From: Candidatus Poribacteria bacterium
Lineage (GTDB): Bacteria > Poribacteria > WGA-4E > WGA-3G
Direction: 5' to 3'
Assembly: GCA_963665235.2 (NCBI GenBank)
Contig: CAXXLX010000001.1
Location: 1,696,001-1,760,000, forward strand
DNA: 64,000 nucleotides
The position numbers and the translations under genes are program-made. The notes below the pieces were generated by a model. The model searched no databases. It worked only from the letters and a program-made list of their open reading frames with translations, and was not told where the DNA came from. Position 1 is the stretch's first letter. The number at the start of each line of letters is the position of its first letter. Shown here in pieces: positions 1 to 64,000 of the stretch.

Positions 1-17
1 ACGCAATTTGAAACGCT

Positions 18-581
18 CTTTTAATCGAACCAGTTTGGAATAGAAACTTGGAGCTACGGCGTAACCGAAACTGGCGAAATCCTTGCCTTTTAATCGAACC
101 AGTTTGGAATAGAAACATGCGCGCGTGTGCGTGCGTGTGCGTGCGTGTGCGTGCGTCTTTTAATCGAACCAGTTTGGAATAGAAACCATATTCTTTCCGA
201 GATGCACCTGTCTTACCAATCCATGCTTTTAATCGAACCAGTTTGGAATAGAAACGCTTTCCACTCATGACTCATGTCTCGTACACCTCTCCACCTTTTA
301 ATCGAACCAGTTTGGAATAGAAACCAAGCAATTAGAGATACCATCAGAGGAGAGCGATAGCTTTTAATCGAACCAGTTTGGAATAGAAACGCGGTGAGAT
401 GGTGCAGCGGTGAGATGGCGTGCATAGGCTTTTAATCGAACCAGTTTGGAATAGAAACCACTTCAATTCTCGGTCGCTTTTCGAATATAGTGTAGACTTT
501 TAATCGAACCAGTTTGGAATAGAAACAAGCAATCAGTACAAGCAGAAAGATGCCTGTAATTACGCTTTTAATCGAACTAGT
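18..581 (+). CRISPR. CRISPR array, repeat CTTTTAATCGAACCAGTTTGGAATAGAAAC (30 bp); 8 full repeats plus a truncated terminal repeat; probably continues upstream of the window
   Basis: Identical repeats start at 18, 87, 157, 226, 295, 361, 429 and 497. Unique spacers are 36-40 bp. A degenerate repeat at 565-581 marks the trailer end. The repeat ends in GAAAC, as in Cas6-processed type I-B/III repeats. Confidence 0.98.
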
Positions 582-609
582 AATGACGGGTCCGTTTTTG
601 GGGTATACG

Positions 610-1014
610 CCCCGACTAAGCTCAGAACACAAATAGCCCATGGGCCGCCACAAACCGAGTGATAGCAAGGGTCCCGGAGGCGTGAAAACCTAAATGGCCC
701 ACTCTGTCTTAGGCATTATATGCCACCGGTATAGGCCCCGACTAAGTTCTGAACACAAATAACCCATGGGCCGCTACAAACCGAGTGATAGCAAGGGTCC
801 CGGAGGCGTGAAAACCCAAATGGCCCACTCTGTCTTAGGCATTATATGCCCCAGTTATAGGCCCCAACTAAGTTCTGAACACAAATAGTCCATGGGCCGC
901 TACAAAACAAGTGATAGCAAGGGTCCCGGAGGCGTGAAAACCTAAATGGCCCACTCTATTTTAGGCATTATATGCCACCGGTATAGGCCCCGACTAAGTT
1001 CTGAACACAAATAG
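610..1014. repeat. 126-bp tandem repeat, about 3.2 copies
   Basis: Units start at 610, 736, 862 and 988 (CCCCRACTAAG...GGCATTATATGCC...TATAGG) with few substitutions. Confidence 0.95.
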
Positions 1015-1086
1015 GGCATAATCAACTAAAAACCGGGAGAGCTACATAATAAATTCACGCATAAATACAAAATATTTAAACACCAT

Positions 1087-1115
1087 TTGACAATTTGTTA
1101 ATGGTCCGTTAAAAT
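1087..1115 (+). promoter_or_regulatory. sigma70-type promoter of the WD40 gene
   Basis: TTGACA-17 bp-TAAAAT. Confidence 0.7.
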
Positions 1116-1181
1116 AAAAATGTGATTTTAGGGATTAGAGACTCTAAACTTGTGAACTCAAAACAGAGATATGGAGACATC

Positions 1182-3476
1182 ATGAATACTAATCATTTTT
1201 TTATAACACTCTTTTTGATTAGCGTCCTTGTTTTGCCAAAAGCTGTTGCCGCGGATGCTGCACACACCGTACTTGAAGGACACACGGATTCGGTATACAA
1301 CGTTGCCTTCAGTCCTGATGGAAACCTGCTGGCAAGTCAAAGTAGAGATGGGACTGTCAATATTTGGAATCCCAACACACGACAATTGTTACGAACCTTA
1401 AACACGAAAGATAGTGGCGGAATAGCGTTTAGTCCGGATGGAAACGTCCTCGCGAGTGGTGCATCAACAGATAAAGTTGTAAATCTGTGGAATCCGAATA
1501 CCGGGGAGCACCTGAATTCCTTCAAAGGACATGAAGCTGACGTGAATAGGGTCATATTTAGGCCCGATGGGGATGTTCTGGCAAGTGGAAGTTCGGACGG
1601 TAAAGTACATCTTTGGGACCCCGAAACAGGCGAACTTTTACGAATTTTGAATACCAATAAGCTTGCCGGATTAGCTTTCAGTGCTGATAGTCGTATCCTT
1701 GCTAACGGAAGCTGGGAGGGAGCACTCGTTAAAATCTGGAATCCTGAAACAGGACAACCGCTACACACCCTTAAACCAGCTGTCGATGTGGTCTTTGATG
1801 TCGCGTTTAGTCCTAATGAAAATATATTGGCAAGTTCCGGGTGGAGTGGAATTGACTTATGGGCTGCCGATACAGGAGAACACCTGCTCCCTTTTCCAAC
1901 AGACAGCGGACGGTTTTTATTATCCATTGCCTTTAGTCCGGATGGACGACTCCTTGCATGTGGACAGGATAACAAGACAATAACCTTGTGGGATGCAGAC
2001 AGGGGGATGTTATTGCATACACTACGCGGACACGCCGGTGATACTAGAGATAGTGACACAGCCTACGTTCGTGACGTCGCGTTTAGTCCGGATGGACAAT
2101 TCCTCGCAAGTGCAGGCGGTGATAAAACTGTACGTCTCTGGGAAATTACACCCCCAGATGAAATTTTACCACCGAAGTTTCCTGAAGGTCTAATCGGCCC
2201 GAACGTCAAAACATGGACCGAGGATTTCAACGACGGTAATCTCGATTCATGGACGAAACGGGAACACCAACGTGAAAGAGTCACATGGGAGGCAAAAAAC
2301 GGACGGCTGGACGTACAGACCCAACCCTTCTGCAACGGACGATTGAACATCTATAACATGTTGGCACATAACACCAATTACACGCTCGATTTTACCGCCT
2401 TTCCTATTGAAGAGGCGCAATTACGTGTTAAACTGAAAGTGCTCGATACAGAAAACGCGAATGCTGGAATTTTTATAGGCAAACAACCGGACAGTTTATT
2501 TGATAAGGTATTCCAACATGCATATCTATTCGCAAATCATACAATCGGGGGACCAGATAATTGGGGAAACAGTGGGGTGCCGACGATTGGTGTAAACCTA
2601 ACAGAAATTGATGTTGTGTTCGACCGTGGGCACTTCCATCTCTATTCTGAAGGGAAATTTATCGTTGACTTCCAAACCAGCCTCAAAACGATAGATTACG
2701 TGGGTATAGTCGTTTTTCCCAAAAGATGCGGGGGCAAAGCTGCGGTGACACTGGACGATTTCGAAATCTCCGGGCCATCCATTTCCGCTGTTAAAGTCCC
2801 AAAACCGGAACCTGAGGATAAAATAGAAGATGAACCGATTGAAATAGAGGGTGTCTGGGTTGAGGATTTCAGTGATGGAAAACTTGATGCATGGACAGAG
2901 TCTAAACATCAGCAGGAAGATAAAAGAGACACTTGGCAAGCAAAAAATGGACTGCTGGATGTGTGGATTCAACCACTTCCTGACCATGCACTCATACAGA
3001 CATATCAGTTGGAATTTACCGGTCTTCCTATTAAGGCAGAAAAACTTCGCGTTAGGGTTGACGTGCTTGAAGCACATCATGCAAACGTCGGTATTCTCAT
3101 CGGACAACGCGACTTAAATGGGTTTTTACATAGGCGGACCTATAAAATCCTTCATAAGAGTATATGGGGTCCAATAGCGTTCCAAGGTCAAAATCCAGCG
3201 GGCGGGTATGAAAATCTAAAGGACATAGAGATTGTCTTCGATAAGGGGCATTTTGAACTGTTATCTGAGGGAGAGCATATCCTAGAGTTTAATGAACCTA
3301 ATCTGCCCTTTGTTGATTGTCTCGGCATCGTTGCCTATACGACTGAAGTACCGCTTGCCCATTTTGTTATGGATAATTTCATCGTTTTGGAAAGCACTGC
3401 CCCAATACCGGAAGTCCTGAATGTCCGTGCTAAGGACAAGGCCGCTATCTTATGGGGAGAATTGAAACAGCAATAA
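1182..3476 (+). CDS. Secreted WD40 beta-propeller protein with two C-terminal beta-sandwich-like repeats and a conserved C-terminal tail
   Basis: Signal peptide; about 7 GH...VAFSPDG..LASG..D..V.LW repeats; duplicated WxEDFxDGxLDxWT domain; ends KDKAAILWGELKQQ; GGAG RBS before ATG 1182. Confidence 0.92.
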   Translation: MNTNHFFITLFLISVLVLPKAVAADAAHTVLEGHTDSVYNVAFSPDGNLLASQSRDGTVNIWNPNTRQLLRTLNTKDSGGIAFSPDGNVLASGASTDKVVNLWNPNTGEHLNSFKGHEADVNRVIFRPDGDVLASGSSDGKVHLWDPETGELLRILNTNKLAGLAFSADSRILANGSWEGALVKIWNPETGQPLHTLKPAVDVVFDVAFSPNENILASSGWSGIDLWAADTGEHLLPFPTDSGRFLLSIAFSPDGRLLACGQDNKTITLWDADRGMLLHTLRGHAGDTRDSDTAYVRDVAFSPDGQFLASAGGDKTVRLWEITPPDEILPPKFPEGLIGPNVKTWTEDFNDGNLDSWTKREHQRERVTWEAKNGRLDVQTQPFCNGRLNIYNMLAHNTNYTLDFTAFPIEEAQLRVKLKVLDTENANAGIFIGKQPDSLFDKVFQHAYLFANHTIGGPDNWGNSGVPTIGVNLTEIDVVFDRGHFHLYSEGKFIVDFQTSLKTIDYVGIVVFPKRCGGKAAVTLDDFEISGPSISAVKVPKPEPEDKIEDEPIEIEGVWVEDFSDGKLDAWTESKHQQEDKRDTWQAKNGLLDVWIQPLPDHALIQTYQLEFTGLPIKAEKLRVRVDVLEAHHANVGILIGQRDLNGFLHRRTYKILHKSIWGPIAFQGQNPAGGYENLKDIEIVFDKGHFELLSEGEHILEFNEPNLPFVDCLGIVAYTTEVPLAHFVMDNFIVLESTAPIPEVLNVRAKDKAAILWGELKQQ

Positions 3477-3565
3477 ACCCCTGAATGACGCGTCCGCATG
3501 GTCCTTCGTAACTGTAATAGGCGTAGGACGGACGCAGCGCGTTGATAAGTCCCCAGGATAATCGG

Positions 3566-4018
3566 ATTTAGCGGGTATAGCGGGCGAGGAAACCTCGCCC
3601 CTACGAAGCTAACGCATCTTGATACCGTAGGGTCGGGGTCCCCCCGCCCTATTAGCTGACTTTATCAACTTGGATTCGGTTGTGTTTTCCAGCGATTGTG
3701 GAGCCATAACCACTGTTCCGGATATTTGTGAATATACGTTTCCAACTGTTTCAGCAGACGCGTCGTATAGATTTCAACATCTCGCTCAACTCAAATTTAG
3801 CGGGTATAGCGGGCGAGGAAACCTCGCCCCTACGAAGCTAACGGAGCTTGATACCGTAGGGTCGGGGTCCCCCCGCCCTATTAGCTGGCTTTATCAACTC
3901 GGATTCGGTTATGTTTTCCAGCGATTGTGGAGCCATAACCACTGTTCCGGATATTTGTGAATATACGTTTCCAACTGTTTCAGCAGACGCGTCGTATGGA
4001 TTTCAACATCTCGCTCAA
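3566..4018. repeat. 224-bp tandem duplication (3566-3789 / 3795-4018) containing GTAG-type REP hairpins and the 3' end of the acyltransferase gene
   Basis: Two copies differ at about 6 positions; REP hairpin GGGCGAGGAAACCTCGCCCCTAC in each. Confidence 0.93.
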
Positions 4019-4802
4019 AGTTATCCGAGGGTTCCAGGAACATAGGGGGCGAGATATAGACATGATGCCGGTCATCTGGTTGTCGGATGTCCAGGGAAAA
4101 GAGAATCGGCGCGCCCGTTTTCAAGGCGAGGGTAACAGGGCCACGCGGCGTAGAAGCAGGTTTACCGAAAAAATTGATGAACACCCCCTCCGGCCCAGCA
4201 TTCTGATCGGCGAAGAATCCAACTGCGTCGTTGTTTTTAAGGGCGCGTAGGGTTTGACGAATTGCCCCCCTACGCGGAATCAATTTCAAACTTAGATGTT
4301 CCCGATATTGCGAAATATAGGTATTGAGTTGCACATTTTTCAGCGGAAAGGCAATCGCTTTCGCCCGGTTCGGAATAAGCGCGCCGTAAACAACAGAGAG
4401 CAGCTCCCAATTTCCAAAGTGAGGTAGGAACACAATTGCACCTTTTCCTTTCGCCAAGGCAGCGTGGATATTTTCTCCCCCCTCCACGTTGATTTCATCC
4501 CAGATATTCTCTGCACTCAATTTCGGGAAACGGAGAAACTCAATACCAGTTTTACCGAGATTGATAAAGCACATCTTACAAATTTCTTCGCGCTGTGCCG
4601 CGGTTAGGTCGTTACCGAATGCAATCTCTAAATTGTGTAGTGCAATCTGCCGCCGTTTTTTGAGGGTTCGATACAGCAATTTACCGATGTCCCGGCCAAG
4701 TTGCATCCCCCATTTTTTCGGGAGACCCCGGCAGACCCAACCGAAAATAGCGACGAGTCTATAAACAACGCTGTCTATCCATTTGTTACGCTTCGTACGC
4801 AT
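3909..4802 (-). CDS. htrB: Lipid A biosynthesis acyltransferase (HtrB/LpxL/MsbB family)
   Basis: HFGNWEL, ADQ, FFG and PEQWLWLHNRWK motifs. Confidence 0.9.
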   Translation of the reverse strand: MRTKRNKWIDSVVYRLVAIFGWVCRGLPKKWGMQLGRDIGKLLYRTLKKRRQIALHNLEIAFGNDLTAAQREEICKMCFINLGKTGIEFLRFPKLSAENIWDEINVEGGENIHAALAKGKGAIVFLPHFGNWELLSVVYGALIPNRAKAIAFPLKNVQLNTYISQYREHLSLKLIPRRGAIRQTLRALKNNDAVGFFADQNAGPEGVFINFFGKPASTPRGPVTLALKTGAPILFSLDIRQPDDRHHVYISPPMFLEPSDNFERDVEIHTTRLLKQLETYIHKYPEQWLWLHNRWKT

Positions 4803-4824
4803 CAGGCATCTCCGAATTGACTAA

Positions 4825-4946
4825 TTGGCTGTTGGCTATTGGCTGTTGGCTGGTAGCAAAAGGAAGAGGACACTGACGCGCATCAGAAACCTACTTAGAA
4901 TCACAAAATCTTGCTAATTGCTAATTGCCAATCGCTAATCGCCAAT
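4825..4946. repeat. Inverted pair of short heptamer tandem repeats (TTGGCTG/TTGGCTA ... GCTAATT/GCCAATC)
   Basis: Two heptamer runs in opposite orientation in a divergent intergenic region. Confidence 0.7.
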
Positions 4947-4990
4947 CTAGTATATCATGCATGCCGACAGAAAACAATTTATTTTTTCTC

Positions 4991-5019
4991 TTGACATCTG
5001 CTGGGAATTACTATAGCAT
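4991..5019 (+). promoter_or_regulatory. sigma70-type promoter of the MoxR operon
   Basis: TTGACA-17 bp-TAGCAT; AGGAG RBS before 5054. Confidence 0.55.
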
Positions 5020-5053
5020 ATAGTCACATTCCGAGGACAAAAGGAGAAAAGTA

Positions 5054-6055
5054 ATGAATGTATCAGATAACACAGCGAGTACGCCCGATGACAAAACACC
5101 GCTGCAACCGATGAAACCGACCGACATTCTGGACGCAATGTTTAGTCTGTATCTGCGGCATTTTCGGCTGTTTTTGGGAATATCAGCAGTTTATTTTGTG
5201 GCAATGCTAGTCTTCAATTTTACTTTATTCGGCTGGATTTTCTACACCCTTAGTAACACCCCATTAGGATTAGGGCACGCATCAGCAAGGTGGGGGACAG
5301 CAATAGTCATTCTATTCGTGATTGTAGTTCCTACAATAGTTTTCGTCACCTTGTTAGTTACCGGGGGGCTTATCTTCGCGAGTGCGCGGTGCTATTTAGG
5401 GGAACAGACCACATTCAGCGTTGCCTTACAGCACGTCCTCAGGCGGTTTTTTCCCTACTTTGGCAGCAGTCTCCTCTGGGGATTGGCTGTCGGAGCGTTC
5501 CCGTTTGCCATCTATCTTGCTGTCAGCCTCCTCTGGGGACTGATTGTCGGTGTGTTAGCGACTACACTTATCGGTATACCGTTTGCCATCTATTTCGCTG
5601 TGCTTTGGTATTTCTATAGCGTGGCTGTTCTAGTAGAGGACAAACCAATAATGCAGTCATTCCGCCGAAGCAAGGAATTAGTCAAGGGGACGTGGTGGCG
5701 TGTCTTCGGTATTTTGTTAGCGATTTATCTGCTCATTTTCATGGTTAACTTTATCCTAAACGGGTCTTTGGGATTAATCCTTTCGTTGGTAGGAGGTGCG
5801 CAGGGTGTGGATATTCTGGAATTGATGAGGCAGATTTTTTTGGGGGGAACTTCTATCGAATCTTCTAATATCTTACTTTTTTCCCTAATTCGGAATTTCA
5901 TCAATTTAGCTGTTACAACCTTTTTGCTACCGTTGGGTATCATCGGTACCGTTCTCCTCTACTACGATTTGCGAATTCGGAAGGAGGGGTTTGATATTGA
6001 GAGAATGGCGACACATGTAGATACGGAGCAAGAAACCCCCGTTAATGGAGTATAA
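5054..6055 (+). CDS. Integral membrane protein (GDPD membrane-anchor-like, MoxR operon associated)
   Basis: Multiple TM helices; SFRRSKELVKGTWWRVFG and YYDLRIRKEGFD motifs. Confidence 0.8.
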   Translation: MNVSDNTASTPDDKTPLQPMKPTDILDAMFSLYLRHFRLFLGISAVYFVAMLVFNFTLFGWIFYTLSNTPLGLGHASARWGTAIVILFVIVVPTIVFVTLLVTGGLIFASARCYLGEQTTFSVALQHVLRRFFPYFGSSLLWGLAVGAFPFAIYLAVSLLWGLIVGVLATTLIGIPFAIYFAVLWYFYSVAVLVEDKPIMQSFRRSKELVKGTWWRVFGILLAIYLLIFMVNFILNGSLGLILSLVGGAQGVDILELMRQIFLGGTSIESSNILLFSLIRNFINLAVTTFLLPLGIIGTVLLYYDLRIRKEGFDIERMATHVDTEQETPVNGV

Positions 6056-6060
6056 TCAAA

Positions 6061-7092
6061 ATGTCAAATGGATTGTTTTCGCGTATTATGACACCGTGTG
6101 TCCTTATTTTATTCGGGATTACGGCAATTCACACCCTCTATGTTTGTAAACGTAATTCCGACGCGTCGTGGGGGTTTGACACGGTATACGGTCTTTCTCC
6201 GAAGGAAACCTCTAAACCTGAAAAGGGAATGTGGGGGCGGTCCGCTGATCTTCGCCTATCGCAGATGAACACCGTAAACGGTGTTACCTGGGGCTGGTTT
6301 CTACAGGTTCCGTGGCAGCATTTCGGTTTCCTGTGGATAGCGATGGGACCGCTTAGCTTGGCAATAGCGGCACGGCAGCGCGGCCTAGACATAACAGGAG
6401 ACGAAGCATGGCGAATCACATTCCGAAGAATTTGGCACCTTCTCGGCACATATCTGTTTTTATTTGTCCTCAGCCTTCTATTAATCACTCTCTTTTCTAT
6501 AATCGCTTATGGAACGGGAATCATTGAGAACATGACGATATTTCTAATCTTCCTGGGGCTCCTCGGCGCGGTTATAATCTATTTTATGGTGAAGTGGAGC
6601 TTTCACAACCAAACCATCGTCCTTGAGAATTTACCGATAATTCCAGCTTTCCGCCGAAGTAGTGAACTCGTCCGGGGGGTATGGCTAAAGGTTTTCGGTG
6701 TTTACGCGATTGTGATTTGGTTAACCCAGAGAATCATCGCCGTTTCACTAGCAGTAATGGCGTTGCTACTTTCCGGTATCGTCCCTGAATTTGAGCATGT
6801 GGGTCAGGAATTGCAGTCGGGAGAGTTCATTACACTCCTTGTTGGCGGTTATGCTGGAATAACTTTATGGGGTACCCCAAGCTTCTCAGTGGTTTTACTG
6901 ATGGCAACGGTAAGAATGGTCATAAATGCTCTAGTGTTGCCTATTTTGGCGGTTTTTACGATGCGTCTCTATCTGAAACAGGTGGAACGTGGCGGTGCAC
7001 CCCCTATCCCTACTGAAACGGAAGAGGAAAACTTCAATGAAAACGTCGATACTTCTTTGCCTGATGGTCTGTTTTATAGCAGTGTCCGCTGA
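6061..7092 (+). CDS. Paralogous integral membrane protein
   Basis: TM helices; AFRRSSELVRGVWLKVFG motif shared with the upstream gene. Confidence 0.75.
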   Translation: MSNGLFSRIMTPCVLILFGITAIHTLYVCKRNSDASWGFDTVYGLSPKETSKPEKGMWGRSADLRLSQMNTVNGVTWGWFLQVPWQHFGFLWIAMGPLSLAIAARQRGLDITGDEAWRITFRRIWHLLGTYLFLFVLSLLLITLFSIIAYGTGIIENMTIFLIFLGLLGAVIIYFMVKWSFHNQTIVLENLPIIPAFRRSSELVRGVWLKVFGVYAIVIWLTQRIIAVSLAVMALLLSGIVPEFEHVGQELQSGEFITLLVGGYAGITLWGTPSFSVVLLMATVRMVINALVLPILAVFTMRLYLKQVERGGAPPIPTETEEENFNENVDTSLPDGLFYSSVR

Positions 7093-7687
7093 AGGGTTGG
7101 CAAGAACCGAGGGGCAGAAATTTCGGGAGGAGCTGGCTGAACAACGGGGCGAGATGCCTGTCTCCTACGAAAAATATAGGGAATTTTTGGAAGAACGTTT
7201 TGACTCCAAACCCGCCTCGCGTCGGAATAGCTCTTGGGGTGATAGCTTAAAATATCTCCTGCTAATACTTGGCATTCTTGCATTGAGCGCGGCAGTCCTC
7301 TTCTTTATCAGGCAAATTCGGATGAACCTGATTACAGAGGCACATGAGGCAGCCCCCGAATCTGAAGTAGCAGATGTGCACACAGAAAAGGTAGCACTCG
7401 CGCGGGCAGAAACAGCTGTAGCAGCTAGCGATTTTCGGGGAGCACTCCGATTCCTCTATCTCTCCGCGGTTTTAAACCTCCAAGAACGAGGGTTACTCCC
7501 GTATGATAGAAGCTTGACGAACCGAGAATATCTCCGCCATGCACAAACGAACCTTAACTTACAAGATAACCTGCGTCCTATAATTACAGTTTTCGACGAG
7601 GTCTGGTACGGACACAAACCTTGCGATGCGAAAACCGTCGCTGATTACAGAGCCCTATTGCAAAAGGTGTATGCAGCGGAGGGTTAG
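7037..7687 (+). CDS. DUF4129 domain protein
   Basis: DFRGALRFLYL...TNREYL...FDEVWYG motif; signal peptide plus TM. Confidence 0.8.
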   Translation: MKTSILLCLMVCFIAVSAEGLARTEGQKFREELAEQRGEMPVSYEKYREFLEERFDSKPASRRNSSWGDSLKYLLLILGILALSAAVLFFIRQIRMNLITEAHEAAPESEVADVHTEKVALARAETAVAASDFRGALRFLYLSAVLNLQERGLLPYDRSLTNREYLRHAQTNLNLQDNLRPIITVFDEVWYGHKPCDAKTVADYRALLQKVYAAEG

Positions 7688-7727
7688 GGAGGTTCGCAAG
7701 ATTCCATAGCAGGCGAGCGGAGGTCCT

Positions 7728-8864
7728 ATGATTCGATATTTTATCTTCAGCGTGCTCCTGGGTGGGGTGCTTGCTTTTTCTCAGATTTCCTGCGATTCCT
7801 CTGAAAATAGGAGCCTGCTTCATCAGGTCCTGCGTCAGTTGAAGTTCCGCGTCACAGAAATATCGCCAGAATATCCTATCCGACCGAATAGATTTGATGT
7901 GCTGTTTTTGCAAGACCTCAACGAACCCCTTACTGAAAAGGAGCGCGATCAGATTCATAAATTCGTTCAAAACGGTGGGACCTTAATTGTAGCAGCGGAC
8001 AGTTTGAAACTTGATAATCTCTTTAGGGATTATCAGATAGCACTGCGCAGCTCACCCAGCTATATAAAATCTGCGCGACGCATGCCAAACAAACCGTTTT
8101 TTTCGTTGCTGCCGGTCGATAACATTCGTGCCCATACCCGTTTTGTTATTGACCCCCTAGAACGGGAAGTGGCACCTCTCTACGGGGAATCGGACAGGTC
8201 CGTGATGATAACGTTTGGTGAAGGGGCGGGCCGTGCTTATTTCATCTCGTCCACCTATCTTTTTGGGGATTCCGGGCTGCGAAATTATCCAAATGCTAGA
8301 CTCCTTTACAACTTGATGTCGACGTTTCCTCACAAAGCGCATATCGGGTTGAGCGAAGCACAAGATCATTACTTCCCCCCTCGGTCAGAACAGAATAGGG
8401 GGAACTTCATGGCACTTCTGTTTAAAACACCAGTGGGTCTGGGGATTATTTACACCTGCCTTGCGCTCTTTATTTTTCTGACCCTGCGCGGCCGGCGATT
8501 CGGCAAACCGTTGCACGTCCAGGAAAAAAACAGGCGGCTCAGCGCGGAATATGTCCTCGCTATGACTGCCTTGTATCAGAAGGGAAACACCCGCATGGAA
8601 ATTTTGAAGCAGCTCCGCGATAAATTCAAACATGACCTATCAGAGCGATGGCGTGTCAATCCTAATTTAGGAACAGCTGCGTTTATAGATGAATTGGGAC
8701 AGCGCGGTGCGATAGATGAATTGGGACAGATTTCAAATCTACTCACAGAACTTGAAACGAAACGGGATATTTCGGAGGCACAGCTCCTTGAAATTGCACA
8801 ACGCGTTGAAACATATTGCGAAACACAGCGAATTGGTAGGACAAAATTTACAACAGAAACCTAA
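7728..8864 (+). CDS. DUF4350 domain membrane protein
   Basis: FVQNGGTLIVA; TM followed by RRFG.P; position in MoxR operon. Confidence 0.78.
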   Translation: MIRYFIFSVLLGGVLAFSQISCDSSENRSLLHQVLRQLKFRVTEISPEYPIRPNRFDVLFLQDLNEPLTEKERDQIHKFVQNGGTLIVAADSLKLDNLFRDYQIALRSSPSYIKSARRMPNKPFFSLLPVDNIRAHTRFVIDPLEREVAPLYGESDRSVMITFGEGAGRAYFISSTYLFGDSGLRNYPNARLLYNLMSTFPHKAHIGLSEAQDHYFPPRSEQNRGNFMALLFKTPVGLGIIYTCLALFIFLTLRGRRFGKPLHVQEKNRRLSAEYVLAMTALYQKGNTRMEILKQLRDKFKHDLSERWRVNPNLGTAAFIDELGQRGAIDELGQISNLLTELETKRDISEAQLLEIAQRVETYCETQRIGRTKFTTET

Positions 8865-8883
8865 AAATCTTTAGAGAGGAAAA

Positions 8884-9837
8884 ATGGATAATTTGGTTCA
8901 AACCGTTTTTGACAAAATGAAGCAGGAGGCTCAAAAGATAATCGTTGGGCAGGAAGAGATTTTTGAATTGGTAGTAGTCAGCTTCTTTTCAGGCGGACAT
9001 GTCTTGCTGGAAGGTGTCCCCGGGACTGCCAAGACGTTAATCGCCAAAACGTTGGCATTGGTCATATCGGGGGAATTCAGCCGGGTGCAATTTACGCCGG
9101 ACCTCATGCCATCCGATATTGTCGGCACGAGCGTTTACGATTTGACGACGAACCAATTCGACCTCAAACGCGGGCCTGTTTTCACCAATGTACTGCTTGC
9201 TGATGAAATTAACCGTGCCCCTGCAAAAACTCAATCCGCGCTATTGGAATGTATGGAGGAACGGCAGGTCAGCATTGATGGGACCCGCCATCAATTGCCG
9301 CTCCCGTTTATCGTGTTGGCAACGCAAAATCCTATAGAATATGAAGGCACCTATCCGCTCCCTGAAGCACAACTCGATCGGTTTTTGTTTAAATTGCGCG
9401 TTGGTTATCCGGGGCAGGAAGCGGAGACGCAGCTTCTGATGAACTATCATCAAGGTTTCAATGCCGCCCGTTTAGAAGCAATAGGCGTTGAAAGTGTCGT
9501 TGATAGTGCGCTGCTTGAGCAGTGTCAAACGTTTATCCAATCGGTTACGGTGGAAGATTCCATTTTTAACTATATTGTGAGTTTAGCAGAGGCATCGCGT
9601 ACCTCTCATGAATTGGTTTTAGGCGGCAGTCCACGTGCATCCATCGCGCTGTTGTTGGCAAGTAAAACCTATGCGGCTTTGCAAGGTCGAGATTACATTT
9701 TGCCGGATGATGTTAAACTCCTCGCGCCCCATGTGTATCGCCATCGGATTCTGTTGAAACCTGATGCCGAAATTGAAGGGTTATCCGCCGATGATATCAT
9801 CGACAGATTGCTCGCCGAAGTAGAAATACCGCGCTAG
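8884..9837 (+). CDS. moxR: MoxR family AAA+ ATPase
   Basis: [48 protein letters not shown]. Confidence 0.96.
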
Positions 9838-9857
9838 TGTTCTAATGGAGTGCTCTC

Positions 9858-11219
9858 ATGCAACTAAGCAATCGCCTTTTCCTGTTTTTACTGCCAGTAG
9901 CAATTCCGATTATGCTCTACAACGTCTCTCCGAACCTATTGTACGTTGGTGGCGGTTATCTGCTGCTGCTATTTATCGTTTGCGTTGTAGATTACACGAC
10001 GAATCCCCTATCTACAAAAATTGAGGTTAGGCGCGAGATGAACTCTAAGTTCTCGTTAGGTGTAGAAAACCGCGTGACACTAAAGGTTGTGAACCGTTCC
10101 GACTATGCGTTAAGGTTACGTCTCAAGGATGATTTTCCCGACGCGTTTGGATTTGCGGAGCTCATCCACGACTGCCGCGTCGCGCCTTCAAGCGAAGAGG
10201 CTATCTTGTATTCGCTCACCCCGTTGCGCCGTGGACTTTACCAATTTGGGGACATTCATCTGCGGTGTTGGGGCATTTTAGGACTGATAATCCGGCAACG
10301 GCGGGTTGACGCGGAAACGGACGTGAAGGTCTATCCGAATCTGCAAGCAGTCAGGCAGTATGAGCTTTTAGTCAAACGTGGCATGCTCCACCAGCTCGGT
10401 CTTAAAAATTCACGTCAATTTGGGGAAGGGACAGAGATGGAACGGTTACGGGAGTATTATCCTGACGACGATTTTCGCCGCATCGACTGGAAGGCAACAG
10501 CACGACATCGAAAACCAATCGTTCGGGAATTTGAGACAGAACGGAGCCAAGATGTCATTATCATGTTAGACACTGGAAGACTCATGGCCTCCCCGATTTT
10601 GTTGGAAGAGGTTACAGAAGCATCGGCAGCACAAAATCAGAACACCCAAAAGGCGATGATTAAACTTGACTACGCTATCAATACAACCCTTATGACCAGC
10701 TATGTCTCAACGCTCAAGGGGGATAAGGTTGGGCTTATCGCTTTCGCGGATAATGTCCACCAATACCTCGCCCCGAAGGCAGGTAAGAAACAATTTTTGA
10801 CGATGTTAGAAACGATTTATGCTCTACAGGTTTACCCCGTTGAACCCGATTTTGAGACAGCGTTTAAATACCTCGCTACAAAACAGCGAAAACGTGCATT
10901 CATTCTCCTTTTCACAGACATCTTGGATAAAGATTCGGCTGAGGGAATAGCGACTTACGTGGGAACGCTTTCTAAACATCACCTCGTCGCTTGTGTAACG
11001 TTGACAGACTCCAGTATCGTGGCGTTAGCTGAACAGCAGGTTACCAATTCTCAAAAGGTCTATCAGAAAGCAATTGCCGAGAAATTATTGGCGGAGAAGC
11101 ATGCAACGTTAGAAATCCTTCGCAGGCAGGGCATTATTACTATTGACGTACCCGCGCACCAATTGACGATGGCAGTTGTGAATAAATACTTGGAACTCAA
11201 AGCAAAGTCTAAAATTTGA
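9858..11219 (+). CDS. DUF58 / VWA-domain protein
   Basis: LREYYPDDDFRRIDWKATAR; MIDAS-like LDTGRLM. Confidence 0.92.
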   Translation: MQLSNRLFLFLLPVAIPIMLYNVSPNLLYVGGGYLLLLFIVCVVDYTTNPLSTKIEVRREMNSKFSLGVENRVTLKVVNRSDYALRLRLKDDFPDAFGFAELIHDCRVAPSSEEAILYSLTPLRRGLYQFGDIHLRCWGILGLIIRQRRVDAETDVKVYPNLQAVRQYELLVKRGMLHQLGLKNSRQFGEGTEMERLREYYPDDDFRRIDWKATARHRKPIVREFETERSQDVIIMLDTGRLMASPILLEEVTEASAAQNQNTQKAMIKLDYAINTTLMTSYVSTLKGDKVGLIAFADNVHQYLAPKAGKKQFLTMLETIYALQVYPVEPDFETAFKYLATKQRKRAFILLFTDILDKDSAEGIATYVGTLSKHHLVACVTLTDSSIVALAEQQVTNSQKVYQKAIAEKLLAEKHATLEILRRQGIITIDVPAHQLTMAVVNKYLELKAKSKI

Positions 11220-11225
11220 TAGCTG

Positions 11226-12155
11226 CTAACGATGGAATAGGTAAGCGAATAGGCACACACCCGTTATTGCCCCGAATCCGATTTTGACAAGTGGGGGTAA
11301 ACTTGAGGGAGATATAAACCCTTCAATAAGTCCTGCAATGATGAGCAGGACGACACACCCACCGATGAGTTGGATAGCGGTTTTGGCGGCATCTGTCAAC
11401 GCACGTTTTCGGGTGAACGGTGTCGGCGCAATGAGAGAATACCCCATTTTTAACCCCGCACCCCCCGCTATAAAAATGGTTGTCAATTCTATATAACCGT
11501 GCGGCGAGACGAAGGACCAGAGAGGTAGGGCTGCCCCATAAACATGACATAATCCCGCAACCGCGCCTATTAGAACACCGTTGAAAACTAAAATATACAC
11601 GGTGCCTACCATGAACAGGATACCCCCAGCAAACGCCAAAAAAGCCACCCGGATGTTATTTGTCATGACGAAAGAGGCAAACAGATTTCTGGATTCGGCA
11701 GGCGTAGCGTTCCACGGGTCTTCACCCAACTCCCGGATATGGGTGACGGTCCCTTCCGAAACGATTTGTTCGGCAGCACTGGGGATTGTTAAAGCGAACC
11801 AATACGCTCCGCCAAACGCGATGCCGAATAGTAAGAACGCAATAGCAATAACATTGAGGTTACGACGAAACAGCATCGGAAACCCGGATTTGAAAAAGAG
11901 ACGGACTGTCCCACGTTTTAGCGGAGAGGTTTGGTAAACCCTTGCATGCGCGCGAGCGGCAAGCTCGTTTAAGTATAAAACACACCGGTCGTTTGGAAAA
12001 TCGCGACGGGCGACCGCTAAATCGGAGGTGACGCGTCGATATAAATACCCTAATCGGCTGAGTGTCACGGAATTTGCCTGCCGCGAATGGGCTAAGAGCC
12101 CCTCAAGCTCGGACCAGGTTGGCTTCTTTTTCGCAATAAATTCTGCTGAATTCAT
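11226..12155 (-). CDS. Stage II sporulation protein M-like (DUF95) membrane protein
   Basis: NNIRVAFLAF, PHGYIEL, AGLIEGFISP. Confidence 0.9.
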   Translation of the reverse strand: MNSAEFIAKKKPTWSELEGLLAHSRQANSVTLSRLGYLYRRVTSDLAVARRDFPNDRCVLYLNELAARAHARVYQTSPLKRGTVRLFFKSGFPMLFRRNLNVIAIAFLLFGIAFGGAYWFALTIPSAAEQIVSEGTVTHIRELGEDPWNATPAESRNLFASFVMTNNIRVAFLAFAGGILFMVGTVYILVFNGVLIGAVAGLCHVYGAALPLWSFVSPHGYIELTTIFIAGGAGLKMGYSLIAPTPFTRKRALTDAAKTAIQLIGGCVVLLIIAGLIEGFISPSSLPPLVKIGFGAITGVCLFAYLFHR

Positions 12156-12215
12156 AGATTAATCCGTTTTTGCAAAAATTACACAATGTAGCGCGAGCAA
12201 AACTCGCTCCTATCG

Positions 12216-13730
12216 TTAAGCTCCCGCGGTGCGTGGCATCCGCAGCGGCTCTTTGCCCATCTCTGCAAACAGCAACTTCATCACCAATTCCGCCTTCAGC
12301 GCAGCATGCTCCGGAGAGTTCCAAAGGTTATTGACCTCCCCCGCATCCGTTTTCAGGTCAAACAATTCGCCATACTCCCGGTTGTAGTAGACAGTGAGTT
12401 TATACCGGTCATCGACGTAGGTTTTGACGTGAACGGTTGTAGGCTCATGGCGGTTTTCAACGATAATGTGGTCACGGGCTAGTGCTTCTTGGTTTCCGGA
12501 CCAAACCGGTGTCTGGTCGATGCCGGTCATCGGCCGTGGAATATCAATCCCGGACGCACTGAGAAACGAAGGTGCGAGGTCGACGAGACTTTGCAACGCT
12601 TCCGATTGCGCTCCCGCAGGCACAACGTCCGGATAGCGAACGATGAACGGCACCCGAATTACGTCTTCGTAGTGGAACGCGCCCTTCGCAATGAGCCCGT
12701 GCTGTCCATAAAAATGCCCATGGTCGGAGGTGAAGACAACCAAGGTGTTATCAGCAAGCCCAAGTTCGTCAAGTTTGCCCAGGATGCGTCCGATGTATTT
12801 GTCCATCAAGCTTACCATGCCGTAATAGACTGCGATGTCTTTCGCAAGCGCATCGCGGTTTCGTAAATGCGATCTGAATCCATGTACACCCTTTCCAGTT
12901 TCACGCCATTCAGAGAAATCCGGTTTTTGCTGTTGCGTCAGTTGAAAGTGCGGCGGATTGTTTTCATGTTCGCCTTCGGTCACAGCTGGGACCGTCAAGG
13001 TTGCTGGGTCGTACATCGTATCCCACGGTTCTGGCACAAGATATTTCGGGTGCGGGTCGAAAAAGCTTGCCCAGAGGAAAAAGTTCTCGCCGTTCTGTTG
13101 ATATTCTGTCATAAGCGCGTTGGTTCGCTCAGCAATCCATGTATCATAATGATAAGCCTCCGGAATCGGCCATGTGTGATATTGCCCTCTGGCATTCCCT
13201 GTAGGCGGGGCAAAATAGTCACGCCAATTTTCAAGTCCGTTTTCCTCCATCCAGATAGCGTAATGTTGCCCGACGTGTGCTTCATCAGCGTGGTTTCGTG
13301 CCAACTCAACATGCTCAAATCCGTAAAACGGTTCACTGAAGTTCCGCCAGAAATCTAAGTCTTGTAGGATTGGATAGGATTCTAGGGATGGGAACTCATC
13401 GGTTCCGTGCAAGGGTTGAAAGTGCGCTTTTCCGACAAGTGCGGTGCGGTAGCCTGCCGCTGTGAAATCTTCACCGACAGTGTGCTCATCCTCGGACAGT
13501 TTCGTGCCAAGAGACCAGGCACCGTGCTGACTCGGATATTTTCCAGTGATGATAGAGGCGCGGGTCGGCGTGCAAGTCGGGTTAGGGCAGTAGGCTCTAT
13601 GGAAAAGTGTGCCGCCCTGTGCTAAAGCATCCAAGTGAGGTGTCTGAATTTCGGGGTTGAGGCACCCCAAGGTATTCCAATGTTGTTGGTCGCTTGTGAT
13701 AAGCAAAATATTCGGTCTCGTTTTATCCAT
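12216..13730 (-). CDS. Cys-type sulfatase (FGly-dependent)
   Basis: RPNILLITSDQ, CTPTRAS (CxPxR), GKAH, SDHG. Confidence 0.95.
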   Translation of the reverse strand: MDKTRPNILLITSDQQHWNTLGCLNPEIQTPHLDALAQGGTLFHRAYCPNPTCTPTRASIITGKYPSQHGAWSLGTKLSEDEHTVGEDFTAAGYRTALVGKAHFQPLHGTDEFPSLESYPILQDLDFWRNFSEPFYGFEHVELARNHADEAHVGQHYAIWMEENGLENWRDYFAPPTGNARGQYHTWPIPEAYHYDTWIAERTNALMTEYQQNGENFFLWASFFDPHPKYLVPEPWDTMYDPATLTVPAVTEGEHENNPPHFQLTQQQKPDFSEWRETGKGVHGFRSHLRNRDALAKDIAVYYGMVSLMDKYIGRILGKLDELGLADNTLVVFTSDHGHFYGQHGLIAKGAFHYEDVIRVPFIVRYPDVVPAGAQSEALQSLVDLAPSFLSASGIDIPRPMTGIDQTPVWSGNQEALARDHIIVENRHEPTTVHVKTYVDDRYKLTVYYNREYGELFDLKTDAGEVNNLWNSPEHAALKAELVMKLLFAEMGKEPLRMPRTAGA

Positions 13731-13768
13731 GGGCTATTCCTTTGTTAGGGCACAACGGTGTGTGCCTA

Positions 13769-15037
13769 CTACTTTTTTCGCAAAATCAGTAAAAATTCAG
13801 ATTTCATTCCATCCGGATTTTTGTTTTTCCGTGCGCCAAATAACTGCCTCGTTTTTATCCGATCTTCATAGACCTTTTCAAATACGAATCCCCGTTCGGT
13901 AAAATACTCCATCAATATCCGCCAGATTTCAACCGTTATGCCGTCAATTAGCGGGTTTCCAACGAAGATAGCGGCAGTCGCGTTTGGTTTCAGGCAACTC
14001 ATAGAATTTTCAAGCGCGTTCAGGGTATGGCAAAAATATGAATCCAATAGGTTAATCAGGTTATTCCGGGTGAGTGCTGCTCTTATTTCGTCCAGCGTTT
14101 TCGTCTGAATGACCCTATCCGCCTTGCGATAAGGGATTTCAAGTCGCGCTAATTTTTGGATTTCTGTTTCCGCATAACCTAACCAAAACAGCTCCATTTT
14201 GGTGGTGCGGATATATTCCTGCGCTTGAAGATAAGGCGGTGATGTAATCAAAGCGTCACATTCACGCGTAACGGGATAGTACGATGAATCAATGCCGCCT
14301 GTGGCTTCAACCCGATTCTGGTGCTGACAGGTTGCCATTACAAAGTCGTTGAGGTTCCGCAAGGTTTTCAGGGATAGCTTGTAAACCTCCGCCCTTAATG
14401 TCTCTTGCCAATCTGTCCTTAGTAGGTCCTCAATATAACGCAACTTCCGTTTCGACCTGAACAATTTGGGGGTTCGATGTTCTGCATAAGAGAAGTGTTT
14501 GCTCACCTTCAGTAAAGCCGATTCGATAATCTGTGAATAGGGTGTCTGTTCACAGGTTTTGATGAAACCCCAATATTTCGAGAGCGTCTTCAGCATTTCT
14601 GGCGGATACCAATAGGTTAAATTTGACCATTCGGGTGTAAACCGGTGTGAGGTTTGCTCGAGACGTTGTAGTATTTGACATAAATACGCCTCATTCAATC
14701 GTTCCTTGCCAAGATAGATTTTTAGGGGAATGATGTGATTCAAGAGCGGATTCAGGTCAAGGAGTACAGCGTTTCGTTTGCACAAATATGCCTCTAACCC
14801 CACCGTTCCAGAACCAGCAAACGGGTCTATAACCCAATCCCCCTCCTTTGTAAAAGCGTCAATAGCATATCGGACAACGTGCGGTATAAATTTTGCGGGA
14901 TAGTAGAAAATAGCGTGCGTCAGATAACCCGTATCCGTGATTTCAGGGACCAATTCGCGGAAGGAAATTAATTCCTGCCCCGGCGAGGTCTCTATAGGAA
15001 CGTGCTCCTCTGGGAAAAACGTTAATTGTTGTTTCAT
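13769..15037 (-). CDS. Orphan DNA methyltransferase (N4-C/N6-A family)
   Basis: YPAKF, DPFAGSGT (motif I), ITSPPY (motif IV). Confidence 0.88.
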   Translation of the reverse strand: MKQQLTFFPEEHVPIETSPGQELISFRELVPEITDTGYLTHAIFYYPAKFIPHVVRYAIDAFTKEGDWVIDPFAGSGTVGLEAYLCKRNAVLLDLNPLLNHIIPLKIYLGKERLNEAYLCQILQRLEQTSHRFTPEWSNLTYWYPPEMLKTLSKYWGFIKTCEQTPYSQIIESALLKVSKHFSYAEHRTPKLFRSKRKLRYIEDLLRTDWQETLRAEVYKLSLKTLRNLNDFVMATCQHQNRVEATGGIDSSYYPVTRECDALITSPPYLQAQEYIRTTKMELFWLGYAETEIQKLARLEIPYRKADRVIQTKTLDEIRAALTRNNLINLLDSYFCHTLNALENSMSCLKPNATAAIFVGNPLIDGITVEIWRILMEYFTERGFVFEKVYEDRIKTRQLFGARKNKNPDGMKSEFLLILRKK

Positions 15038-16344
15038 GCGCTTTTATTTAAACAGCACTGCTTATATTTCCGGCCACTTCCACATGGGCAGGGAGCGTTT
15101 CGTCCAATCTTCCGTGATGAGGTGATGGCGGGCTGCGTTCCCAAACTACTGCGTTTCGGCGTTGTTTGTCGGCGTTCCCGCATTATCGGCATAATGCTAT
15201 TGGCGGGTCTCCCCGCTTGTATAGCCGAAGCCATCAGTTTCATCGGTTCATCGATATGTGTGAAAAAACGTTTATAACCAGCACAGAGGTAGTTCAAACC
15301 GTCCTCGCCTGATGGGGTTTTGATAATACGGTTTTTCGGACATCCCCCATTGCAAACGAACTTCACGTCACAATCACGACAGTACTGGGGAAGTGTATCC
15401 CGCTTATCCGTGCCAAATTTACGTTGGAAGGGTGAATCCACCAGCTCCGCAAGCGACGTTTCCTCAATATTGCCGATGTAGTAGTCAGGTGTCACGAAAT
15501 GGTCACAGGAATAGAGGTCACCGTTATGTTCAATTGCCATTGCATCGCCACAGGTTTCATTAAAAACACACAAACTCGGCATATACCCTAGCCAGGCCTC
15601 AAGGGCAACATCAAATATCTGGACAAAGATTTTTCCGATGTCGTTGACTACCCATTCATCGAAAATGGTGGTGAGGAATTCGCCGTACTGCTTTGCCGTG
15701 ACGGAGCGCGGGGATACGTTTTTACCATCGAAGTGCTCAACTGCTGGAATGAACTGCATAAACTCTACGCCAAGCCCCTTGAAATAGGTATACACCTCGT
15801 TCGGGTATTCCGCATTGTGGTTGTTGACAACGCAGAGCACATTGTAGTCAACGTTGTGCTGTTGTAAAACCCGCAACCCACGGATTACCTGTTCAGACGA
15901 TGAACGCCCGCGTTTGTCGTACCGGTACTTATCGTGAATCTCTGGGGGACCGTCAATACTTATGCCGACTAAAAACTTGTTCTGCTTTAAAAATCGACCC
16001 CATTCCTCGTCTAGGAGCGTGGCATTGGTTTGAAACGTATTCTGGATTGTCATGCCGGTCCGTCTATATTTCTGTTGATATCGGACCGCCTGCCGGAAAA
16101 AATCGACTCCCATCAACGTCGGCTCACCGCCTTGCCATGCGAACGTCACTTCGTTAATCTGCTGTGCCTCAATGTACTGCTTGACATAGTTCTCCAAAAT
16201 CTCGTCTGTCATTCGGAACGAGCCGGTGTCGGGATAGAGCTTCTCTTTTTCCAGATAAAAGCAGTATTCACAATCTAAGTTGCAGATAGGCCCGATGGGC
16301 TTCGTCATTACATGAAAAGCGCGAAGGGGTTTATGTTCAACCAT
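15034..16344 (-). CDS. Anaerobic sulfatase maturase (radical SAM/SPASM) with C-terminal SEC-C motif
   Basis: CNLDCEYC, WQGGEPTL, YSCDHFV, CNGGCPK; C-terminal GRNAPCPCGSGRKYKQCC. Confidence 0.95.
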   Translation of the reverse strand: MVEHKPLRAFHVMTKPIGPICNLDCEYCFYLEKEKLYPDTGSFRMTDEILENYVKQYIEAQQINEVTFAWQGGEPTLMGVDFFRQAVRYQQKYRRTGMTIQNTFQTNATLLDEEWGRFLKQNKFLVGISIDGPPEIHDKYRYDKRGRSSSEQVIRGLRVLQQHNVDYNVLCVVNNHNAEYPNEVYTYFKGLGVEFMQFIPAVEHFDGKNVSPRSVTAKQYGEFLTTIFDEWVVNDIGKIFVQIFDVALEAWLGYMPSLCVFNETCGDAMAIEHNGDLYSCDHFVTPDYYIGNIEETSLAELVDSPFQRKFGTDKRDTLPQYCRDCDVKFVCNGGCPKNRIIKTPSGEDGLNYLCAGYKRFFTHIDEPMKLMASAIQAGRPANSIMPIMRERRQTTPKRSSLGTQPAITSSRKIGRNAPCPCGSGRKYKQCCLNKSA

Positions 16345-16481
16345 CTGATTTTCCTCTTTCGGGTAGTTTTATCGGGTTTTTTTCTTGTTCAACCCGACGG
16401 ACAGTGTATAGGGTTCCAAACGTGTGTTAAAGTTTAGCATATTTCGTTTAAATCTACAAGGAAAAAACGTTAAAACAGACA

Positions 16482-17954
16482 CTATTCTATTTCATCAAAC
16501 GCTATAATCTTTTTTATTTTCCCCGGTTGTGCCCAATTGCACCTTCCTGCCCCATTCAGTTGATGCAGCAACGCCAAAATTTCCGGATTTTCAAGGGCGG
16601 TCTTAATCCTTTGTGCTTCCGCTTCCTGCCAGCACGGAATAAATGCATGCATCGCCTGATTGCCCTGCCAAACTTGTCCATCTACATCCCTTACCACAAT
16701 CGGATTAAATTGATCTTTTCCATACGCCTCCCACATTACCTTGAAAGGCGCAAACGCATAGGGACCAACGCCGAGCAGTGCCCACCAACACCCTCTATTC
16801 ATAGCTGCCCGAAGCAGTGCACCTCTCCGCGCTTGCAGTGTACCCCGGACATTTTGAAGGTAATCTCTTAGCGTATCGGACTGTTCAATTTGATTCCATG
16901 TGAGCGGTTTCCCTGTCTCCCGATGATACGGCAGCAGAATCCATCTGTGCGGCGCGGATATAGAATCTTGCCACAGCTCCTTTGTTGCAAGCGGATACAG
17001 AAACATTTCCGGGAGATGCGAAGGTTTGTGGTCAAAAATAAAAACGTCATTTGCACCACATGTATTGATACCCTGTCGGGGTTTCTGTTCAGGAGTCAAG
17101 CGAACTTCAAGCGTCTCGCCAACGTTGCATTCATCAAGATTTTGGACCACCCGCCACGGGTCGGCACGGTTTTTGAGCGGTAACGCCTGATGTTCAATCC
17201 ATTCTCTGTCTATCTCCCTGAAATATGTAATTGGGAACGTCTGAGGCGTATCCCCTCGAAATCTCGCACAACAGTAGGCGGTGTTGACCTCTTCAAAGAC
17301 TTTGGTTGATATAAATTCATACACGGTATCCACAGCGAAATTCCGGTGATTGGCACTATAATTTCTAAATCCGCTATGGGCACCATCGCCAAAAAAGAGA
17401 GAGGTCGGGAGGTAGAAACAACCCACGCCGTCCTGTTTGAGCAACCTTCCCAAAGCAATCTTCAGCACAAGTGCCGCAATGTCAATACGGGAAGCCCCTA
17501 ACAGTAGCTTCTGTGTATCTGGTCCAAGGCCCTCCTGTAGAAAGTAAGGTTTTAAGCGTGTTTTGTAAGTCGGGGGGAGGTCTCCGAAGTTCGCCCACGG
17601 TGGATTTCCAACGAGCACATCATATTGTCCCGCATGAGATTCCGTAATCACATCCTGGCAAAAGAGCTGTGCTGCAGGAAAATCAATCCCAAATTCCCGG
17701 TTGACGTTCTCTTTGAACTGTTCGAGATGTGCGGGCACTATTTCAATAAGCGTCAAGCGTGATAGCCGTTCGGCGGTAATGGGAACTCCGTTGCGTCGTG
17801 CAATATGGAGCAGTGCTAGTGGGAACACGCCTTGTCCGGCGGTAGGGTCACAAATATGCGCGCCTTCACACCATGCATCGAAGATGTTCCATCTATTGAT
17901 GAGCCATTCCGCCCATTTTAGCGGGGTAAAAATTTGTCCAATCTGTTTTTTCAT
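16482..17954 (-). CDS. N6-adenine DNA methyltransferase (TaqI/Eco57I-like)
   Basis: GQIFTP, DPTAGQG, VGNPPW. Confidence 0.85.
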   Translation of the reverse strand: MKKQIGQIFTPLKWAEWLINRWNIFDAWCEGAHICDPTAGQGVFPLALLHIARRNGVPITAERLSRLTLIEIVPAHLEQFKENVNREFGIDFPAAQLFCQDVITESHAGQYDVLVGNPPWANFGDLPPTYKTRLKPYFLQEGLGPDTQKLLLGASRIDIAALVLKIALGRLLKQDGVGCFYLPTSLFFGDGAHSGFRNYSANHRNFAVDTVYEFISTKVFEEVNTAYCCARFRGDTPQTFPITYFREIDREWIEHQALPLKNRADPWRVVQNLDECNVGETLEVRLTPEQKPRQGINTCGANDVFIFDHKPSHLPEMFLYPLATKELWQDSISAPHRWILLPYHRETGKPLTWNQIEQSDTLRDYLQNVRGTLQARRGALLRAAMNRGCWWALLGVGPYAFAPFKVMWEAYGKDQFNPIVVRDVDGQVWQGNQAMHAFIPCWQEAEAQRIKTALENPEILALLHQLNGAGRCNWAQPGKIKKIIAFDEIE

Positions 17955-18007
17955 CTTATTATTAAGGATACCTGCTATTTTGGATTTTTGCAAGCGAATT
18001 TTATAAT

Positions 18008-18036
18008 TTGACAATAGGTTGGAAAGCCGTTATAAT
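18008..18036 (+). promoter_or_regulatory. Consensus sigma70 promoter
   Basis: TTGACA-17 bp-TATAAT upstream of the STAND ATPase. Confidence 0.8.
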
Positions 18037-18234
18037 TATACTGTGGTTATGTGTGAAACTTCCCGAGCCACCTGTCGATAAAGTGCTCAGAGAATGCAGT
18101 TCTCGGTATCACAACGCGCGGGGGCATCTCAGATTTCCAATTGCAGGATAAAGAATTGCGGAATATATTAATCTGAGCTTAAGTTGTTCCTTCGGTACCT
18201 GCCTCTGAGCAAGGTACCTCGGATAGAGGCAATT

Positions 18235-19677
18235 ATGCGTATAGAATTAATTCAACAGAAGGTCCCAATTGGGAGTCAAGTCACATTTACGCTGAAGACA
18301 GGCGAGAAATTTTCCGGCTCGCTTGCTGAGCTTGGAAGAGATTACATTGCGCTAGGCACCTCGGATGGCCAAGAAATTTTGGATGCTGACGCGATAGAGG
18401 GAATTCATCTAGAAAATCAGATGGAGGTGCCTGTGCCAGCGGACTCTAATTCAGTTCGTGTTTCAGATGAATTTGAGAAAATTAAAAACCCTTATGCTGC
18501 TTATGCTGGGGGGGGAATTGTCGGCGACCCGGACATGTTCTTTGGGCGTGACGAACTAATCCAAAATATTGCACAGGCTATCCAAACATCCCACTTACAG
18601 AGCAAATGTGTCTTGGTATTTGGGCAAAAGCGATCCGGCAAGTCTTCGGTTTTGTATCACCTAAAGGCATTACTTCAAAAAGACAAGAATCTGCTCATTC
18701 TTAATTTGGATAATATTGCTTCTATTAAGGGGGAGCATACCCGAATACCGCTCATGTACCAGATTCTCCGAAGTATTTTAACAGAGCTGGAATATGAAAT
18801 TGAGGACCGAGTAGAGGAAGGTTTCACTCCATTGGAATTTTCTATTCCTAGTGATGATGAATTTTATAACCATCCCAATCCTCTACAATGTTTTGGAGAT
18901 ACATTTAAGCGATTAAAACGCTTAGTTTCTAAACAAGAAGATTGGCGAGGGACCCGGGTTGTGCTCCTAATAGATGAATTCCAATACATCTACGATGGAA
19001 TCGTTGCTAACGAGATTCCTGAATCGTTCATGCAGAACTGGAAGGCTTTGTTGCAAGCTAACTATTTCAGTGCTGTCTTGGTAGGGCAGGATGTGATGCA
19101 AAAATTTAAAGAGCGTTTTCCTAACGAGTTTGGCACAACACAGGATGAGCGTGTCACCTACCTCAGCGAACTAGAAGCAATCAAACTCATTGAAGATCCT
19201 ATCCGTATTGGTAGGGGGCAAGGTGAAAGCCGTTATCGAGAGCAGTCAATTCGGAGGATTTTAGATCTCACGGCAGGCAGCCCTTTCTACATTCAAATCC
19301 TATGCAACCGTCTGGTTGGATACATGAATCGCAAGCATGCTGGGTTGGTGACAGAGGCGGATGTGGAACAAGTTCAAAACGATTTAATAGAAGGTCCGAA
19401 CGCTCTCGGTAAGGATAAGTTTGATAACCTCATCAACTCAGGAGATACATCCGAGGATGCTATATCAGATGATGATGCCTTGAAAGTTCTGAAAGTTATT
19501 GCAAGCAATAGTAGGACAGGCTCGTGTCATCGCGATAGCATTGTCTGTGAAACGAACTTGCCGATCCGTAAGATTCTAGACGATTTGGAAAAACGGGATG
19601 TTATTGAACGTAGACAAGGGCAATATTATCAAATTCAGGTTGGGCTTTTTAAAGAGTGGCTTATCGCTAACGGATAA
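18235..19677 (+). CDS. STAND-like P-loop ATPase with N-terminal Sm/Lsm-like domain
   Basis: NPY...FFGRDELI, GQKRSGKSS, LLIDEFQ, LTAGSPFYIQ, wHTH C-terminus; N-terminal VTFTLKTGEKFSGSLAELG. Confidence 0.82.
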   Translation: MRIELIQQKVPIGSQVTFTLKTGEKFSGSLAELGRDYIALGTSDGQEILDADAIEGIHLENQMEVPVPADSNSVRVSDEFEKIKNPYAAYAGGGIVGDPDMFFGRDELIQNIAQAIQTSHLQSKCVLVFGQKRSGKSSVLYHLKALLQKDKNLLILNLDNIASIKGEHTRIPLMYQILRSILTELEYEIEDRVEEGFTPLEFSIPSDDEFYNHPNPLQCFGDTFKRLKRLVSKQEDWRGTRVVLLIDEFQYIYDGIVANEIPESFMQNWKALLQANYFSAVLVGQDVMQKFKERFPNEFGTTQDERVTYLSELEAIKLIEDPIRIGRGQGESRYREQSIRRILDLTAGSPFYIQILCNRLVGYMNRKHAGLVTEADVEQVQNDLIEGPNALGKDKFDNLINSGDTSEDAISDDDALKVLKVIASNSRTGSCHRDSIVCETNLPIRKILDDLEKRDVIERRQGQYYQIQVGLFKEWLIANG

Positions 19678-19684
19678 CAAGATA

Positions 19685-20149
19685 ATGGATAAGTTTGAGA
19701 AAATTGAAAATGATTTATGGCCACTCTTGCGCGCCACAGAGAAAGCACTTCGCAACGTAATCACAACCACCATGACCAAGGCGTACGGAAATGATTGGAT
19801 AAAAAGTTTGGAGAAGGAACGTCCTAACCTGAAGAAAATTTTCGACGAGTGCCGGAACGCACAACAAAAAGAGGAGAAATCATTCGGAGAGAGAGCTTCA
19901 CAGAATCTGATTGATTTTACCTATCCCGCAGATCTGTTTGCGATTATTTGTGCAAAAGGGTTGTGGAATTCGCATTTTCATCAAATCTTTGGGCACAATC
20001 CCAATTATTGGGACCAACGCAAACAACTACTAGCGAAGTGTAGAAATCCCTTGCACCATCATCGTGATGTCCTTGAGTCCTATAAGCGTAGAACTGTTGA
20101 GGCATACTGTGAGGAAATTCTGACAATATTGGCTGACTATACGGAATAA
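19685..20149 (+). CDS. Swt1-like HEPN domain protein
   Basis: E..LR..I, DFTYPADL..II...W..F..IF, RNPLHH (RxxxxH). Confidence 0.78.
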   Translation: MDKFEKIENDLWPLLRATEKALRNVITTTMTKAYGNDWIKSLEKERPNLKKIFDECRNAQQKEEKSFGERASQNLIDFTYPADLFAIICAKGLWNSHFHQIFGHNPNYWDQRKQLLAKCRNPLHHHRDVLESYKRRTVEAYCEEILTILADYTE

Positions 20150-20192
20150 TAGAAAAGCAAAAAAACGATGGCAATTGATTAGGGGATGAATC

Positions 20193-20399
20193 ATGAGTGA
20201 AATCAAGTATCCATTTAAGCTGAGTATACTGCTACCTGAGGAAGGCGGTGGTTATCTAATTGAATTTCCCGACTTACCTGGGTGTATCTCTGATGGAGAA
20301 ACAATTGACGAAGCGATAACCAACGGAAAGGATGCCCTGTTCTGCTGGATAGAAACAGCGAAACAGTACGGAGACGAAATCCCGCAACCCAAATTATGA
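20193..20399 (+). CDS. hicB: HicB family antitoxin (no adjacent hicA)
   Basis: EEGGGYLIEFPDLPGCISDGETIDEA...GDEIPQP. Confidence 0.9.
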   Translation: MSEIKYPFKLSILLPEEGGGYLIEFPDLPGCISDGETIDEAITNGKDALFCWIETAKQYGDEIPQPKL

Positions 20400-21325
20400 C
20401 ACAAAAAACCGGCTTCATTTATCACATAGATTACCTTAATCACGACACCGGCCCGGGACACCCCGAACGGCCAGACCGGCTCCGCGCCAGCCTGGCAGCA
20501 CTCCAGCAAAGCGAGGTGTGGACACAACTCCACCACATAGAGCCGACACCCGCAACAATAGAACAAATTGCTTATGCACATAAACCCGGATATAGCGAAT
20601 ATATTAAGCAGTCCTGCGAGGCAGAAATTCCGCTCACTTACGACACACCTGTCGTGCAAGAATCGTTTGATATTGCCCTGCTTTCAACGGGTGGGGTGTT
20701 ACGCGCAGCAGAAGCGGTTGCAACAGGAAAAGTACGAAACGCATTCGCCCTGGTACGCCCGCCAGGGCACCACGCGACACCGGGTCAGAGCATGGGGTTT
20801 TGTCTGTTCAACAACATTGCCGTGACAGCCCGTTACCTTCAACGGGAACACGGAGTCGGAAAGGTCGCAATTGTGGATTGGGATGTACATCACGGCAACG
20901 GCACACAAGACATTTTCTACGAGGACAGCTCTGTCCTCTTTTTCTCTATCCATCAATCTCCGCTCTATCCGGGTACCGGTTCACGTTACGAACAAGGCAG
21001 CGGCGATGCACGCGGCACGACATTAAACGTCCCGATGCCAGCCGGAAGTGGTGATGATGAATATATAGGTGTTTTCACGAATACCCTCATCCCTGCCCTA
21101 CGAGAATTTTCACCGGAATTTCTACTGATTTCAGCAGGTTTTGATGCCCACTACCTCGACCCACTTGCAGGACTTGAAATCACCGCGGCCGGATTTTCCG
21201 CACTCACAGATATGCTCCTTGAGGTTGCCGAGGGGCGTGTTGTCTCAGCATTGGAAGGCGGTTACAGTTTGGAGGGCGTATCCGAGTCTGTTGTGGCACA
21301 TGTGAAACGTTTAGTGACGTTCTAA
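20396..21325 (+). CDS. Histone deacetylase family protein
   Basis: HPERPDRL, RPPGHHA, GFCLFNN, DWDVHHGNGTQ, SAGFDAH, LEGGY. Confidence 0.95.
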   Translation: MTQKTGFIYHIDYLNHDTGPGHPERPDRLRASLAALQQSEVWTQLHHIEPTPATIEQIAYAHKPGYSEYIKQSCEAEIPLTYDTPVVQESFDIALLSTGGVLRAAEAVATGKVRNAFALVRPPGHHATPGQSMGFCLFNNIAVTARYLQREHGVGKVAIVDWDVHHGNGTQDIFYEDSSVLFFSIHQSPLYPGTGSRYEQGSGDARGTTLNVPMPAGSGDDEYIGVFTNTLIPALREFSPEFLLISAGFDAHYLDPLAGLEITAAGFSALTDMLLEVAEGRVVSALEGGYSLEGVSESVVAHVKRLVTF

Positions 21326-22044
21326 CTCACAGGTTTTTTCCCCACATGAATCGCAACGATGCCGAACGTCTTCCGGTAAAACTGTACGTCCGTTAGTCCA
21401 CACTCCGCCATAACGGTTTTCAACGCATCACAGTTCGGGAACTGCATGACAGACCGTGGCAAATACCCATACGCATCGTCGGTGTTGCGGGAGATGAGAT
21501 TCCCGATAAACGGTAAAACCTTAGTAAAGTAGAGGTAGTAGAGGCTACGGAATATCGGATTCACGGGTTGTGTAAACTCTAATATTGCGATTCTCCCGCC
21601 CGGCACAGCGACGCGCGTCATCTCGCGGATGCCTGTTTTGAGGTCGGCGACGTTCCGTATACCGAAACCGACAGAGACAATGTCAAAGGTATTGTCCGAA
21701 AACGGCAGGGTGAGCGTATCCGCTTCAATCGGTATGAAGGCGTGTGCGCGGCGTTGACGTTCTATCTTCTGCTTGCCAACAATTAGCATCTCAAAACAGA
21801 AATCTGAACCGATGACAACCCCTTCTGTCCCGAGCTTGTCCGCGTACGCCAGTGCAAGTTCGCCTGTGCCGGTGCAGACATCCAGCACCCTGCTTGTAGG
21901 CGCGACATCGCTTACCTTTACTGTTTCCCGCCGCCATACCCTGTCAAATCGCAAGCTTAATAGCGAGTTGAGGAAATCGTAATGACGCGCAATGGCTGAA
22001 AATAGGTTTTTTATACGGTGTGCCTGCGTAGATGCCATAAACAT
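21322..22044 (-). CDS. ubiE: Demethylmenaquinone/ubiquinone methyltransferase (UbiE/MenG)
   Basis: IARHYDFLN, LDVCTGTG, FGIRNV, ILEF. Confidence 0.92.
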   Translation of the reverse strand: MFMASTQAHRIKNLFSAIARHYDFLNSLLSLRFDRVWRRETVKVSDVAPTSRVLDVCTGTGELALAYADKLGTEGVVIGSDFCFEMLIVGKQKIERQRRAHAFIPIEADTLTLPFSDNTFDIVSVGFGIRNVADLKTGIREMTRVAVPGGRIAILEFTQPVNPIFRSLYYLYFTKVLPFIGNLISRNTDDAYGYLPRSVMQFPNCDALKTVMAECGLTDVQFYRKTFGIVAIHVGKKPVS

Positions 22045-22084
22045 ACCGCTCCTAGGGGGTTAAGGTTCAGAGAAACGCGTTCCG

Positions 22085-24487
22085 TTACATGCGTAATTCC
22101 GCACCAAGCTCCTGATTCAATTGATGAACAACCTTGTCATGAAGGTCGTTAACTGCTGTATCTGTCAAGGTCTCGGTTGCGGAATGGTAGGTAATTGTAT
22201 AGGCGAGACTCTTTTTACCTTCCTGTACCTGTGCGCCGGTATATACATCGAACAGTCGGACAGATTTAACCCATTCTCCACCGGTTGCATAGATAATCCC
22301 TATCGGCATGTCTGATAGCAGGTCGGCATCTACGACAATCGCCAGGTCGCGTTGGACACTCGGATAGACAGAAATCGGCTCAAACTGTTTGTCAAACGTA
22401 GTAGTGTTCACTATTGCTTCCATGTCAAGTTCAAAGAGATACGCCTTATACGGCAGCTCGTAATTTTCAAGTACTTTCGGGTGCGCCTCACCGAAGATGC
22501 CGATTTTCTCATCTGCTACTGCTACTTCAGCATTGCGGCCCGGGTGGAAGGTTGGGTCTTTCGTTTTCTTAAGCGTCCACTTAGCAATACCGCAGTTCTC
22601 AAGTATACCCTCCACGATGCCTTTGATGTCAAAGAAATCGGGGTGCCGATAAGGATTGCCGTAGACACCGCCGCCAATCTCCCCGGCGAGGATACCAGCA
22701 ACGCGTCCCGGCTCTTCTCCATTGATGAACACCGCGGACATCTCAAAAAGGGCAATCGTGTCTATCTGATGATTGTGGTTATGTTGTGCGTTTTGAAGTA
22801 GGCTCGGCAGCAAGGTCGTGCGGAGAATTGACATTTCCGGGCTCAACGGATTTTGCAGTTTCTGTGCCTCCCGAAGCGGATTGTTGGCCTCCAACCGAAT
22901 ATTGTCAAACGCTTCAGGGCTGCCAAAAGTGTAGTTCACCGCTTCCATCATACCCGCTCCAAGCAGAAACCGTTTTATCCGTTTATGCACGACTGTTCTC
23001 GGGTTCGGTGTTGGCACAGGAATATCCCCTCTGGGCAGTGTAGTCGGGATGTTATCATAACCGTGGACGCGAGCGATTTCTTCAACCAAATCGATTTCAC
23101 GGGTCACGTCGGAACGGAACGTCGGCACCGTCACCGTGAGGCTCTCTTCTGCTCCTACCTGTTGTGCTGGACTAACCTCAAACCCCAAACGGCTTAAAAT
23201 CTGCGTTATCTCATCTGTTTCAAGCGTAGTGCCCAATACGAAATTGACGCGTTCCGGGCGGAGCTGAATCTGAGCCAGTTCGCGTTGTCCCGGGTAGACA
23301 TCAACCACGCCTTTACAGATAGTGCCGCCTGCCAATTCTACAATCAGTTGGGTTGCACGGTCGAGTGCAGGAATTACCGCCCCCACATCGGCCCCGCGTT
23401 CAAATCTGTAGGAGGCTTCCGTGTTTATACCTAACTTTTTGGCGGTTGCTCGGATGCTTGATGGATTGAAATACGCGCTCTCTAATAGGACATCACACGT
23501 TGTCTCTGTGATTTCGGAATCATATCCCCCCATAACGCCTGCAAGTGCGACCGGTTTTTCGGCATCCGCAATGACGAGCATATCGGGTGTAAGTTCACGT
23601 TCCACTTCATCGAGGGTTGTCAACTGTTCGTCCGCTGCGGCACGGCGTACGACAATACGGTTGTCGGTGAGCAGGTTATAATCAAAGGCGTGTAGCGGTT
23701 GCCCATACTCCATCAAAACAAAGTTGGTCACGTCGACGATGTTGTTAATAACGCCTACACCGACAGCTTCAAGCCGCTGTTTTAACCATTCGGGAGATTG
23801 TCCTACCTTAATGCCCTGAATAACGCGTGCTGCGTAGCGCGGACAGAGGTCAGGTGCGTCAATTGTTACGGAGGTTGCACTGTGGACATCGGTTTTGCCC
23901 TCTTGACAGTTCACCTGTGGTAGGTTTAAGACGTTCCCTGTTTCAGCGCGGATTTCGCGTGCAACACCGATAAGACTCAGACAATCCGGGCGATTCGGTG
24001 TAACCTCTAATTCCATCAGAACATCATCTAATCCTAAAGCCTTAGCAAGCAGTGTGCCCGGGGGGAGGTCGGTGGGTAATTCCATGAGTCCATCAGCATC
24101 AGCAGAGATGCCGAGCTCTTTTTCAGAGCAGAGCATGCCGTGTGATTCTTCGCCTCGCAGTTTGGCACGTTTGATTGTTAGACCGATAGGGAGTGTGGTC
24201 CCGATTGTGGCAACAGGGGCAAGCATCCCTTCTCGGACGTTCGGTGCACCACAGACAATCTGAAGTTCTTCCGCCTCGCCAACATCTACCTGACAGACGA
24301 CAAGTTTGTCTGCATTTGGATGCGGTCGAATAGAGCTAACACTGCCGACAACTACACCTTCTAGTTCGGCTCCGAGTTGTTTGATGGACTCAACTTCAAT
24401 GCCTAGCATCGTTAGTCGGTCGGCGAGTTCGCTTGGGGAAAACGCGAAATCTATGTAGGATTTTAGCCAATTTATGGTTACGTTCAT
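22085..24487 (-). CDS. pheT: Phenylalanine--tRNA ligase beta subunit
   Basis: [41 protein letters not shown]-terminus. Confidence 0.98.
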
Positions 24488-24616
24488 AATGTAAATGCCT
24501 TTTTAATGTTTTTCTTGTGTGAGGGCTATTTTCTTGTTGTCTGAATCACGGAAGGCACTCCGCGATTCAGACAGAAAAGAGAGCAGGATTACCGAATTTA
24601 AAAATTAATCTTCATA

Positions 24617-24862
24617 AAGTTTATGCTACAAAAGACCGCACAAACTAGGAAGTTTATGCTACAAAAGACCGCACAAACTAGGAAGTTTATGCTACAAAAG
24701 ACCGCACAAACTAGGAAGTTTATGCTACAAAAGACCGCACAAACTAGGAAGTTTATGCTACAAAAGACCGCACAAACTAGGAAGTTTATGCTACAAAAGA
24801 CCGCACAAACTAGGAAGTTTATGCTACAAAAGACCGCACAAACTAGGAAGTTTATGCTACAA
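24617..24862. repeat. 33-bp VNTR, 7.5 identical copies (AAGTTTATGCTACAAAAGACCGCACAAACTAGG) between pheS and pheT
   Basis: Perfect tandem units without spacers; the core is shared with the MITE internal repeat. Confidence 0.97.
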
Positions 24863-24911
24863 TTATACCGCTTTTTTTCGCATGGACATTTATTATCAAG
24901 CTCACGTTGAT

Positions 24912-25928
24912 TTAAAACTGTTGTAAAAAGCGGAGGTCGTTTTCGTAGAAGGTGCGGATATCTGGGATACGGAACTGGAGGTTCGCGATACGTTCTACTC
25001 CCATGCCGAAGGCAAATCCGGTGACCGCTTCCGGGTCATAGTTGACAGCTCGGAATACCTCCGGATCGACGGCTCCTGCGCCCAAAATTTCAATCCATCC
25101 GGTGTTTCCGCAGCTACGACACCCTTTTCCCTGACATACGGTGCAGGAAATATCCACCTCCGCGCTCGGCTCGGTAAACGGAAAGAAATGGGGACGGAAC
25201 CGCATTTTTGTGTTTTCACCGAACATCTGCCGCGCGAAGGATACCAAAACCCCCTTCAATTCGCTAAACGTGACATGACTGTCCACGAGCAACCCCTCAA
25301 CCTGATGGAACATTGGAGTGTGTGAGACATCGTAATCCACGCGATACGCTTTTCCGGGGACAATAATACGGACTGGCGGTTTTCTATTTTCCATCACTCG
25401 GATTTGAACAGGAGAGGTATGCGTCCGTAAAAGATGCCCATCCGTTAGATAAAAGGTATCATGCAGGTCGCGAGCGGGATGGTCTTGCGGTGTATTGAGG
25501 GCATCGAAGTTGTAATACTCTGTCTCCACCTCCGGCCCGGTTGCGACTTCAAATCCCATTTGGTGGAATATCGCCTCAATACGGTCTAAGGTTTGCATCA
25601 CGGGGTGTGCTTTTCCGTAAGCCGGTTTTCGTCCTGGGAGGGTGATGTCAATCGCTTCCGCGTCAAGCTGCTGTTCCTGTTGCTGGCGATGCAGTGCTTG
25701 CGTTGTTTCTTCAAACGCCTGCGTTAGCGTTGCGCGTACCTCATTCGCGAATTTTCCAATTACGGGACGCTCCGCTTTGGAAAGCTTCCCCATGCCCTTC
25801 ATGACATCTGTTAACTTTCCCTTACGTCCAAAATACGCGATTCTAAGCGATTCAAGTTCATCCGATGATTTTATCTGTTTGAGAGCTGCAAGGGCTTCGG
25901 TTTGAATCGCTTCTAATTCTGTTTTCAT
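24912..25928 (-). CDS. pheS: Phenylalanine--tRNA ligase alpha subunit
   Basis: HPARDLHDTF, LRTHTSPVQ, FHQVEG, FPFTEPS, GFAFGMGVER. Confidence 0.98.
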   Translation of the reverse strand: MKTELEAIQTEALAALKQIKSSDELESLRIAYFGRKGKLTDVMKGMGKLSKAERPVIGKFANEVRATLTQAFEETTQALHRQQQEQQLDAEAIDITLPGRKPAYGKAHPVMQTLDRIEAIFHQMGFEVATGPEVETEYYNFDALNTPQDHPARDLHDTFYLTDGHLLRTHTSPVQIRVMENRKPPVRIIVPGKAYRVDYDVSHTPMFHQVEGLLVDSHVTFSELKGVLVSFARQMFGENTKMRFRPHFFPFTEPSAEVDISCTVCQGKGCRSCGNTGWIEILGAGAVDPEVFRAVNYDPEAVTGFAFGMGVERIANLQFRIPDIRTFYENDLRFLQQF

Positions 25929-25934
25929 GGTTGC

Positions 25935-26200
25935 CTCTTTAAAAGGATAATGCCTGTCCCTTTATCCCATTACCTCAAACACGTCGTTGAGGGTCATCTG
26001 GGGACGAAAGCGACAAGCATCTACTTCCGCGGTACCACCCCGCTTGACAGATGTGTGTCATCTGTCCACTTGATTTTTCTGTTTTCGATGGCTCTGGGAT
26101 GAAATTCGGCAGTTGCTCTCAAAACCGCGTTTGCAGCCGATGGCGCGGTCTCTCTTTTTGAGAGGTCTCAACAGCTTACGTTTGTCCCATCATAGCCTGT
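25935..26200 (-). promoter_or_regulatory. T-box riboswitch (Phe) upstream of pheS
   Basis: Minus strand: GCTATGA...AGAGA...GGCTG stem I motifs; specifier loop GAATTTCATC with TTC at 26101-26103; T-box GGGTGGTACCGCG at 26028-26040. Confidence 0.88.
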
Positions 26201-26234
26201 TTGTCAATTCATTTATGCGGGTAATTGCGTCTGT

Positions 26235-26582
26235 CTATCCTTTTGCGATTGCGACAAGCTGCGCAAATGCGTCTGCATCATGTACGGCAAGGTCGGCGAG
26301 GACTTTGCGGTCTAGCGCGATGCCGGCTGTTTTAAGTCCGTGCATAAATTGACTATATGTGATTCCGTTCAGTCTTGCGGCGGCGTTAATCCGTGTAATC
26401 CAAAGTTTTCTAAAGTCGCGTTTGCGTGCGCGTCGGTGTGCGTAGGCGTGGTTCCATCCTTTTTCGACCGCTTCCATAGCGGTACGTCTGAGATTATTTC
26501 TGCCACCGCGGTAACCTTTGGAATGTTTCAGTATCCGTTTCCGCCGCTTTCGACGGACACTCCCTGTTTTTACTCGTGCCAT
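26235..26582 (-). CDS. rplT: 50S ribosomal protein L20
   Basis: [32 protein letters not shown]. Confidence 0.98.
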
Positions 26583-26591
26583 TCAGAGCTC

Positions 26592-26783
26592 CTAGTGAAT
26601 TAGGCGTTTCAAACGTTTTGCATTACTGGGGTCAACGAGGGTTGGTTGTCTCAAGCGTCTCTTCCGTTTTGAGGATTTTGAGAGAAACAGATGCCCGCCA
26701 TAAGCACGCTTGCGGCGGATTTTCCCTTTCGCTGTAAATTTAAAACGTTTTGCCGCCCCTTTGTGTGTTTTCATTTTCGGCAT
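26592..26783 (-). CDS. rpmI: 50S ribosomal protein L35
   Basis: MPKMKTHKGAAKRF. Confidence 0.97.
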   Translation of the reverse strand: MPKMKTHKGAAKRFKFTAKGKIRRKRAYGGHLFLSKSSKRKRRLRQPTLVDPSNAKRLKRLIH

Positions 26784-27050
26784 GATAATATCCTTCAACT
26801 TAACGGCTTATCTTTAGCGTTACAATTCTTTGTGAGAACATGAACAAACTGTCGTCGACATTATCGAGCGTAGTGGTGTACAACAAGCAATCCGCTTTCA
26901 AAAAGCCGTCTATTTGAAAGCAAGATTCGGTCTTTCCTACGGGTCGGTCGGACAAAAATTCGTGAAAAGTCCTCTCAGGGCGCAACCCTTCGTAAGTGCT
27001 TGGCGCGTTTACACAAAGCGTCCGGACAAGCACTCATGAGAAACTTCTCG

Positions 27051-27596
27051 TTACGAAGCTTTCGGTGCCAAGATCATCGACATGACGTTTGTTTCCATGC
27101 GAGGTGGGTGTTCTACCTCCCCCAGCTCGGCGACATCCGCTTCTAGCCGGGCGAGCATATTCCTACCCAATTCGGAATGGACCATTTCTCTGCCGCGAAA
27201 TCGCACTGTTGCTTTGACCTTCCAGCCGTTCTTCAAGAAATCTTCAACGTGACGTTTTTTGAACTGATAGTCGTGTTCAGCTGTATCCGGTCGGAACTTA
27301 ATTTCTTTCAGGACAACGCGTGTGCGCTTTTTTCGCGCTTCGCGTGCACGTTTGTTCTTTTCGTACTGATATTTGCCGTAATCCATAATCTTACAGACAG
27401 GCGGGTTTGCATTCGGTGAAACTTCAACCAAATCCAACCCAACGGCTTCAGCGCGTTCCATTCCTTCGCGGGGAGACATGACCCCGACCTGCTTGTTGTC
27501 CTGATCGATTAGTAAAATCTCACGGGCTCGAATCTGATAATTCGAACGACTCTGTCTTTCCTTCGTTTTCTGAGTACGTCTACCTCTGTAGTGTAT
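27051..27596 (-). CDS. infC: Translation initiation factor IF-3 (non-canonical ATA start)
   Basis: LDLVEVSPNANPPVCKIMDYGKY, KEIKFRP, FRGRE. The frame extends to ATA at 27596, preceded by a GGGGGTG SD and an in-frame TGA. Confidence 0.95.
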   Translation of the reverse strand: MHYRGRRTQKTKERQSRSNYQIRAREILLIDQDNKQVGVMSPREGMERAEAVGLDLVEVSPNANPPVCKIMDYGKYQYEKNKRAREARKKRTRVVLKEIKFRPDTAEHDYQFKKRHVEDFLKNGWKVKATVRFRGREMVHSELGRNMLARLEADVAELGEVEHPPRMETNVMSMILAPKAS

Positions 27597-27759
27597 TTTT
27601 CACACCCCCAAGTTGTAGATAGCTACCGGTTCACAATTGTGCGGTGCACAATCGGAAACCGTTCTTTACAAAATTCGGGCACTCATCAAAAATGGTGCCG
27701 GAAATGGTTTGTCTAGACATTAATGAGAAATTATACCACATATTCAACGTAAATGCAAG

Positions 27760-28116
27760 TTAAAAATAACCAATTGTCCACAATGTCCGTAAAATAATGA
27801 TTCCACCCGCTAATCCCCCGAGCGTAAGAATTAGGCAAAGCGCGATTATTAAGGTGAACCGAAAGATGCGGGCGGCTAATTCCGGTTGTGCTTTCACCCA
27901 TGCCCGTGCAAGGTTAAAGGTCAAAACAACGCTAATGAGAGACAGGATAGCTGCGCCTAAAAACGCCACGAGAATCCCCTGAAAATCTACCATCTGCATC
28001 GTTTCTGGCAGTGACCCGTATTGGGAATAACGTTTAATAACGACGATTAGGATGCCTATCAAAATTAGGAGAAATACCAAAAAACCGATTATCGCCTTTT
28101 TAAACTCGGTGCCCAT
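27760..28116 (-). CDS. Hypothetical membrane protein (3 TM)
   Basis: Hydrophobic helices; ATG at 28116. Confidence 0.7.
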   Translation of the reverse strand: MGTEFKKAIIGFLVFLLILIGILIVVIKRYSQYGSLPETMQMVDFQGILVAFLGAAILSLISVVLTFNLARAWVKAQPELAARIFRFTLIIALCLILTLGGLAGGIIILRTLWTIGYF

Positions 28117-28438
28117 TTCTAACCTCACAAGTATTAGTCCTATACTATTATAACGTATTTTCGAATTAAATGTTAACGAAATTTTTTGGGGTATGTCCAG
28201 TTTTTGGCAAAGGGATTGTCTGAATGCACGTCGCATTTGGGCGAGTACGCCGCAAATCGCAGATTAGCGCGGATTTATCAGATTGCGCGGATTTTAAGCT
28301 GTGTATCCATCAAGGTTTTGTGATTAAGGGCATAGCGTTTTTTGGTTGGGGTTGATTTGGCTGGGGGTCGGGGTTTAATAGAAATAGGCAGGTAACACTG
28401 CCTGCTACCTGCCTATAAATAAGGTTGTGTCAAAAGCA

Positions 28439-30426
28439 CTACCAATGCCACTGAAATGTGCCACCACTACAAGTACTATCGCCGCGGGTGCATCCTGTGT
28501 AGGTTGCCCCACAGTTGGTTCGCTTGCAGATTTTCTGTGTTTGGTGCCAACCCACATTGCCACAGGTCCAATAGGCATTACCACAATTGCTGCAAGCTGA
28601 GACATGGTGTTCTGTTCGTGAACTGACCTGTGCCATACAACTTGTCCAATTCCTTCCGCCACACACTATAGGATATGCATGTGTATGCGACTGACACACA
28701 TAGTAATACCATTTCTAATTGAAAATGTCTCTTTCTTGTAGCATAAACTTCCAGTTTGTGTTGTTTTTTGTAGCATAAACTTCCAGTTTGTGCTTTCTTG
28801 TAGCATAAACTTCCAGTTTGTGCTTTCTTGTAGCATAAACTTCCAGTTTGTGCTTTCTTGTAGCATAAACTTCCAGTTTGTGCTTTCTTGTAGCATAAAC
28901 TTTTAGTTTGGGTCTTCCGTTCTCCGTTTGATTTCTAACAACCGGTAATGATAGAATAATTAATAAAAATGGTATAAGAACCAGATGAGCAGTTATCCCC
29001 ATTGCTGTTTGTCGGACATGTTTCTGAACGATGGCTATAAGCCTGAGCAGACGTATACGAATGCCCACAGGCCCCAGAAATCAATGCAGGATACTGATGC
29101 GTATGCGACTGACAGGCATAGAAGCTCGTCACTGTGCAAGTTTGTCCATAACTATCTGTCCCTGAACAACTTGCTTGTAAAGCATGTGAACTTGAATTAC
29201 TATTCAAATCTTTGTGTCCACAAGAATATGTCTGATGTGATTGACACTCATAAAATGAACCGCTATACCCCGATATTGTGCTACTATGATCTGAAGAAGC
29301 TTGGCATAAATACCCAGAATGTGTGCCACACGCGTAAGTGCTATGTTTATGATCATCAGGGGTGCATGGAGAGTAGGTATGTCCGCAACTTCCGACAGAA
29401 GGTTCGTGGCTAGCGATCTGAGTAGTAGGAAATCTGTGTCCACAAGATCCTGCGATATCAGGTGGGTTTGGATCCGGAGAAGGTGGTGAAGGCTCTGAGT
29501 GAGTGTGAGCACACCGATAAACCCCCGTATCTGCACAGTTCACGTTAGAACACGTTTCTTCATAGAGGTGTGTCCACTTTTCCGTTTGCAGACAAAAATA
29601 GTATTGAGTATTGTCTTGCGGATTCGCGCACGCTATTCTGTGTGCATACTTACTCGATACCTTTTCAGAGCAACCAGCACATCTGTGAGTACCAGTCAGT
29701 TTTGGATTTTTAAATATGCGATGCTCAACAACCCATGAACCACTCTGACTATACTCAGTAGGAGCCAGGGAGGTATCCTTAGTCCAACCAAAGTTAGCAC
29801 CAGGTCCACCACCTACAGAACCCCCTAATGCATAGTGAACAGGTATAAGTTTTACCTTACCTGAAGCAGTCCAGTTATACGGAGCAGATGCTGTTCTGAA
29901 TTTTGGACCCTCAAGATGTTGATATACCTCATAATTCTCTACAAGATTGTAATTTGGCACAATTGGGATATAGTATCCCACCTTATCTTGTTTAGTCACT
30001 TCTGCAAACGTTTGTCCATAGACTTTTACCTTGAAATCAGAAAATTCAACATATCCAAAACCCGTTACAAAAGCACGCAACCAAAATTTAATTTTTTTCG
30101 GTGGTTTAGGATCCCAAAAATTGCGCTTAAATCCATTTGTCCATTCGATATCTCGGTACTGATATTTGCCGAGGGGATGCAGGTTGGAGCTAATGAAAAT
30201 CGGTTTATTGACATCCGCCCACCTGTCAAAATCAAGTCCGCTATGTACTGTGAAGAAAGCAAGCGGTGTAAAATAAATCTTGCCTCTTTCAAGCATGTTG
30301 TGTTTTCCTTTATGTGAGGATACGTTCACAATAAAACATAAACTGATAAAAAACGTGCATAAAGATAAAGAACAAAAATGTCTTTTCCAATTTTTAAAGT
30401 TAAACAAAGTTAAACATGGTAAGCAT
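28439..30426 (-). pseudogene. Secreted Cys/His-rich repeat protein, disrupted by a 10-bp duplication near the start and by a MITE insertion
   Basis: AGGAG-ATG at 30426 runs into a stop because of duplicated TGTTTAACTT. Removing the MITE joins ...CSSGSY to YVCQSHTHAYP, matching upstream repeats FYECQSH and FYACQSHTH. Confidence 0.85.
28707..28974 (-). mobile_element. MITE (268 bp), TIR TACCATTT...AAATGGTA, TAA target duplication, 6 internal 30-bp repeats
   Basis: TAA at 28704-28706 and 28975-28977; same ends as the copy at 36423-36534; interrupts a CDS. Confidence 0.92.
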
Positions 30427-30474
30427 ATCTAAAATCTCCTTATAGGTGCGCGATACGCGCAGTATATTCTATGG

Positions 30475-31477
30475 TTACTTTTCGGGGTGAGTGGCTCTTT
30501 TTTCGTTGGATACTTCACAAATCAGGGCTCGTGTTTTTTCAAGAAATGGCCTAAAATAACCCTCGAGATCATCACCTTGATAGCTTCCGCCTCCACCGCC
30601 AGTTATATAAATGACTTCATTCCGTGCTTTGTATTCAAGGTAAGCAATTTCGGAGGCAATCTGTTTAGCTGCGATGTCGTTTTGGTCTACGGTCATTTGG
30701 AAGTGTTTGTCCTCCAATAGCTTTAACCGAGGCTGTTCTTCCAGAGAAACTCCTATCTTTATAGATACATTTACAGAGGGTGCTCTAAGTTTTTTTAAAA
30801 CAGGATTGCCTTCGCGATCTAGTCTCAATCCATCGCCTTCTTCGGATGGTTTGGGCCGATACCAATACCCTGGGGGTGGCGGTAACACCTTGTTCTGTTT
30901 GCGTTTATCTGTATCGAATTGAAAATCGTCCCCGCTACAGACCAACAAATGTTCTAAGCCGTGTGCTTTATAGACTTCTCTGAAAGCTTCGCGAAGTGCG
31001 TTACAGGCGTTTTCGGTTTCGGTTGTGTCTTGAAGATAGCCGTAATTGTAGAGAATATGATTAAAGTTAATTGTAGAGAATATGATTAAAGTTAATTGTG
31101 ACACGAGGAATTTCCCGTTGCGCTGTTTCCTTCAATTGGGTAATTTCTTCGGCGATCTGTTGTGCATTTGCAAAATCGCCCTTTTTTTCCAATTGATACT
31201 TGTTCTCCATCAACTGCTTGTAACGTTCATATTCTTCGGGTGTTGGCGCGAAACCGGTTCCCATCCAGACATCAACATAAGGTCTGCCGATTTTTCGGAA
31301 GAGGGGATTGCCATCGTCGTCGCGAATCAATTGACCCTTTTCGTTTTTGACGTATTCATATCCACCAGGGGCGAGACGTATCCCGGAGCGATATGCTTGG
31401 TCGCTTCCGATGTATTCACATCCGTTAATAATAGATATCAGGAGCACAAATGTGAAAATAAATAAGGTGCGCAACAT
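30475..31477 (-). pseudogene. Putative lipoprotein split by a 25-bp tandem duplication
   Basis: TAATTGTAGAGAATATGATTAAAGT occurs twice (31043-31092); both ORF halves share TINFNHILYN; lipobox-like INGC; homologous to the upstream gene. Confidence 0.85.
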
Positions 31478-31488
31478 TTTCCCCCCTC

Positions 31489-32235
31489 CTAATCAAGTAG
31501 GTATCCCAAGTTGTAAGCTTCGTAAGCACTTCTACGGACGCTGTCCGCTGCTTGACGCATCTTTTCTTTAGCTTGTTCATCAGAAAGACCTGATGACTTA
31601 AGGAAGACTCTGATAATAGGGATTTTGCCTTCCGCCTCTTTTTCCAATAGCGCAATATCGGTCGCAATCTGTTCGGCTTCTACGATGTTTCCTGCCTGCA
31701 GGTGTTGGCTATATTGCCTCTGTAATGCTTTATAGCGTTGATATTGAGCGGGAGTCGGTGCGAACCCAATGCCGGTCTCTATTTCCACAATAGGTTCTCC
31801 GATGGGGTGTAAAATAGGTTCTCCATTGTCATCTAACATTGGAACATCAGGGGATGCCCATCGGTATTCATAGCCTTCAGGCGGTGGTTCTAGTCCACGT
31901 TCGCGATAAAAAATCTCAACGAGTTGTTTCCGCTCTTCAAGAGAGAGTTCCGACCAAGCGTGGACGTGTGGTTTCTCAGGAGGTACTTCGGCTGGCATTA
32001 AGGGTTCATGCGCTCTATCACGCCAATGCTCGCCAAGGGATGTACCGGGCTGGGGTGGTTTGAGCACGTCTTGTGCGGCACTTTGCCCAGCCTGTTCCTT
32101 CAGCAGGTTTTTGGTTTCCTCACTTAAGACGATTTTCGGTTCGGTGTCGATATTCCGCTGTGTAAGTAGGAAAACACCGGCCATTGCAAGTATAACAATG
32201 AGGCCAGCGAGCCCCCAGCTCCATTTCCATTTCAT
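31489..32235 (-). CDS. Membrane-anchored hypothetical protein (paralogue of the downstream gene)
   Basis: N-terminal TM; PPPEGYEY..DDNGEPIL and GFAPTPAQYQRYK motifs shared with 30475-31477. Confidence 0.8.
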   Translation of the reverse strand: MKWKWSWGLAGLIVILAMAGVFLLTQRNIDTEPKIVLSEETKNLLKEQAGQSAAQDVLKPPQPGTSLGEHWRDRAHEPLMPAEVPPEKPHVHAWSELSLEERKQLVEIFYRERGLEPPPEGYEYRWASPDVPMLDDNGEPILHPIGEPIVEIETGIGFAPTPAQYQRYKALQRQYSQHLQAGNIVEAEQIATDIALLEKEAEGKIPIIRVFLKSSGLSDEQAKEKMRQAADSVRRSAYEAYNLGYLLD

Positions 32236-32307
32236 GAGAAATTTCTCCTATGGTTTGTGACATGTCCTCCTTGGGGTGTCGTTTGTATAATGAAAACGGA
32301 TATGCCA

Positions 32308-32544
32308 CTATTTCACAGTGTACCGCGTGCAGGGAGGGGGGACCGAGTCAGGTTCCGGACAAGGCATTTCTTGTTTCCCTATTGTACACTCTGGAACCCG
32401 TATCCATTCTGGACAGGGGATATCTGTCTGTGTCACATCCATACTTTGGATCATTATAGCACAAAACAGCAGTATCCTGAAACAACAAAATATGAAATAA
32501 ACAAATGATAGATTAAGAAAATTTCCCTCTAGTTTGCGACACAC
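32308..32544 (-). CDS. Small Cys/Pro peptide (start uncertain, possibly frameshifted)
   Basis: Hydrophobic stretch followed by two [IM]PC...PxCT motifs. Confidence 0.4.
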   Translation of the reverse strand: MCRKLEGNFLNLSFVYFIFCCFRILLFCAIMIQSMDVTQTDIPCPEWIRVPECTIGKQEMPCPEPDSVPPPCTRYTVK

Positions 32545-32564
32545 TCATGTAGACCTGTCGTTTA

Positions 32565-32753
32565 TTAACGTGTTAATGTACAAGGGGGTATCGCGGGACC
32601 GCACGGAATACCGCTATCCGGGTTGCTGTTCCCATTGATCACCTTGAATATTCCAATGAGTATCACCGCAATAATGAGACTCACGCTGATTATAGCCCAG
32701 CACCTCCGATACCCGGCTGTCTGCTTCAATTGGGATAGTTTACTGCTGTTCAT
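32565..32753 (-). CDS. Small membrane-anchored or secreted peptide
   Basis: GAGGTG RBS; TM helix; C-terminal IPCGPAIPPCT. Confidence 0.55.
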   Translation of the reverse strand: MNSSKLSQLKQTAGYRRCWAIISVSLIIAVILIGIFKVINGNSNPDSGIPCGPAIPPCTLTR

Positions 32754-33058
32754 CTCTCACCTCTCTTTGGGGTAAGACGGACCCAAGCTAAGGGGTTAGG
32801 TTTGTAAAGGCGAAATGCACATTTGTGGCTACTATTCCCGTTTAGATGCTGTCCATCACTTGTCTATATTCGGGTGCATCCCGTTTCCACTTCTCCGAAT
32901 GCTGCTGCGTATGTCGCTAGCACCGAAGTGGATATCGACTTGGAACCCCCTGCTGGGTGTGTCGTGAACAGCACTTTTCACAAATGATAACATGTCCTTT
33001 GTAAAATGTCAATCAAAAACAGAATAGATGAACCATGACGATTCAACACAAATCACAT

Positions 33059-33748
33059 CTATTTTTCAGTAAGCAGTTGAATTAATTTGTTGCTTAACTG
33101 CTCTTCGGCTATCTCCGGGTATTTGGTTCTGAGCCGCTTTTTCAGCTCTTTTCTAGCCCGATGCACCCTAACCTCAACGTTGCCAACTTTCAGATTCAGC
33201 ATGTCGGCAATTTCTTTGGAAGACAACTCTTGGGCTATCAACTGCATCACGTCCCGCTGCTTTTTTGGAAGATTCGCTATCAAACCGTAGACGATTGATA
33301 GTTGTTCTTTATCCGTCGCGATACGCTCAGGCTGCGTGCTCTCAGGTTGCTGATACGGATATGATGCTTGAATCCCTATTTCCGCCAATCTGTTCCCAGA
33401 ACTGCTACCAGCGATTTCATGAACCTCCCATCTTAGCGGCTCTCTTTCCAGCTCTTTTCTCTGTGCTTCGAACCATTTTGCCCTTTTTCTTTCGGCAATG
33501 GTGAAAAGCCACGCTTTGAAACTTTTAGGTCTCCGAATTGTGCCTATCGATTTAAACGCTTCAAGGAGCGTATCTTGGGCGAGCTCTTCTGCATCCTCGT
33601 GCACGACGCCCTTGTTTTTGAAGAAACCGATAAGTTGTGGACGATATTTAAAATAGAGAGCATTCCATGCCGTTTCATCACCGGATTGGCAAGCTACTAC
33701 GTATTTTGCATCTTCTTCTGCATTCTTCTTGTCTGATTTCGATTCCAT
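33059..33748 (-). CDS. ECF RNA polymerase sigma factor
   Basis: Region 2 DAEELAQDTLL...SFKAWLFTIA; region 4 LPKKQRDV...SSKEIADMLN...VEVRVHRAR. Confidence 0.92.
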   Translation of the reverse strand: MESKSDKKNAEEDAKYVVACQSGDETAWNALYFKYRPQLIGFFKNKGVVHEDAEELAQDTLLEAFKSIGTIRRPKSFKAWLFTIAERKRAKWFEAQRKELEREPLRWEVHEIAGSSSGNRLAEIGIQASYPYQQPESTQPERIATDKEQLSIVYGLIANLPKKQRDVMQLIAQELSSKEIADMLNLKVGNVEVRVHRARKELKKRLRTKYPEIAEEQLSNKLIQLLTEK

Positions 33749-34168
33749 TGATTACTTTGGCATTATGAAATAATCACGTGTGCCTATTTTGTTAGGTTTA
33801 TTATAATAAGTGGCAAATTTTCTACAAAACCTTACAAAAATCTCATTTTTTAGGAGATGTTATTTTGTGAAATCCAAGATAGAAGTTGCATAATCCCTTT
33901 CCGCGTTTTCCGTGTTCTCCGCGCCTTCCGCGATTCAGACAAAAAAGATGTAACATAAGGACAAAAACTTTACACACTCTGGGTGTGTAAAGTTTTTGTA
34001 CGTCTGCGATATTTTTTCTGAAGAAAAATCAAACCATTCGCAACTAACATAACAGAGAACCAAAACATTTTTCGGAGGCAAGCGGTGCGTTTGCAACTCA
34101 CCTGACCAGACATCGATAGCGAAAGTGTAACATTTCATTTTTTTTGGGAAATCGTCCAAGGGGGGTGT

Positions 34169-34472
34169 AAACGGCTTACAAAGCTATGCGTGGCGGGCGT
34201 TCAGACACATTCAGAACCGAGAACCAAATGTTACACTTTGTGTCAAAAGTGTAACATTTTCCCCTGAACCGGTGTCAAAAAGTAGGCGGCAGAACGGTAA
34301 GAAAAGTTGTCAGGAGTGATACCCGAAATCGGCGGTTGAAATGTCACAATGCGTTTTTTTTGTGTTGCGAAAAAGAGAGGTCGAAAACGCTTACAAACAT
34401 AGATGGGGCGTGCGTTCAGGCACATTCAGAACCGGAAACCAAATGTTACACTTTGTGTCAAAAGTGTAACTT
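34169..34472. repeat. Two ~90-bp direct repeats, each ending in the palindrome AAATGTTACACTTT-N6-AAAGTGTAAC
   Basis: Copies at about 34169-34260 and 34385-34472; extra half-site near 34121. Confidence 0.8.
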
Positions 34473-34592
34473 ATGCACCGGTTTTGTACAAAAACTTTAC
34501 GCACCCACACACTCTTAATTGCTTGATTTATTTGAAAAAATATGATAGAATAGGTATCAATAAAACAGATTTAGATTCATAGGAGATTTTTC

Positions 34593-35183
34593 ATGGGTGT
34601 AGCATACACATCGGCAATTGCCGAAGTTATAGAAAAATTAGAGGCGGGCAATCCGCTGCCCCCGCTTGTTCCAGAAAACCCGTGTCATGCTGAATTGACA
34701 GGGACGCTGCAAGACCTGTCGCTTGATGACCTTTTCGAAGGGGAATCGCTAAAAAATGCAACCTTCGGAGAGGCACTGAAAAGCGGTCTGCTGCTCTGGA
34801 ACGATGCCTTAGACGCTTCACATAACATTTCGCAGGGGTTAGGGAACAACACGGGCAGCTATTGGCACGGTATTATGCATCGGCGGGAGCCGGATTACAG
34901 CAACGCGAAATATTGGTTCGGTCGGGTCGGAAATCATCCGATTTTTCCTGCACTTCGCGAACGCGCGGTAGCACTTTTGGAAGAAACACCGAACCGCTCG
35001 GATGCACTCACAGCTATTGCACAAACTATTGAGACACAAGAACACTGGGATGCATACCAATTTATCGATTGGTGCCAAGCCGCTGAAAATGAGTCCACTG
35101 CTGACGTAACCCATTTCTTGCAACAGGTACAGGCAGAAGAGATTAAACTGCTACTGGCGTATTCCTATCAGAACGCGCTGTAG
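34593..35183 (+). CDS. Conserved hypothetical protein
   Basis: AGGAG RBS; SHNISQ...[20 protein letters not shown] motif. Confidence 0.8.
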
Positions 35184-35282
35184 CGGATGTGTCCAAATCA
35201 ACGCCATAAGTGCATGGCAGAAGGCACGTATGGAAACCTACTACATGATTCTGCCAAACCTTAGAACTGAAGGAGGATAACG

Positions 35283-36266
35283 ATGTTTTTCCGAAATAAA
35301 CCCACCTGGTGTTATCTTGTTATGCTATTGGCGGGGGGTCTCCTGCTAAGCTCCTGTGTACCCACGACGCTTGATACCGCAGGAACAGATAAGCGTCCAG
35401 CCGCCGAGAAGTATATGGAGATTAAGACACTCAATGAAACAGTTTCAAATAGCGACGAACTGGCCGCTGCGGATACGCTAATCCAGAAATCGAAGGCTTT
35501 TGTTAATCGGCATCCAAAATATGAGCAGGTAGATGAGGTCTACCATATTCTCGGCACCACGTTAATTTCGTTTGAACGCACCGAAGAGGGGATTGCTGTC
35601 TTGGAAGAACTGATTAAATACTATCCAACTGCGGACTACGCTGAGAAGGGTATGTTGGCGTTAGGGTTAGCGTACGACAAAACCAAACAGCATAATAAAG
35701 CAGATGTTGTCTACAAAAAGTTGGTGAGAAAATTCCCATTCAAGGATAGCGGTAAGGCTGCCCAGCGGCTGCTTGAAAAAGAGTGGAGCGCGCGAACAGG
35801 CGAATCGCCAATACCAACTGGCAACCGCTCAGACCCAAACGCATGGGTTGGAAAACCGGCACCCGATTTTCAGGTGGCGACTTTGACCGGCGAAGACCTC
35901 TCGTTGGAGAAATATCGCGGGCAGGTTGTGCTGCTTGATTTCTGGGCAACATGGTGCGGCCCCTGTATCGCCGAGATGCCGAACGTTAAGAGAACTTACG
36001 AAAAATACAAAAATCAGAAATTTGAGATTATCGGTATCAGTTTAGACAGGTCAATGTCAGCACTTAAGGGGTATATTGATAAGGAAGGAATCGCGTGGCC
36101 CCAATATTTGGACAGCGGGAGCCGACTTGGCGATATGTACCAGGTGCGATCAATTCCGTCCACTTTCCTAATTGATGGTAAAGGGATTATCCGGAAGACA
36201 AATCTCCAGGGCGGCGCACTTGAGACTGCCGTTGGGGAATTGGTTCGGGCAAATCAGGCTCAGTAA
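35283..36266 (+). CDS. Lipoprotein with TPR plus TlpA/ResA-like thioredoxin domain
   Basis: LLSSC lipobox; TPR-like helices; LLDFWATWCGPC; IPSTFLID. Confidence 0.9.
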   Translation: MFFRNKPTWCYLVMLLAGGLLLSSCVPTTLDTAGTDKRPAAEKYMEIKTLNETVSNSDELAAADTLIQKSKAFVNRHPKYEQVDEVYHILGTTLISFERTEEGIAVLEELIKYYPTADYAEKGMLALGLAYDKTKQHNKADVVYKKLVRKFPFKDSGKAAQRLLEKEWSARTGESPIPTGNRSDPNAWVGKPAPDFQVATLTGEDLSLEKYRGQVVLLDFWATWCGPCIAEMPNVKRTYEKYKNQKFEIIGISLDRSMSALKGYIDKEGIAWPQYLDSGSRLGDMYQVRSIPSTFLIDGKGIIRKTNLQGGALETAVGELVRANQAQ

Positions 36267-36309
36267 GTCTGCGTGCGCGCGATATGTACCGGACAGTTTC
36301 GACGATACC

Positions 36310-36345
36310 GTAGCAGGCGCGAGAGAGTCCGCCTCGCGCCGCTAC
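36310..36345. repeat. GTAG-type REP hairpin
   Basis: GTAGCAGGCGCGAG...CTCGCGCCGCTAC; related GTAG hairpins near 3580, 12186 and 13745. Confidence 0.65.
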
Positions 36346-36422
36346 TTTTCCACACATCCGACACAAACACCCAGCCAAAACAACGCGATTTTTTGAAGAA
36401 AAATGAAACCGTTCGCAACTAA

Positions 36423-36534
36423 TACCATTTTTATTAATTATTCTACCATTACCAGTTGTTAGAAATGAAACGGAGAACGGCACAAACTGGAAGTTTATGC
36501 TACAAGAAAGAGACATTTTCAATTAGAAATGGTA
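36423..36534 (+). mobile_element. MITE (112 bp), same family as 28707-28974, one internal repeat unit
   Basis: TACCATTT...AAATGGTA flanked by TAA/TAA; empty-site paralogue GCAACTAACAT at about 34040. Confidence 0.92.
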
Positions 36535-36609
36535 TAACATGACAGAACGCCAAAGCTTTTTTCAAAGGAAAATGAAACCGTTCGCAACTAATACCGAAGG
36601 AGGTTTACG

Positions 36610-38922
36610 ATGTTGTCCCGAAATAAGATAGACTCAAAGCAGAGAGAGAAGATAGGTTTCTGTGCACGCTTTATTAGCGTGCTCACATGCCTTGTGCTAA
36701 TAGGTTTTTGTGCTAATCTCGCCAGCGGGGCGGATTCGATGAAAACCGCTTACAAATATCAGGAAATTAAAGCACTCGCTAAAAAACTGGAGAAAAACCA
36801 GAGCGACTCTGAAGATTTAGAGACGTTGGCTGCGAAATCAAAAGCCTTTATTGCAGCACATCCGACATACAAACGCGTGGATGAGGTCTACTATGCCCTT
36901 GGCAACGTTTTGATAGAACTGGAAAAAGTTGAAGAGGGTGCTAAAGTTTTTGAACAACTGATTACGAAACACCCAGAGGCGCGAAAGGTTGAATCAGGAC
37001 TTTTAGGATTGGGCTTGGCTTACGACAAGCTCGGCAAACACGATAAAGCGGATGCGGTGTATAAAAAACTGATTGAGCATCCGAAATTCGGTTCGCGTTC
37101 TCAGGCGAAAATTGCTCAAAAAATTCTTGAACAGGATAAAGCGTCTCGAAAAGGCGAATCTCCGATACAGCCCCGGGCAAGTTCAGGCAGAACTGAATGG
37201 GTCGGTAAACCGGCACCCGATTTTGAGGTAACCGATTTGAAGGGTAAAAAACTTTCTTTGAAGAAATATCGCGGGCAGGTTGTGCTGCTTGACTTCTGGG
37301 CAACATGGTGCGGCCCCTGTATCGCCGAAGTCCCGAACGTGAAGGCGACTTACAAAAAATACAAAGACCAGAAGTTTCAAATCATCGGTATCAGCCTCGA
37401 TAACTCGAAAGCAGCACTTGAGAAATACATCGCGAAAGAAGGGCTCACATGGCATCACTATTTCGATGAAAGCGGAAAGTTGAGCACGTTATATAAGGTG
37501 TCGGGAATTCCATCCACTTTTCTGATTGACGGTGAGGGGGTTATCCGAAAGGCTGATCTCCGCGGGCACACGTTGGAAACTGCTGTCGCGGAATTGGTGA
37601 AAGAAAATCTCGCGAAACCTGCCGGGACCGCCGGCGACACCCCTGAGGCCGGTTCTAAATCGAAATCAATACCCGCAACAAAGCTGATTAAACCGAAAGG
37701 CGACCCCGCCAAACCGGCGGAGGCACGACCCAAGCCGGCTGAATGGGTCGGTAAACCAGCACCCGATTTTGAGGTAACCGATTTGAAGGGTAAAAAACTC
37801 GCCTTGAAAGATTATCGTGGGCAGGTTGTGCTGCTTGACTTCTGGGCAACATGGTGCGGCCCCTGTATCGCCGAGATGCCTAAAGTGAAAAAGGCTTACG
37901 AAAAATACAAAGAGCAGAAATTTCAAATCATCGGTATCAGCCTCGACAGGTCGCAACCCCCCCTTGATGCCTATATTGAGAAAGAGGGGCTTGCATGGCA
38001 TAACTACTGGGATAAAAGCCGTGAGGTGCGGAATCTATATAAGGTGTGGGGAATTCCAACAACCTTTTTGATTGACGGTGAAGGGGTTATCCGAAAGGCA
38101 TCCCTCGGCGGCTCTGACATTGAAACCGCTATTGCAGAATTGGTAAAGGAAAATCTCGCGAAACAGGCTGATTCCACTAAAGACACGCCTGTCGATTCTC
38201 CGGAAGAAACAGAAAAAAGTATTGAGGCTACTGTCGATGCAAAAGCACAAAAAATTATCGATGCCGCTGTCGATGCACACGGCGGACTTGAGAAACTACA
38301 AGCCGTGAAAAGCATTGTAATGGTATACCGTAGCTTGGAATACCACCCGGATGACAGTATAGACGATGAAGGCATAACAAAGATATACCGCTACCCTGAC
38401 AAATTCCGCAGTGATTGGTATTGGAATGACGAGGTACGGAGCCTTATCTTCGATGGCAATTCGGTGTTTATGATAGAAGAAGATGGAGAAATCGAACATG
38501 CACCCCCTGATGCGGCTAAAGACGTTATAGACTACTATAAAAATACCGATTTCAGGGAAGCAATTTGGCCGCTGACAACACTCCTAAAAAAGGATGTCAA
38601 CGTTCAATATGTGGGCACGGAAAAGGTGAAAGGTGTTCCCGCATCTGTCCTGCTGGTTACAGAGCCTTCCGGAAAAGAGAGCAAATTCTTCATTAGCGAA
38701 AAGACCCATTATGTAGTCAAGAAGGATTATAGCATGGGGAGGGGTGAGGAAGCGATGGACGCGGTAACGTACTTAAGCGATTATCGGGATGTCGATGGCA
38801 TTAAAATCCCGCACCATACTGCCACAAAAACCTTTGAACATCGCGAAATTATCATTACGGAGATTACATTAAACGCTGACATTGACGAAGCACTGTTCAA
38901 ACCTAATCAGGAGAAACCATGA
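36610..38922 (+). CDS. Exported protein with TPR, two TlpA-like redoxin domains and a C-terminal LolA-like domain
   Basis: Two WCGPC domains; AHGGLEKL...YRDVDGIKIPH...DEALFKP tail. Confidence 0.88.
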   Translation: MLSRNKIDSKQREKIGFCARFISVLTCLVLIGFCANLASGADSMKTAYKYQEIKALAKKLEKNQSDSEDLETLAAKSKAFIAAHPTYKRVDEVYYALGNVLIELEKVEEGAKVFEQLITKHPEARKVESGLLGLGLAYDKLGKHDKADAVYKKLIEHPKFGSRSQAKIAQKILEQDKASRKGESPIQPRASSGRTEWVGKPAPDFEVTDLKGKKLSLKKYRGQVVLLDFWATWCGPCIAEVPNVKATYKKYKDQKFQIIGISLDNSKAALEKYIAKEGLTWHHYFDESGKLSTLYKVSGIPSTFLIDGEGVIRKADLRGHTLETAVAELVKENLAKPAGTAGDTPEAGSKSKSIPATKLIKPKGDPAKPAEARPKPAEWVGKPAPDFEVTDLKGKKLALKDYRGQVVLLDFWATWCGPCIAEMPKVKKAYEKYKEQKFQIIGISLDRSQPPLDAYIEKEGLAWHNYWDKSREVRNLYKVWGIPTTFLIDGEGVIRKASLGGSDIETAIAELVKENLAKQADSTKDTPVDSPEETEKSIEATVDAKAQKIIDAAVDAHGGLEKLQAVKSIVMVYRSLEYHPDDSIDDEGITKIYRYPDKFRSDWYWNDEVRSLIFDGNSVFMIEEDGEIEHAPPDAAKDVIDYYKNTDFREAIWPLTTLLKKDVNVQYVGTEKVKGVPASVLLVTEPSGKESKFFISEKTHYVVKKDYSMGRGEEAMDAVTYLSDYRDVDGIKIPHHTATKTFEHREIIITEITLNADIDEALFKPNQEKP

Positions 38923-39039
38923 TGCGTTTAAGTTTGATGGCAATCGTAACCGTCTATATGAGTATATCCGCCGGTACCGCGCTGGTTTTGTAGTTGCGTT
39001 AATCCTACTGTCGCTTCGGAGCATGCATGAGGAGAAGCA

Positions 39040-40143
39040 ATGGCACACGTTACGTTGAACAGGGTCACCAAAGTTTACGAGGGTGATGTCCTTGCAGTTG
39101 AAGAAGCAGATTTTGAGATTCCGGATGAATCGTTTACCGTGCTTGTCGGTCCGTCAGGCTGCGGCAAATCGACCATTTTGCGGATGCTCGCCGGGCTGGA
39201 GGCGGTGACCGAAGGGGATATCTATATCGATGGCGAACGTGTTAACGACATTCCACCTAAAGATAGGGATATCGCCATGGTCTTTCAAAACTACGCGCTG
39301 TATCCGCACATGACGGTGTATAAAAATATGGCGTTCGGACTGAAGCTGCGCAAATACCCGAAAGCGGAGATAGCGCAGCGCGTCAACGAGGCTGCGGAGA
39401 TTCTAAGCATTTCGCATCTATTGAACCGCAAACCGAAACATCTCTCCGGGGGCGAACGTCAACGCGTGGCAGTCGGAAGGGCAATTGTTCGACAGCCGAA
39501 GGTATTTCTATTTGATGAACCGTTGAGCAATCTCGATGCAAAGCTGCGTGTGCAAATGCGGATGGAAATTAGCCGCCTGCATGACCGACTGAACGCTACC
39601 ATCGTTTACGTCACACACGACCAAGTAGAAGCGATGACAATGGGTGACCAGATAGTCGTGCTCAATACGGGAAAAATCCAGCAGATAGCCGACCCTGGAA
39701 CGCTCTATCACAACCCCGCTAATCAATTTGTCGGCGGTTTCATCGGCACACCCCCGATGAATTTTATTGAGACACATATTGTCAATAACGGCGGCAATCC
39801 GACACTCCAGTTTGAAACCTTTGAGATTGAATTGAATACACACCTGCGCGCAGCCCTGGATGGATTTCCGGGCGATTCAGTGACGCTCGGCATCCGACCG
39901 GAGGACATTCATGTCAGTGAAGATGGGACATTTAGCACAAACCAGGTCTTAACACAGGTGGAACTTGTTGAACCGCTCGGAAACCAGGCACTCCTGTACC
40001 TACGGACAGAAAAGAACAATTTCGTTGCCCAATCTGCCCTCGTCGATATGCCACAGCACAACACACCGCTAACGGTCAACTTCAACATAGATAAAGCGCA
40101 CCTATTTCACCCAGAGACAGGCGACTCGTTGACAGCAGCTTAG
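39040..40143 (+). CDS. Carbohydrate ABC transporter ATP-binding subunit (MalK/UgpC/MsmX)
   Basis: GPSGCGKST, VFQNYALYPHM, LSGGERQR, DEPLSNLD, TOBE domain. Confidence 0.96.
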   Translation: MAHVTLNRVTKVYEGDVLAVEEADFEIPDESFTVLVGPSGCGKSTILRMLAGLEAVTEGDIYIDGERVNDIPPKDRDIAMVFQNYALYPHMTVYKNMAFGLKLRKYPKAEIAQRVNEAAEILSISHLLNRKPKHLSGGERQRVAVGRAIVRQPKVFLFDEPLSNLDAKLRVQMRMEISRLHDRLNATIVYVTHDQVEAMTMGDQIVVLNTGKIQQIADPGTLYHNPANQFVGGFIGTPPMNFIETHIVNNGGNPTLQFETFEIELNTHLRAALDGFPGDSVTLGIRPEDIHVSEDGTFSTNQVLTQVELVEPLGNQALLYLRTEKNNFVAQSALVDMPQHNTPLTVNFNIDKAHLFHPETGDSLTAA

Positions 40144-40155
40144 AGCGGCTGACAA

Positions 40156-41223
40156 CTACAGAAGTGCTTGGAGCTGCTGCCACGTCTCTGTGTCTATCGG
40201 AATGCCTTCCCGTTCCCGTTTGTGCTGTTCCTGCCAACCGCGTTCCCCCGGCACTCGAATTTCGTCAAATCCAGCAGCACGTTTTGCCGATTTCAGATAT
40301 GCTATAAACCGTTCTATCTCGGCACTGAACCCCGGAAACGTTCTAAAACTGGCGACGTTAATCACGAACACGAATAGTCCGTTGCCGACGCGTGCATCTT
40401 CGCTACGACTACACCCTGCCCCCGTTAGAGCTCCTGCAAGAATATCCACAATCACACTGAGACCGAATCCTTTGTGTGCGGCAATCCCGCCGAACGGCAG
40501 TAGTGCCGCAGGCGGTATTCCGTAGAAATCGGCGGCATGTGTCGTTGGCTGCCCCGCCGCGTCAATGAGCCATCCGTGTGGCAGTGCCTCGTTCTGATGC
40601 TGTTTGACACGAATCTTTCCAGACGCAACAACGCTCGTAGACATATCCAAAACAATTTCAGTTCTGCGGGTTCGACCTGAACGTGCCTCGGTGCCACTCG
40701 TCGAAGATGTTTTGACTAACGGGACTGCACATGCAATCGGATTGGTAGAGAGCCGCCCTTCAATCCCGCCGTGCGGTGCAACGCACGTGCCGCCTCCGTG
40801 GTCGTTCGCCATGAGCATCCCAATCATCTCGGCATCCGCTGCGAGACATGCATATCCGCCTAATCTGCCCACCTCATTGCATCGCGACACAGCAACGGCA
40901 CTGATATCTGTCTGTTTCGCCTTCTGAATTGCCAACGCAACGGCATGCGTCGCAATCACGGGGCCGAATCCCCAATTGCCATCTAATACCGCAATGGATG
41001 CGGATTCGTGAAGTGTTTCTATCGGTGCCCCGGGCTGGATTAACCCCGCTTCCAATTCCTTCACATATTTCGGTAGATGAATAACCCCGTGTGAGTCGTG
41101 TCCGACAAGATTTGCCTCCACCATGGAACGGGTTACAATTTCCGCTTCTGCTGCGGGGATGTTCCGTTTTTGAAAGACGTTGAGACAAATAGTGGTGAGT
41201 TCTTCTGCTGTCCTATTTGGCAT
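40156..41223 (-). CDS. Ldh_2 family oxidoreductase (malate/L-lactate/sulfolactate dehydrogenase-like)
   Basis: GHDSHG, LDGNWGFG, TNPIA, LDMSTS, HKGFGL, RVPGE. Confidence 0.92.
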   Translation of the reverse strand: MPNRTAEELTTICLNVFQKRNIPAAEAEIVTRSMVEANLVGHDSHGVIHLPKYVKELEAGLIQPGAPIETLHESASIAVLDGNWGFGPVIATHAVALAIQKAKQTDISAVAVSRCNEVGRLGGYACLAADAEMIGMLMANDHGGGTCVAPHGGIEGRLSTNPIACAVPLVKTSSTSGTEARSGRTRRTEIVLDMSTSVVASGKIRVKQHQNEALPHGWLIDAAGQPTTHAADFYGIPPAALLPFGGIAAHKGFGLSVIVDILAGALTGAGCSRSEDARVGNGLFVFVINVASFRTFPGFSAEIERFIAYLKSAKRAAGFDEIRVPGERGWQEQHKREREGIPIDTETWQQLQALL

Positions 41224-41546
41224 TCCGCTGCTCCTTGTCTGATATACCGCTATTTTATACGTTCCTGTTAGCATTGTCAAGCGCGAATCTATTCAGGGGT
41301 GTATAAGGTTTTTGTACAAAGGATAGATGGAAGGATGGAAGAGTGGAAGGGCGGATTTCGCGTGTGTTGTCTGAATCACAGAGGACACAGAGAACACAGA
41401 GAGCGCGGAAAAAGAGGTTTTTTGCTAACATCTAACCATTTTGTGTCTAAATCGCGGATTACACAGAGGACGATGAAAGAGGAATTAGCATACCATAAAC
41501 CATTTCCAGCAGGAGTGCCTAATCTGGGAGCCAACGTACTTTACAA

Positions 41547-42125
41547 TCACCAGATGTTAGCGAGACCGTAAGTTAACTCAATATGTGCTTTCATGCCTTT
41601 ATCTGTGACCTTAACAAGATTTTTGAAGAACGCCTCAGTCTCTTGAATACCTCTACTTGTTAGGCGATTTCTCTTGCTAAGAGATTGAGTCCAAGTATTA
41701 GAGGGTATATCAAAACCGTGTGCGAAACTATGGCGTACCTCTACTATATCATCTAATTTCTGGCGTTCGATCCAGAGCAAAGTGTTGCTTGGATCATATC
41801 CTGTGTACTGGATAAGTATATTTCGGGTATTTTCAGCATTTGGCGTATTAAACCTTTTTAAGACGTTTTCTGCCCTTTGTCGGGCAATTGTGTAAATAGC
41901 TTGAAATTTAGGGGCCGACGGATCCGCTATCACGTCGTAGAAGTCACGCACAAGATTTTTTATATATGCATTCCACGCTCCAACATAAGCCGTGAGTCCT
42001 GCATGATAGTAAACCTGGACTTCATCATACGACATAGGGCGCAATCGTTTATCTGTTGCTGCTCTGCGAAGTATTTGTATACGATTCACTGAGGTTGTGT
42101 AAGTTGATGCTGCTGGTGATTTCAC
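41547..42125 (-). CDS. HEPN domain protein (RiboL-PSP-HEPN/MAE_28990-like)
   Basis: FNTPN, LDDIVEVRHSFAHG (RxxxxH). Confidence 0.8.
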   Translation of the reverse strand: MKSPAASTYTTSVNRIQILRRAATDKRLRPMSYDEVQVYYHAGLTAYVGAWNAYIKNLVRDFYDVIADPSAPKFQAIYTIARQRAENVLKRFNTPNAENTRNILIQYTGYDPSNTLLWIERQKLDDIVEVRHSFAHGFDIPSNTWTQSLSKRNRLTSRGIQETEAFFKNLVKVTDKGMKAHIELTYGLANIW

Positions 42126-42134
42126 AGGGAACCC

Positions 42135-43241
42135 TTAAAGACAATTGACAAATTCAGTGAGTGCTTTTCGATACCGCTCTAAAGGTTCAGAATTGATTTG
42201 AACCTGTTTACCGTGAACCTTATGTGGTCCGGCTCGAAGACTATTTAACGGTATTCCTTTGAGTGTCATAATCACACATGCACTGTGATAGTCAGGTATC
42301 TCTATGAACCTCTCACTTGGTAACTCTTTAGGGTTCGCATAGATCAGACGATGCTTTTCATGGAGGCTATCTAACGTTGTCTTAATAGACTCACTCACAG
42401 CCTCAAAAGCTCTACTTGCTTTGCCACGATAGATGGTTACTCGGTTACTAACAAAGGTGTGGAGTTTCGGAATATCTAAACCCTCTTCCTTTGCCCTATT
42501 GGCAAAGTTGATTCTTGCATAAGTTGCCATCTTCGGGTCGGTTTCCATACTGTGACCATAAAGCAGCGCGACGACATTCCCAACAGCCCTGCGCGAACTA
42601 TCATCAGGTGTAAAAGGCACAACAAGATTTTCAGATGCAGCGAATGCTAATTGAGTATAGATAGCAAAACTCGGATTACAGTCAAGGATAAAAAGTGTAT
42701 CTCTGTCCCCGCTCCGTTGACGTAAAGCGATTGTCAAGTCTTTAATCCAACTGAGCACTTGTCTCCATGCAGTTACTGGAAGGGCAAGCTGAGATGTTTG
42801 GCGAATCGCTTCTGAAAGGATTTCCAACAGGTAGTCGCCGCATACTAAAAGTAAATTGCCTGGCAGTTTCGCGTTGAAGTTCCGAGGTCGACACACATAG
42901 GGAGACACATTCTCGATAGGATGGAACGGAGAATTCAACCGTGCTTCAAGGTAACCTGCGACTGTAGCACGCGGTTTTTTTCCTATCAGTTTGTTTATCA
43001 CATCATAATTTTTGTGAATTACATCATAATTTTCGTCGTCGGACATTTCATCGTTAGCATCGGTCCTGATTGAGATGTCAGAATCCAGAAGCAACATCTC
43101 AGAGACACTTGCCTGCGGGCAAAGGTCTATCACATAGATATCGGTGTCCGGGTAAGTGCGGGCATATTCGGTGGCTGCGACAAAGCTTAAGAAACTTTTA
43201 CCAACCCCGCCTTTATTGTTCCAAAACGCATAAGCTGTCAT
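42135..43241 (-). CDS. ParA/Soj-family ATPase
   Basis: NNKGGVGKS, IDLCPQA, LDCNPSF, PFTPDDSS. Confidence 0.9.
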   Translation of the reverse strand: MTAYAFWNNKGGVGKSFLSFVAATEYARTYPDTDIYVIDLCPQASVSEMLLLDSDISIRTDANDEMSDDENYDVIHKNYDVINKLIGKKPRATVAGYLEARLNSPFHPIENVSPYVCRPRNFNAKLPGNLLLVCGDYLLEILSEAIRQTSQLALPVTAWRQVLSWIKDLTIALRQRSGDRDTLFILDCNPSFAIYTQLAFAASENLVVPFTPDDSSRRAVGNVVALLYGHSMETDPKMATYARINFANRAKEEGLDIPKLHTFVSNRVTIYRGKASRAFEAVSESIKTTLDSLHEKHRLIYANPKELPSERFIEIPDYHSACVIMTLKGIPLNSLRAGPHKVHGKQVQINSEPLERYRKALTEFVNCL

Positions 43242-43425
43242 AATCCCTTCCTTTCTCAAAAAAGTGAAAACGTTTAACCTCGTTTAGAATTTTAACACAA
43301 ATTGGTACGAATGTCAAAAGATTTTTGCCTTTTGTTTTTGAAAAAAAATCGTCAATTTCACAGAAACGTGATATAATGTTTATCAGAAACCTATTTAGCG
43401 ATTAAAAGTTTGGAGATGTGAAAAA

Positions 43426-45017
43426 ATGCGTCGTTTCGAAACTCAAGGCCGTGTGTATCCTGAACATAACTACTTCGTCCCTCGCACCTCGGAGGTCAAG
43501 GATTTTATTGCCCGTGCCAAAGCGGGACGGTATATCGTCCTCTTCGCACCACGACAGACCGGGAAAACAACCTTCTTCCGATTAGCACTTGATGAACTCG
43601 CGCACAACGATGCAACCTATCTTCCAATTTATCTCAATTTTGAGGTGTACGAAGACTGCACACCTTCAGATTTCTACGGGGGCCTTGCAGAGGATATACA
43701 TGAGAAAATTGTGGAGGTTTTTCAGACGCAGGGAGAGGCGTTGCCGGAGACGCTAACGCATTTTTTAGAGAATGCACAGCTAACAGACCAACTTTCAATG
43801 CGAAGATTCTTCAGAGAATTGGCACGTTTTCTGAAGGACCGGCGGGTTGTCCTCATCATTGACGAGTTTGATGCCATTCCGCGTGGTGCATTGAAAGGAT
43901 TTCTCCGTTGGCTCCGGGATACCTATCTATCGGGCAAGACGCGATGTCCGCATAGCGTCTGTCTTGTCGGCGTTAAGAGCATCATGCAACTTGACTATGA
44001 CAGGTCCATTTCCCCCTTCAATATCCAAGATGAGTTTCACCTACCCAATTTTACGTTGGAACAAGTGTGCGAACTCCTATCACAATATACTGATGAAGTC
44101 GGACAAGCCTTCGCATCGGAGGTCATCACGTCTCTCTATAAACAGACTGCCGGGCAACCCTTCCTCGTCAACCGAATAGCGCAAATACTCACTGAAGAAT
44201 TGGATATTCCGAAACGGAGACGCTGACAATGATGCACTTCGCACGGGCACACAAGCAACTCCTAACGGAAAGGAATACGAACATTGAGCATCTAAGAACG
44301 AATGTCCGACGGGACCGGCGTTTTGAAAAGATTCTATTGCGTATCGCTTCTTATGAAAAAGGTCTACGCTTCAATCCAGATGATGACCTTATGAACGACC
44401 TTGTAACTTATGGGGTTATCAGGGAAGCGGCTGATGGTATGTGTGAGATTATCAACCCAATTTATCAGCATCGTATCCTACAGATATTCAAACCGACCTT
44501 TAACGGACTTGAAGACATATACTTCCCCGAAGACTCCGATGTGAATTTTATTGATTATCTCACATCTACAGGTGAACTCAAGATGGAGCCGCTACTCAAT
44601 AATTTCCAAGCGTTCATCGCACGCGCTGGGTTCCGTATCCTACAGGTGCCGAAGACACCTCAAGAATATGTCGGGCAAAATCTACTTTATGCCTATCTGG
44701 ATCACTTTGTTCATATTGTGGGCGCGGCTATGTTTTTAGAAGTTCAAACGGGACGGGGTAGAATAGACCTCCTTATTCTCCACAATCAGCAAAAGTACAT
44801 CATTGAGACAAAGATATGGGAGGGAAATAGCTACTACCAAGCTGGTAAAAAGCAGCTATCAGCCTATCTCAAATTGGAGGGGGCAGCCGAGGGATACTAT
44901 ATCGTCTTCGACCACCGCATGAATTCAATACCGCAGAGAGAAATAGAAACCGTGGATGGTGTGAAGATTCGGAGTTATGTCATTCCTGTGATGCAAGAAC
45001 GTCCCTCAGCCGTTTAG
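43426..45017 (+). pseudogene. AAA-like ATPase plus PD-(D/E)XK nuclease, frameshifted (copy 1)
   Basis: Paralogue of 45148-46740; one A missing at about 44212 (CCGAAACGG vs CCCAAAACG) splits it into 43426-44226 and 44229-45017. Confidence 0.85.
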
Positions 45018-45147
45018 ATGAAAAAGGATTTTGGACTTACGTCTCTTCTGCTTCTGGAAAGAGCGCAGCTAACCGCGCATTCACAGAAACGTGATATAAT
45101 GTTTATCAGAAACCTATTTAGCGAGCAAAACCTGGAGATGTGAAAAA

Positions 45148-46740
45148 ATGCGCCGTTTCGAAACTCAAGGCCGTGTGTATCCTGAACATAACTACTTTGT
45201 CCCTCGAACCTCGGAGGTCAAGGATTTTATTACCCGTGCCAAAGCGGGACGATATATCGTCCTCTTCGCACCCCGGCAGACCGGGAAAACAACCTTCTTC
45301 CGATTAGCACTTGATGAACTCGCGCACAACGATGCAACCTATTTTCCACTTTATCTCAATTTTGAGGCGTATGAAGACTGTAACCCTTCAGATTTTTACG
45401 GGGGACTCACAGAGGATATACATCAGAAAATTGTGGAGGTTTTTCAGACGCGGGGAGAGGCGTTGCCAGAAACACTAACACATTTTTTGGAGAACGTTCA
45501 ACTAACCGATCATCTCTCAACGCGAAGATTCTTCAGAGAATTGGCACGTTTTCTGAAAGACCAGCGGGTTGTCCTCATCATTGACGAGTTTGATGCCATT
45601 CCGCGTGAGGCATTGAAAGGGTTTCTACGTTGGCTCCGCGATACCTATCTATCGGGCAAGACACGATGTCCGCATAGCGTCTGTCTTGTTGGTGTTAAGA
45701 ATATCACACAACTTGACTATGACAGGTCTATTTCGCCTTTCAATATTCAAGAGGAGTTTCACCTGCCCAATTTCACGCTTGAACAGGTGACCGAACTCTT
45801 ATCACAATATACCGAAGAAGTCGGACAAGTCTTTGCATCGGAGGTCATCACGTCTCTCCATAAACAGACTGCCGGGCAACCCTTCCTCGTCAACCGAATA
45901 GCACAAATACTCACTGAAGAATTGAGTATTCCCAAAACGGAGACAATCACCCTATCCCATTTTGCGACAGCACACGCGCTACTTCTTGAGGAAGACAATA
46001 CGAACCTCACACACCTGATAACCAATATCCGTAGAGACCGCCGTTTCGAAAACTTCCTCATGGAAATTCTCAATTCCGATGAAGGGGTCCGATTCAACCT
46101 ACGGAATCCACTTATTAATGAATTAGCCACTTATGGGGTCATCACAAAAGGTGCGGACAATCTTTGTGAAATTGTTAACCCGATTTATCTCTATTGCATC
46201 ATTCAGGCGTTCAAACCAGCAGTGAATGGATTGGAGCGGGCTTATTTCCCTGAAGGACAGCTGACCGGCTTTCATACATATCTCACCTCTACCGGAGATG
46301 TTGCTATGGAGGCGTTATTGGATAACTTCCGAGATTTCATCGCACGCGCAGGATATAAGATATTGGAGGTTCCAGAAACGCCACAAGAATATGTCGGGCA
46401 GCACCTGCTCTTTTCCTATCTTGAACTATTTGTCGGGATAGTAGGCGGGGGGTTGTTCCTTGAAGTCCAAACTGGGCGTGGTAAAATAGACCTTCTCATT
46501 AGTCACAACCATCAAAAATACATCGTTGAGACGAAGATATGGCGGGGCTTAGTTCACTATGAGGCGGGCAAAAAACAGCTTGCCGCGTATGTGAATTTAG
46601 CGGGTGCGGTAGGTGGATATTATATCATTTTTGACCATCGGCACTCCCCAGAATCGCGGATAGAAACAGAGACGATTGACGGTGTAAAGATTCGGAGTTA
46701 TGTCATTCCTGTGATGCAGGAACGTCCCTCAGCCGTTTAG
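45148..46740 (+). CDS. AAA-like ATPase plus C-terminal PD-(D/E)XK nuclease (copy 2, intact)
   Basis: APRQTGKTT, IIDEFD, SPFNI, GQPFLVN, EVQTGRGKIDL...VETK. Confidence 0.9.
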   Translation: MRRFETQGRVYPEHNYFVPRTSEVKDFITRAKAGRYIVLFAPRQTGKTTFFRLALDELAHNDATYFPLYLNFEAYEDCNPSDFYGGLTEDIHQKIVEVFQTRGEALPETLTHFLENVQLTDHLSTRRFFRELARFLKDQRVVLIIDEFDAIPREALKGFLRWLRDTYLSGKTRCPHSVCLVGVKNITQLDYDRSISPFNIQEEFHLPNFTLEQVTELLSQYTEEVGQVFASEVITSLHKQTAGQPFLVNRIAQILTEELSIPKTETITLSHFATAHALLLEEDNTNLTHLITNIRRDRRFENFLMEILNSDEGVRFNLRNPLINELATYGVITKGADNLCEIVNPIYLYCIIQAFKPAVNGLERAYFPEGQLTGFHTYLTSTGDVAMEALLDNFRDFIARAGYKILEVPETPQEYVGQHLLFSYLELFVGIVGGGLFLEVQTGRGKIDLLISHNHQKYIVETKIWRGLVHYEAGKKQLAAYVNLAGAVGGYYIIFDHRHSPESRIETETIDGVKIRSYVIPVMQERPSAV

Positions 46741-46759
46741 ATGAAAAAGGATTTTGGAC

Positions 46760-47587
46760 TTACGTCTCTTCTGCTTCTGGAAAGAGCGCAGCTAACCGCG
46801 CAGCAAAACGGAACGCGCTATTGTCCTCTGGCGCATAACCTATGACCTTCCGGGCATTGGTAATACTCCAGAACTTATGCGAATTGTCGCTGATACCGTA
46901 GAAAATCTGGAACGGAATTCCGTTTTCGTCCGTTATATCTTCTGTTTCAATACTCTTAACGAAGAGTTGCACCTGATCACGGCTGCTTAAGTATGCCCCA
47001 AGTGCGCGGTGCATCTTCTGATAATTGTCTTCGGTGACATCCTCCATATCTGTCTCTCGCGGAGCCCCGATACGTATCTGTATATTCTGGAGTTTCTTAC
47101 TTTTTCTGTGTCCCGAAGCGAAAACGAACCCGAGATGCTCGTAAGCCTCTTTTGCCCACCCGTAAAAGTTATCTGACAACGGACGCATCTCCGGGGTAAC
47201 AAAATCCCATTTGCCTGCCCAGATGAGCCGTTCATAGTAGTCGGCGGCGTGATTGGAACTACAGACAACGACGCGCCGAACATCGGTGTCAAGACTGGTT
47301 TGATAGATGTTATATGCCATCTGAATATTGTTGAGTTCGTCTTGAAATCCGCCGCCTCGGAACGCACAGTGAATGACTGCGTCAACCCCTTCGAAATGGT
47401 GTCGATATATGTCCCTATTGGGGTCGCTCAGTTCAGCGATTTGGATACCTTCGACCTCCTCGCCTTGCCGATTCGTTGTTTTCACGTCTAGGAGGATAAG
47501 TTCGTACCGTTCGCGAAATGTGGGGAGCATTCTTCCGGCAATATAACCAGCGGCTCCGGTGATTAGGACTTTTCTACGGTTTTGCAT
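46760..47587 (-). CDS. NAD-dependent epimerase/dehydratase (uronate dehydrogenase-like)
   Basis: ITGAAGYIA, SSNHA, YGWAK, IRIG. Confidence 0.88.
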   Translation of the reverse strand: MQNRRKVLITGAAGYIAGRMLPTFRERYELILLDVKTTNRQGEEVEGIQIAELSDPNRDIYRHHFEGVDAVIHCAFRGGGFQDELNNIQMAYNIYQTSLDTDVRRVVVCSSNHAADYYERLIWAGKWDFVTPEMRPLSDNFYGWAKEAYEHLGFVFASGHRKSKKLQNIQIRIGAPRETDMEDVTEDNYQKMHRALGAYLSSRDQVQLFVKSIETEDITDENGIPFQIFYGISDNSHKFWSITNARKVIGYAPEDNSAFRFAARLAALFPEAEET

Positions 47588-47622
47588 TTTCGACTCCTTC
47601 CAGCATTGTTTTGAGACCATAT

Positions 47623-48429
47623 TTAGGAAGTTGATTTTTGTGCTGCGATTTTTTGTTTTTGCTCCCTCAGTTTTTCTTGTATTTCGAGTTTTAGCCGAGA
47701 GAACAATTGATCCGATTCAGGTAACGTAATTGCATCGTTGTACAGACCATGGTAACTAACAGTAGCGTTCCGAAATCCCTGACTGGGTTTATTTAGAAAA
47801 CGAACGAGTAACTCAAAAAGCAGCTTTCCTCGAAGTTGAAGATTATATGCTGCCCTTATGTCTTTAACCCTCTGATGCTCTAAAGGGAGAAAATCTAAAC
47901 CAGATGCCAAAGTAGTTTTTCCAAGCGGAATAACTTTATTTAAACGATGTGCAACCTCCACATATTCCTCATCTCGGATGGACTTAAAGGTTTTTCCTAG
48001 GTTCTTCCCTAAATATTCTTCCACTTTATAGGCAAACCACATGCTAATTGAATCTAGCGTTTGATTGTATTCTATCTTATTTCCTACGCGACCCTTTAAA
48101 TTGACATGTGAGTACAGATCGTTTTCAATGCTATATCCTTCTGTCCAAATAATGTCGTTATATTGAGCCGGGATGCCTCTGAATAACCACATATCCTGAT
48201 CTGCGATAAAAGCAACAGGCACGTTGGCAAATTCACTTCTGCGCTCATAAACCTGAAGTAATTGTGGCCTTCCCCCTGCATACAGAACTTCTGCTGTTAT
48301 TTCCATTCGTTCGATTAATTCTCGATAGATGATTTGATCATCTTTCCCCTCAACGACAATATTAGGTACCCCAGAATGTTTCAGAGCCCCAACTACTACG
48401 TTTACTGTCATAGGATTTGGTGTTGGCAT
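47623..48429 (-). CDS. ariB: PARIS effector AriB (DUF4435/TOPRIM)
   Basis: IVVEGKDD, IADQD, YSIEN motifs; downstream of an ABC ATPase. Confidence 0.8.
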   Translation of the reverse strand: MPTPNPMTVNVVVGALKHSGVPNIVVEGKDDQIIYRELIERMEITAEVLYAGGRPQLLQVYERRSEFANVPVAFIADQDMWLFRGIPAQYNDIIWTEGYSIENDLYSHVNLKGRVGNKIEYNQTLDSISMWFAYKVEEYLGKNLGKTFKSIRDEEYVEVAHRLNKVIPLGKTTLASGLDFLPLEHQRVKDIRAAYNLQLRGKLLFELLVRFLNKPSQGFRNATVSYHGLYNDAITLPESDQLFSRLKLEIQEKLREQKQKIAAQKSTS

Positions 48430-48449
48430 TTAGATTCTCCTTTGATATA

Positions 48450-49574
48450 TTACGACTCATCAAACGGAAGTTCCTTGTCCGGGTACTGGGTATAGATAAA
48501 AGGTGAGTGTGTCGCGATGAAAAATTGATTGCCTGTCGCTTGTTGAAGCAAAACCCGTAGCAAGGAACGCTGCCAGTCCAAGTGCAGGCTTAGCTCCGGT
48601 TCATCAATGAAAATCGCTGTATCACTACTAAACGCGTTGTAGCACAGAAAACTGAGCATCTGTTTCTCCCCAGAAGAGAGCTGATCTGAGGGTCTGGTAC
48701 CGTTTTCCTTTCCAAGCGTAAACCCTTCAGCGACTTTAATTCCACTAGAAAAAATCCTATCAACAAAATCGTTTAAAGACGTTAAGGGTTTGCGTAACTC
48801 CTCTACCTCAGAAGCAGCTTCAGCAAGCTTTTGGCGAATCTGCTCCAAGATAGAATTAGTCTCTTGGAGTTCTGAAATAGGGTTGGCGGGGATTTTTTCT
48901 TCAAACTCACCTGACAAGTCTGCATAGATTGCATTTATCTTCTCAGAAATCTCAATATGTTCCTGCGGAACCAGTTCGACTATATCGTTTGTTGAAAATG
49001 AAACAACGAATTTATGATTGCCGACAGATCTCATATCCGCGAATTGTGCTATTACATCTTGAAGTGTTTTTGTTTCCCTTGTCGGGGCGTGTCCAGAACT
49101 CGTTTCTCGTCTTATTCGTCCAGGGGAACTAGATTCTGGAATTCGAGAAAAACCGCCTTCAATTCTTCTAAAACTTGGAAAGAATAGGCTGCTCTTCATA
49201 GTTTCCATTATACCTGCTTTGAGATCTGCACATTTCGTGTCAACATCTTCGTAATTGGTAATTAGCTCCTGGTCATATTCGTAATCGGTAGCTAGCTCAG
49301 GTTCATGTTCACCCGAAAAAGACCATCTAATAAGAAATTTATCGGCCTCATTGGTAATAGATAATTTAAATTGGCTGGTAGCAACCGAAACGAAGTCAAA
49401 CCTGATGCCAAGGGCACGTTCAATTTGGCCGCTGAAGAGGTACCATATTAGTTGCAGCAGCGTCGTCTTGCCTGAACCGTTTGCTCCGGTAATAATGTTC
49501 AAGTCTTCATTGAATTCTAACGTTGTGTTAACCTCGCCATTCAAGCCTTCAACTTCAAATCTTTCGATAATCAA
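48450..49574 (-). CDS. ariA: PARIS sensor AriA (AAA_15/21 ABC ATPase)
   Basis: GANGSGKT, LSSGEKQ, IDEPELSLH, ATHSP. Confidence 0.82.
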   Translation of the reverse strand: MIIERFEVEGLNGEVNTTLEFNEDLNIITGANGSGKTTLLQLIWYLFSGQIERALGIRFDFVSVATSQFKLSITNEADKFLIRWSFSGEHEPELATDYEYDQELITNYEDVDTKCADLKAGIMETMKSSLFFPSFRRIEGGFSRIPESSSPGRIRRETSSGHAPTRETKTLQDVIAQFADMRSVGNHKFVVSFSTNDIVELVPQEHIEISEKINAIYADLSGEFEEKIPANPISELQETNSILEQIRQKLAEAASEVEELRKPLTSLNDFVDRIFSSGIKVAEGFTLGKENGTRPSDQLSSGEKQMLSFLCYNAFSSDTAIFIDEPELSLHLDWQRSLLRVLLQQATGNQFFIATHSPFIYTQYPDKELPFDES

Positions 49575-49740
49575 CGGTATGCCCTCTCAATCTGAATGTT
49601 CACAAATCTAACTACGGGATAGTCCTCGTCAGTACTAGTCAGTACTAGGAAGGGACGTAGAGTTCTCACAAGCAAGTGTTTTTTGAAAAAACTATACCTA
49701 TACCTAAACTTACGTTTCAAGTGAAGAGTCAGAAATTTTC

Positions 49741-49769
49741 TTGCAATTCAGTAGTATTTATAGTATAAT
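49741..49769 (+). promoter_or_regulatory. sigma70 promoter of csm2-csm3-csm5
   Basis: TTGCAA-17 bp-TATAAT. Confidence 0.65.
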
Positions 49770-49789
49770 TATACTGGAAGTTTGCATAA

Positions 49790-51161
<1,372 letters not shown>

Positions 51162-51230
51162 GGTTCAAAACCCTGCCTTGTATCAGCTAGCGATTTGATT
51201 TAAAGCCAGGGAAAACGAAGGAACGCCGGC

Positions 51231-52409
51231 ATGAAACAGAAATATCAGATTGAAACTGTCACGCCTGTTCACATCGGTTCAGGTGAAACGTTGAACCATA
51301 TAAATGGTTACTACACCAACGGGAAGTGGTATCACATCGATTTGGAACGCGTCTTGGCGCATCCAAGTGCCGATGCCAATGTCTTAACGAGCGACATGGG
51401 GCAACGCAATTTCCGGTGGGAACGTTACCTTCGTCAGCACAATATGAATCCCGCGGAACTTTCTGCTTCTAGTTTTCCATGTCCACAAAACCCCGAAGAG
51501 GTTGAAATCCGGGAGGCGATCAAGGTGACTCATGATCAGCCTTTTATTCCAGGAAGCACACTCAAAGGTGCAATTCGGACAGCCCTATTATGGGAAATCC
51601 TGAATCAAAGCAGTGACGTTTATGAAAAGAGTCAAGAGCATTTGAACGAACTGATAAAGCGAGGCTCTCGTGGGAATCCCAGAAGAGAGCAACCTGCACG
51701 GCGGATAGAGACTCTCGCTTTCAGTAGTGATCCGAAACGCGGAGATCCGAATAGAGACCTTTTCCGCGCGTTACAGGTGAGTGATACTGCCCCACTTGAG
51801 AGTGATGCGCTTGAGATTGGCATGGCCTGGACGATGACGATTAATCGAAACAACAAACTCGTCCAGAAAATAGACAGAGGACGAGAGTATAAAAACTTCG
51901 TGCAGCAGATTCAAACGGGGCAGCGTCTGACGTTTACTCTCAAGATTGACGAGATGCTTTTCCGAGAAGACGAAAAGAATCGACTCAGTTTTACTGACCT
52001 ACAGCAGAAAACGCTCCAAGATATAGCGGAGGTGTGTCGCTCGGTAACCGACCAGCTCATGAAAAGTGAACGGGACTTCTTTTCCTACTATAGCCTCCCA
52101 GAAATCGCGAACATCTATGATAAACTCATCTCTTTAAATAGGAACCTCCCAGAAGGGGCATTCCTTTTGCAAATTGGGTGGGGCACCGGCTATCAAGCCA
52201 AAACCGTTTCGGCTGTTTTTACAGATGACGCAGAATTGCCTGTAAACTGGATGGACCTGCGTGAACGTTTTCGGTTAGGTGAGAGTCGTTCCCGACGCGG
52301 GCACTACGACGAACGCGAGTTCCCAAAAACACGGCGGATTTTATATCGTGGACAAAATCCGATTGCCCCCTTCGGTTGGATTAAAATTTCACCAGATGAA
52401 ACTGCTTGA
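51231..52409 (+). CDS. csm5: Type III-A RAMP Csm5
   Basis: TPVHIGSG, PFIPGSTLKGAIRTA, LQVSD, IGWGTGY..KT, PFGW. Confidence 0.93.
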   Translation: MKQKYQIETVTPVHIGSGETLNHINGYYTNGKWYHIDLERVLAHPSADANVLTSDMGQRNFRWERYLRQHNMNPAELSASSFPCPQNPEEVEIREAIKVTHDQPFIPGSTLKGAIRTALLWEILNQSSDVYEKSQEHLNELIKRGSRGNPRREQPARRIETLAFSSDPKRGDPNRDLFRALQVSDTAPLESDALEIGMAWTMTINRNNKLVQKIDRGREYKNFVQQIQTGQRLTFTLKIDEMLFREDEKNRLSFTDLQQKTLQDIAEVCRSVTDQLMKSERDFFSYYSLPEIANIYDKLISLNRNLPEGAFLLQIGWGTGYQAKTVSAVFTDDAELPVNWMDLRERFRLGESRSRRGHYDEREFPKTRRILYRGQNPIAPFGWIKISPDETA

Positions 52410-52434
52410 CAAAAAATGCCAGAGATGCTAAATT
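52406..52434 (+). promoter_or_regulatory. Internal sigma70 promoter upstream of cas10
   Basis: TTGACA-17 bp-TAAATT with TGn extended -10. Confidence 0.6.
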
Positions 52435-52519
52435 TAGTGTCCTAGCTTTGATAGTTCCGCGCCTCAAATATTGGTGCCGGAAGCACGGACACCTTAAACA
52501 ATTAACTGGACGAAACATC

Positions 52520-54841
52520 ATGAATCCTATTCTAAAATGGGCTCTACAGATCTTACGACAAATAGAAGAAACATCCATCGACAAAGACGAATCGGTGTCC
52601 GATGCATTGGAACTTGTAGGTATTGGAGCTGATCAGGTTCAAGTCAATCGCCAACCCTTACATTCCATCTTCTCGGTGACTGGTAAGAATCCCTCGGTCG
52701 TTAAGAAAGATATTCCCTGGCAGGTGTTGGACCCGCAAGAGATTGTTTATCCAACGGAGGATGCCGATAACACCGCGTTGAACATTCCTGAGCTTGAGCC
52801 GGATTGGGAAAGGTTTCTAGCGAACGAAAATCTCGCGCTTGTCCTAATCGAAAAGTATGGCACGTTTCTATCCATTTCACGTGATGTTCCGCACATCTCC
52901 TTCTACGATGCGGTTAAATCCGCAGCGGCGATTCACGATTGCCTTGTCCGTGATTCGGTAGATAAGGAGAAACCTTTTTTATTAGTTTCCGGGGATTTTT
53001 CTGGAATACAAGATACAATTTACACGATCGCCTCAAGTGGTGCGTTGAAAACGCTACGTGCACGTTCGTTCATGTTAGAACTTCTAACAGAACACATCAT
53101 CTATGAAATTCAGCAGCCTACGGGTTGTGGTCGCTATAGTCTTATCTTTTCAGGCGGTGGTGGGTTTAGTCTTCTCGTTCCGAACACAAGTGAGAATCAA
53201 GAGGCAATTGGCGATTTTATAAAAATTGTCAATAATTGGATGCTTGAGCAGTTTGGCTTGCAGCTATTCCTCGCTGTGCATTGTGAGCCTGTGAGTAAGG
53301 CAGACATCACAGGTAAAGGGTTCAAAGACATTTGGGAGTCCATGGCGGACAAGATGGCGAAGCAGAAGAAGCGTAAATTTTGGGATACCCCTGACTTTGA
53401 CAACCTATTCTGTCCAAAGATGCCGAAGCAATTGACAAACCGAGAGGCTTGTCGGATCACACATCGTGATGATCTACCGAATAGCGAAATGACTGATTGG
53501 GATGATGAGCCAAATGAGGAGGGTGAGAAGAGGCGCGTAAGCAAACTTGCCTACCGTTTGTGGGAATTAGGGGATCGGTTGACAGAGTTCAAGTACATCT
53601 TTAGACGTTCTTCACCCGTAGATGATTTTAAGGATGGGACGCTCCTATTTCCGACACATGATGGTTGCCAGGCAGAATATCAAACAACCGCTGATTTTGC
53701 ACAGATTAGTGATTATGAGGTTCGATGGTTTGTGAACAGTTGGGACGTTGGAAGTTACAAGGATAACAAGACCTTCCCGTTCCTCTTTGGTAGTTATGTT
53801 AAATCTGTAGCTGATTTACCGGGCGAAGTGCAAGACCATGAGAAGGAAGAGTACTTAAAAGACCACGGAAAGCAGATGCACCAACCAAAACGTGTAACTG
53901 CGTCTTTCTCTGGATTGGCAAAAGCGGCGAAGGGGATAAAACTCATCGGCTGCTTACGGATGGATGTGGACAATTTTGGTGAGCTGTTTTCCGGCGAGCT
54001 AGTGAAATCAGGTATCGCTGGACTCTCAAATCTCTCGCGCAGCATGAATCTGTTTTTTAAGGGGTACCTCAACGAAATTTGCGGCATGAATTTAGGTGAT
54101 TTGACGAAGGAGGGTTATCCGCTTGATATCACCGGAGAAAAACTGTCCCAAACAGATCGAAACCATCGGTACGTATCTATCGTCTATGCAGGCGGTGACG
54201 ATTTGTTTATCGTTGGTGCTTGGGATGATGTCGCCGAATTAGCGTTTGATATTAACACCTGTTTCAGAGAATTCTCCTGTTGCAACTCTGAGGTTCACCT
54301 TTCCGCCGGCGTAACGCTTCACAAGCCGAAGTTCCCACTATATCAGATGGCGAAAATGGCAGAGGATGCAGAAAAGGCCGCAAAGGCAAACGAAGAGAAG
54401 GAAAGTCTCTCGCTATTCTATACGGATACTCTCAGAAGATATAATAAGTTCCTGAATGACCGCATTAAGCAGGAAAACCGAAGGCGTACGAGTGCTGGTA
54501 AACAGTCTGATGATAGAATCGCGCTGGCTTCTAGATGGGATGAATATGACAGTGTTATTCAATTGACAAAGCAGTTGTACAAGTTGCGCCCGGATGTTCC
54601 GCATGGCCTCTACCGAAAACTGTTTGAGACGCTCAGAATTTGGCAAGAGGAAGGACCTTTGTATATGCCAATGCTCTCCTATACCAAATATCAGTTTGGC
54701 AAACAACAGGAAGGAACACCAGAAGCGAAAGAGTTAAAGGCGTTGCTAACAACCCTATTTCAGTCCGATCAGATGCGGAAATTACATATTCCGCTACATT
54801 GGGTGGAATATTTGAGTCGAGAAGGTGGAGGAGAAAGTTAA
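52520..54841 (+). CDS. cas10: Cas10/Csm1 with intact Palm domains, HD domain apparently absent
   Basis: SGDFSGIQ, LRARSFMLE, RMDVDNFG, YAGGDDLF (GGDD at 54191-54202); no N-terminal LLHDIGK. Confidence 0.95.
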   Translation: MNPILKWALQILRQIEETSIDKDESVSDALELVGIGADQVQVNRQPLHSIFSVTGKNPSVVKKDIPWQVLDPQEIVYPTEDADNTALNIPELEPDWERFLANENLALVLIEKYGTFLSISRDVPHISFYDAVKSAAAIHDCLVRDSVDKEKPFLLVSGDFSGIQDTIYTIASSGALKTLRARSFMLELLTEHIIYEIQQPTGCGRYSLIFSGGGGFSLLVPNTSENQEAIGDFIKIVNNWMLEQFGLQLFLAVHCEPVSKADITGKGFKDIWESMADKMAKQKKRKFWDTPDFDNLFCPKMPKQLTNREACRITHRDDLPNSEMTDWDDEPNEEGEKRRVSKLAYRLWELGDRLTEFKYIFRRSSPVDDFKDGTLLFPTHDGCQAEYQTTADFAQISDYEVRWFVNSWDVGSYKDNKTFPFLFGSYVKSVADLPGEVQDHEKEEYLKDHGKQMHQPKRVTASFSGLAKAAKGIKLIGCLRMDVDNFGELFSGELVKSGIAGLSNLSRSMNLFFKGYLNEICGMNLGDLTKEGYPLDITGEKLSQTDRNHRYVSIVYAGGDDLFIVGAWDDVAELAFDINTCFREFSCCNSEVHLSAGVTLHKPKFPLYQMAKMAEDAEKAAKANEEKESLSLFYTDTLRRYNKFLNDRIKQENRRRTSAGKQSDDRIALASRWDEYDSVIQLTKQLYKLRPDVPHGLYRKLFETLRIWQEEGPLYMPMLSYTKYQFGKQQEGTPEAKELKALLTTLFQSDQMRKLHIPLHWVEYLSREGGGES

Positions 54842-54911
54842 TGTGCTTCTCTCAAGAAAAGATTAATCCTCAGTTGAAAAACGGACTTACGCAATGGAGG
54901 AGTGACACAAA

Positions 54912-55964
54912 ATGGGTGATTTAAGAATCGTCAAACTTCGCTTCAGGTCAGCACTTCATTTAGGGACAGATATCCCTGGAATCGGGATTGAGGACAGTCT
55001 GACAATGGCTCACTCGGATACGTTGTTCAGCTGCCTAATCAATGCCTACGCCGAACTTCACTCCGGAAATCCAAACGCTGTTGACCCGTTGTTGGCACCG
55101 TTCCATGAGGGAAACCCTCCGTTTCGTATTTCGTCAGCGTTTCCATTCCAACAGAGTGAAAATAAAGTAAGGTATTATGTTCCGAGACCTCTGATAGATC
55201 CGCTAGAATTTTATGACCCCGGAGATGGACAGAGTGTTAGAAAGCTTTACGGTAAATTAGTCCGAAATCTGCCGTTCGTCAGTCTTGAGAGATTCAAAGG
55301 TTATTGGCTAGGCGAAGGAACAGATATCAATCTGGAAAAAAAAGGCTTAGAAACCGCAAATCAGGAAGTTCGCGGCTTATACGAACAAACAATTCGTCCA
55401 CAGCATACCAGGGACCGATTAACTGATACCACAGAAATCTACCATACAGGCTTAGTTTATTTCGCTCCTAATTCTGGATTGTATTTCCTGATTGAAATCA
55501 ACGATACATCCATCTTAAGTTGGGAGGACTTCCGGGCAGTCCTTGACTTGGCAGCATCAAACGGATTGGGGGGACGCCGCAGTCATGGAAATGGGGCTTT
55601 TGAGGTTAGAGAAATTGAGGAATTAGATGAAACATGGCAAGACTTATTTAAGCAGAAACAGGATGGATTCGTTAATCTGTCGCTCTATTGGCCTAAAACT
55701 CCTGGTCGCCTTGATCCAGTGGCATATCAGTTGGTGCCTCGACAGGGATGGTGTTATTCATCGGTTACCCCAACGCAGATGAAACGTAAAGCAGTCACAA
55801 TGTTCGGTGAGGGGTCCGTTTTCCGTAACGAGCCGAAAGGCGCGCTTGCAGACGTAACACCGGACAAGGGATTCACAGCACATGGACTCTATCGGTCCGG
55901 AATTTCAATTTCGTTGCCGATTAAGATCTTGGAAAAAGAAGATAAGGAAGATACGGAGGAATGA
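54912..55964 (+). CDS. csm4: Type III-A RAMP Csm4 (Cas5)
   Basis: HSDTLFS, ISSAFP, GLYF, GLGGRRSHGNG, MFGEGSVF. Confidence 0.94.
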   Translation: MGDLRIVKLRFRSALHLGTDIPGIGIEDSLTMAHSDTLFSCLINAYAELHSGNPNAVDPLLAPFHEGNPPFRISSAFPFQQSENKVRYYVPRPLIDPLEFYDPGDGQSVRKLYGKLVRNLPFVSLERFKGYWLGEGTDINLEKKGLETANQEVRGLYEQTIRPQHTRDRLTDTTEIYHTGLVYFAPNSGLYFLIEINDTSILSWEDFRAVLDLAASNGLGGRRSHGNGAFEVREIEELDETWQDLFKQKQDGFVNLSLYWPKTPGRLDPVAYQLVPRQGWCYSSVTPTQMKRKAVTMFGEGSVFRNEPKGALADVTPDKGFTAHGLYRSGISISLPIKILEKEDKEDTEE

Positions 55965-55968
55965 TACA

Positions 55969-57774
55969 ATGAACTTGCGGGAAATACTTAATAATTTTAA
56001 CAAAGAAGTCGCTTGGCGCGAATTTCGAGATAGAATAGTAGATGCTGTGCTAGACTACAATGAGGCGATTGCGGACGAAGTCGAAAACCCAGGAGATTCT
56101 CTAAATGGACTTCTACCTATATATTGGCAAATTGTACGGGCGCATAATACCTATAAATGGCCTATTGACCTCAAATTTATTCGCGAAAATCCAGAAGCTG
56201 CTCGAAAGATGTTAAGAGACCACAACCTTGCGGAAAAATTGGACCGGCTGATCGAATTGGACACACAGTGGCGCAAACTCTCCCAAAAAATCGAGGAGCA
56301 AACCGAGCCCGCGAACACACTCAAAACTGAAATAGATACCATCTTGTCGACAATTTCGGATCTGCCTGGCGTAAATTCCCACCCAAGCAATTCTGGCTAC
56401 GATGTTGGCATCTTTCTTGTTGGTTTTAGGAGTCTTCCGATTGTTCTTAGCCTTGCGGAGATTCAACCGCGCCAGGAAATTTATTTCATCCACTCAGAAG
56501 AGACTGGTACAAAGTGCGACGAGATTGCTAATAGAATTGAGGAGATGCTTGAATGTCCTCCTAATCCTTTAAAACCGTTAATCTCCGCCACGGACGCGAC
56601 AGCATTAATTAATCGTGTCCGAAGTGCCAATCGGTGCAAAATAGCGAATCCCTCCGATCCGGTCGAGACATTCAAAGAGATTAAGCGAATCATTGACAGT
56701 CTTGCATCCGACAAAAAAATTGCTCTTGATCTCACGGGTGGAAAGAAGACAATGATTGGCGGCGGTTTCACAGCCGGTTCAATATACTCTCTGTCGCCTA
56801 AATGCGATATGTTTTACGTTGATTCATCGGAGTACGACTCATATCAGGGTGCACCTAAACCAGGGACCGAATTCTTGAGTCAGCTTGACAATCCGTACAA
56901 TGTTTACAATGTGCAGAGCATCCGCGAAGCTGAAGCACTTTTCGATGGACACAATTATGAGGCAGCAGCTAGTTTGTGGGACACTGCTAATGAAAAACTT
57001 AATACCTATGCCAAACAATACGGTTTGCAACATGAGCAGGCTACAGTTCAAAAGAATCTTTATATGGCAAACTGTTACCGTTCTTGGGATGCTTTTGATT
57101 ATTCTGAGGCTCAGAGGCACAAGAATGATAACGGAAACCTATGGAGCTACCATACTAAGCACATTCACAACATTCACAATGATGTTCTTAACATTTTGGT
57201 AGAAGTGAATGATAAACAAACGCTTTTTGCCGATGAAAAAAGAGTTATCCATTTCGCCGTAGATCGATACCAGAATGCAATCAGACGAAAAAATAGTGAC
57301 AAACTCGAGGATGCAATCCTCCGCTTTACACAAGTTGTGGAAATCCTTTGCAACTATAAGATCCGTCAAATCGCACAAGGCGGAGACCTGCTTAACGAAA
57401 ACGGCTCAGTGATAACAACACCAAACACCCAATGGCGGAACTTTAAACTAATCCCCTTTTTGTTTGGAGCCGACCCATCAAGGTATGAAAGAAACGGAGG
57501 AAGATACTTCCAATTTCGAAGAGGGGCAAATGTGTGTTTGGAACTTGAGGATTATCCCGATTTCAACGATATTGGTGAAATAATGGTGCTGATCGAACGT
57601 AGGAATGATTTCGTTCATTTCAATCGTCCTATAGCGGACGAAGCGGAGGAAACAGCGGAAAAATTAAAAAATTTAGCATATCAGTTTCTTCTGAACTTCT
57701 CAACGACCTATCTTCAGAGGATGCGCCTAAATTTCTGCCGTTTATTAGAGCTTCATGAGTTTCGTCTATCCTAA
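55969..57774 (+). CDS. CARF-HEPN effector (TIGR02710/Csm6-like) with inserted SerRS N-terminal-like segment
   Basis: CARF LVGF..PIVLS and DLTGGKKTM; DNPY; Y.SWDAFDY; DAILR; HEPN RNDFVH; IDLKFIRENPE...LIELD segment. Confidence 0.85.
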   Translation: MNLREILNNFNKEVAWREFRDRIVDAVLDYNEAIADEVENPGDSLNGLLPIYWQIVRAHNTYKWPIDLKFIRENPEAARKMLRDHNLAEKLDRLIELDTQWRKLSQKIEEQTEPANTLKTEIDTILSTISDLPGVNSHPSNSGYDVGIFLVGFRSLPIVLSLAEIQPRQEIYFIHSEETGTKCDEIANRIEEMLECPPNPLKPLISATDATALINRVRSANRCKIANPSDPVETFKEIKRIIDSLASDKKIALDLTGGKKTMIGGGFTAGSIYSLSPKCDMFYVDSSEYDSYQGAPKPGTEFLSQLDNPYNVYNVQSIREAEALFDGHNYEAAASLWDTANEKLNTYAKQYGLQHEQATVQKNLYMANCYRSWDAFDYSEAQRHKNDNGNLWSYHTKHIHNIHNDVLNILVEVNDKQTLFADEKRVIHFAVDRYQNAIRRKNSDKLEDAILRFTQVVEILCNYKIRQIAQGGDLLNENGSVITTPNTQWRNFKLIPFLFGADPSRYERNGGRYFQFRRGANVCLELEDYPDFNDIGEIMVLIERRNDFVHFNRPIADEAEETAEKLKNLAYQFLLNFSTTYLQRMRLNFCRLLELHEFRLS

Positions 57775-59418
57775 ACCGATGCTGTCGGATAACAACTTCT
57801 CTCGCGCCTCCAATACCTTTGAAACTACTGTTTTGACATCATCTTCATCAACAAACGGGGAGAGAATAAAAGACTTTAAACCGACAATTGGTTCGCCATA
57901 GGTCGTATGTCGGTAACAGTCGGTTGTGGAAATGACGACACCTCGGCCTTCCATCGCCTCTGAATGGACGTATTGGAAGATGTCCCTATTGTAGGCATTA
58001 TGTGTAAGTAGACTTTCGCGATTAGCGGGGTTCTCAAATTCGTCCTGCTTAATTGAAAAGGTATCCACGCCGACAGGATATACCCGGAAAACGGTGACAG
58101 TGCCGAAGTTATCGCGATTCAAGACGGTTGTGCCTTCATGCCCCTCAAGATGTTCGCGCAGGAGTTGCGTCATTTCGACGATGTGTCCGAGGATAGTTTG
58201 TAACCCTTCCCGCCCAAATAGGCGTAGATTGGCAAGGGCTGCAAGGGGGCCCGTCCCCGCTCTGGAGGTCTCTAGGGTGTACATACCGGGCTTATAGTCC
58301 CCAAAGTGATAAAGGTAGGGCATCTGTTCCGGGTGCCGTTTCACTAAAGCCAGCTCAGCTTCGTTTTTCACAAGAAAGAGGCTGGAAATATAGGGGGCAA
58401 AACCGGTTTTGTGGAAATCAATACCGACGGAATCGGCGAGTGATAGATACCTGATCCGGCGGCATGCCCCTGCCAATGCCCGAACAGTCCGCGGGCGGAA
58501 CCCTAGGGGATTCTCTTCAAAATCATAGTCGTTAAACACAGACCATGCCCATCCGATAACTGCATCCGCGTGAATATGCGGTTTGTAATCAAGCTCGAAT
58601 TCCTCAACGAGCGTATTGCGTAATGTCACAATACTCTCCAAATCGTCCAACCCGAATGCATCTGTTGTGCCCAAAGTTGCAATAATAGCGGCAATTTTCT
58701 TTCCGTCTGTGAGTGCTTTTCGAGCTGCCTGCTCTAATTGCTCAAGGTCCATTTCGTTCTGTGCGGTTGTCGGAATAGTAATGAGATTATTCGTTCCGAT
58801 GCCGAGCCATCCGACGATGCTGGTTGCACAATAATGCCCGGCATCTGACACGAACACGACCACCTCTTCGGGGGTGCCGTTTTGGATAGTCCCTGGGCAC
58901 GCCTTCTCTAAACCGATTTTCACACCGTAGAGCGTTGTTCCGGTGCCGCCGAAGGTAAACACACCACCTGCCTGTTCTGGCTTATAACCAATCATCTGTG
59001 CGGTTATTCCAACTGCTTCAACTTCAGCCAACGCTACCAGACGACTGTATTCATCCCAAGCGATATTAGGATTGTAGAGGGAAGCGATGAGTACCCCAAT
59101 GACGCTTGGAATCGTCGGAGGGGGCACAACGTTCTGTTGTGTGCGAGGATGTCCGAAGATGCTCATCCCGCGCAGATAGCTGACGAGGTCAGCCGTGACA
59201 TTTTCAACGGAGGATATAGTTTCAGGGAGTGTTGTGTAGCGTGCTGCTTCAAAGTCCCCTTGGACAATGTCGCCGAGCATCGGTAGATGGGTTTTGAGCG
59301 CGTCCACCTGGTCCAAGGCACGCATAATGGAGTGTACAAAATAGGAGTCGTGAATCGGATCGGATATGGGCTGCGGGAAGGTGAGCCGGATTTTGTTTAA
59401 GATGTCGCGATATGTCAT
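57766..59418 (-). CDS. PLP-dependent group II decarboxylase
   Basis: GVFTFGGT, GTTDAF, HADA, DFHK (PLP lysine). Confidence 0.9.
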   Translation of the reverse strand: MTYRDILNKIRLTFPQPISDPIHDSYFVHSIMRALDQVDALKTHLPMLGDIVQGDFEAARYTTLPETISSVENVTADLVSYLRGMSIFGHPRTQQNVVPPPTIPSVIGVLIASLYNPNIAWDEYSRLVALAEVEAVGITAQMIGYKPEQAGGVFTFGGTGTTLYGVKIGLEKACPGTIQNGTPEEVVVFVSDAGHYCATSIVGWLGIGTNNLITIPTTAQNEMDLEQLEQAARKALTDGKKIAAIIATLGTTDAFGLDDLESIVTLRNTLVEEFELDYKPHIHADAVIGWAWSVFNDYDFEENPLGFRPRTVRALAGACRRIRYLSLADSVGIDFHKTGFAPYISSLFLVKNEAELALVKRHPEQMPYLYHFGDYKPGMYTLETSRAGTGPLAALANLRLFGREGLQTILGHIVEMTQLLREHLEGHEGTTVLNRDNFGTVTVFRVYPVGVDTFSIKQDEFENPANRESLLTHNAYNRDIFQYVHSEAMEGRGVVISTTDCYRHTTYGEPIVGLKSFILSPFVDEDDVKTVVSKVLEAREKLLSDSIGLG

Positions 59419-59434
59419 GTGGCCGTCCCATTTT

Positions 59435-60922
59435 TCAGAGATGTGCTATTGCGTTCCGAACTCGCTCTAGAACCGTGTCTCTGCCGAGTAGGATAATAAT
59501 ATCAAACAGGCTTGGTCCGAACGATGTGCCTGTCAGCGCAATTCGCAAGGTTTGCATTGCTACAACCCGTTTGATGTCGTTCTCATCCGTGTATTTATAG
59601 ATTGCAGTTTCAACTGTCTCCGCGTCAAAAGCGGGGATTTCTTCCAAAATCTGCAAGAGATTTGTCAGGATTTCAGCCGTTTTCTGCCGTTTTTCTGCGG
59701 AGCTGCCCCACCATTTTTTGACCGCCTTCTCTTCGTATTCATCAACGTCCGCAAAGAAATAACGGGTTTGTGGAACGATATCCTCTAACGTTGTGAGCCG
59801 TTCGCCGACAGCCTCAACGAGCTTCTCAAGGTGGGTGCGACGTTCCATTGTCAAGTCGGCTGTCTTGACCAAACCTGCTTCCTGCCAAAAGGGTATCACA
59901 GCATCGGTTCGAGCGGAAAGCGAGAGTTGGGCGATGTAGTGGGTATTGAGCCATTGCAATTTTTTTATATCAAAAACACTGCCGCTTTTGCCAACGCGCG
60001 CGAGGTCAAATTTCTCTATGAGTTCCGTAACAGAGAAAATCTCCTGTTTGTCGTCGTAGGACCACCCGAGTCTGGCAACGAAGTTAATCATCGCTTCAGG
60101 CAGATACCCCTGTTCACGATACCGATTGACAGCGACAAGGTCACCGTGATGACGTTTGCTTAGCTTCCTGCCAGTCTCATCCAAGACAAGGGGGATATGT
60201 GCAAATTTAGGTGGTGTAAAACCTATTGCGTTCGCAATAGCAATCTGTTTCGAGGTGTTATTGAGATGCTCTGTTCCGCGGATGACATGTGTAATCCGCA
60301 TGTCCGCATCGTCTATAATCGAGGCAAAATTGTAACTCGGCATTCCATTTGAACGGACGATAACCTCATCCTCTAGGGTGTTTGCATCTATATCCCGCGT
60401 GCCGAGGATAAGGTCAGGGACGTGTATCGGGTCGTCAGGCATCTTAATTCGGACTGTAGGTTTTCTGCCCTGCGCGGAAAAACGTTGTTTGTCTGCGAGC
60501 ATCAGGTGTCGGCATCTCCTGTCATAAGAGAGGGTCTGCTTTTCAGCGCGCGCTTGCGCCCGAATTTCTGCTAACTCCTCAGGTGTGCAGTAGCAGTGAT
60601 AGGCGTTTTCCTCTTGAAGCAGTTGTTCGACGTAAGGCTCGTAAATATGTCTCCGTTCTGATTGTACATAGTGCTCGGTCCAGTCGATGCCTAACCATTT
60701 GAGGGATTCGTAAATATGGCGCATAGATTCATCGGTAGACCGTGCTGTATCGGTATCATCAATGCGGAGTATGAACGTGCCGTTGTGCTGTTTGGCAAAT
60801 AACCAATTGAATAACGCGGTGCGTGCGCCGCCGATGTGTAAGAAACCGGTGGGGGATGGTGCCATTCGGACGCGGACGTGGTTTTTCACTGGGGTTGTTG
60901 CGTTGCTAGATGTTTCGGTCAT
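59435..60922 (-). CDS. gltX: Glutamate--tRNA ligase
   Basis: [21 protein letters not shown]; ATGA overlap with glnS. Confidence 0.96.
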
Positions 60923-62667
60923 TTCCGTGCCCCCTGAATTTTTGCCCAAGTATCTCGAAGTGGTACTGTCCTATTGAATACCAATTTTTCTTGCGTTGTA
61001 TCCACATCGACACAAAAGTATCCCATTCTGAGGAACTGATATCGTGTTTCGGGGGGTGCGCCGTTGAGACTCGGTTCAACTTTGCATCCATCTATAATCT
61101 CCAAGGAGTTCGGATTGATAAACTGTGTCCACTCCGTGCCATCCGCTGCGTTTTCTGGTTCGCGTTCGGTGAATAGGGTGTCGTAGAGGCGGACTTCAGC
61201 GTCCACGGCGTGTTGGGCAGAAACCCAATGTAACGTGCCTCGTACCTTGCGTCCATCTTCGGACCAGCCGCCTCGTGTTTCGGGGTCATAAGTGCAATGA
61301 ATCTGAACGATTTCGCCTGTGTTTGGGTCTTTGACAACGCGTTCGCAACGGATATAGTAAGCGTGCTTGAGGCGTACTTCTCGTTCTGGTGCCAATCGGA
61401 AAAATTTTCGGGGTGGGTTTTCCATAAAATCTTCGCGTTCTATGTAGAGTTCACGTGAGAACGGAATTTTGCGTGTGCCGGCGTTTTCATCTTCAGGGTT
61501 ATTGTCAGCGTCAAACATTTCCACTTTTCCATCTGGATAGTTGTCAATGATAACTTTAACAGGATTAAGGACAGCCATGACGCGCGGTGCACGCTGATTC
61601 AGGTCACTCCGTATAGAATACTCAAGTTGGCTCATCTCGATTAAATTATCTGCCTTTGAAACCCCGATTCGGTTGCAAAAATCACGAATGGCTTCTGGCG
61701 TATACCCGCGGCGACGCATTCCGGCGAGCGTAGGTAACCTTGGGTCATCCCAGCTGTTGACGTGTCCTTCCTGTAAGAGGACTTTGAGCTTCCGTTTGCC
61801 GAGCACGGTGTATGTGAGATTTAAGCGAGCGAATTCTATCTGCCGGGGTTGGTAAATCTCAAGTTCCTTCAAAAACCAGTCGTAGAGGGGGCGGTGGTCT
61901 TCAAACTGAACGTCACATAAAGAGTGTGTTATGCCTTCGATGGAATCGGATTGTCCATGGGTAAAGTCGTAGGTTGGATAGATACACCATGCGTCGCCGT
62001 GTCGATAGTGGTGTGCTCGGAGGATACGATACATGACAGGGTCACGCATATTTAGATTTGGACTGGTCATGTCAATTTTTGCGCGGAGCGTTCGGGCTCC
62101 GTCTGGAAATTCGCCGTTGCGCATCCCGCGGAAAAGCGTTAAATTCTCCTCTACTGTCCGGTTTCGGTAAGGGCTGTCTTTGCCGGGGGTCACTAAAGTG
62201 CCGCGATACGTTCGCATTTGGTCGGGTGTTAGGTCACAAACGTAAGCCTTGCCTTTTTCGATGAGTTTGATAGCGTATTCATAGAGAGTTTCGAAATAAT
62301 CTGATGCGTGATATTCGCGTTCTTTCCAATCAAACCCGAGCCATCGGACATCGCGTTTAATTCCCTCTACATATTCAATTTCTTCTGTGAGCGGGTTGCT
62401 GTCATCAAATCGTAGGTTGTAAAGTCCGCCATAATTTTCGGCGATTCCGAAGCTGATGCATATAGCTTTAGCGTGGCCGATATGAAGATACCCGCTGGGT
62501 TCCGGTGGAAATCGGGTGTGGACCCTGCCTTCATACCTATTTGCTGCGATGTCTTCTTCGATTGCTTGCTGTATAAAGTTAGTGTCCGAGGCGGTGTTAG
62601 TGTTTTCTTGTGCTTTCGTGTTCGGTCTGTTTTTGGAGGCCTTTAAGTTGGCATCTGCATGTTTCAT
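60919..62667 (-). CDS. glnS: Glutamine--tRNA ligase
   Basis: [38 protein letters not shown]. Confidence 0.97.
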
Positions 62668-62874
62668 AAAAAACCTCTTGTGTTAATATCATTAAAAACG
62701 GTGTGGAATTTCGTTGCGTTCAACAGGAAATGGCATCCAATTACCATTTGCTAATAGCCTTATGTCGGTTTTCCGTTCGTTATCAATATATTATACCCTT
62801 AAAATGGTCTAAAGTCAAAATTTTTAGTTGAGAGTAAACATATCGTCCATACGGGGACTAAATTAATGAAAAAA

Positions 62875-62902
62875 TGAAACCCCTTCCGTAACACATTCGT
62901 TA
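62875..62902 (+). promoter_or_regulatory. Possible ECF-type promoter
   Basis: TGAAAC-17 bp-CGTTA. Confidence 0.4.
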
Positions 62903-62956
62903 ATTTCATTGAGAAAAGGAAAAAAATCATTTTTAACGAGAAGGGAGTATGAATAT

Positions 62957-63166
62957 ATGTACACAGATTCCACGCAGCAATCTATCACACAGCAGCAGTT
63001 AGCTGATAGAAAACTCAATTACTACGAATTGGCAGTGTGTTTCGCAGCGGCAAAAGCACAAGAGGAAGAATTTCGGTGGGAGCAATTTATTGATAACCTA
63101 TCCTATATTTGCGACAAATTTGCTTCTCACATTGAGGTAAACGGTCCATCTAATTCGGGTTCGTAA
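62957..63166 (+). CDS. Small hypothetical protein
   Basis: GGGAG RBS; upstream promoter-like motif; downstream terminator. Confidence 0.55.
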   Translation: MYTDSTQQSITQQQLADRKLNYYELAVCFAAAKAQEEEFRWEQFIDNLSYICDKFASHIEVNGPSNSGS

Positions 63167-63215
63167 CATTTCACATACAAACGATAGCAGGCGTAAATCT
63201 GCTGATTTAGAAAAC

Positions 63216-63254
63216 GAGGGGTATGTTTTTCGGAAACTGCCCCTATTTTTTTTT
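63216..63254 (+). terminator. Probable intrinsic terminator
   Basis: AGGGG...CCCCT stem followed by a T9 run between convergent genes. Confidence 0.5.
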
Positions 63255-63257
63255 GAC

Positions 63258-64000
63258 CTAAGTTGATTCGTTCAGTTTTGGGTGTTTCCTAAAAATTTTA
63301 ACAAGACTTCGTACCAACTTTTCCGGGTCGTGGCGGATAACGTTCATTTGAATTCCGCGCTCTGTAACAACCATTCCAGAAATGAGGTCATCTTCAATGA
63401 CTGAAATCCCTTCCGCTTCAAGGTTTTCGCGTTCCCGATTATAGGAGACCTGTACCTTTGAGACATCGGCAACCTGCATAGTTTCGGCAGAGAGCTGCGA
63501 GATATGCTTTGCAAGCCCCAGCACATCCATTGGGTGTGCTCTATTTTCATGAAGGAGAGAGAGCCCCTCATCCGATAAGGCGCGGATGCGCGTTAATTGT
63601 GAAACCAACTCTTTTCGGACATATTCCTGAATAATATCTGTCGGTGCTGGCTGTTTGTTGGCTAGTACATAGTGTAACGAAATTTTTGCATGGTCAAGGA
63701 CAGCGTTGACGTGGTCGGTTACAGCGTAGCCGTCGGTTTCCCCGGGTTGCGTCATAACGTTACAGATGTAGATTTTCATGGCTTTGGAGCGTTGAATGGC
63801 TTCAACGATACCTTTAACGACAAGGTTGGGCATGATGCTGGTATAGAGGCTTCCAGGACCGATGATAATGATGTCGGCACTAACGAGTGCGTCAACGGCG
63901 GCTTCATGTGCCTGGCATTCATAAGCTTCGCCGGTGTCGTGAGGTGTTTTTCCGTTTTCGCGGGGTTCAAAAAAGACACGTTTAATAGGTTCACGATTTT
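63258..64000 (-). CDS. yvcK: YvcK/gluconeogenesis factor family protein (5' part outside the window)
   Basis: IIIGPGSLYTSIMPNL, YICNVMTQPGETDG, RHDP. Confidence 0.88.
   Translation of the reverse strand, partial: NREPIKRVFFEPRENGKTPHDTGEAYECQAHEAAVDALVSADIIIIGPGSLYTSIMPNLVVKGIVEAIQRSKAMKIYICNVMTQPGETDGYAVTDHVNAVLDHAKISLHYVLANKQPAPTDIIQEYVRKELVSQLTRIRALSDEGLSLLHENRAHPMDVLGLAKHISQLSAETMQVADVSKVQVSYNRERENLEAEGISVIEDDLISGMVVTERGIQMNVIRHDPEKLVRSLVKIFRKHPKLNEST

Follow-up and report, generated by a model that had tools for sequence, protein, structure and literature searches.

A segment of serS in the linker of a Csm6-family type III-A effector of Candidatus Poribacteria: a likely drifting passenger

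The gene that closes a type III-A operon in Candidatus Poribacteria (assembly GCA_963665235.2, contig CAXXLX010000001.1; the window, that is, the whole stretch of DNA analyzed, is 64,000 nucleotides long and spans positions 1,696,001 to 1,760,000) encodes a Csm6-family CARF-6H-HEPN protein with an in-frame insert which, as judged by sequence comparison, was copied from codons 2-39 and 78-107 of the genome's own serS gene. The substitutions accumulated in the insert are indistinguishable from neutral drift, and we consider it likely that the protein is a normal cOA-activated Csm6 that carries a tolerated, drifting serS-derived passenger without a role in directing substrate choice. The activation by cOA, the preference for cA4 and the absence of a targeting role are the parts of this interpretation that we infer. 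The locus is a clean, datable case of the emergence of a domain architecture in a defence gene: the sequences reveal which gene was the donor, where the copied segment begins and ends, how the deletion arose and under what regime substitutions accumulated.

The features of the locus are listed in Table 1. The protein consists of an N-terminal helical domain followed by the serS-derived insert, CARF, 6H and HEPN. The start codon at position 55969 lies 5 nt downstream of the csm4 stop codon and is preceded by GGAGG, and the equivalent methionine is the start in the homologues. Directly 5' of the csm6-like gene are type III effector genes, the genomic context characteristic of Csm6, including that of a Cas10 with detectable palm2 and Csm1_B domains and the GGDD motif within YAGGDDLF; no HD domain was detected in the domain search of this protein. 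PADLOC assigns the csm6-like gene product to CARF_HEPN (4.1e-53) and Csx1/Csm6 (1.1e-40). The match to TIGR02710 (E 3.8e-19, 68.9 bits) falls under the cut-off of 83.9, indicating that the protein belongs to a diverged subfamily. The 64-residue N-terminal helical domain is conserved and common to this subfamily, and matches no Pfam family at E<=0.01. R545 and H550 of the HEPN motif show no variation among 28 sequences and are at least 90% conserved among 137. The first-pass annotation had described the gene product as a type III CARF-HEPN effector with the DLTGGKK and HEPN R/H motifs; the effector is now assigned to the Csm6 family, and both motifs occupy invariant or nearly invariant columns of the family alignment.

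Table 1. Features of the type III-A locus and subdivisions of the csm6-like gene (positions in the window)
Feature	Coordinates	Strand	Evidence
Type III-A effector operon	49790..55964	+	all five NCBIfam equivalog models above cut-offs
csm2	49790-50335	+	NCBIfam equivalog above cut-off
csm3	about 50310-51161	+	NCBIfam equivalog above cut-off
csm5	51231-52409	+	NCBIfam equivalog above cut-off
cas10/csm1	52406-54841	+	NCBIfam equivalog above cut-off
csm4	54912-55964	+	NCBIfam equivalog above cut-off
csm6-like gene (P0001), 601 aa	55969..57774	+	ORF and translation
N-terminal helical domain, residues 1-64	55969..56160	+	columns W16, Y30, L49 and Y52 conserved; AF2 pLDDT 87-96
69-codon insertion, P65-P133 (1 filler codon and 68 serS codons)	56161..56367	+	missing from 27/27 aligned homologues
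Part derived from serS codons 2-39: two short helices plus base of ascending arm helix	56164..56277	+	76% nt identity to own serS
Part derived from serS codons 78-107: proximal portion of descending arm helix	56278..56367	+	81-83% nt identity to own serS
CARF domain, about residues 144-312	56398..56904	+	AF2 Rossmann-like strand/helix pattern, pLDDT >90; aligns with CARF of Thermus thermophilus Csm6
CARF motif DLTGGKK, D254-K260	56728-56748	+	no variation at G258, K259 and K260 across 137 sequences
6H helical domain, about residues 314-404	56908..57180	+	Pfam PF22205 Csm6_6H, E 5.5e-4, under cut-off; AF2 helices
HEPN domain, about residues 423-595	57235..57753	+	PF09670 Csm6 HEPN weak, E 0.021; fold match to Thermus thermophilus Csm6
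HEPN R-x4-H motif, R545..H550, within RRNDFVH	57601-57618	+	sequence motif

The nearest known proteins are those of the TIGR02710 family of CARF proteins and Csm6 of Thermus thermophilus (TtCsm6; PDB 5fsh, 8jbb, 8jbc, 8jh1), which has the same CARF-6H-HEPN domain order and is the best PDB sequence match (E 1e-10). The likeness extends to the DLT-G-K loop of CARF, the R-x4-H of HEPN and the type III-A Csm operon beside the gene. When the full-length AF2 model (pLDDT 91.2) is compared with known structures, TtCsm6 chains fill the top 8 Foldseek ranks (E 1.9e-15 to 9e-14, probability 1.00 for the best, about 517 columns), with 17-18% identity in the structural alignment; the CARF domains of Cam1, Card1 and Can2 are matched as well. 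The protein differs from TtCsm6 by the extra 64-residue N-terminal helical domain and the unique 69-residue serS-derived insert. It is predicted to be a cOA-activated RNase acting as a homodimer. Several TtCsm6 entries are, according to their titles, complexes with cA4 or A2>p, so that our working model is an enzyme that senses cA4 and limits its own activity by cleaving the ring, and the activator is probably cA4.

The insert was recognized by Pfam PF02403 (Seryl_tRNA_N) at residues 66-124 (E 1.2e-9, 38.8 bits, gathering score 28.2), and the same match reaches 43.2 bits in a genome-wide profile scan. NCBIfam serS matches the protein weakly (E 0.002), as do four SerRS entries in the PDB sequence search (E 0.03-0.47). 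The strongest evidence that the SerRS-like segment is real comes from the DNA level, where positions 56164-56367 align in two blocks, with 76% and 83% identity, to the 5' end of the serS gene of this genome. The first homologous codon is precisely serS codon 2, the homology ends at ...CTGCCTG, and both junctions of the insert are in frame. HMMER places the insert on profile positions 2-61; the DNA alignment corrects this placement to positions 2-39 and 78-107. Accordingly, the junction 56277/56278 corresponds to a 114-nt deletion of serS codons 40-77 (38 codons), which also appears as a 38-residue gap in the alignment with 23 SerRS N-domains. In serS, the 7-nt direct repeat GCGCGAA lies on either side of these codons. 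The captured span is domain-precise, with serS codons 2-107 set against a Pfam domain of 108 positions, suggesting that the whole arm was captured at first; such boundaries also fit a module that was originally useful. The resemblance to a SerRS N-terminal arm with a shortened coiled coil, noted at first from the sequence alone, is thus substantiated by the PF02403 match and the match to serS, and the shortening is explained by the internal deletion.

The insert is homologous to the SerRS arm by descent and unlike it in lacking the deleted codons, the class II catalytic core and the residues typical of 9 of the 30 invariant positions. It does not form the complete long antiparallel two-helix coiled coil of the SerRS N domain, the turn of which would, by symmetry, lie at approximately serS residues 62-66. 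In the AF2 model of the full-length protein, the insert is a short hairpin with pLDDT of only 61-81, whereas the remnant modeled alone forms one continuous 43-residue helix. A Foldseek search with the isolated insert model yielded only two matches, both SerRS chains and both non-significant (E 0.86 and 2.0), which we do not count as a structural match.

The donor was the genome's own serS. Over 69 shared codons, the insert is 78.3% identical in nucleotide sequence to this gene, compared with 62.3-71.0% for 29 further serS genes from that family. The ML tree separates the insert and the own serS from the 29 other serS genes with UFBoot of 99, with branch lengths of 0.349 for the insert and 0.128 for the own serS. 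The NG86 dS between the insert and the own serS is 0.41, against 1.0-2.4 between the latter and five orthologues. A foreign serS as the donor was rejected, given that the insert groups with the own serS and the differences are not biased towards third positions.

The pattern of these differences carries no sign of the selection that acts on SerRS. The 45 nucleotide differences between the insert and the own serS are distributed 18/13/14 over the three codon positions, and the 25 amino acid differences are close to those in a simulation without selection (28.0 +/- 2.6, P 0.17). A control comparison of the own serS with one orthologue (L022) also yields 45 nucleotide differences, but these are distributed 8/10/27 by codon position and produce only 15 amino acid differences, as low as none of 5000 simulations, indicating strong constraint. 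The pairwise omega between the insert and the own serS is 0.53 (NG86) or 1.22 (YN00), compared with 0.05-0.19 among orthologues. When polarized, 15 of the amino acid changes map to the insert and 3 to serS, with another 7 ambiguous. Of the 30 family-invariant SerRS sites, 21 are kept in the insert. With 69 codons, the neutrality test has little power, and the NG86 omega of 0.53, together with 25 amino acid changes where 28 were expected, leans slightly towards weak constraint.

The insert is a singleton. It is present in 1 of the 262 collected members of the family, and this genome is the only one among 176 genomes of the phylum with a PF02403-type match inside a long non-serS frame. A second PF02403 match was detected in 4 of the 176; the other three are accounted for by a second full serS or by frames of 68 and 163 aa. 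The linker that connects the N-terminal helical domain to CARF consists of 83 residues here, compared with 5-34 (median 15) in 135 homologues, and a different insert occupies the identical linker site in the closest relative (P0002). Contigs of three samples (records 1, 9 and 15), which come from one study and one of which may be the source of the assembly, bridge both junctions of the insert with 0 differences, showing that the insert allele persisted in the population. In addition, a contig of 210 nt and depth 5 from one sequencing run (X3) joins position 56160 to 56371, with GGA replacing 56161-56370; with 6 differences over 109 nt, a short side of 27 nt and the depth of 5, it is weak evidence of a related allele that lacks the insert and co-occurs in one sample. 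The first-pass annotation had named restriction to a single assembly as a mark against its reading. The insert is indeed unique to its lineage, when judged against genomes from outside its genus, but it is carried by three samples and is not an artefact of the assembly.

The architecture appears to be undescribed, as had been surmised from the sequence. No description was found in the literature searched or in a protein atlas: papers that combine CARF with seryl-tRNA synthetase or SerRS contained nothing relevant, those listed for Csm6, tRNA and HEPN included no Csm6 with an aaRS module, and the atlas search with residues 62-136, from which PF00587 clusters were excluded, returned only SerRS-N fragments (score 0.77, below lead level). 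A scan of metagenome contigs with the protein produced 72 pattern matches, 0 of which were confirmed.

Under the passenger interpretation, Cas10 of the adjacent Csm complex would make cOA upon binding target RNA; the CARF dimer would bind cOA, and the HEPN dimer would then cut RNA. A DNA copy of serS codons 2-107 would have been inserted in frame into the linker, variable in length, that joins CARF to the N-terminal helical domain. Codons 40-77 would have been lost, at insertion or later, by slippage between the two GCGCGAA repeats, and with them the distal part of the antiparallel coiled coil, after which the remnant may have gathered substitutions at about the neutral rate. The frame would have been kept open only because a frameshift or a stop would destroy the downstream CARF and HEPN domains. 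The general course would be that a piece of an essential host gene entered a tolerant effector linker, domain-precise and in frame, was trimmed through repeats and then drifted. The retained helical prediction, the 21 invariant residues that are kept, the score above the Pfam cut-off and the persistence of the allele in three samples speak against a passenger.

It is rather unlikely, in our assessment, that the insert is functional in a way other than tRNA targeting, for example, as a spacer or hairpin that alters dimer geometry, in autoinhibition or partner binding, or by blunting a phage inhibitor of the N-terminal region. Compatible with such a role, the insert is predicted to be helical and lies between two well-folded domains, its frame has persisted in three samples, rapid amino acid change is also expected of arms-race surfaces, and the different insert of the closest relative at the identical site suggests that this site may be an innovation hot spot. 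However, there is no positive evidence for any such role; neutrality is the simplest account of the even spread of differences over codon positions, selection on the downstream domains keeps the frame intact in any case, and the range of linker lengths among the homologues gives no sign that length matters.

The first-pass annotation had proposed co-option of the arm as a guide that directs the RNase to tRNAs with long variable arms, an idea that we find unsupported in view of the single lineage, the truncated arm, the near-neutral divergence and the insert-less allele. In this scenario, to which we assign little probability, the serS-derived arm docks class II tRNAs onto Csm6, and activation by cOA leads to tRNA cleavage and translation shutdown. 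There is a similarly slight chance that the stub of the arm grips the elbow or variable-arm region of class II tRNAs, which would bias the cOA-activated Csm6 to tRNA-Ser, Leu, Tyr or Sec. The protein shares an HEPN active site of the R-x4-6-H type with the tRNA-directed HEPN nucleases Cas13, PrrC and RloC; PrrC and RloC cut tRNA, and, to our knowledge, all three recognize tRNA without any aaRS-derived module. The steering idea builds on tRNA cleavage as a result of abortive infection. In favor of steering, the segment descends from the tRNA-binding domain of SerRS, its capture was domain-precise, the allele was found in three samples, and omega near 1 could also reflect a mix of adaptive and purifying substitutions following co-option. 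Furthermore, Cas13 is reported to be an HEPN nuclease that cuts tRNA (bioRxiv 10.64898/2025.12.03.690598), the function of the intact SerRS N-terminal domain is tRNA binding (PMC10817482, PMC9427863), and METTL6 is an enzyme that can receive tRNA-Ser from SerRS while the SerRS arm holds the variable arm (PMC10817482). That complex, however, contains a complete SerRS dimer acting in trans, whereas here a truncated fragment is present in cis; according to the same paper, the SerRS arm cooperates with the catalytic domain across the dimer, a context that is missing here. Which part of the arm contacts tRNA is not stated in the available portion of a METTL6 preprint (10.1101/2025.06.25.660299). 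Also against steering, the 38 missing coiled-coil residues include the tip, and, if our mapping of the helices holds, what is left of the descending helix has lost its pairing partners as well; the fold of the insert is ambiguous in low-confidence models; codon positions are evenly hit, and 9 of the 30 invariant sites are altered; and the insert, found in one of 262 relatives, occupies an indel-prone linker. If the remnant did bind tRNA, a defence nuclease would have been caught soon after gaining specificity through a recognition module from its own host's housekeeping aminoacyl-tRNA synthetase. Such binding would reveal a new way for type III immunity to become substrate-specific and offer a template for engineered targeted Csm6; we do not favor this reading, and a significant Pfam match within an effector should not be taken as evidence for co-option.

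An assembly or binning artefact, with serS reads chimerically joined into csm6, is scarcely credible: although the assembly has an estimated contamination of 5.65% and the conserved serS 5' end draws short contigs of other organisms, with depth peaks at 56170-56196, the identity of the insert to the own serS of only 78%, and its still lower identity to the 29 other serS genes, show that it is not a misplaced serS, and the in-frame junctions and the contigs that span them without differences in three samples point the same way.

Two further observations concern aaRS-related sequences in this genome. Nothing supports a link between the insert and two downstream class I E/Q aaRS genes. A third PF02403 match (22.5 bits, under the cut-off) lies in a flotillin-like coiled-coil protein and was dismissed as a chance similarity.

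The product of csm6 is predicted to serve a type III-A system as its ancillary RNase, given its family matches, its CARF and HEPN motifs and the csm operon upstream. The csm2, csm3, csm5, cas10/csm1 and csm4 genes, each scoring above the NCBIfam cut-off, lie directly upstream of csm6, the ATG of which is located 5 nt past the csm4 stop codon, is preceded by GGAGG, and aligns with the Met that serves as the start in csm6 homologues. The protein matches the PADLOC models CARF_HEPN (4.1e-53) and Csx1/Csm6 (1.1e-40), TIGR02710 below its curated cut-off of 83.9 bits (3.8e-19, 68.9 bits) and, weakly, the Pfam Csm6 6H and Csm6 HEPN domains. The best solved relative by sequence is Thermus thermophilus Csm6 (TtCsm6; E 1e-10), and a Foldseek search with the full-length AlphaFold2 model (alignment of 137 sequences; mean pLDDT 91.2, pTM 0.83) retrieved TtCsm6 chains, including several in complex with cA4 or A2>p, at ranks 1-8 (E 1.9e-15 to 9e-14). 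The columns of the CARF loop DLTGGKK (residues 254-260) and of HEPN R545..H550 are invariant or nearly so. In 5 of the 27 homologues in alignment A1 (P0015, P0045, P0048, P0085 and P0117), HEPN is followed by a conserved C-terminal extension of ~75 residues, which this protein lacks. A second palm domain and GGDD were found in Cas10, and no HD nuclease domain was detected in Cas10/Csm1 (Pfam, E<=0.01); the system may depend chiefly on cOA signalling and Csm6.

Features of the csm6 region and the remainder of the window
Feature	Position	Strand	Details
CRISPR-like array	17-528		at least 8 ~33-nt repeats at 66-70 nt spacing; reaches window start
Tandem array	24617-24862		33 nt x 7.5; perfect or near-perfect
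Tandem array	28731-28910		30 nt x 5.9; perfect or near-perfect
AriA-like gene, PARIS defence system	within 47623-49574	-	374 aa, 5.2e-30
AriB-like gene, PARIS defence system	within 47623-49574	-	268 aa, 3.7e-10
cas10/csm1	52406-54841		NCBIfam model alignment begins only at profile position 67
csm6	55969-57774	+	open frame, 601 codons
Two class I Glu/Gln-type aminoacyl-tRNA synthetase genes	59435-62667	-	Pfam tRNA-synt_1c 2e-105, 6e-101

The first-pass annotation described a SerRS-like segment within Csm6, and this segment is real and statistically sound: residues 66-124 match Pfam Seryl_tRNA_N with E 1.2e-9 and 38.8 bits, above the gathering score of 28.2. The resulting architecture is real as well and, as far as literature and protein atlas searches reach, undescribed. 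Residues 65-133 form an insertion that is missing in all 27 aligned homologues, chosen among the 120 matches listed of 153, and phmmer comparison of the segment with 262 collected proteins matched the query alone, the next best E in this small set being 0.081. The linker at the insertion site comprises 5-34 residues (median 15) in 135 homologues and 83 in the query. The closest relative, P0002 (~59-65% identity), carries in the same linker a different, shorter insert of ~20 residues (A1 columns ~101-190) that resembles a tandem duplication of a ...C-x-PSNSG stretch, and the site is indel-prone. The nearest Csm6 in 40 related genomes, none of the same genus, is 53% identical and lacks the insert (genome G001). 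Two PF02403 matches were found in 4 of the 176 genomes of the phylum, including this one; in the others, the extra match is a second full-length serS (G127) or a short frame of 163 or 68 aa (G102 and G143, respectively), in assemblies with 6-7% contamination.

The genome encodes a single serS (429 aa), ~1.39 Mb from csm6 on the same contig, and two stretches of the insert DNA align with the 5' end of this gene, at 76% and 83% identity. Base-by-base comparison places the start of homology exactly at serS codon 2 (window position 56164), after one filler codon, from where it extends through codon 39; it resumes at codon 78 and stops after codon 107 (56367). An in-frame stop (TGA) three codons before the serS start rules out an open insertion that began much earlier, and because codons 2-107 amount to practically the whole 108-position Pfam domain, the complete arm was captured, with the distal coiled coil lost at or after insertion. 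In serS, the skipped 114 nt carry the direct repeat GCGCGAA at both edges, the signature of a slipped-strand or microhomology deletion. Nucleotide identity of the insert to own serS across the 69 codons that they share is 78.3%, compared with 62.3-71.0% for 29 serS of the same taxonomic family; the maximum likelihood tree separates the insert and own serS (branch lengths 0.349 and 0.128) from the other 29 with an ultrafast bootstrap of 99; and NG86 dS from own serS is 0.41 for the insert and 1.0-2.4 for five orthologues. Together, identity, tree and dS indicate that the copy was made in this lineage, after its split from the sampled genera. The first 27 nt (56164-56190) are identical to own serS, the remainder being ~75-80% identical, a run that by a rough estimate does not clearly exceed what chance would give. 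Contigs of other community members, all short, accumulate at the same positions.

The insert is probably a passenger, a neat example of a host housekeeping gene domain captured into a defence effector. Its 45 nucleotide differences from own serS fall 18/13/14 at codon positions 1/2/3 and yield 25 amino-acid differences, compared with 28.0 +/- 2.6 in simulations of 45 random substitutions that kept the transition share and allowed no stops (P 0.17). In the control, own serS and its orthologue L022 likewise differ at 45 nucleotides, distributed 8/10/27, with 15 amino-acid changes, a number as low as which was reached in 0 of 5000 simulations. For the insert versus own serS, pairwise omega comes to 0.53 by NG86 or 1.22 by YN00; among serS orthologues it is 0.05-0.19. 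Polarised against relatives, 15 amino-acid changes fall on the insert side and 3 on the serS side, with 7 ambiguous, and of the 30 positions at which all 30 SerRS agree, the insert differs at 9. We conclude that the insert has evolved neutrally or nearly so, and selection on the downstream CARF-HEPN explains why its frame is open. With 69 codons the power of this comparison is limited, and the data are also compatible with weak constraint, or with adaptive and purifying change in combination. It is unlikely that the insert has acquired some role other than steering to tRNA.

Less probable still is the proposal of the first-pass annotation that the insert steers Csm6 to tRNA, in favour of which stands the SerRS-arm ancestry and nothing else. 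When intact, this arm recognises a tRNA's long variable arm and acts across the SerRS dimer with the catalytic domain (PMC10817482, PMC9427863). Only the insert is poorly determined in the full-length model (pLDDT 61-81), its helices (residues 68-73, 75-83, 88-108 and 114-130) forming a short hairpin; folded alone, with an alignment of 23 SerRS N-domains, it yields a pair of short helices plus a single uninterrupted helix of 43 residues, and the only Foldseek matches of this isolated segment are two SerRS chains with non-significant E values (0.86 and 2.0). From the symmetry of the 27-102 arm, we infer that the deletion takes the tip together with ~24 residues from the ascending helix and ~10 from the descending one, so that the native antiparallel pairing could not be retained. 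Besides this loss of the distal arm, the drift-like evolution of the insert, its singleton status, the indel-prone site and the co-occurrence of an apparent insert-less allele all argue against steering. PrrC and RloC are tRNases, and to our knowledge, the known tRNA-directed HEPN enzymes lack aminoacyl-tRNA synthetase modules.

That the insert is an artefact is highly improbable, as both junctions are bridged with 0 differences by contigs from the runs of three samples of one study (records 1, 9 and 15), one of these samples possibly being the source, which rules out an assembly chimera. A second contig from one of the same runs joins 56160 to 56371 with GGA between; this contig (210 nt, depth 5, 6 differences over 109 nt, short side of 27 nt), in which the two listed differences are both at third codon positions, is weak evidence of a related csm6 allele that lacks the insert.

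The AriA/AriB-like pair is located directly upstream of the csm operon, placing the latter within a small defence island. Neither an array nor cas6 or cas1/cas2 genes were seen beside the csm operon within the window, the CRISPR-like array being ~49 kb away. The class I synthetase pair lies ~1.7 kb downstream of csm6, and no link between it and the insert was found. The units of the two tandem arrays are mutual reverse complements over a common core, and the arrays bracket ~3.9 kb in inverted orientation.
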